A DNA stretch of 63,824 nt, counting the filler, from Octopus bimaculoides (taxonomy: Eukaryota): assembly GCF_001194135.2 (NCBI RefSeq). It is 6 parts of 6 records of this genome, joined end to end, with 100 filler letters (N's around TTAATTAATTAA, not from the genome) between each part and the next. Parts side by side here need not be neighbours in the genome. Positions count along the whole stretch, not along the records: positions 44,584 to 57,938 come from NC_068992.1; 5 more parts are not named here. One strand, given 5' to 3'. The notes under the pieces were generated by a model. The model was not told where the DNA came from and ran no database searches. It saw nothing but the letters and a program-made list of their open reading frames with translations. The position numbers were made by a program, and so were the translations under genes. Position 1 is the first letter of the stretch; the number at the start of each line of letters is the position of its first letter. This document shows, piece after piece, positions 1-63,824 of this stretch.

Positions 1-13539: not shown

Positions 13540-14512
13540 ACGTATTTATGAAGATATCCTTGTTTGATATTAGACTTCATCTAATTATTTGAATATCTCT
13601 GTACACAGCCAACATATAACAAACCTAAATATCTATTTTCATTGTAGTTTGTTTTCTCCTTAGTGTTATGCCTGGGGTTATTTAGGTCATTATGTTGTCA
13701 TTTGTACGATTTGAGTGATTTGTTTGTATTAATATTTGAAAGTTTTCTTCGACATCATCATATTCTAAATTATATTTTGACCGTTTGTCGCAAACAATAT
13801 CCAGTGAACAGACTCCAAATAAATGAGCCTATTAGTTGATTTTTATAAACCTACAACGTCTTTTGTATACAGTTGAATGTTGGATTTAGAATCGTGTGAA
13901 TGAAACCAACTTTTCTAAATCCTGGAAGAGACGAAGTCATTAATATGAACGATGTTGTAGTAATATATATAGTAGTAATAATTAAATGATTCATAAAATA
14001 TTTATTTATTTTTTCACAGTCTTCAGAAATATGTACTTGTCAAGGAACAGGGTTATACACCATCTACCACGCCCAGCTGTAATCACCTCTCATTAAAGAT
14101 CATTTCCATATTCTGAACGGAATTGAAAACGACGAACATATGGAGTTATGAACTGAGTAGGTTGTCAAAAGAATATAAGAAAAAAAAGAAAAGGGTAAGG
14201 GTTAGCTGCAATTTACCACAACTGGTCATAAGTAAAGGAAACTCACCGGAAATAGGCACAGCATTGTCACCAAATTTATAAATGGTGCTGACACGACAAC
14301 GAGACTGCAATATAAACAATCGTAAGTGCCATTCCGTTAAAATAGCTTATTGATATGTTTTGTTTCTCTTTTTTCCCTGATGAGATGATTACATTGTTTT
14401 ACATCTTTTTATTCCGTCAGGAATAATACCAATACTTTCTTCGAAACATATGTCGAAAGTATAACGATTTGAATAACACCTGCGTTTAACTCCATTTCTT
14501 AAATTATATTTA

Positions 14513-14581
<69 letters not shown>

Positions 14582-14687
14582 NNNNNNNNNNNNNNNNNNN
14601 NNNNNNNNNNNNNNNNNNNNNNNNNNNNNNNNNNNNNNNNNNNNNNNNNNNNNNNNNNNNNNNNNNNNNNNNNNNNNNNNNNNNNNN

Positions 14688-14730
<43 letters not shown>

Positions 14731-15336
14731 AAAGATTAGTAAAAGCAGCTGTTTGCAATATTATATCGTAGAGGAAAATTATAGTCACCAACTAAACTTG
14801 ACTGAAGTTGACTAAAATGTTCCAATGCTGTTGTTAAGCACATAGCGTATGCTCTGATACGGGCTGCAATCGCCCCGAACAACGAACCAAGAAATCCTTT
14901 GACTAACTGGCCAGTTACGCCTATTTCTGTAGCCACCTTCAATAAGGCCAACTCGTTCGGTTGATTCCAGCTCGGTTCGGTGTTCGGGTGACTGAAGCCC
15001 CTACCAGAGTATATGAATTCTCTGTCTGGACGTTTTATACATACACACCTTGTCTCTGAGGATGGAATTCCCATGTATGGAAGTGTTCACCCATTACCTA
15101 GGATACACCAGAAACAGCTGTAAAGCACTAATTACTTCTACTTCTCCGGTTTTCTTATTCGCCTTACTTTAATTAATTATTCTAAATGGACTGAAACATT
15201 TGTTCTGCATTCTGTGTGTGTATATGTGTGTGTATGTTTGTGTATGTATATATTTACATATAGCTGGAAAATAACAATATTGTATTGCAATAATATTTAT
15301 AATTTATATATATATAACCCTAACTCTAACCCTATA

Positions 15337-15500
15337 GGCGCAGGAGTCGCTATGTGGCTTACCAACCACATGGTTCCGGATTCAATCCCGCTGCGTGGCA
15401 CCGTGGGAAAGTGTCTTCTACTATATCCTCGGGCCGACCAAAGCCTTCTGAGTGGATTTCGTAGACGGAAACTGAAAGAAGCCCATCGCATATATATATA
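15337..15500 (+). mobile_element. SINE family A, 5' half
   Basis: Homologous to 599-760 (ACCAACCACATGGTTCCGG...GGGCCGACCAAAGCC...GGAAACTGAAAGAAGCC). Confidence 0.85.
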
Positions 15501-15679
15501 TCATCATCATCATCATCATCGTTTAACGTCCGCTTTCCATGCTAGCATGGGTTGGACGATTTGACTGAGGACTGGTGAAACCGGATGGCAACACCAGGCT
15601 CCAGTCTGATTTGGCAGAGTTTCTACAGCTGGATGCCCTTCCTAACGCCAACCACTCAGAGAGTGTAGTGGGTGCTTTT
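15501..15679 (-). mobile_element. 3' end of a retroposon (SINE/LINE tail ending in (GAT)n) inserted in the (TA)n of the family A SINE
   Basis: Minus strand reads ...GGCGTTAGGAAGGGCATCCAGC...CCATGCTAGCATGGAAAGCGGACGTTAAAC(GAT)n. The short-repeat tail is typical of RTE/L2-mobilised elements. Truncated by gap. Confidence 0.6.
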
Positions 15680-15779
15680 NNNNNNNNNNNNNNNNNNNNN
15701 NNNNNNNNNNNNNNNNNNNNNNNTTAATTAATTAANNNNNNNNNNNNNNNNNNNNNNNNNNNNNNNNNNNNNNNNNNNN

Positions 15780-15811
<32 letters not shown>

Positions 15812-16849
15812 AAGCTTATTTACCAACATAAAATGGAAGTCCTGATCAGGACCAGTGTTGCTGTTATTTAGTCCCAGGAAAAATACCATCGCACTAAGTG
15901 CTGGCTATCGACGCATTAACTACGTCCTTATATTTTCGAACAAGGGGGTTAGTGTCCCCACTCAGGTCTAAGCAATATCTGCGTACAATGGTTTCTGGGT
16001 TATTTGTCTTCATCATCACAGCATAATCGCTTGGCTAGAGACTGCGCCACTAGTTCTAGTTCAAAATATATACTTTTAAAAGTGACACACATCACTGATC
16101 TCATAAATAGAGGAATTATTAGTTCTAAATCTCTGAACTAGAAACATGCAACAACAGTAAGATAGAGTAAAGCTTATTTACCAAATTTATGTTGCCAACT
16201 TTGCCAACTTATATTGGTAAAACATTGCACTCGGCTGCCTATATCAATATATATATATATATATATACACATATATATATATAGGTAAACAATGAAAAAA
16301 TGCTTGCGTTCTTGCCGGTGTCTCCAGAGTGGAAGCAATATTATCGATAATGGCCCTCTCGCTGATAACTGAAGAGAAGTTGGTGGCCTTCTGTGTTTTC
16401 TGTTCTTCTGTGTATTTAGTATATATTCGTATGCTTATTTACTACACGTGCTTTTGAATTATATATATATCTGCCTTTTTGTAAGTCATCAGATGAAGTG
16501 CACACACAAACACGCACTCATATGCACGCATAATTCTTAAACGCACTTTTTCTAATGTTAAGCCTGACGCCATTGCAAGAAACAAGCACACTGTCGAAAA
16601 ACCCTCATGTTTTAGCGAAGGATGACAAGCTCTTTATTCATAAACACCGAAATCAGGCTACACAGTGTGGGACTAAAAACGCAGTTTCAGTGCCAGATCA
16701 TAATCTCGCAGTTAATATTAGTAGTGATGCATCACTTCTTGTCAATGTAGTTAAGAGGGCATCGATGCTTCTGAGTGGTGGGGTGAGTCCTGTGATCTTT
16801 CAGAAAGAGAGAACGAGAATCCATACTTGTTATATTGAATACATGTGTC

Positions 16850-17100
16850 CTCATAAAAACTTAGGAGCAGGTGCTTGAGAAATTTATATGGAGTGAGTGA
16901 CTGTAAATGTATTCAAGAAACAGATATTCTATCGTCTGAGATTCAAGATGTAGCAACATCACAGAACAAACGCAACCGAAGGAATGGTATCCTCATGCAC
17001 CAAAAGGCCAATTATAGAAAGAGGGCTGTAATATTACTGGTGGTGACCAAGTATAGGCAGAGCCCATGGACTGGAACTAGTGAAAGATAAAGAATATATC
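16850..17100 (+). pseudogene. Possible degraded R4/Dong-like LINE C-terminal fragment
   Basis: Frame reads ...QPKEWYPHAPKGQL*KEGCNI, resembling the KWYxHxPxxVxENxxxxILWD segment before the RLE nuclease. Weak. Confidence 0.3.
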
Positions 17101-17315
17101 TACGAATAGATAAAAGAATAATTAGTACACAGATACACACACACACACACACACATCTATACACTCTTTTCTCCTACACCTCTTATCCTACACTTGCATA
17201 ACTTCACACATCTCTAGCTAGGCACCTGCACTCAACATCGCTCATCTTTTCATATGCCTATCTACCTACATGGATGCATACATGCAACACTACAAACTCG
17301 CCTTGTCAGTTTATA

Positions 17316-17611
17316 GAATTATCGTAGAAATCATGTTTTCCTAAACGGTAAAAGTAAAAATTATAAATAATAAGGGTGGTTTGTTCGCAATTTTACAACC
17401 GAAAGGCAGAAATATATACGTCATTAATGTGACTGAGGGCTCCAGTCAGCACCAGTATTGCTAAAAATGAGAGTTAAAACACCTTATCTTAATGACTGAC
17501 AAGGGGTGCAAGCTTCTCCAGCACTTAGGCATAGCCAGATCACAGCAATTTCGCATTCATATTAATGCTCGTCAGTTACTCTTACCCAGCGCCTTGGGTT
17601 AAAGTCAACTA
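17316..17611. mobile_element. Unclassified ~296 bp insertion flanked by a 16 bp direct repeat
   Basis: GCCTTGTCAGTTTATA at 17300-17315 and at 17612-17627. Confidence 0.5.
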
Positions 17612-17719
17612 GCCTTGTCAGTTTATATATATATATATATATATGGATATATATACCACACCATAAAATATAGAGTGTTCTTATTCGGATATATAATACA
17701 TTGACAATCAAATATATAA

Positions 17720-17792
<73 letters not shown>

Positions 17793-19347
17793 TATTAGTT
17801 AATAAATTGAATGGTATACACTCATACATACTGATATATGAACATATACACACATAAAAAAAAAATAGGCACGCATAGGCAACTTATTTCTGTTTACTAT
17901 ATCTCATTTTTTCTCCAGTGTTACTTTTCCCACCTCTCTCTCTTTCTCTCTCTCTCTCTGTCTTCCTTATTTTCAAATTTTCAGATTCCTGTCTGTACAT
18001 AACAAATAAGTACACTTTGAATACATTCACTAACATATCAGGAGACAGAGTGATAAAAAGAATAAAAAAAGAGAAGTGATACTAGGGTTAAAATAGTAAG
18101 AAAGAGAGTACAGATCTCTTTTGTGAAGTTGTTAAAGAATATAAAGATATGCTGACATTAGTCTCGTATCATCTATGCATTTATATACGCATTTGAGCAC
18201 ATATCTACCTGCAGTCTTTGTCTCTCTATCTATCTCTCACGCGCACAGACAAAAAAGGTATTTTCCTCGGGGAGTCTGGAGATGGCAGTAATTTCGATTT
18301 GATTCTTTTTCTTTTATCTTATCGAGATTGCTGGACTCATGTAAACTTCACTTAGACAATATAGTCGGCGAAAACGGTAGGACGTAGAAAAAGCTTCAGG
18401 CGAGCCAAGTTTTGTGCAGATCACGTGTATCAATGGAAAATTTGCCAAAGTCGACGTTTTATTTTTCATCTCTTTTGGTTCGAGACAACCTGTAAAACAT
18501 TATTCCGATCTCGACCAACAATGGCGATGGATCGGGAGAATCAGTAAAGCGCTAGACTTCGTATATTGAAATGCTTTGTTACACTTATTTCTCGTTTTGT
18601 ATTCAAAATCCCCCGAAGGTTCATGGATCGATAAAATATAGCTTCTGTTTAGTCAGCTAATATGCTACCGATATAATAGTAGGTGAGCGTTCTTATCCAG
18701 TTAATGGTTTTGGAATCAGACACAGAGAGGCGTGTACAGCTGAGAAAGTTCATTTTTCATACTTAATTGGCAGTAGAGCTCTGAGTTTTAAGGACATATA
18801 ATTTGTACTGAATGCTTTTTACGGACGGGTTTTATGACAGATTTTTTTCGAACAACTGAGATGAACATGTGTGATTCTGTTTGGTTTGAGTTGCATTGAC
18901 TGAGTAGGCTACGTGATGCATCCAAATAGGATAGAAATGAGTATTTATTTAGACTTTGTGCAGCGGTGTCTCTATCTCTTCCTTCAGTATCCAGCTTGTT
19001 TGAGTTGCTCAGTTACTTATGATAGGAATGTATCCTGAACATACCAGCTTGTAATATTAAGATAATTGCATGATGTTTATTTATATGAGACAAAGAGAGA
19101 GAAGGTAATTTACGCGCGCACACACACCCACACACACACACACAAACACATACGCACACACATGACAAATAAAGAAAATATAATTTTATTCTTACATACA
19201 TTTAACTTATTTTCTGAGAAAACATGCTTTTACCTTTGAAAATATACTCTGCTAATTTACATAATTACTTGAAAAGAATTATTTTTCTATTCAACTTTTC
19301 TAATGTTCATTGCAATACTTGTTGGTATACAATATTGTCATCCTTTC

Positions 19348-19572
19348 TAAGGCAGCCTGCTGGCAGAATCGTTAGCACGTTAGTAAAATCGTTAGCAGAA
19401 TGTTTAGTGGCAGTTCACCCGTTTTTACGTTCTGAGTTCAAATTCCGCTGAGGTCGACTTGCCTTTCATCCTTTCGAGATCGATAAAATAAGTACCAGTT
19501 GAGCACTAGGGTCGATACCGTCTACTTACCCCTTCTCCCGAACTCGCTGGCCTTGTGTCAAAATTTGAAACC
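19348..19572 (+). mobile_element. SINE family B, full length, with decayed 17 bp TSD
   Basis: Family B head and body. Flanks AATATTGTCATCCTTTC (19331-19347) and AATATTCTAAGCTTGTC (19573-19589). Confidence 0.85.
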
Positions 19573-19599
19573 AATATTCTAAGCTTGTCTGTCAGAAGC

Positions 19600-22040
19600 T
19601 CAAAAGAACAAGTCTCTATTGTTTTCAACTCTGGAAAAAGCCACAAACTATTAACAATGGGAAAAACAATGTTTTCATTATATCAGGTCTGTTCTTACTT
19701 TTATTGAGGTCTTCACTGGTACATTCCACCAGTACTCCTTTTTATCATGAGTGGCTACGACTTCTAGCTACCATATTGTGAGTTCTTATTTCTTTGTCCT
19801 CGGGATTATCTTTGTCCTCGGGATTAGTCTAGTTTATAGTTTTCCTCCTTTTCACAACCATACAACAACATTTGTCCTGACCAAACTCCAACTCTAAATC
19901 CTTTGAGAATGCTGTAACTAGGTCAAGGCTCTTTTTTATGGATTTCATTATAGAGTGGCCTAGCTACAACGTCATGTCTCATTGGTAGATAATACCGTAA
20001 TGCCATTTTCGGAGAACTGCTTATGATGTAGGTGATATCTTCAGTGTGAAGTCCTCAAAGACTGCATCGGTTGTCACACTTTACGGCTTTACCTGCGTCT
20101 CTATCCCTTTTGTGCAACAAGCACTTGGTTGATATTTCCTGTTCCTAGATTGCAAACGCATACCCTTCAAATTGGGAGGTAGTAATCCGGCTATTGGTCC
20201 ATGATAAACTGCTTTGATGATCGATGTTACTATCATCACGGAGCTTTCTAGTAACATGCCCAAAGATAGTCTTTTGCTCATATAGGCTCATTCTTTCATC
20301 TGATGAAAAGTCACGGTAGAGTCGTGCGACTTCTTTGGGCATGTATTCTAGGTTATCAGACAAAGAGTGTTGTTCAAGGAGCTTCCTTCCATGTCTTATG
20401 ATGTTATCAGTCTCATGTATGCAAACTTAGTCAAGGGATGCACTTTGACACTTGGAGGTTAAAAAATATTGCCGAAGGGATATGATGCGACATTCAAAGG
20501 CATTTTGGATCGATGTTAAGCCTCTGTCGCATTGTTTTCGTTTAAGGTAGAGGCGGTCTACATCACTGTTTATGTGGAAAGTATGTGTGCTTGTTAGTAT
20601 TTTTCGGGTTTTCACATCAATTACTCGGATCTCATCAAGCGTCCAATGAAGCAGCCCAAATGTTGGTATAAGTACTGGCACTGCAAACATATTGCTGGTC
20701 ACTGTTTTATTGAATGCAGAGAGTTCTGAGGTCCAAATTTTCTTTATTCGACTATAATATTCTTTAGTGACACGTGTTTCATTACAAGTGCCATTGTAAG
20801 ATATATTTTTGTCCACTCCTAGATACCTGTAACATTCCTCGTCAGGTATAGGGGTAACAGTCAAATCATTGATGGAGATGTTACTAGTCTAGTTTATAGT
20901 TTTCCTCCTTTTCACAACCATATAACAACATTTATCGCGACCAAACTCCAACCCTACATCCTTTGAGAATGTTGTAACTAGGTCAAGGCCCTTTTTCATC
21001 TCATGCATATTCTTTGCATAAAGTTTTAAGTCCTCCACAAAGAAACAGTGTGTAGTTTTGATATTTCTGTTTCCTTGTGAACCAGTCAGATGTCCTTCAG
21101 TCTTCCTTAGGGATTTATAAAAAGGATAAACAACATTACAGAGAGGCTGTCCCCTTGAAATATGCCTTTGCGATACTGTATTCTATCGGTGATAATACAG
21201 TCACTCAGCGTTTAATTTTAAGATGGTGGCCCACGATGAAGTCAGGTCAGTTATGGCTTTGACTATTCTCACTGAAACTTTAGCAAGTTGAAGGGCTTCT
21301 AGCATCCATGAGTAGGGAACAGAGTCAAAAGTTTCCTTGTAGTCTAGTCTCCTATGCTCTAGCACATCTGACATCACACTTTTGTTTATCAACAATTGTT
21401 CGGCACATACCCAGACTCCATTCTTCCTAGTTGCTTGTTCTGTTGTGATAATGTTATTGGTTTCACAATGGTCCCGGAGGAAGAAGTTCAATCATACTGT
21501 ATATATTTTATACATTAAGTTCTAGCATGCAATTGACTGGTAGATTTTGCCATGTGGATGGTTCTGCATTTGGGGATCAATTTTGTCTCTGCCAGAGCAA
21601 ACCAGCGTGGTATGCTACTGTTCCCAATAAAAGCTTGCTGGTACAGATTGATAAGATATGATCGGTAGAATGTTAGCTTGTTGTACCAATATCCAACAAT
21701 CAAGTCTCTTCTAGGTACTTTTCCATCCTGGAGTTGCTGGATGACAGTTCCAAGATTTTCACCATCAATGTTGTATGTCTTGGATGTAACTCAGGAGCAA
21801 TAACTTTTTCAGATTCCTTCCAGCCACAGAGCATCTTGATTAAATTCCTTTTCTTCACTTCAGATTTTCCCCCAGAGGAGTCTATGTCTTCTCGTGAAGG
21901 TGCTTCCGTGATGTTTGCTGCTCCTCCTCTCATGTCTCTGTATACCGCTGCCTGGTTGCAGTTAAATCTTTTGTTTATTGTTCTTCTCTCGGTTATTCTC
22001 TTCTGATGTCGGAGTTTTTCATTAACAGTTTTTAGCTCCT
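19600..22040 (-). pseudogene. Degraded R4/Dong-like non-LTR retrotransposon (RT, CCHC and RLE regions)
   Basis: Fragmented frames: APSREDIDS, IVGYWYNKL..WFALAETKLIPK, EQLLINK..LDYKETFDSVPYSWMLEAL, YRYLGVD..SDVDRLYLKRKQCDRGL, ITYIISSSPKMALRYYLPMRHDVVA, WNVPVKT. Many stops and frameshifts. Confidence 0.85.
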
Positions 22041-22814
22041 ACTTGTTCATTTTATATTTGCATGTGAATGTGCGTGAGCTGTGTGTGTGTATGTGCCTGT
22101 GTGTCTGTGTACCTATATGTCTGTATGTTTGTGTGAGCACGCGCGCACATGCTTGCGTGTTCCTGTGTTTGATCGTGATTGCATGTGTGCATGCATGAGT
22201 CAGTGAGCATATCAAAGTATTTTTGTGTGTGTACATGCGCGTACATGAGAGTATACGCGATATGATTTGCATGTGTGCATATGCGTGTGTATGTAAGTAT
22301 GTGAACATATTTGTGTGTGTAAATGTGCATATCTGTGTGCGCGTGTGAAACTCCATCAGCGATATTTAAATTAGGGATTGTCATTTATTTTATCAGTAAT
22401 GCTAACGTTACTGTTCGTGCCATCAAATGAATTCACAGCCTCATTTTTATCGCCCAGCCTTTGTCATAGTCTCTACATTTCCACTGCTACATTCCTGCCT
22501 TACATATAAAACTGTCCCGTTTTTTTTCTTTCACATAAGTGAAACAAATGAACGGGCAGTGGATTGATTCTAAGTCACACGTTCTCTCTATTTAGTCATA
22601 CCCAATTCCCTTTCTTACACACACACATACACACACAAATATTTGTCATCGTCGCTGTCGAAATTGATGTTTTGATAGTCTGTTTATCTAAAGCAGACCA
22701 GACAGAGGTAATTCACTGTCTGTAACACAACAAATGTTTGTGCGTGTGTGAATCTGGACATGTGTATCTTTATATACACGTGTCTGATTATATAATCATC
22801 AGAATTCAAGTGGT

Positions 22815-22816
<2 letters not shown>

Positions 22817-22879
<63 letters not shown>

Positions 22880-22958
22880 GTGGTCTGTCTGTCTGTCCGT
22901 CCGTCCGTCCGTCCGTCCGTCCGTCCGTCCGTCCGTCCGTCCGTCCGTCCGTCCGTCC

Positions 22959-23033
<75 letters not shown>

Positions 23034-23095
23034 AATCAATCTACCAATCTATTTAGCTATCTATCAATCTATTTAGCTATCTATCAATCTATCCA
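22817..23095. repeat. Compound tetranucleotide microsatellite (TATC)n-(GTCC)n-(CTGT)n-(TATC)n
   Basis: Directly visible. Confidence 0.95.
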
Positions 23096-23282
23096 TAGAT
23101 ACATACACACATATACACACATGCACACACATAAATACACACTTGAATCTTGAATATGTTTAATCAAGACGCGCATACATAAAGAAATGTTGCTGCATGC
23201 ACATTGATAGGTATATTAATAAACATGCCTTACTGCATGAATGCATATGCATATGTGATTGTATATATATATATATATATAT

Positions 23283-23469
23283 AGGGTCAGGAGTGGCTGT
23301 GTGGTAAGCAGCTTGCTTACCAACTACATGGTTCCGGCTTCAGTCCAACTGCGTGGCACCTTGGGCAAGTGCCTTTTACTGTAGCCTCGGACCGACCAAA
23401 GCCATGTGAATGGATTTGGGAGATGGAAATTGAAAGAAGCCCGTCGTATATATATATATATATATATAT
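23283..23469 (+). mobile_element. SINE family A, 5' half (gap follows)
   Basis: GGAGTGGCTGTGTGGTAAGCAGCTTGCTTACCAAC...GGCAAGTGCCTTTTACTGTAGCCTCGGACCGACCAAAGCC. Confidence 0.85.
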
Positions 23470-25005
23470 NNNNNNNNNNNNNNNNNNNNNNNNNNNNNNN
23501 NNNNNNNNNNNNNNNNNNNNNNNNNNNNNNNNNNNNNNNNNNNNNNNNNNNNNNNNNNNNNNNNNNNNNNNNNNNNNNNNNNNNNNNNNNNNNNNNNNNN
23601 NNNNNNNNNNNNNNNNNNNNNNNNNNNNNNNNNNNNNNNNNNNNNNNNNNNNNNNNNNNNNNNNNNNNNNNNNNNNNNNNNNNNNNNNNNNNNNNNNNNN
23701 NNNNNNNNNNNNNNNNNNNNNNNNNNNNNNNNNNNNNNNNNNNNNNNNNNNNNNNNNNNNNNNNNNNNNNNNNNNNNNNNNNNNNNNNNNNNNNNNNNNN
23801 NNNNNNNNNNNNNNNNNNNNNNNNNNNNNNNNNNNNNNNNNNNNNNNNNNNNNNNNNNNNNNNNNNNNNNNNNNNNNNNNNNNNNNNNNNNNNNNNNNNN
23901 NNNNNNNNNNNNNNNNNNNNNNNNNNNNNNNNNNNNNNNNNNNNNNNNNNNNNNNNNNNNNNNNNNNNNNNNNNNNNNNNNNNNNNNNNNNNNNNNNNNN
24001 NNNNNNNNNNNNNNNNNNNNNNNNNNNNNNNNNNNNNNNNNNNNNNNNNNNNNNNNNNNNNNNNNNNNNNNNNNNNNNNNNNNNNNNNNNNNNNNNNNNN
24101 NNNNNNNNNNNNNNNNNNNNNNNNNNNNNNNNNNNNNNNNNNNNNNNNNNNNNNNNNNNNNNNNNNNNNNNNNNNNNNNNNNNNNNNNNNNNNNNNNNNN
24201 NNNNNNNNNNNNNNNNNNNNNNNNNNNNNNNNNNNNNNNNNNNNNNNNNNNNNNNNNNNNNNNNNNNNNNNNNNNNNNNNNNNNNNNNNNNNNNNNNNNN
24301 NNNNNNNNNNNNNNNNNNNNNNNNNNNNNNNNNNNNNNNNAATTTAATTTATCAAAATTAAAATTAAGTTGAATTTCACAATATATAATATATAAATATA
24401 TAATTTAGAGAAAAAACCCCACAATTCTTGAATTCATCCATGAAAATCCACAGTCACATATAGAAAAAATTAATTAGTAAATACACTAAAAAGACCTATA
24501 ATAAAAATACAAAGTAATAACTATTAAAATAATAAAACGACTATACGTGTTTCATAACCACATTTTCAAATAGAAAATTAAATAAAAATCAAATCGATTC
24601 AAATCGATTCAAAATAAACCGATCGAAAATCGACTCTATTCAAAAATATAGCTAATCTTCGGGTCAAAATACAATAATAATCATAATAAAATGAATGTGT
24701 ATATATTAACTAACAATAAATAAGAAATGAATTTATATAAAAATACTTATTTTACCAATAAATAAAAGAAAAACATTTAACAGTATTACTGGAAATAAAT
24801 GTAATACTTATCTTATCGAAGCTTTAGTTTAAACTAAAATTTTAAACGTTATACTATTAATTTAATTTAAGATTATTAGAATTAAGTATGTATATATATA
24901 TATATATCGATAAACTTGGAAATGGATGCGTGGCTTTCAATCGTATAACAATATAAATAATATATATATAAGCATATATACATACATACATATGTGTACA
25001 TACTG

Positions 25006-25039
<34 letters not shown>

Positions 25040-25044
25040 TTGCA

Positions 25045-25527
25045 TATATGAGTACTGGACGTCACAAAACGTAAACAACATGAAATACGAAAACATACTT
25101 TTTTTACGAACAATGAGAGAAACAAATGGAAAACAAGACAAGTAACATAAAGAACGACCCTTCATCAGTTGTTGACTGTTTATGCACTCCACATTTCGAG
25201 CAATTCACAACAATATGTGCCTTCGAGAAAACAGTTGCACACGCAAACCAAATTATAATTTGGGATTTTGCGAAGGGTCAAAGTTGGTAACAAAAACAGG
25301 ACAGTGAAACAAATAGTGAAGGCTGCTAAGCTAGATGGGGTAAGGTGGCGAACGCTGTGGGACATTCCTTAGCAGGAGAAAATATAGGAGAGGAGACAGA
25401 CGAGAATACGTCTGGTCTTTGCAGCAGACCGGAAGAAAAGAAAGATGAACATGTGTAAAAAAAGATGGACGATGGTCTCGTGTGACCAACGAGAGAGTAA
25501 AGGAGGAAGAGGGAGAGAAAGAGAGAG

Positions 25528-25586
<59 letters not shown>

Positions 25587-26223
25587 CAGATAGAAAAAGG
25601 TGAAGGGGAGAAAAAGAATTAGAGAAAGGATGAGAGGGAAAAACGAAAGGGAGAGAAAGGGAGAAAAATGAATTAGAGAAAGGAAGTTTTCTCTCTCTCT
25701 TTCTCCTTTCGTTTTTCTCTCTCTTCCTTTCACGAATTATTTTTCTCCCCTTCACCGTTTTCTCTCTCTCTCTCCTTCCCTCTTCCTTCTTTACTCTCTC
25801 GTTGCTCACACGTGACCATCGTCCATCTTTTTTTCCACACGTGTTCACCTTTCTTTTCCTCTGGTCTGTTGCACAGACCAGACTATTCTTGTCTCTCTCC
25901 TCTCTTATCTTTTCTCCTGTCAAAGAATGTTCCTCAGCCATCACTATTTGTTTCACTGTCTTGCTTTTGTCACCAATTTTGACCCTCTGCAAAATCCCAA
26001 ATTTTAATTTGGTTTGCGGGAACAACTATTTTCTCGAAAGCACATATTGTCGTGAATTGCTCGAAATGTGGAGTAGATAAACAGCCGACAACTGATGAAG
26101 GGTCGTACTTTATGTTACTTGTCTTGTTTTCCATTTTTTTCTCTCGCTGTTCGGAAAAAATTTTTGTCTTCGTATTTCAGATTTCATGTTTTCGTGTTTT
26201 GTTACGTCCTGTACCCATATATA
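25045..26223. repeat. ~1.2 kb fold-back (inverted repeat) of a PLE-terminal-like sequence
   Basis: 25045-25670 is the reverse complement of ~25690-26223 (e.g. CCCTTCATCAGTTG 25158 vs CAACTGATGAAGGG ~26089). Arms are diverged. Outer part is homologous to 48820-48975. Confidence 0.85.
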
Positions 26224-27004
26224 CTNNNNNNNNNNNNNNNNNNNNNNNNNNNNNNNNNNNNNNNNNNNNNNNNNNNNNNNNNNNNNNNNNNNNNNNNNNN
26301 NNNNNNNNNNNNNNNNNNNNNNNNNNNNNNNNNNNNNNNNNNNNNNNNNNNNNNNNNNNNNNNNNNNNNNNNNNNNNNNNNNNNNNNNNNNNNNNNNNNN
26401 NNNNNNNNNNNNNNNNNNNNNNNNNNNNNNNNNNNNNNNNNNNNNNNNNNNNNNNNNNNNNNNNNNNNNNNNNNNNNNNNNNNNNNNNNNNNNNNNNNNN
26501 NNNNNNNNNNNNNNNNNNNNNNNNNNNNNNNNNNNNNNNNNNNNNNNNNNNNNNNNNNNNNNNNNNNNNNNNNNNNNNNNNNNNNNNNNNNNNNNNNNNN
26601 NNNNNNNNNNNNNNNNNNNNNNNNNNNNNNNNNNNNNNNNNNNNNNNNNNNNNNNNNNNNNNNNNNNNNNNNNNNNNNNNNNNNNNNNNNNNNNNNNNNN
26701 NNNNNNNNNNNNNNNNNNNNNNNNNNNNNNNNNNNNNNNNNNNNNNNNNNNNNNNNNNNNNNNNNNNNNNNNNNNNNNNNNNNNNNNNNNNNNNNNNNNN
26801 NNNNNNNNNNNNNNNNNNNNNNNNNNNNNNNNNNNNNNNNNNNNNNNNNNNNNNNNNNNNNNNNNNNNNNNNNNNNNNNNNNNNNNNNNNNNNNNNNNNN
26901 NNNNNNNNNNNNNNNNNNNNNNNNNNNNNNNNNNNNNNNNNNNNNNNNNNNNNCTCATAAACATTACAACAACTAGCAGTACCGATATGCTGTTACGCTG
27001 TTAC

Positions 27005-27087
<83 letters not shown>

Positions 27088-27382
27088 AACAATGTGTTCT
27101 ATTATTTCGAAGAAGTAAACTGCATGCTCTTTCTACCCAAGCTCACTTCACACTGAACCCTTTTTCCCTTTTTGTTATTCGTACAAAACTACTCTGTCCA
27201 GCCATTCTGGAAATTTCACCATTAAATTTCTCATATTTTTCACAGAAATTGACATGCAGAAGTTCGAACCCCAGCTGAACCTGATTTACTTTTTATGCAT
27301 CTAGATTCAACAAAGTCATTATCAGTCAAATTATCAGTCATAGTATTAGACAATGAAACAATGGTTAGTATTTGACGGCTAG

Positions 27383-27580
27383 AAGGCGGCGATCTGGCTC
27401 GCCGGGTAAAATGCTTAGTGGCATTACGTCCGTCTTTACGTTCTGAGTTCAAATTCCGCCGAGGTCGGTTTTGTCTTTCATCCTTTAGGCAGCGATAAAA
27501 TAAGTACCAATTGAGCACCGAAGTCGATGTAATCGACTAACTCTCTTCCCCGAAATTACTGACTTTGTGCCAATATTTGA
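27383..27580 (+). mobile_element. SINE family B
   Basis: AAGGCGGCGATCTGGC...TTCTGAGTTCAAATTCCGCCGAGGTC...GATAAAATAAGTACC. Confidence 0.85.
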
Positions 27581-27729
27581 AAGGGATGAGCATTCTTTTA
27601 TTGAATTGGACTTCGTATATTTTGAAACTTATATGTTTGAGTCTGAATTTGCAAGTGAACAAAAGTCAGCACTAAATGCAGACGTACAGTTAGGCGCCCT
27701 ACACTTTCAGATCTGTGAACTTGTCTTCC

Positions 27730-27900
27730 GTTGTTCTTGTTGTCATTGTTTTGCCCCAGGTCAGCTTTGAGTAGACTTCTGATGCAAAGTATTCCAGCCA
27801 TAACCATCCTATGAGTTTTTTATGTGCGTGTAGAACATCATTGTCTAGTGTTACTTTCCTTTCTGAAGATGGCAGGAAGTGATTTGAGGGATATTTGGCT
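27730..27900 (-). mobile_element. Probable LINE/SINE 3' end with (CAA)n-like tail
   Basis: Minus strand GACAATGATG...GGATGGTTATGGCTGGAAT...GCTGACCTGGGGCAAAACAATGACAACAAGAACAAC, matching a retroposon 3' end I recall from octopus. Confidence 0.4.
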
Positions 27901-28629
27901 GATGATTGTGGAAATGCATGTTATAATGATTAGGTTATTGGACTCCAGCTCATAAAATCGTTGTCTCGATTTCTAGACCGAGTGAAACCTCTCCACAAAT
28001 CCAATTGCTTAGCTGAAATGAGTACCAACTGAGTGCTAGTCCAGGCTTCTCTCTTCCTCCAGTTGTCACATCTTCGATATTTCGCTAGCTCAGGGTGGAA
28101 GAGCCAAGGTAGTTTCTACGTCTGAGAGTGACTACATAGGCACTGAAGGGAATTAGCGAAAGCATGGTAGTAACTCCCAAATCATGCTCTCTTGAGAGTA
28201 ATGGCTGTAATTAGTTATTTGACTGATAATTAAAATAGGACTGGCTGAGTAACCAGCATCATGTCACATTCGATTTAATATTATGCTTTCTTTTCTTACA
28301 TTGGAACTAGATAACATTATTGTAAGGATGCAATGCATTTCATTCAGTAGACTCCAGAACATGAATGATACTGATTTCATCGATTCCAGAGACATGAAAC
28401 GAAAATTTGACCAAATGAAGAACTTAATTCATAAAATAAAAGAAAAGGAAAATAAAAATAAATAATGCTTTATTTTCACTTAGTTTGACGTTTTACTGCA
28501 TTTACTATTATACTCCTTCACTAAATATGAAGACGGTCATCGGCACGGAAATTGAACTTTCAATAATTAAGAGGCAAACGTGCTAACCGTTATACCTATG
28601 AAAAAAAAAAAATACTAATATTGATTTTT

Positions 28630-29690
28630 TTTTACATTGGCATAAGACCACAAATATTTGAGAACACAGTTGATTAAATCAGTTTAACTGGTACATGTTT
28701 TATAGACCACTGAAAGATGAAAGGTAAAGCCGATTCCTATGGGATTTGAACTGAAAGCATTTAGTCCAGCCCTCTGTCGGTTTCCGCCTCACCATAATTT
28801 TCATTATTTTTACCATTATTATGTAGGCATTGATTTCTAACAGTGCAACACACAGGAACTCTATTAGGCTGATCTGAGCACTCGACTGTACTTAGTCGAT
28901 CCCGACGACATATTTCAAGAATTCAGACGTAAAAGAGCATAAGCAAATACCACAAGGCTTTTTTCCTGCCACATTACCAATTCTGAAACTCATTGTCCTC
29001 TAATCATTTCATATTAATTCTTAACATGTACACATGACTTCTCCTTTTTTGAGAGCTGACTTAGTCGATTAAGATCGGCTCCTTTTTAGATTGGTACTTT
29101 ATGTTATGGATCCTAGAAAAATAAAAAGCAAAGCTGACTTTAGCAGGATTTGAACATAAAGAGATATAATTAAACACAACAAGGTCTTTTGCATGACATT
29201 GTCATTTCCGCCAATTTACTTCCCGTCGTAATACTTAGATTACTTAGAGTAACACGAAATCTATTGGACTTTTGCCCATTCAAATAGAAAATATTATTAT
29301 TTATTAATCATCTAAAACGTTAAAATGTCAGTTGTAAATTGCTAAGTTGGTAATAATTACACACTCGAAGATGATAGTGAACTGGTAGAATCAGTTTAGT
29401 TAAGTGTCCTTTACATTCCGAGTTCAAATTCCGTCCTGGTCAACTTTGCCTTTCATTCGTCAAGTACTGGTTGATTTAATCGGCTGTTTTCTCTTCCAAA
29501 TTATTTCTCAGTACCAATCTTAGAAATCAATAATTACACATAGAATAAAGTAGTGAGTTGGTAAAAACTGCAACGCAACGGATAGAATACATAAGTGAAT
29601 CTACTTTCCTTCATGTTTTGAGGTGAAATCCTACCAAAGTCAAGCATTTGACCCTAGAAAATAAAAGAAAAAGGATTTTCACCCTTTCTT
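28630..29690. mobile_element. Cluster of ~5 old, degraded family B SINE fragments in both orientations
   Basis: Decayed motifs GATGAAAGGTAAAG..GGATTTGAAC (28715 -), TTGGTACTTTATG..GGATTTGAAC (29090 -), CCGAGTTCAAATTCCG (29418 +), GAGGTGAAATCCTACC (29620 +). Confidence 0.55.
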
Positions 29691-31329
29691 TCATGATCGA
29701 TAATAGAAACTAGAAACATTCAAATTATACTGGTGCTAATCCAATAGACATTAGCTCCTCACTGAACGAACAAGAACTTGCAATGAAATGGAATAAAAAT
29801 AAAGTGTATGCTTAGGTGCCAAAAGTGGTAATTCAGAGCATTCGACAAATCATCGATTCCTTTTCAGCATCAAACTAAGTGCTCCTCTCTACGATGATTC
29901 TATAGATGGAAATTGTGAGTCTCTTGATGTAGCTACGTCAAACTTAATACTCTTACAGCTTTCAGAAAATTTGCTAAAGGCAAGACTTCTCTTTCTGCCC
30001 TCACTATCCACAATGCGATACTTTAAGAAGTTGATAAATGTTTAGTCGGTGAGGAAAAGCCCCATCCTCAGTCCTTGCCAACGTATTCAATGTCATAGCC
30101 ACCAGACATAGATAAATCTGCTTCTCAGTGGAAGACGAAGAGATGTTCTTTACGTTAGATTCAGACGACTTCAGGATAAGTCAAACTCGAGGTACTAGGA
30201 AACGGGTATAATTCTACAAATCAGTAATCCTTTGCAGCTTCTCTGTTAACCTTAGGCTGCTCTGACTGACGGCACTCACCTGTTTGTAGACATAAAATTC
30301 AAGGGTTAATGATAGAAATTTGTATCTGGGTAACAACATTCCAGGTGCGAAACACCGATCATCGGTTTACGTTTGATCTAGAACTAGAGGTCAGCTGTGG
30401 AAAGATGTGCCTAACAAAAGAAGACCGCAAGACCACCTACTTGATTTAGTTAATTCGTGATTCTGCAATAACACTGTTCTCCTCAAGTTTGGTCTGGATC
30501 ATCTTGATTTCGAGCATCTGTGATATTATGATGGTGAGATTGTATATGTATTGGGTAATTGCTCTCGAGATTCTAACTTCAGTGGAACGTCCTTCAAAAC
30601 ATCCAACTTCTGCATGAAAGGTTTTGAGATGAAACGTAGGGAGGCAATGAAAGATCACTTTTTATGGACCAAGGACATAACACCAAAATGTTCTTTTTAG
30701 GTGGACATTTACATCGAGTATCTGAGTAGGCGCCGAAAAATGAAAAGATTTGATTCGATCTCTTCATTGAAACACACGCACTTCGGACGGTTGCTTTTTT
30801 TTTATTTATGTACGACACAACTGAGGGCTTTAGATCACTATAAATTCATCAGTAACCAACCAAAGTCATATTTACTCCAACCCTGCTTACAATATATTGC
30901 ATGAGGTGAGAACCATCTCTTATCTATTCTGCAATACACTTTAGAAGTTTGTCTTAAAGTTTCCTATCAGTCTACCCCAATACCAAACAATTCAGTTAGC
31001 TGCTGCTGAAATGTCACATACATTGGCTTGGAATCGTATAGCGCACGTCAATTGCAGCCCATCAAACAATATCTTTGCTTTGTTGTTATGTTGTGCGTCT
31101 GTAAACCATCATAGTTTAATTTTTCGTGTTTAGCTTTGAACAAATAATCAAGGACCATTATTAAAGCTAGCAAGTTGGCTGTGATGTCTTTTATAACAGT
31201 CTTTTAGTCATTCAATAAACTCTACAAACTACCTCTCCAATATTTACATCTGCCATTTATTAAAATTTTCTATTTCGAATACCACCGTTTGTAATTAATA
31301 ATCACTTCCTTAAATTTTCACTTTACTGG

Positions 31330-31800
31330 TTTGCTAACCGAAGAATCATAGACGGTTTATGATGGACAGGATTCTTTCAGATTCTAGCAAATGGATTACT
31401 GTCTAGATATTTTAGCTGTCTGTGTTGATCTCAACTTGTAGTCTGTGTAGTCAACTATAATAAAATGCTGACATTTTACACTCTCCTTATCCACAAACCT
31501 TATCTCCATATAACTTGGATGACACAATGCATTCTAGAATTCTTTCAATGCTTGTCAGATAGTTGGAAATATCTGAGCAAATTTGAAAGGCTGCTTTTAA
31601 TCGACCTTCTCCTACTTTCACAATTCCAGTATTTCAGTGAACTTGATGTTCTTCAGAAGCTTTCAAGATATAGAAATAGGCTGGACGTACAGTCTATATC
31701 AAAGTATAAATAGCCACTAGCTGCAGAGCATCACTGTTATTGCTACTCACATCTAGGACCACTGATCAATCACATGGGCTACAATGATACTTATCATTTT
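31330..31800 (-). pseudogene. Degraded Tx1/L1-clade APE endonuclease fragment
   Basis: Minus-strand KSSLSNLLRYFQLSDK and IRFVDKESVKCQHFIIVDYTDYKL align with KSLKDLLRRFQLSDR and RTVDKDRVGCPQFHIVSYTDHKF of the element at 62250-62595. Confidence 0.65.
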
Positions 31801-32233
31801 GAGAGTGATGAGTTTGAAAATTTTATTGCCAATCACTCACTTCAGTTTGACAATACAAAGTGTGAATACTGTAATCGGTGAAGGCGATTACGCGCAGTCT
31901 AGAAACCTTCATCTTGCTTATTACTAACACCCGGGTCACGTGTATTCATACATTTCACTCCAGATATCGCTCTAGGTTAAAAACGAGAGATGACATCGAA
32001 TCTTACAGTTTTTGTTGAAGCGTATTGTTAATTTTTTTAACGGATTCCAAAAGAGCCCATCCAGTGTTTTAGTAGTCAGGGAGTTTTTATATGGTCCCAT
32101 TCCATTCCGAATCTTCTAATGTTTTATATAAACCCTAGTGTTGTTTTCAACAAGAAATTATATTTAGCAATTTGTTTTAGGTACGATTTCATGCTCTCCT
32201 AGTCTGTGTATTGTTTCTTTTGTCAGTAACGAT

Positions 32234-32234
32234 A

Positions 32235-32306
<72 letters not shown>
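32234..32306. repeat. (GAT)n microsatellite
   Basis: Directly visible. Confidence 0.95.
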
Positions 32307-32905
32307 GTAATAAAAATTTTTATATTTAAAAATCATCATAGTGAGCTCAGTCATCATCGTGTGGACCATTATTACTACGAGAAACCACCATTACTATCCT
32401 CATAACTAGTGACATTCCAACAACGAAAACCGAACACTACAAAAATCACATCATCATCATTATCAATCACAACAGCAGCAATAGCAGCAACCCATCTGTT
32501 ATTTGGTTCAGTCTTCTTCTGGTATCGGATGTTTGCCAGACATGACAGGAAGAGAACGAAATCTCTGGTAATACTAGTCTTTCCTTCATTGTAAAATATG
32601 TAGCACGAAGAGACGTACAACATCAACTAGCTGATGTAGACAGCAGAAGTAGAACCACTGTGTAATGGTCGAGTGCAAGGAGACTGAGTTTCATAACGTT
32701 CGGTGGACAATATTCCATTGATGAAAGAAGAGATGTAAGCAACAATAGCCATAACACTCCATACATCATACACCACTTTCATCAACTGCAACAACAACGA
32801 CACCTACATATATTTAGTTTCAATAACAAAAACAACATAATCACATCGTATTTATTAGTCGAATTCTCCGCTTCCTCCTCCTCATCGGCGTTGTCAATGT
32901 AGTTG

Positions 32906-32952
<47 letters not shown>

Positions 32953-32965
32953 GTCATCATCATCA
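32906..32965. repeat. (CAT)n microsatellite
   Basis: Directly visible. Confidence 0.95.
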
Positions 32966-33778
32966 TCTCCTCCGTTACTACCATCCACATCGCGATCATC
33001 ATTGCTAATATTACCATGAAACCCATATTGACAACAACAACAACAGCAACATCACACATAAACGAATGAAATAGTCACTATGATTGCCAACCTACATTAT
33101 TACGCAAACAGACAAAATTATATTTTGCAGAAATCAACACCACAATTATCAATATTGATCCGGTAGTACATACATCCAAGAAAATAATTATATCCCAGAA
33201 GGCAATATCAAAAACAAAACTGATATAACAACCCTGATAAAACTGTGGACAATTTAAAAAAAAGAAGAACAAAATGCTATCCCCCAATATAAATAAAATC
33301 CAGTGTGATGTAACTAAACAGAAAATATAAAGAAAACAAAAACAGACACAAGAAAAAAGAAAACAAACGAACATATAAAAGAAAACACACCAATATAATC
33401 ACAAATGAACATAAAAAGCATCAAAGAAAGTAATTAGCAGTAGCAACAATGGTATTGACAGCCACAACACACAACAATTTCAAGTAGCATGTCAATACTT
33501 CAAAAGCAAGCAAATTTCCATATACAGATTCCCAGAGTGAGTTTTGGCTAAGGATTTCCTACACTTATGTCCAAGGAAAAGTGGATTCTTGCAACATGGA
33601 GAAAGGTTTTTGCCTAACGAGTGCTTACATTTTTGAATACAGTGAATTAAATCATGTGATCTTTCTTTTGTGTTTCTGCCTAATAGATTGCATGAGCCTA
33701 TGATAAATAATGTTTTACAGATCTATATTTAATGTTTTATTTGAAACTGATTGATGTCAGTCCATATGTATATATATG

Positions 33779-33849
<71 letters not shown>

Positions 33850-34305
33850 TCCCCACCCACGATATTAGATGATTTTTGCACAACGAGATATAATTTTTCG
33901 GGTGGTATATGCACATAAAAAATATACTCACGCGATATCAATCAAAATATCCCGATGCAGATGATATCTTATGCAATGAAAACTGTGTACAACATTAACA
34001 AAAAATAGCGATATAGCGTTTCCTTAGCATCCAACTATAAGAAAAAGACTTACACATGGAGGAAAAATGGGATATGAATAATGAGATTTTCTAAAAATTG
34101 TGGGAAGATTCGGAGTTACATTCATGTTTTAGAAACGGAAGGCAAGAAATGAAAAGCAAGGCCATTTCACGGACCCACCATAAAATAACACTAAATTATA
34201 AGTGTTTGAACTAAAAAGCTCTGCTTATCAGTTAAGTATATTCGTAAAATTTTCGGCTCGGATATAACAGGAATTGATATGTTTTAATATCGGCACCAAA
34301 ATATT

Positions 34306-34954
34306 CTTATTTACTCAAGGCACAAGGCACGAAATTTTTTTTGGGAGAGAGGGCAGTCGATTAGATCAACCCAGTACACAACTGGTACTTAATTTATCGA
34401 CCCCGAAAGGATGAAAGGCAAAGTCGACCTCAGCGGAATTTGAACTCAGAACGTAAAGACAGACAAAATACCGCTAAGCATTTCGTCCGGCGTGCTAACG
34501 TTTCTTATTTCTTTATTGCCCACAAGGGGCTAAACATAGAAGGGACAAACAAGGACAGACAAAGGGANNNNNNNNNNCAACTGGTACTTAATTTATCGAC
34601 CCCGAAAGGATGAAAGGCAAAGTCTACCTCGACGGAATTTGAACTCAGAACGTAACGGCAGACGAAATACCACTAAGCATTTCGCCCGGCGTGCTAACGT
34701 TTCTGCCAGCTCGCCGCCTTATAGGCACCAAAATATTCTTTTTTACTCTAGGCACAAGGCTCGAAATTTTGTGGGAGGGGGTCAGTCAATTAGATCGATC
34801 CCAATACGCAACTGGTACTTAATTTATCGACCCCGAAAGGATGAAAGCCAAAGTCGACCTTGGCGGAATTTGAACTCAGAACCTAACGGCAGACGAAATG
34901 TCGATAAGCTTTTTGCCCGGTGTGCTAACGTTTCTGCCAGCTCGCCGCCTTATA
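34306..34954 (-). mobile_element. Three stacked family B SINE units (second has a variant tail)
   Basis: Three copies of CAACTGGTACTTAATTTATCGACCCCGAAAGGATGAAAG. Flank GGCACCAAAATATT repeated at 34292, 34724 and 34955. Confidence 0.9.
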
Positions 34955-35679
34955 GGCACCAAAATATTGTTAAAACCTTGCTTTGTAGGTAGTGTTGATT
35001 TTGAGCATTGGTCATTTAACTCCCTTCGATTTTGACTCATGAATATACAATTGACAAATCAAACTGTATAATTATTATCACCTGTAGTAAAATGCACAGC
35101 TGGTTGATAATTTGTCCTAGTCTTGTATACAAATTAAAAATGCATTCACTAAACACAAATCAACGTATTTGGATACAGATATCAAGTACAAAAATGATCA
35201 GCTTTACAGAAATACTCTTACTTTACATCCCTAACGTAATATTCAAATAAGGATATGTATGTACACGCGCGCGCGCGCACACACACGCACGCACACACAC
35301 ACACACATTTACATATATACAGAGAAAGAGAGGGAGGGAAAGATAAGGAGAGAGAGGCAAGAAGATGAAGGGAGAGAGAGAAGGAGAGAGATATGTATGT
35401 ATACCAATTTAAAATTAAAATGCTTCCTGGTTGACTAATTATTATACTTAATTAAATATAAATATTAGTCAACATGGGAACCGCAACTGTCATATCTTGC
35501 TTTGGGCCCTCAATTCTTGATAGAGTCGTGGAGGCGTTGCTATCGCAAGAACGTGTTTTGACCATTTGTAGGCCTGGTCGAGTACATCCCTTTCCAGCGC
35601 TGATGACATCCGATTCCTTCTAGAAAGACCAAGTAACACACAGATAAAAAGAAAGGGGCAGAAGAAAAGAAAGAGAATA

Positions 35680-35830
35680 ACTGGTATAAGTACAGGATTG
35701 GTACTTTATTTATCGACCTGGGAAGGATGACAGATGAAGTAAACCTCGGCATTATTTGAAGAGTGGTTCGGGACAATTACCGCAAAACAATCTCTCCTAC
35801 GCTCTAACAACTCGATTACTTCGTTGCCTT
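35680..35830 (-). mobile_element. Degraded SINE family B
   Basis: TGGTACTTTATTTATCGACCTGGGAAGGATGAC...CCTCGGCATTATTTGAA. Confidence 0.6.
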
Positions 35831-36469
35831 CAGGGCCTCCATGACTGCGGATGACCTGCCAGAAATAACAGCCAATTGTGTCAAAACACAACAGACAAAT
35901 ATCACTGAAATCGATATGTTCCCTGCAACTTAAAGAATGGCTAGAGACGTTGGATAATAAGTATTTAAATTCATTAATTCTACTAAAAACTTATGGATGG
36001 TTAAGGGTAGAATTTCCTTAATTATAGATGCTCAAAATCAGGGATGACATTAAAATAATCAATAACAATAACAAAGTATGTAGATGAGTTCAATGTTTTT
36101 AACCGAACCAGCGTTTTTAGGATTGTCGCTAAACTAGGATCTTGGTCGGTTCTTATTTATAAGACTACAAATTGTGAGAAAAATAAGCATGCAAAAACTA
36201 ATAGCGACATGATTAAATCATTAACATTTTTTACTAATAAGGAAGATAAAAACAATAATAGTGACGTTAAATTAAATAAGCAAATAAAACATGTCAGGCA
36301 CAATCGTACATATATACATGTATATGTGTGTATGTGTTTATGTGTGTGTATGTGTGTGTATGTGTGTATGCGTGTGTTTATATGTTTCTGCATATATGTG
36401 TGTGAATACGTGCGGACTTGTGTATATATATGTATCAAAAAGGATCAAAGATCCTTCCCACGCTATAGA

Positions 36470-36665
36470 GTTATAAGGCCGGTTCCCCAGATTCTCACTG
36501 GACGGGACGCCGGTTCATCGCAGGATTACTCACTTTTGCCAGCTGAGTGGACCGTAGCAACGTGAAATGAAATGCTTAGCTCAAGAACACAACGCACTGC
36601 CCGGTCTAGGAATCGAAATCACAATCTTACGATCATGAGTGCAGCACCCTAACCACTAAGCCATG
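36470..36665 (-). mobile_element. tRNA-derived CORE-like SINE, family C
   Basis: Minus strand GCATGGCTTAGTGGTTAGGGTGCTGCACTCATGATC...TTTCGATTCC (A/B boxes) followed by TGTGTTCTTGAGCTAAGCATTTCATTTCAC (CORE-like). Confidence 0.7.
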
Positions 36666-36989
36666 CACCTCAACATTTGTGTACACACAGACACATACAC
36701 GAACACACTCCTGCATGTACGTATGCATGTATGTATGTATGTATGTATGTATGCATGTATGTATGTATGTATGTATGTATGTATGTAGGCAGTAAGACGA
36801 TTTGATCAACTAAAACCTTTCAAAGCGGTGCTCCAGCATAGCCGCAGTTCTATGACCAAAACAAGTCAAAGAGTAAAAGAATAAAAACTATACAGACATA
36901 TATTTATATCCATTTAATCACACCAGTAAAAAATACAGATAAATCTGAAATTGTTCTGTAAATAATATTGGAACAAGATGACCACCAAC

Positions 36990-37620
36990 AAATACAACTG
37001 ATTTCGACGGACCTCCTGTTTAGCTACTTCGCCAATCCGGTCTCTGTAAGCCTATCGCGCTGGAATCGATGCGTTCAGCTTCTAGTCAACGGGTCCCTGC
37101 CTACGAAGCCTATCTTGTTTGACGGTACGGATAATAAATTTGTGATTTGTATAGCTGACGATGTGAAATTGTGGACAATTCATATTATCTCAATCTACTG
37201 GTCTGTAGAATACTCTATCTGGATACGATCTGGACGACTTGATGTGGTTTGTTCCTGTCCAGAGTGGGAAATTCGAGGAATACGGTTGGTACTTGTCAGA
37301 TACTTGGAAACATTAGAGCAGGTTTTTTGAGGCTTTTGAGATCCATTCTTCCATCAGCTAATCCAACACAGGCCAACCATGCATTTGAGATACTATTTCA
37401 GTCTCCCACTAGCATTATAAAGCAGGACGTTTCCAGAAAAGCCTTCAGACACCTAAAGAAATCGGGTCGTCCAGCCACTGTTGGGCCGTAGACGGCTTGT
37501 TAGCGAAAGTATAGCCTTAGCTGCTAGCCACGTCCTGTACCACCATCTTATTTTCTGGATCCAAAATGGTAAAGATATATTTTGGCCGAATCTTCGTTCT
37601 TGGAAATGCAGTAGGCCGAC
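36990..37620 (-). pseudogene. Degraded Tx1/L1-clade APE endonuclease fragment
   Basis: Nucleotide homology to 62300-62590 (AAATTTGTG..TAGCTGAC.ATGTG.AATTGTGGACAA; GATACGATCTGGACGAC; TTTGAGGCTTTTG). Minus frame MLVGD*N. Confidence 0.75.
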
Positions 37621-37989
37621 TGTACCATAACCTTTTCCACATTCAATTGAAAGAATTTCTACCTAAAGTTTATGCGGTGCTTTTTCTGATTTCTGTTTCA
37701 CCGTTAATTGCAAACCATCGTTGATCTTCTTTCAGAAAGATATGTTATTCATTTCGCCCTCTCTTAGATAAGTTAATGCAAGAAAACGCTGTCTAGCTTA
37801 ACAAAAGTTTTCCAATTTATTTTTTTATCTGGAAATTTTATTAAGTCTAAAAACTGCGTGTGTAACAATAAAGGCTAAGCTAGCTTCTTCACCACTGCTA
37901 CCACTAAATTTACTAGTATGTGCATTAACTAATAACGTCTGCGTAGGAGTGTTGTTGACATTCGTTAAAACTATTCGTTAATCTATTTT

Positions 37990-38200
37990 TTCCTACTGTT
38001 TATGATTTTATTTTCGTTGTAAATGTTCATTCTGTGGCCGAATTTTTGTTTGGATTGTCTATTTTGTTTTTGCATACTCTTACATGAGCTTTGGTTGGTT
38101 AGTGGGCATATGTTCGTAGATAATTTGGATGTGAAATGTCAAATTTTGTTAGCAAATTAAATTTAGCCTGTAAAATCCAACTCTATTGTCTAACCCGGGA
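37990..38200 (-). pseudogene. Possible Penelope-like GIY-YIG remnant
   Basis: Minus frame CKSMQKQNRQSKQKFGHRMN resembles CxxCxKQYIGQxxxxxxxRMN. Heavily decayed. Confidence 0.3.
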
Positions 38201-38589
38201 TATCGGGTACAAACACTCCACAGGTACCTAAAATTATTTACAAATGCACCAAAGAAAGAATTTTCATTTCGTAATGCTTGGAATATAGTTGAAATTAAAA
38301 GCGAAAAATAAAGATTATCCAGAAGGGTTCAAAATAATACAATAAAATTTAAAGAATTTTGAAAAAGTGGTACTTACAAAAACTTACAGTGGGACAGACG
38401 TATTAAACAATGTCGAAGGGAGTTGTGAAAGACATACAAAATATCAATGAAAGAATAAATAAATTTATTGACACCAATATTTGCACAAAATTAAAAGTAT
38501 AATAAACGCAATAATTAAAACAAGACATCTATATAAATTTTAAATGTTAACTTGTGTTGATCAGCACACAGCATGTTCCTGGTTACATG

Positions 38590-49869: not shown

Positions 49870-50758
49870 AATATATCGTCATAAATATACGTAACTCCTC
49901 ATCATAGCTTTCATTCTTTACATCTCCGGGTGTCCACTATGAAATTCATGTAATATCCATTTCTGTAGTACAGTTGGTACTACCACTCTTTGTGTGAACA
50001 TTAATACATCGTCGCAGAGTGAAAAATGGTTCGCATTCGTGTTTCTCTTTTGTTTATTTTTCAAGGTTTCCTTCTTTTTTATGATGTGTTTACCCTCCGC
50101 CGATTTAATTTTTATATTTTGTACAGTCACTGGCAACTCCTGAATGACATTACACATGACGTTTTTAGTTTCCTTTTCTGATTGTAATGCGGATATCACC
50201 GTATCACCCAGCAGTTCTGCATTCTTCGGAATTAGCCCAGATAAACTATCCGCATGGCTAATATTCTTAGAAGGAATGTACTCCATCTTAAAGATGTAAT
50301 TTAACAATATTCTTTTCTAGGCACAAGGCCCGAAATTTTGGGGGAGGGGACCAGTCGATTAGATTGACTCCAGTACGCAACTGGTACTTAATTTATTGAC
50401 CCCGAAAGGATGAAAGACAAAGTCAACCTCGCCGGAATTTGAACTCAGAACGTAAAGACAGATGAACTACCGCTAAGCATTTCGCCTGGCATGCTAACGT
50501 TTCTGCCAGCTCGCCGCCTTTAACAATATTGTACCCCAGTGTTGTAATCTGTTAGCTGTACGGTTAGGATTCATTTCTTCGATCCGAAAATTGATAGTAA
50601 TGGTCGGTAGTCCGTCTGAAGTCGAAAACTTCTACCGTGGAGAAATCTGTGAAATTTCTCCATCGCAAAAGTAATCGCTAGAGCTTCTTTCTCTATCTGT
50701 AGATTTCATCTGCTGCAACCAAGACACGTGAGGCATGAACCACCACCTCCGTCTTACC
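49870..50758 (-). pseudogene. Ty3/Gypsy (Mag/K02A2.6-like) pol fragment, RNase H to integrase Zn-finger, interrupted by a SINE
   Basis: HASRVL..Y-QIEKEALAITFAMEKFHRFLHGRSFRLQTDYRPLLSIFGSKK..NRLQHWGTI|LLNYIFKMEY..HADSLS..RVVVPTVLQKWILHEFHSGHP..RMKAMMRSYVY. Confidence 0.9.
50312..50518 (-). mobile_element. SINE family B with 12 bp TSD
   Basis: TTTAACAATATT at 50300-50311 and 50519-50530. Confidence 0.9.
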
Positions 50759-51787
50759 NNNNNNNNNNNNNNNNNNNNNNNNNNNNNNNNNNNNNNNNNN
50801 NNNNNNNNNNNNNNNNNNNNNNNNNNNNNNNNNNNNNNNNNNNNNNNNNNNNNNNNNNNNNNNNNNNNNNNNNNNNNNNNNNNNNNNNNNNNNNNNNNNN
50901 NNNNNNNNNNNNNNNNNNNNNNNNNNNNNNNNNNNNNNNNNNNNNNNNNNNNNNNNNNNNNNNNNNNNNNNNNNNNNNNNNNNNNNNNNNNNNNNNNNNN
51001 NNNNNNNNNNNNNNNNNNNNNNNNNNNNNNNNNNNNNNNNNNNNNNNNNNNNNNNNNNNNNNNNNNNNNNNNNNNNNNNNNNNNNNNNNNNNNNNNNNNN
51101 NNNNNNNNNNNNNNNNNNNNNNNNNNNNNNNNNNNNNNNNNNNNNNNNNNNNNNNNNNNNNNNNNNNNNNNNNNNNNNNNNNNNNNNNNNNNNNNNNNNN
51201 NNNNNNNNNNNNNNNNNNNNNNNNNNNNNNNNNNNNNNNNNNNNNNNNNNNNNNNNNNNNNNNNNNNNNNNNNNNNNNNNNNNNNNNNNNNNNNNNNNNN
51301 NNNNNNNNNNNNNNNNNNNNNNNNNNNNNNNNNNNNNNNNNNNNNNNNNNNNNNNNNNNNNNNNNNNNNNNNNNNNNNNNNNNNNNNNNNNNNNNNNNNN
51401 NNNNNNNNNNNNNNNNNNNNNNNNNNNNNNNNNNNNNNCTGTTACCATCCTGATGCCCAAACCAGGGAACCAACCTTCACCAAACCTTGTATAGATGTTG
51501 AATATATATCCAGTTCAATTATAGGCTAATTGGATTTCAATTTCGATAAAGGACCGACTACGAGTGTTGGGCTATTACATGATAAAATGAGAGGGTGCAA
51601 AAGTGTTAGGTTCAGAGAAATGTGATATAATGAGGGTGGTTTATATCAGGGAAGGGGAGGAAACAGGAAGAAATAGACACACAGGGAATGTGAGAGACAG
51701 ACAGAGAGAACGACAGACAGCGACGTCTTCCATATATATAAAATAGAGTTTGTGTGTGTGTGTGTACATATCTTCCTTATGCATTCG

Positions 51788-52803
51788 AAAACCGAGTTGC
51801 TGATTTTGACATATGGGGTATCAAAAGATTCAGTAATCTTACGACTATCAAATAAACTTTATTTTCGTTTACATATTTGCATTACAAAAATTTTACATTA
51901 TTTTTGCTATACGTCAATTATATGTAAACATTTTATACCACGACAACGGTGACGACGTCACATTTTCTATATGAGTGTGTACCTTAAAAGACATCCATTT
52001 CTCTATAGGTTATGATGAAATACAGGCACACACTTTCTCTCTCGCATGCACACGCACATACATACACAAAAGATGTACGCATATGTATTTATGCATGTGT
52101 ATATGCAAGATGTGTGTGAAACAGAGAGAGAGAGAGAGAGAGACTGAATGAGGGCCACTTACACATACATCACACACACCTTCACTCACTCTCTCTCCTT
52201 CTTCCTCTTTCTCTCACGCACAGACGCCACACGCACATACACACACACGCTCGTACGTCCATTTCATATACACCTACATACATCTTTCACTTTCTCTTCT
52301 TTTTCACTTTCTGCTCTATTCAAAGCATAAGGAAATAAAAAAAATTACGGAAATTAATGAATATATTGGAAAACTGAGTTGCCGATTTTGACGTATGGGA
52401 TATCAAAAGATTCAGTAATCTTTCAGCTAACAAATAAACTTTATTTCATTTATATATTTGCATAACAAAGAATTTTCATTATAGTTTTTCTATAATTCAT
52501 CTATCCTAAACGACATTTTATTACCTCGACGACGATGACGTCACATTTTCTATATGTGTACCTTAAAAAACACCCATTTCTTTTTATGTTATGAGGAAAT
52601 ACAGTCACTCACATTCTCTTTCACTTGCACACGCACACAGACCCACAAAAAAGATGTATGCATATGTATTTATGTACGTGTATATGAAAGATGATGTCTG
52701 TGTGAGACACACAGAGAGTGTCACTTACAAATACATGCAAAAAATGCATACGCCTTCATTCACTCACGCTCTCACACACACACAAACACACACATGCACA
52801 CAT

Positions 52804-52837
<34 letters not shown>

Positions 52838-53000
52838 CCATCTCTTATACACGTACATACATCTTTCACTTTCTCCTCTCTTTCACTTTCTACTCTCACT
52901 TCAAAGCAAATATCGCCTTTTCACTTTCTCCTCTCTTTCAATTTCTGCTCTCTTCAAAGCATAAAGAAATAAAACCAAATTTTACGGAAGTTAACGAACA
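51788..53000 (+). repeat. Diverged tandem duplication (~580 + ~630 bp)
   Basis: Units start AAAAC[C/T]GAGTTGC..GATTTTGAC at ~51788 and ~52370 and are colinear to TTACGGAA.TTAA.GAA. Confidence 0.9.
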
Positions 53001-53120
53001 ATCACATGATCCCATATGATCGACCATATGATCAAGTTGACGTCTTTACTGCTTCAAACAAAAAAGTGCTATAAGATAACTTCCTTTGGCACACACACAC
53101 GCGTACGCGCACGCGCACGT

Positions 53121-53155
<35 letters not shown>

Positions 53156-53376
53156 AACACACATACAACGCACACACACACACACAAACAAAAACACACA
53201 CATGCTAGGTGAAACATCTGCATAAATTATGTTATTTCTTGCTATGTGCACGCGCAAAATTAAAGCACAAATCCAATTGAAATTACCTTTTTCTATTCTG
53301 TAATTCGTGTTTGTGATGAGAGTATTTAAAACCTGATCTTCGATATAAGTTTAAAAGGAAATTCGCTTTACCTTTC

Positions 53377-53612
53377 GTTTCTTATTTCTTTATTGCCCAC
53401 AAGGGGCTAAACATAGAGGGGACAAACAAGGACAGACAAACGGATTAAGTCGATTACATCGACCCCAGTGCGTAACTGGTACTTAATTTATCGACCCCCA
53501 AAAGGATGAAAGGTAAAGTCGACCTCGGCGGAATTTGTACTCAGAACGTAACGGCAGACGAAATACCGCTAAGCATTTCACCCAGCGTGCTAACGTTTCT
53601 GCCAGCTCGCCG
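53377..53612 (-). mobile_element. SINE family B variant-tail copy
   Basis: Family B head plus tail TTATTTCTTTATTGCCCACAAGGGGCTAAAC (also at 34505). CTTTACCTTT on both flanks. Confidence 0.85.
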
Positions 53613-54090
53613 CTTTACCTTTTGTTTCTAGCATGTATAAGGTGACATTTGCACCATTCTTCCTCTGATTTTTTTTCCTAAATTTCTACCTATTCCTACT
53701 TTTTCAATACAGGGGATTAGGATTTCGCCCCAAACACGTTCTCAATATGTTAATTCTCTCCCTCCCTATCCCAATTTCTTCATTCTTTACTTCTTTCGAA
53801 TATTTTCTTGGTAATCCACGGAGAAAAAACAGAGAGTACGAACCTTTAAGAATTTTCTTCTTTTTTCTTAAAGAAACACTAAAATCTCCTCCCTAAACAT
53901 CCACCCATCACCTCATCACTTTCAAAATGCTACAAACTCCCAATGTTTCACTTTTAGCTTTTTTGGAAAGCGGGAAGTTCCTTCAGATATAATATCGTTT
54001 ACCTGTTGTTTCTAGCATGTCGGGTTTTCTGATGGTGCTCAACCGCCAAGTGCCCACAAAGGCCAATTTTGTTGGTCATTCTGATGTTTA

Positions 54091-54572
54091 CGGTTTTTTG
54101 CAATGAAGTAATGTTCTCATTCTTCTATTTAAAAAATGCGTAAGAAACAGCTGCAAAGAGCTGACATTGGAATACAACAGCATTATTTTCCATCTAAATA
54201 AAACACTGTAAAGGTAGAATTACAAATATGAAATAGTGGTGCAACAAGGCACCAATGTTTGTTGGAAATAGCAGTCGGTAACAGTATGACGCTATGTAAA
54301 ACTTCACTGAATATATACTGGCAAAGATGTGTGCGGGCTACGAATATAAAAAATTTTCATCTTACCTGTAGTAAGAACACCGGATAGATGAACAACCTAG
54401 AGTGGATAATCTAGTACTCGAGTTTCGGACTTTCCTAATACGCCTGTTATCGAAAATTCGGTTAGTCCCCATCAGCTAGATTCCCTAATGGATAATTGTA
54501 AGCTCATTACAGCTGTTTCTCATGCATTTCTTAAATACAAGAATGAGAACATTAGTTCATTGCAAAAGATCG
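54091..54572. mobile_element. MITE, ~480 bp, ~75 bp TIRs, TA flanks (Tc1/mariner-type)
   Basis: 54091-54165 (CGGTTTTTTGCAATGAAGTAATGTTCTCATTCTT..AGAAACAGCTG) is the reverse complement of ~54498-54572. TA lies immediately outside both ends. Confidence 0.8.
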
Positions 54573-55704
54573 TAATCATTAGATGAAGCATAATTTCGAA
54601 AACAAAGAATATCTGAAGAATACAGCAGAGTCATTGGTGCCTTGTTGTGGCATCATTTGGTCAGGTCTATTATGTTTACATTTTATTGGTGATTTCACTA
54701 GGATATTCCGCCAGTACTCCTTTTTTTTATGAGTGGCTATGGTTTCTACCATACTATGGCTCCTCATTTCTTTGGCCTCCATGTTATCCTTCCGATGTAT
54801 CTCATTATACTGTATCTCATTATACTGTTAACTCCACAAAGTCTGCATCGGTTTATCACATTTTGCTACTTTTTCTGCGTCTCTGTCCTTTTTGTACATA
54901 AGGTTTTTGGTTGATATTTCTTTTTCCTGTATTTCAAACGCATACCCTTCGAAGTGAGAGTTAGTAATCCCGGTTATTGCTCCAAGATAGACTGCTTTGA
55001 TGATCAATGTTACTATCCTTCCGGAGATTTCTACAAACATATCCCTGCATGGTCTTCTGCTTTTATACGCTCATCCTTTCATCTGATGATGCGTTGCAGT
55101 AAAGTCGTGCGACTTCTTTGGGCTTGTATTTAAGGTTATCAGAGAAGAAATGCTACTCAAGTAGCTTCTCTCCGACTCTCATGATGTTATCAGCCTCATG
55201 TATGCAAACTTGGTCAAGTTCGACACTTGGTGGTGAAAAGATGTTGCCGAAGGGATATGATACGACATTAAAAGGTAGTCTGGATCAATGTTAAGCTTCT
55301 GTCCCTTTGTTTATGCTTTAGGTGGTGGCAATCTACGCCGCTATTGATGTGGAAATGATGTGTGCTTATTAGTATCCTCCGAATTTTCACATTCAATGGC
55401 TCGGATCTCACCAACGTCCGATCAAGAAGCCCAAATGTAGGTATGAGTACTGGCACTGCAAACACATCATGGGCCAATATTTTATTGAATACAGAGAGTT
55501 CTGAGGTCCATATTTTCTTTATTCAGCTGTAATATTCTTTAGTGACATGTGTCTTGTTACAGGTGCCCCCATAAGATATGTTTTTATCCATCCCTAGATA
55601 TCTATAACATTTCTCATCAAATACAGGGGAAACAGTTAAGTCATCGGTGGAGGTGTTGTTAGTAAGGTTTACAGTTTTCCCTTTTTTCATAGCCATATAG
55701 CAAC

Positions 55705-55705
<1 letters not shown>
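54573..55705 (-). pseudogene. Degraded R4/Dong-like LINE, same family as 19600-20900
   Basis: YRYLGMDKNISYGG, FAVPVLIPTFGLL, and RLE-type YWRNILVKSPIKCKHNRPD. Nucleotide-colinear with 19650-20930. Confidence 0.85.
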
Positions 55706-55706
<1 letters not shown>

Positions 55707-55735
<29 letters not shown>

Positions 55736-55800
55736 TGTATGTATGTATGTATGTATGTATGCATGCATGTATGTATGCATGTATGTATGTTTGCATGCAT
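55707..55800. repeat. (ATGT)n microsatellite
   Basis: Directly visible. Confidence 0.95.
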
Positions 55801-56289
55801 ACTGTATGCACCCATGTATGCGTGTACTTCTTTGCGAAGAACCTAACATCCCTACATGATTTAAACCTTACATCATCACATACACAAACAAGATTCGTCA
55901 CTCTTGTGGGCTATAACGAAATAAAAAAAAGTGACAAGAAATAAGTAAATAAATAGAACCAGACGCTTCTATGAATAGGGCTGAAGTTGCTGCATTCTTT
56001 CATTTCAGTTGACTGTCGTCAATGCACTTGATAATACGCCATGCCCCTGTCTGGTAGTGGTAATGATAATAACGATATTAGTGATAGTCACTTATGGTAT
56101 GGTTAGAGGGAGAATGGTAGTGGTGGTACAGCTGGAACTGGCAGTGAGTCTGGCCTGATTAGTACCGTATGTGGAATGTACTCTCTCCCTTCCTTCTTCT
56201 CTCTCTCTATATATATGTATTTTTATGTCTTTGTGTGTGTGTATAGTGTACCCACATATATCTTTTATCTTATGCTTTATTATTGTATA

Positions 56290-56670
56290 GATTTGTTTCA
56301 GTCATTGGGCTCCAGCTGCGCTGGGGCACTGCCTCGGAGAATTTAATCGAACAAATTGTCCCCATTACTTTTAAATCTTGTATTTTTCTGTTGTTCTCTT
56401 TTGTTGAACCGCTAATTTTAGGGAACGTGAAGAAACCAACAGCGGTTGATAAGCAATAGTGAATACAAAAATACACACAGACAGATATTTATAATTATAT
56501 ATGTGTGTGCGTGTGTACGTCGGTCTTTCAACACTTTCCATCTACCAAATTCACTCACGAAACATTTGGACGGCTTGGAGCGATATAAAAGTTAATTGCT
56601 CAAGATGCTGCGCAGTGGGACTGAACTCGAAACCAAGTGGTTGCAAAGTGTGCTTCTTAACCATACACCC
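56290..56670 (-). mobile_element. SINE family A, diverged
   Basis: TTTCAGTCATT..GCTGGGGCACTGCC..TCCATCTACCAAATTCACTCAC..GCGCAGTGGGACTGAAC. Confidence 0.75.
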
Positions 56671-56695
56671 ATGTCTTTACCCCCTCTCTCTCTCT

Positions 56696-56730
<35 letters not shown>

Positions 56731-56871
56731 CACACACACACAAACTGTCTGTCTCTCTCTCCCTCCCTCTCTCTCCCTCTCTCTTTCTCCACACACACTT
56801 ACATATATATATTAATAAATAATTTGACAATAAACTCAAGGATTACACAGCACTTTTTAGGAGAGTAGGAT

Positions 56872-57137
56872 TGTTATATGGACTATTAGATATGTAATTC
56901 GTCTGACGTTCCGTGTGTCCATGTGGTTCGTCTGAGTTCATTGTTTCATTGTTGTTGTCTTGTGTGACTGTCGTAGTAAAAGGTCATTGATATATATATG
57001 GCGGACATGACTTTTGTTTATTCATAACGAACATTGGGTGAGTGCGTTCTTTGTATGTAATTGAATAATAAATGTAATAATTAAATTTGTATAACTCGTT
57101 GTGTTATCTCTGCGAGTCTTCCGAGGGAAATACAACA
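56872..57137 (+). mobile_element. 5' LTR of a Ty3/Gypsy retrotransposon (266 bp)
   Basis: Starts TGT and ends ACA. TATATATA at ~56991, AATAAA at 57067. Followed within ~70 nt by a gag ORF. No second LTR is available to confirm the boundaries. Confidence 0.65.
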
Positions 57138-57209
57138 GTTTTGGTCGGCCCGAGGCTATAGTAGAAGGCACTTGCTTACTTTACCGTAAAATTATTCATC
57201 GTAATAACA

Positions 57210-57938
57210 ATGGCTGAAAAACAGACAGTAGAGCTTATTAAATTGTTTAGGGAACAAATGGACAAGCAAATGCAACAACATCAGAGAGATATGGACGCTC
57301 TGTTAAAACTGTTTGGTGCTCGAGAAGTTGAAGGCGATCCTAGTGGCTATTTTTCAGCTGCTTCGACAACGGNNNNNNNNNNNNNNNNNNNNNNNNNNNN
57401 NNNNNNNNNNNNNNNNNNNNNNNNNNNNNNNNNNNNNNNNNNNNNNNNNNNNNNNNNNNNNNNNNNNNNNNNNNNNNNNNNNNNNNNNNNNNNNNNNNNN
57501 NNNNNNNNNNNNNNNNNNNNNNNNNNNNNNNNNNNNNNNNNNNNNNNNNNNNNNNNNNNNNNNNNNNNNNNNNNNNNNNNNNNNNNNNNNNNNNNNNNNN
57601 NNNNNNNNNNNNNNNNNNNNNNNNNCCTAAAGATATCAACAACTTGATAATGGACGAAATCGTTGACTTCATGAAGGAACAGTTCGACCCTAAACTTTTC
57701 ATTGTGAGAGAGCGTTTCAGGTTTTGGAGTGATATGCAGCGGAAACCAGGCGAAACTCTCCAGGAGCTGACAGCAAGTATACGCCAGGGTGCAGCTACCT
57801 GTGATTTTCCAGCGATCACCAACCCACAGGATGAAGCTCTGAGACAGAGATTCATATGTTCGGTTAACAATGAAGCGGTTCTGAAGGCGCTTTTTAAGAT
57901 AAAAGACTCAGAACTAGATTTTGCCCGTGCTGTCCAGG
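57210..57938 (+). CDS. Ty3/Gypsy (Mag/K02A2.6-like) Gag, partial, interrupted by gaps
   Basis: MAEKQTVELIKLFREQM.. and FMKEQFDPKLFIVRERFRFWSDMQRKPGETLQEL..RQGAATCDF..DEALRQRFICSVNNEAVLKALF: retrotransposon Gag signature (ERFxF..xQxxGES..L..LA..C.F..D.LRD.F). Confidence 0.8.
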
Positions 57939-58134
57939 NNNNNNNNNNNNNNNNNNNNNNNNNNNNNNNNNNNNNNNNNNNNTTAATTAATTAANNNNNN
58001 NNNNNNNNNNNNNNNNNNNNNNNNNNNNNNNNNNNNNNCCCAAATCGGACTTTCAACCAGATAGAACTTTCGGCCTGACCAGACTTCCGGCCTGATCGGG
58101 CATTCGGCGGAGTTAGTTTATTCAGAAATTTAGA

Positions 58135-58905
58135 AGCTGGAAGATTTTCAGCTCAACTACTGGATCTGGGATATGGAAGCATTCAGCAAGACAGTAAAGA
58201 GGCATCACTTTTCCAAATGGCTGAGGTATTTTGGTCCAAATTGTAGAAGAGTTGATTACCAAGGTTTACCCAAACATTGGACATAATTTTCATGATTATG
58301 TTTGGTTTTGTGAAAGAGCTAAACTTGCACCAAAGAATGAAACTGTTCGGGTTGTCAATTGGAAATTTATGCAATCAATTAATATTGAGGGAAAAATTAT
58401 TCCTCAACTGATGCTGTCGTGGACCCCAATGAGGCTGTGAATTACTCTGAGTTTCTTAACTCTTTGGATCCACCTGGAATACCTTCCCACAAACTGACAT
58501 TGAAGAAAGGAGTTCCAATCATGCTTTTGAGAAATTGGGATCCTCCAAAGCTGTGCAATGGAACTACTGATTGTCAGGCAAATGCATCCCCATCTTTTGG
58601 AAGCAACAATCTTCACTGGACAAGGAAAGAGAGAAAATGTGCTTGTTCCAAGAATTTCACTGATTCCAACAGACATGCCCTTTGAATTCAAGCGACTTCA
58701 ATTTTCAGTGTAAGTTAGTCATGCAATGTCAATTAACAAGAGTCAAGGAAAGTCATTGAAAATTGTTGGACTTCACCTCATGCAGCAAAGCTTTTCCCAA
58801 CCAACTCTATTTTGGTTGTTCTAGATTTAGAAATGGCAACAATCTCTTCATACTCACATCAAACGATAAAAGCAAGAATGGTGTTTATCCTGTTGTTTTA
58901 CAGTG
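58135..58905 (+). pseudogene. Helitron RepHel, PIF1 helicase C-terminal fragment
   Basis: [92 protein letters not shown]. Frameshifted. Confidence 0.9.
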
Positions 58906-58998
58906 ATACGAAATTATCCAAATTTGATACTCTGTGATATAAATCTGAGATGGTAACGTACCAATAAATGCTTTATTATTAATGCCTTTCTTTTTGTT

Positions 58999-59072
58999 TT
59001 GGGCCGCAGGCCCAATTAGCCCTCCGCAGAAGCTAGCTTAAAAGTCCGTACGGAGAGTGGCTTTTAAGCTAG
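58999..59072 (+). other. Helitron-type 3' terminus: hairpins ending in CTAG|T
   Basis: TTGGGCC-GCA-GGCCCAA (58999-59015). CTAGCTTAAAAG..CTTTTAAGCTAG (59033-59072), followed by T. Confidence 0.65.
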
Positions 59073-60817
59073 TATATATACACAAAAACATAAATACATA
59101 CATACATGCATATATATATATATATCAAAAGTCAGGGTCCAATATGCACCTTTTTGCTAGATTATGAAGAAATTTGTGGGGAAAATTTTTTCGGGGACTT
59201 TCCCCATTTTTTTTAAACCAGCCCTCGAAATGGTGGGGGACATCTTTGTATGAAAAAAGTTTTGAAAACTCTTTGTTTTTACACCCCTCTCCCTCATCNN
59301 NNNNNNNNNNNNNNNNNNNNNNNNNNNNNNNNNNNNNNNNNNNNNNNNNNNNNNNNNNNNNNNNNNNNNNNNNNNNNNNNNNNNNNNNNNNNNNNNNNNN
59401 NNNNNNNNNNNNNNNNNNNNNNNNNNNNNNNNNNNNNNNNNNNNNNNNNNNNNNNNNNNNNNNNNNNNNNNNNNNNNNNNNNNNNNNNNNNNNNNNNNNA
59501 AAAAAAAAAAGAAAAATGTTTATATTTTTAGACTGTAAAGTGATTTAAGGGCGATTTGGCTGTTGTTTCTAGCACATCCAAAGACAACCCTCCTCGTTGC
59601 TTTACCACTCTCGCATGTATTGATGTTTTTCAATATTTCCCCCCATAAATACATGTATATGCTATAAAAAAAGGAAAATTCGAGAAATTTAGAATTTTTT
59701 TGCAACCCCACTCCCTGCTCCCGATTGTTTCTGTTTAGAAATTAAAATATTGGAGAGCCCGAGAAGGTCATTGCTGGCATTTATCCACAGTGATTTTTTT
59801 AAAATTACGGAGATGTATTTGCATAGCAAGTGACTTGATCTGAGATCGTGTGCTGAAACAAAAACAATTGCAGCGTGGACGATGTTTGTAAACCATTCAA
59901 GAACACACAAACACCGTTAGTTTCACTTCAACACTAAAACTTCATTTGTGTCAAAGTATTTTCGTCGCTTAGAAACCGCGACCTGTTCACTAACAAAACT
60001 TCACAAAAGTGATGCAGCACGAAGTTTTGTCAGTGAATAACACATGCACACACACGCACGCACACGCGCACATTCATTGCTTTTAATTTGTGTGTATGTG
60101 TATTTATGTGTATGTGTGTGCGTGAGTGTGTATTGGTGTGTGTGTGTGTGTGTGTCACTGTTGAAGTTGTGTTTGGAAACTGAATAAGGTGCAAGTTTGG
60201 AATACTTGTCGGTAACTTTTCGGTTTTTTTTCTTCTCCTCGTCTTCTAATAATAATTACCCAACTCTCTAGGCTCTTCTCACAGCTATCCCGAGTTCAAA
60301 AATTATAGGTGTATTTAAAAAAATTTTCATTCAACAAATAATGTTTTTACATTACGTATACATTAATAGCGAATTAAAACTTAAAAGAGAAAGTGAGAGA
60401 CTTTGCAAATGAAAATGGAATGCTCCGAAGAGAGTGCAATGAATATTTGAATTTGTGATGAATTGGATGCAGTGAATATTTAAATTTGCGAGAAATTGGA
60501 GTTTTAAAAAATTCAATAGACTTGAGAAATCGAAATTATAGGAAATTTCTTAGAAATGAATTTATAAAAATATTTCCAGACGGTCAACCCTTTTATAATT
60601 GCTTTCTTATAGTACTTTTAGTAATTGTTACATGCCTAATTAATAAGCAACTTTCTCCATTATAGTATAGATTCAATAAAGTCCAATAAAATACAATCTT
60701 AATATATAAAACTGAAANNNNNNNNNNNNNNNNNNNNNNNNNNNNNNNNNNNNNNNNNNNNTTAATTAATTAANNNNNNNNNNNNNNNNNNNNNNNNNNN
60801 NNNNNNNNNNNNNNNNN

Positions 60818-62595
60818 GCTAAGGAGACGAGCTGCAGGAAAGCGCGCCGCACAAACGGCGACCACACTTGTTCACCGTCGTCTATGAAGCGCCAGAGATG
60901 TTGCAGTCTCAGCGCATGTCTGCGCATCATCAACCATCATTAACCGGCCCGTCGGTCCAGCGTCCCACAGGGGAGACGCTGTTAGACGGCATGGGCTTGC
61001 TCCTCCAGGTGCTGAGCCACAAGCCTACTGACTTATCCCGTTTAATTTTTGCTCCCGTTACCGCTTCGTATTCTTTTAGTCTCTCGCCGACCAGCTCGAT
61101 GTGCTATTGGCTCAACACTATGACGGTGATGTCGTCCGCATATGCAGACACACTCGTCCCACATCCCAGCTCTCGTGGGATGCCCCTCAGCGTCGCCAGC
61201 TTCCGCAGTAGAGGCTCAAGAGTCAATACATACAGAAGGGCCGAGAGGGGGCATCCTTGATGAACTGAACGCATGATGCCGAAGGGTCTGGATAGATGAC
61301 CGTTTACACGAACTACCGAGCGGATTCCGCTGTATAAGGCAGCGATCCAACCACGGAAGACGGGACCGGAACCAGCCGCTATGGGGACGGCTTCCAAGTA
61401 GTGATGGTCTACCCTATCGAAAGCTTTTGATTGATCCAAATTGATCAGCGCCCCACCCATGCCAGGTTCCTTAACTACCCTGTCCATGATGTAGCGGATC
61501 AGATGGAGGTTGTCATGGATACTCCTACCCGGCATGGCGCACGTCTGTGCCCTGTCGACTAGTTTCTCGATGACAAGTGCCAACCTCTAGGCTAACACTT
61601 TGGCCAAAATTTTCAAATCTGCGTTGAGCAGAGTGATGGGCCGAAAATTATCTATGATGTTCCCCTTGTTTGAGTCTTTCTTTAGTAGTGCCACTGCTCC
61701 TCGCTTTACAAAGACGGGGATGCTCCAGTTTTGCTGCCAGTTGCAGTAGACAGCTCCCAAGACGCCTCCAAACAAATCTGGCATATGACAATAAAGTTCG
61801 TCGGGCAGACCATCCAAGCCTGGCGACTTGTCTCCCTTGCAGCCTGCCATCGCATCCCGTACGTCCGCGGCTGTGATGGGTCTTTCACAACACTCCGCCT
61901 CTCTTGCTGAGAGTCGTGGCAGGCCATGCAGGTAGGCACTAAAGTCTACTCTGCGTTCTGACCCACCAGTTGTCCCAAACAGTCGGGCAAAGTGCTGTTG
62001 AAAGGCCTTGCACATCCTTTCAGGCTCGAGTAATTCGCGCCCTTCTTCATCTGTCAGAGACCTAATGGTGGCTCTGTTGCCTCGTTGCGCCTCCGCTACT
62101 CGGGCCTCTCGGGCCGCTTCAACTCCCTCGTCCCTCAGAGCATGCATCCTAGCTCTGACAACGCATCCTTCATGTTTGGCGTTGAAGTGTTGGTCGAGGG
62201 CCAACCTAGCCGCCACTACTCTCTCTCTCTCCTTTCGTGTGTAAAACACAGCTTCCAGTAACCGGGACCCTGTCTCTGTGTCTTATCTAAGTCAAGCGTA
62301 CAAGTGACAAATTTGTGGTCTGTGTAGCTGACTATGTGGAATTGTGGACAACCTACTCTATCCTTATCCACTGTCCTACAGAATACCCTATCTAAGTACG
62401 ATCTGGACGACCTGATGCGGTTACTCCATGTCCACATTGGCACATTCGGGTGGTCCAGTCAGTACCTGTCAGACAGTTGGAAACGTCTGAGCAGGTCTTT
62501 GAGGCTTTTGCATCCCTTTCTATTGCTATCGCTGCCTGCGTAATCTAGATGCGTGTCCAGGGTAGCGTTCCAATCCCCCACTAAAAGTAAAGGTC
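60818..62595 (-). pseudogene. Tx1/L1-clade LINE ORF2 (APE + RT), relatively young, truncated by gaps at both ends
   Basis: LLVGDWNA, SYLDRVF, TDHK, GPGYWKL, KSPGLDGLP, NFRPITLLNADLKILAKVL, LDQSKAFDRVDH, QGCPLS, YADDIT. One in-frame stop at 61587. Confidence 0.92.
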
Positions 62596-63069
62596 NNNNN
62601 NNNNNNNNNNNNNNNNNNNNNNNNNNNNNNNNNNNNNNNTTAATTAATTAANNNNNNNNNNNNNNNNNNNNNNNNNNNNNNNNNNNNNNNNNNNNATACA
62701 CACGCGTACGCACACATCCCTATATTCATTACATTATACATAATATGAATCGTATTCTATAGAAAGTTTTCCACGATATTTCCTGTTTAAGATCTGGTTA
62801 TTCTTATCAGGTTACATATCAGATGCATCCCATCCGTGACCACCCTTCGGCAATATGAAACCAACATCATTATTCTTGATATACCACTTCATTGAAGTTA
62901 GTCCATCTTTGTCAATGTGAATATTTGACTGCTATTTCTAGGACTGGATGTGATATCGTTTTTTTTTTTTTTCGGTTTTAGTCTTAGACGTGTGCATCTT
63001 TTGTTGTGTGTATGTAATTATGTGTGTGTGTGTTAATAATAATAACAATGGTTTAAAATTTTTCCACAC

Positions 63070-63668
63070 GGGTAGCCATTTTGAGGGAGAGAATGAATCG
63101 ACTGCATTGAACCCAGTGTTTCACTGGTACTTAATTTATCGACCCTGAAAGGATAAAAGGCAAACGCAAAATCGACCTCGATGGAAATCGAACTCAAAGC
63201 GTAAAGACAGACAAAATACTGCTAAAGATTTCACCCACCACGTTAACGATTCTGCCATCTCACCCCTTTCTACAATAAGCACAAGGCCTGAAATTTCGGG
63301 GTCGGTTACTAGTCGAACCCCGGCAAACCTTGAAGGCAGAAAGTAAGGATAGAAGCAGTACTGCCAAGCATTTCGCACGGCCTGCTAACGATTCTGCCAG
63401 CTCACCGCCTTAAAAATAATAATTATTATTATTATTAATATAATAATGATAATAATAATTACTATAGGGACAAGGTCTGAAATTTGGTGGGAGTGGGCCA
63501 GACGACTAGATCGAGTCCAGTACGCAACGTGTACTTAGTTCATCGACCCCCGAAAGGATGACAGGCAAAGACGACCTCGGCAAAACTTGAACTCAGAACG
63601 TAAAGACAGACGAAACACCGCTAAACATTTCATCTGGCGTGCCAACATTTCTGCCAGCGCGCCGCTTT
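63070..63668 (-). mobile_element. Cluster of three family B SINE copies/fragments
   Basis: ACTGGTACTTAATTTATCGACCC (63123), GCTAACGATTCTGCCAGCTCACCGCCTT (63384), TGAACTCAGAACGTAAAGACAGAC (63590). Confidence 0.8.
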
Positions 63669-63780
63669 AATAATGATTAACAATAATAACATCTTACCTC
63701 TACTGTATATATTTCATTAATTTGCCTGTACGGCTGATAAATCGCTTGCCACTCATATATATATGAATACCATCCCTATA

Positions 63781-63824
<44 letters not shown>

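What the first reader, a model, noticed from the sequence alone, without database searches (positions are those of the whole stretch)
56872..57210. Gypsy LTR retrotransposon whose primer-binding site is complementary to the host SINE RNA
Seen: immediately after the LTR end (..TACAACA 57137) comes GTTT-TGGTCGGCCCGAGGCTATAGTAGAAGGCACTTGC (TGG at 57142), then gag ATG at 57210. 57140-57167 is identical over 28 nt to the antisense family A SINE at 6917-6944, and the match extends to 57175 versus the copy at 23365-23400. It is the reverse complement of the SINE's CORE-adjacent segment ..GCCTCGGGCCGACCA. There is no other SINE sequence and no TSD here. Known: a PBS normally starts TGG just after the 5' LTR and pairs with a tRNA's 3' CCA, and some elements use tRNA fragments. 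Inference: the internal CCA of a processed, very abundant SINE transcript could act as the (-)-strand primer, i.e. a SINE-primed LTR element. Alternative: a one-off replacement of an ordinary PBS (I recall TGGCGACGAG in related Mag-like elements) via TTGG..CGAGG microhomology, which could itself be the footprint of a mis-priming event copied during plus-strand synthesis.
Basis: partly seen in the sequence, partly recalled or inferred. Interest (0 to 1): 0.8.

Follow-up and report, generated by a model that had tools for sequence, protein, structure and literature searches.

The report
SINE-derived primer site in octopus retrotransposon
One Gypsy-type retrotransposon copy in Octopus bimaculoides has a 36-base antisense piece of the host's abundant SINE exactly where its relatives carry a tRNA-binding primer site, which suggests, from one copy only and so without proof, that a SINE RNA once primed its reverse transcription.

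Summary
A 266-bp 5' LTR (56872-57137, TGTTAT...ACAACA) is followed by GTTT and then TGGTCGGCCCGAGGCTATAGTAGAAGGCACTTGC, with the gag ATG at 57210. This segment matches, in antisense, a SINE copy inside the same piece (47094-47127, 30/34; alignment score 26 against 8.3±1.2 for shuffles). The segment lies inside the SINE's CORE domain, not next to it.

Nine related Ty3/Gypsy copies from four other cephalopod assemblies share the LTR termini, which confirms the boundary. Every one of them has an ordinary TGGCG... tRNA-type primer-binding site 7-9 nt after ACAACA. None of their loci contains this SINE. So the window copy has had its primer-binding site replaced by SINE sequence, in register (SINE CCA opposite the site's TGG), in the orientation expected if sense SINE RNA were the primer and were copied.

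My best reading is a scar made during reverse transcription by SINE RNA annealed at the primer site. Whether the family routinely uses SINE RNA as primer could not be tested, because no other O. bimaculoides DNA was reachable. A caveat is that yeast Ty3 inherits this site from its own RNA, not from the primer. The finding is of moderate interest now and would be of high interest if further independent copies carry the patch.

The parts
56872..57137 (+). 5' LTR, 266 bp, with termini TGTTAT...ACAACA. It has a TATA-like ATATATATATGG near 56993 and AATAAA-type signals near 57068-57085.
   Evidence: The termini are homologous to the paired LTRs of relatives (TGTTGT...ACAACA).
57138..57141 (+). Spacer GTTT between the LTR end and TGG. 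Relatives have 7-9 nt here (GATCATT, GGAATTGAT, GGGATAAAT). The last two T (57140-57141) may already belong to the SINE-derived patch.
57140..57175 (+). 36-nt patch that is antisense to the CORE domain of the host tRNA-derived SINE. It occupies the primer-binding-site position. TGG at 57142-57144 is the complement of an internal CCA of the SINE.
   Evidence: 30/34 to the in-piece SINE copy; score 26 against shuffles 8.3±1.2.
57176..57209 (+). Rest of the untranslated leader (TTACTTTACC...AATAACA). It has no similarity to the SINE or to the relatives' leaders, and it contains no second TGG or PBS candidate.
57210..57373 (+). gag N-terminus (MAEKQTVELIKLF...), 54 open codons, cut by an N run.
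   Evidence: Relatives begin MAETTELIKLL at the same relative position.
57626..57937 (+). gag fragment, 104 open codons, cut by the end of the piece. It is 93% identical to an Octopus bimaculoides UniRef protein.
46830..47203 (-). Full-length copy of the tRNA-derived CORE-SINE (sense on the minus strand). Its segment at 47094-47127 is the counterpart of the patch.
   Evidence: (D14, D17).
56290..56680 (-). Second, more diverged copy of the same SINE superfamily, about 190 bp upstream of the LTR. It is not contiguous with the patch.
   Evidence: 66% over 396 nt.

Best explanation
This is the 5' end of a Ty3/Gypsy LTR retrotransposon of Octopus bimaculoides. Its ancestral tRNA-type primer-binding site (PBS) has been replaced by 34-36 nt copied from the CORE domain of the host's very abundant tRNA-derived SINE.

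Most likely the replacement was made during reverse transcription. A sense-strand SINE RNA, or a fragment of it, was probably carried in the particle as other Pol III transcripts are. It annealed at the PBS region, helped by the TTTGG and CCGA microhomologies. It then served as primer and/or as template for the plus strand. Its complement was therefore written into the element's plus strand, starting at the PBS TGG (the complement of the SINE's internal CCA) and running 36 nt, because an unmodified RNA has no m1A58-type stop.

Shown:
- The patch, its SINE origin, its antisense orientation and its register.
- The LTR boundary.
- The tRNA-type PBS in all relatives.

Inferred:
- That RNA rather than DNA was the donor.
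- That priming was involved.
- That the event is a scar carried by this copy or sublineage rather than an established priming system.
For: (1) The patch is SINE-derived far beyond chance.

(2) Nine related copies in four other cephalopod assemblies have LTR ends homologous to the window's. After a 7-9-nt spacer they carry TGGCGTCGCCGAC, TGGCGCAGTCGACAGG, TGGTGCAGTCGAC or TGGCGCTGCGAGCAGGG, i.e. ordinary tRNA-type sites. The window alone deviates, at the same position.

(3) The orientation is antisense SINE on the element's sense strand, with the SINE's CCA opposite TGG. Plus-strand copying of a sense SINE RNA primer would give exactly this. Minus-strand copying of a Pol III SINE transcript would give the opposite orientation (reasoned from the standard reverse-transcription scheme; PMC7472051).

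(4) No other PBS candidate (TGG) exists between the patch and the gag ATG.

(5) There are no SINE termini, no other SINE sequence and no duplication around the patch, so it is not an ordinary SINE insertion.

(6) Retroviral particles package Pol III transcripts, and host RNA (e.g. 7SL) can be patched into genomes through microhomology (PMC4997597). Primer switches are documented for MLV, HIV-1 and ETn (PMC7472051).

(7) SINEs make up about 11.6% of a sister species' genome (PMC13282606). The relatives with a tRNA-type PBS come from genomes whose sampled loci (about 180 kb) lack this SINE.
Against: - Only one copy was seen.
- For the Metaviridae model Ty3, and for Ty1, the PBS is reported to be inherited from the RNA on both strands and not from the primer (PMC7472051 citing Lauermann & Boeke 1997). 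If that holds here, a primer would leave no footprint.
- A 36-nt copy of the primer would leave a non-homologous 3' tail at the second strand transfer, which would need an extra microhomology-mediated step.
- No processing activity is known that would give a SINE RNA a 3'-OH at this internal CCA.
- The complementarity between the SINE segment and the relatives' PBS is weak (9/15 ungapped, by eye).
- The ancestral PBS of the O. bimaculoides family itself is unknown.
Confidence: 0.5

Rival explanations
1. Family-level system. The patch is the working primer-binding site of an active O. bimaculoides Gypsy family, which uses a processed SINE RNA ending ...GGGCCGACCA-3' as minus-strand primer in place of tRNA. 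Alternatively, an uncut SINE RNA could be cleaved at the duplex end by the element's RNase H, as happens in Tf1 self-priming.
For: - The register, orientation and absence of any other PBS are the same as for the best explanation.
- Both visible gag fragments are open, and a 93%-identical O. bimaculoides protein shows that the family has other copies.
The in-piece SINE copy has lost one CpG and differs at 4/34. This fits a young or continually renewed site.
- If Gypsy elements inherit the PBS from the RNA as Ty3 does, a patch present in a normally integrated copy is more easily explained as inherited from a parent that replicated with it.
Against: - No second copy could be examined.
- No SINE RNA with that 3' end is known.
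- All relatives use tRNA-type sites.
- Most aberrant retroelement copies are dead ends.
Confidence: 0.2
2. Recombinational patch unrelated to priming. During minus-strand synthesis through the leader, RT switched onto a co-packaged Pol II transcript that happened to contain the SINE in antisense. It then switched back at the TTTGG microhomology, deleting the real PBS. The product integrated but cannot replicate.
For: - Non-homologous 'patch repair' with host RNA through short microhomologies is documented for retroviruses (PMC4997597).
- SINEs are so common that many transcripts carry antisense copies.
- TTTGG is shared between the relatives' spacer+PBS (..CATTTGGCG) and the SINE (..CTTTGGTCGG).
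Against: - It needs the rarer antisense RNA form.
- It needs the left junction to fall by chance on the PBS start, with a TGG in register.
- It needs two switches within 36 nt.
Confidence: 0.15
3. DNA-level event after integration. Possibilities are templated break repair or gene conversion using one of the many genomic SINE copies, or an antisense SINE insertion in the leader later trimmed by two deletions.
For: The SINE is everywhere, with two copies in this 13-kb piece and one only 190 bp upstream. Microhomology TTTGG is present at the left junction.
Against: - No SINE ends, tail or TSD remain.
- Two deletions, or a templated insertion, would have to remove the PBS exactly and restore a TGG in register.
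- The neighbouring SINE copy (56290-56680) is too diverged to be the donor.
Confidence: 0.07
4. Assembly artefact. A short-read assembler joined two loci through a shared SINE k-mer.
For: The piece comes from a gap-rich draft (N runs at 57374-57625 and elsewhere), and the patch is a high-copy sequence.
Against: - The stretch 56872-57373 is gap-free.
- A chimeric join would still require one locus with LTR end+SINE and another with SINE+gag leader.
- Both flanks belong to the same element type, in the right order and spacing.
Confidence: 0.04
5. Ordinary tRNA priming. A host tRNA 3' end happens to match the first nucleotides of the patch, so the SINE similarity is irrelevant to priming.
For: The site starts with TGG at the right place. 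From memory, tRNA-Ile(AAU) ends ..ACGGGCCACCA, which would pair 4+6 nt with a one-base bulge. This is a lead only.
Against: - A perfect partner would need an acceptor stem 5'-CGGCCCG, which is unusual for eukaryotic tRNAs (established knowledge).
- ARAGORN and Rfam find no tRNA in the piece.
- The identity to the SINE runs 34-36 nt, far beyond any acceptor/T-arm match.
Confidence: 0.03

Closest known systems
tRNA-primed primer-binding sites of Ty3/Gypsy (Metaviridae) elements and retroviruses
   Same: The position is a few nt after the U5 end ..CA. The site starts with TGG, the complement of a 3'-terminal CCA. It lies between the LTR and gag.
   Different: The complementary RNA is not a tRNA 3' end but an internal stretch of a SINE CORE domain. 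The complementarity runs 34-36 nt rather than 8-18.
Primer switching and PBS replacement in retroviruses and ERVs (MLV Pro to Gln, HIV-1 Lys3 to Lys1,2, ETn to Lys1,2; PMC7472051)
   Same: A PBS is rewritten to match whichever RNA primed, because the plus strand copies the primer.
   Different: Known switches are from one tRNA to another tRNA. Here the donor would be a SINE transcript. Ty3-type elements are reported not to transmit the primer copy.
Retroviral 'patch repair' and tertiary-template insertions using packaged host RNAs such as 7SL (PMC4997597)
   Same: A short stretch of an abundant Pol III-type host RNA is inserted by RT through microhomology.
   Different: Those patches are not tied to the PBS and have no required orientation or register.
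Tf1/sushi self-priming
   Same: A non-tRNA RNA anneals to the PBS, and RNase H creates the primer end.
   Different: In Tf1 the primer is the element's own 5' end. Here the LTR has no complement to the PBS beyond chance (longest 5 nt).
Ohshima-Okada strong-stop DNA model for the origin of tRNA-derived SINEs
   Same: It links SINEs, primer tRNAs and retroelement PBS/U5 regions.
   Different: The direction is opposite. That model derives the SINE from primer tRNA plus the U5-R complement. Here an ancient CORE domain (shared with MIR-type SINEs, PMC4824008) was copied into the retroelement, downstream of U5.
Helenus, Ajax and Cassandra: LTR retrotransposons carrying tRNA- or 5S-like sequences (PMC10886601)
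   Same: Pol III-type small-RNA-derived sequence sits inside an LTR retroelement.
   Different: In those elements the sequence is in the LTR, in sense, and is explicitly not complementary to the PBS. Here it is at the PBS itself.

Membership tests
Ty3/Gypsy LTR retrotransposon | LTR with TG...CA termini and short terminal inverted repeat | tested here: met
   TGTTAT...ACAACA at 56872-57137, homologous to TGTTGT...ACAACA of the paired LTRs in relatives.
Ty3/Gypsy LTR retrotransposon | Two LTRs, PPT before the 3' LTR, target-site duplication | not testable with these tools
   The piece ends at 57938 inside gag. Relatives show paired LTRs and the PPT ..GGGGAGG.
Ty3/Gypsy LTR retrotransposon | gag followed by pol in the order RT - RNase H - integrase | tested here: inconclusive
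   Only gag is visible in the window, and it has no Pfam hit. Relatives with 74-85% identical gag have RVT_1, RT_RNaseH(_2), Integrase_H2C2 and rve in that order.
   No reference set was at hand. The TGGCG.. PBS of the relatives fits my recollection of tRNA-Ser use in this lineage, which is a lead only.
tRNA-primed PBS | At least 8-18 nt complementary to the 3' end (..CCA) of a host tRNA, starting within a few nt of U5 | not testable with these tools
   No O. bimaculoides tRNA set is available, and there is no tRNA in the piece. The required acceptor stem 5'-CGGCCCG is atypical. Relatives meet the pattern with TGGCG.. sites.
Tf1-type self-priming element | PBS complementary to the 5' end of the element's own transcript (start of R) | tested here: not met
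   The longest LTR-PBS complement is 5 nt. Shuffled LTRs give a mean of 5.8.
SINE-primed LTR element (hypothetical new class) | The same SINE-complementary PBS in several independent insertions of the family | not testable with these tools
   No other O. bimaculoides DNA is held in any collection.
SINE-primed LTR element (hypothetical new class) | PBS-position sequence complementary to SINE sense RNA, with TGG opposite a CCA | tested here: met
   57142-57175 against the SINE copy at 47094-47127, antisense, 30/34.
SINE-primed LTR element (hypothetical new class) | Existence of a SINE-derived RNA with a 3'-OH at that CCA | not testable with these tools
   This needs small-RNA or 3'-end sequencing data.
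CORE-SINE (OR1-like) for the donor repeat | tRNA-related head followed by the conserved CORE domain | tested here: inconclusive
   The head contains GGTTCCGCGTTCAGTCCC (B-box-like) and is followed by CCTTGGGCAAGT..., which I recall as the start of the MIR CORE. PMC4824008 lists octopus OR1 as a CORE-SINE. No SINE library was available, and ARAGORN and Rfam do not call the head a tRNA.

The most novel reading that the evidence does not exclude
An active Ty3/Gypsy family in Octopus has abandoned tRNA priming. It uses an internal CCA-containing stretch of the genome's most abundant SINE transcript as its minus-strand primer. This would be the first LTR retroelement primed by another mobile element's RNA, coupling LTR-element replication to Pol III SINE expression.
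Probability: 0.2. Interest if true: 0.85.

Novelty: new variant of a known kind. Interest (0 to 1): 0.5.

Why it matters
All well-studied LTR retroelements start DNA synthesis from a tRNA, a tRNA fragment, or their own 5' end. How elements change primers is acknowledged to be unknown (PMC10886601).

A primer site rewritten from a SINE RNA, even once, would be a natural record that non-tRNA Pol III transcripts can enter the priming complex of a Gypsy element. It would show one route to primer switching.

If the site is functional and inherited, it would define a new priming mode. It would also be a direct dependency between two unrelated classes of mobile elements, in a genome where SINEs are exceptionally abundant and expressed. 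In addition, the element's leader would be a 36-bp perfect target for any SINE-derived small RNAs.

Tried and rejected
- I tried to obtain other copies from O. bimaculoides. The gag C-fragment search gave only two UniRef O. bimaculoides proteins without DNA. The best of these is not on record in the contig index. The gag N-terminus found nothing.
- DNA pattern scans of viral, metagenome and prokaryote-genome collections gave nothing usable. I searched for the LTR end, the LTR-patch junction and the SINE segment. The results were either empty or chance hits in phage and bacterial contigs, including a conserved ABC-transporter motif. Loci L009-L088 are irrelevant.
- L090 has a truncated 5' end and gave no PBS.
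- Self-priming is rejected.
- A conserved RNA structure for R-U5-leader is not supported (z = -1.0).
- Rfam finds nothing at the site.
- The origin of the SINE segment from the retroelement (strong-stop model) is rejected. The segment is part of the widely shared CORE domain and lies downstream of U5, not in it.
- An ordinary SINE insertion is rejected. There are no SINE ends, tail or TSD, and only 36 internal nt are present.

Full report
**What is there**

The gap-free stretch 56872-57373 holds a 266-bp block that begins TGTTAT and ends GGAAATACAACA (57137). It is followed by:
- GTTT;
- TGG at 57142;
- the run TGGTCGGCCCGAGGCTATAGTAGAAGGCACTTGC, ending at 57175;
- 34 nt of AT-rich leader;
- an ATG at 57210 that opens a gag-like frame (MAEKQTVELIKLF...).

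The frame is interrupted by an N run (57374-57625). It resumes as a 104-codon open fragment up to the end of the piece. That fragment is 93% identical to an uncharacterised Octopus bimaculoides protein, so the host is O. bimaculoides or a very close relative.

**Is the SINE match real?**

The first copy reads TGGTTGGCCCGAGTCTATAGTAAAAGACACTTGC at 47094-47127. That is 30/34 identical to the post-LTR segment. The local alignment score is 26, against 8.3±1.2 (maximum 12) for 500 shuffles. The 15-mer with two mismatches has a chance expectation of 0.02.

On the right, similarity stops sharply after ..CACTTGC. The SINE continues CCAAGGTGC, while the element continues TTACTTTAC. On the left, at most TT+TGG (57140-57144) is shared. 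So the patch is 34-36 nt long, internal to the SINE, and has no SINE ends, tail or duplication.

In SINE sense orientation the patch is GCAAGTGCCTTCTACTATAGCCTCGGGCCGACCA(AA). It starts 8 nt 3' of the ..GCACC end of the tRNA-related head (..GGTTCCGCGTTCAGTCCCATTGCGTAGCACC) and overlaps the motif CCTTGGGCAAGT. I recognise that motif, from memory, as the start of the CORE domain of MIR-type SINEs. Octopus OR1 is listed as a CORE-SINE in PMC4824008. The patch is therefore part of the CORE, not adjacent to it. Because the CORE domain is ancient and shared across phyla, the direction of transfer must be from SINE to retroelement.

**Is the LTR boundary right, and what do relatives have there?**

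No other O. bimaculoides DNA could be reached, so I fetched genomic loci encoding the closest gag homologues (74-85% amino-acid identity) from ENA assemblies of other cephalopods.
- Six loci came from ERZ26696912 (L001-L006).
- One locus each came from ERZ25067906 (L007), ERZ25067901 (L008), ERZ25070167 (L089) and ERZ22157276 (L090; 5' end destroyed).

These elements have paired LTRs. The LTRs begin TGTTGT directly after a polypurine tract ..GGGGAGG and end ..A(C/T)ACAACA. The 3' copies are followed by unrelated flanks. Their pol genes carry RVT_1, RT_RNaseH, Integrase_H2C2 and rve in Ty3/Gypsy order. The window's termini (TGTTAT ... GAGGGAAATACAACA) align with theirs (..GAGAGAAACACAACA), so 57137 is the true U5 end.

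The sequence after the LTR in the relatives is as follows.

| Loci | Spacer | Primer-binding site (PBS) |
|---|---|---|
| Five ERZ26696912 copies | 7-nt (GATCATT in three; GATCAAT in L003, GATCATC in L006) | TGGCGTCGCCGAC (TGGCGTCGCTGC in L005) |
| L008 | GGAATTGAT | TGGCGCAGTCGACAGG |
| L007 | GGAGTTAAT | TGGTGCAGTCGAC |
| L089 | GGGATAAAT | TGGCGCTGCGAGCAGGG |
| Window | GTTT | the SINE-derived run |

The sixth ERZ26696912 copy, L002, has lost the end of U5 and the spacer by deletion but keeps TGGCGTCGCCGC.

All the relatives' sites are ordinary tRNA-type sites with a G discriminator. From memory they resemble tRNA-Ser 3' ends, which is a lead and not a test. The window is the only one with the SINE-derived sequence at that place, and it has no second TGG before gag. 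None of the relatives' loci (about 180 kb) contains this SINE. In contrast, the 13-kb window piece has two copies, and SINEs make up about 11.6% of the O. vulgaris genome (PMC13282606).

**Alternatives tested at the site**

- ARAGORN and Rfam find no tRNA or any other RNA family at 56872-57210, or any tRNA in the piece.
- A perfect tRNA partner would need an acceptor stem beginning CGGCCCG, which is atypical.
- Tf1-type self-priming fails. The longest complement between the LTR and the PBS region is 5 nt, below the shuffle mean of 5.8.
- The R-U5-leader RNA is not unusually structured (z = -1.0).

**Mechanism**

In the standard scheme the primer's 3' end pairs with the PBS. The plus-strand strong-stop DNA later copies the primer's 3' part, so the plus-strand PBS is the complement of the primer (PMC7472051).

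A sense SINE RNA with a 3' end at its internal ..GACCA would therefore leave antisense SINE sequence beginning at TGG immediately after the spacer. This is what is seen. An unmodified RNA lacks the m1A58-type block that limits the tRNA copy to 18 nt (established knowledge). That would explain a longer, 36-nt copy.

Minus-strand template switching onto a Pol III SINE transcript would give the opposite orientation. A recombinational patch therefore requires a Pol II RNA that carries the SINE in antisense, plus a chance coincidence of the junction with the PBS start. Retroviral particles do package Pol III RNAs, and they do patch host RNA such as 7SL into genomes through microhomology (PMC4997597). 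Here TTTGG and CCGA are shared, in register, between the relatives' spacer+PBS and the SINE.

I therefore favour an RT-mediated event involving SINE RNA at the primer site (0.5 as a scar of uncertain heritability).

There is an important caveat. The same review states that Ty1 and Ty3 transmit the PBS from the RNA on both strands (Lauermann & Boeke 1997). If octopus Gypsy elements behave like Ty3, a one-off primer footprint is harder to obtain. A patch found in a properly integrated copy then becomes relatively more likely to have been inherited from a parent that replicated with it, or to be a recombinational patch.

A 36-nt primer copy also creates a non-homologous 3' tail at the second strand transfer. 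That needs an extra microhomology step. The window's leader is short (72 nt against about 90-190 nt in relatives), which is compatible with an accompanying deletion but does not prove one.

**What could not be done**

The decisive tabulation of the 40 nt after every 5' LTR of this family in the O. bimaculoides genome was not possible. The following all failed to retrieve Octopus sensu stricto DNA:
- protein searches;
- the exact-protein contig index;
- DNA pattern scans of the viral, metagenome and prokaryotic-genome collections.

The pattern hits that did come back are phage or bacterial chance matches.

**Verdict**

Compared with known systems this is a variant of primer-site switching or patching. 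It has a non-tRNA donor, a SINE CORE, which I did not find described in two full-text searches or in the reviews I read. Interest is moderate now (0.5). It would be high (about 0.85) if several independent insertions share the patch.

Noticed in passing
window 50353-50520 and 53448-53616: Two copies (87-88% identical) of a different interspersed repeat (..AGTCGATTAGATTGACTCCAGTACGCAACTGGTACTTAATTTATTGACCCC..). This is probably a second SINE family of the octopus genome (D8 and D16).
   Followed up: no
window 51783-52340 and 52365-52975: A tandem duplication of roughly 580 bp with 77-91% identical segments (D9-D13), rich in CA/CT microsatellite.
   Followed up: no
window 54080-54166 / 54497-54583: Inverted repeat with 87-nt arms, 86% complementary, 330 nt apart (I1). 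It looks like a fold-back or MITE-type DNA transposon remnant.
   Followed up: partly
window 49918-50307 (minus strand): 129-aa ORF ending ..LQKWILHEFHSGHPEM, which is reminiscent of the N-terminal H2C2 zinc-finger region of a retroelement integrase. There is no Pfam hit. It may be the remnant of another retroelement.
   Followed up: partly
L002 8100-8200 and 8465-8500: In this relative's locus the 5' LTR is itself preceded by a polypurine tract, so the arrangement is tandem or LTR-sharing. Its U5 end and spacer are partly deleted (..GAAACACA|TTTGGCGTCGCCGC).
   Followed up: no
L001-L008, L089, L090: About 180 kb from four or five other cephalopod assemblies (ENA ERZ26696912, ERZ25067906, ERZ25067901, ERZ25070167, ERZ22157276) contains no copy of the CORE-SINE that is dense in the window. 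This suggests the SINE family is restricted to the Octopus lineage or is much rarer elsewhere.
   Followed up: partly
window 57374-57625: The N run inside gag is 252 nt, but the two gag fragments are in different frames relative to it. The gap size is an estimate, and nothing can be said about gag integrity across it.
   Followed up: yes
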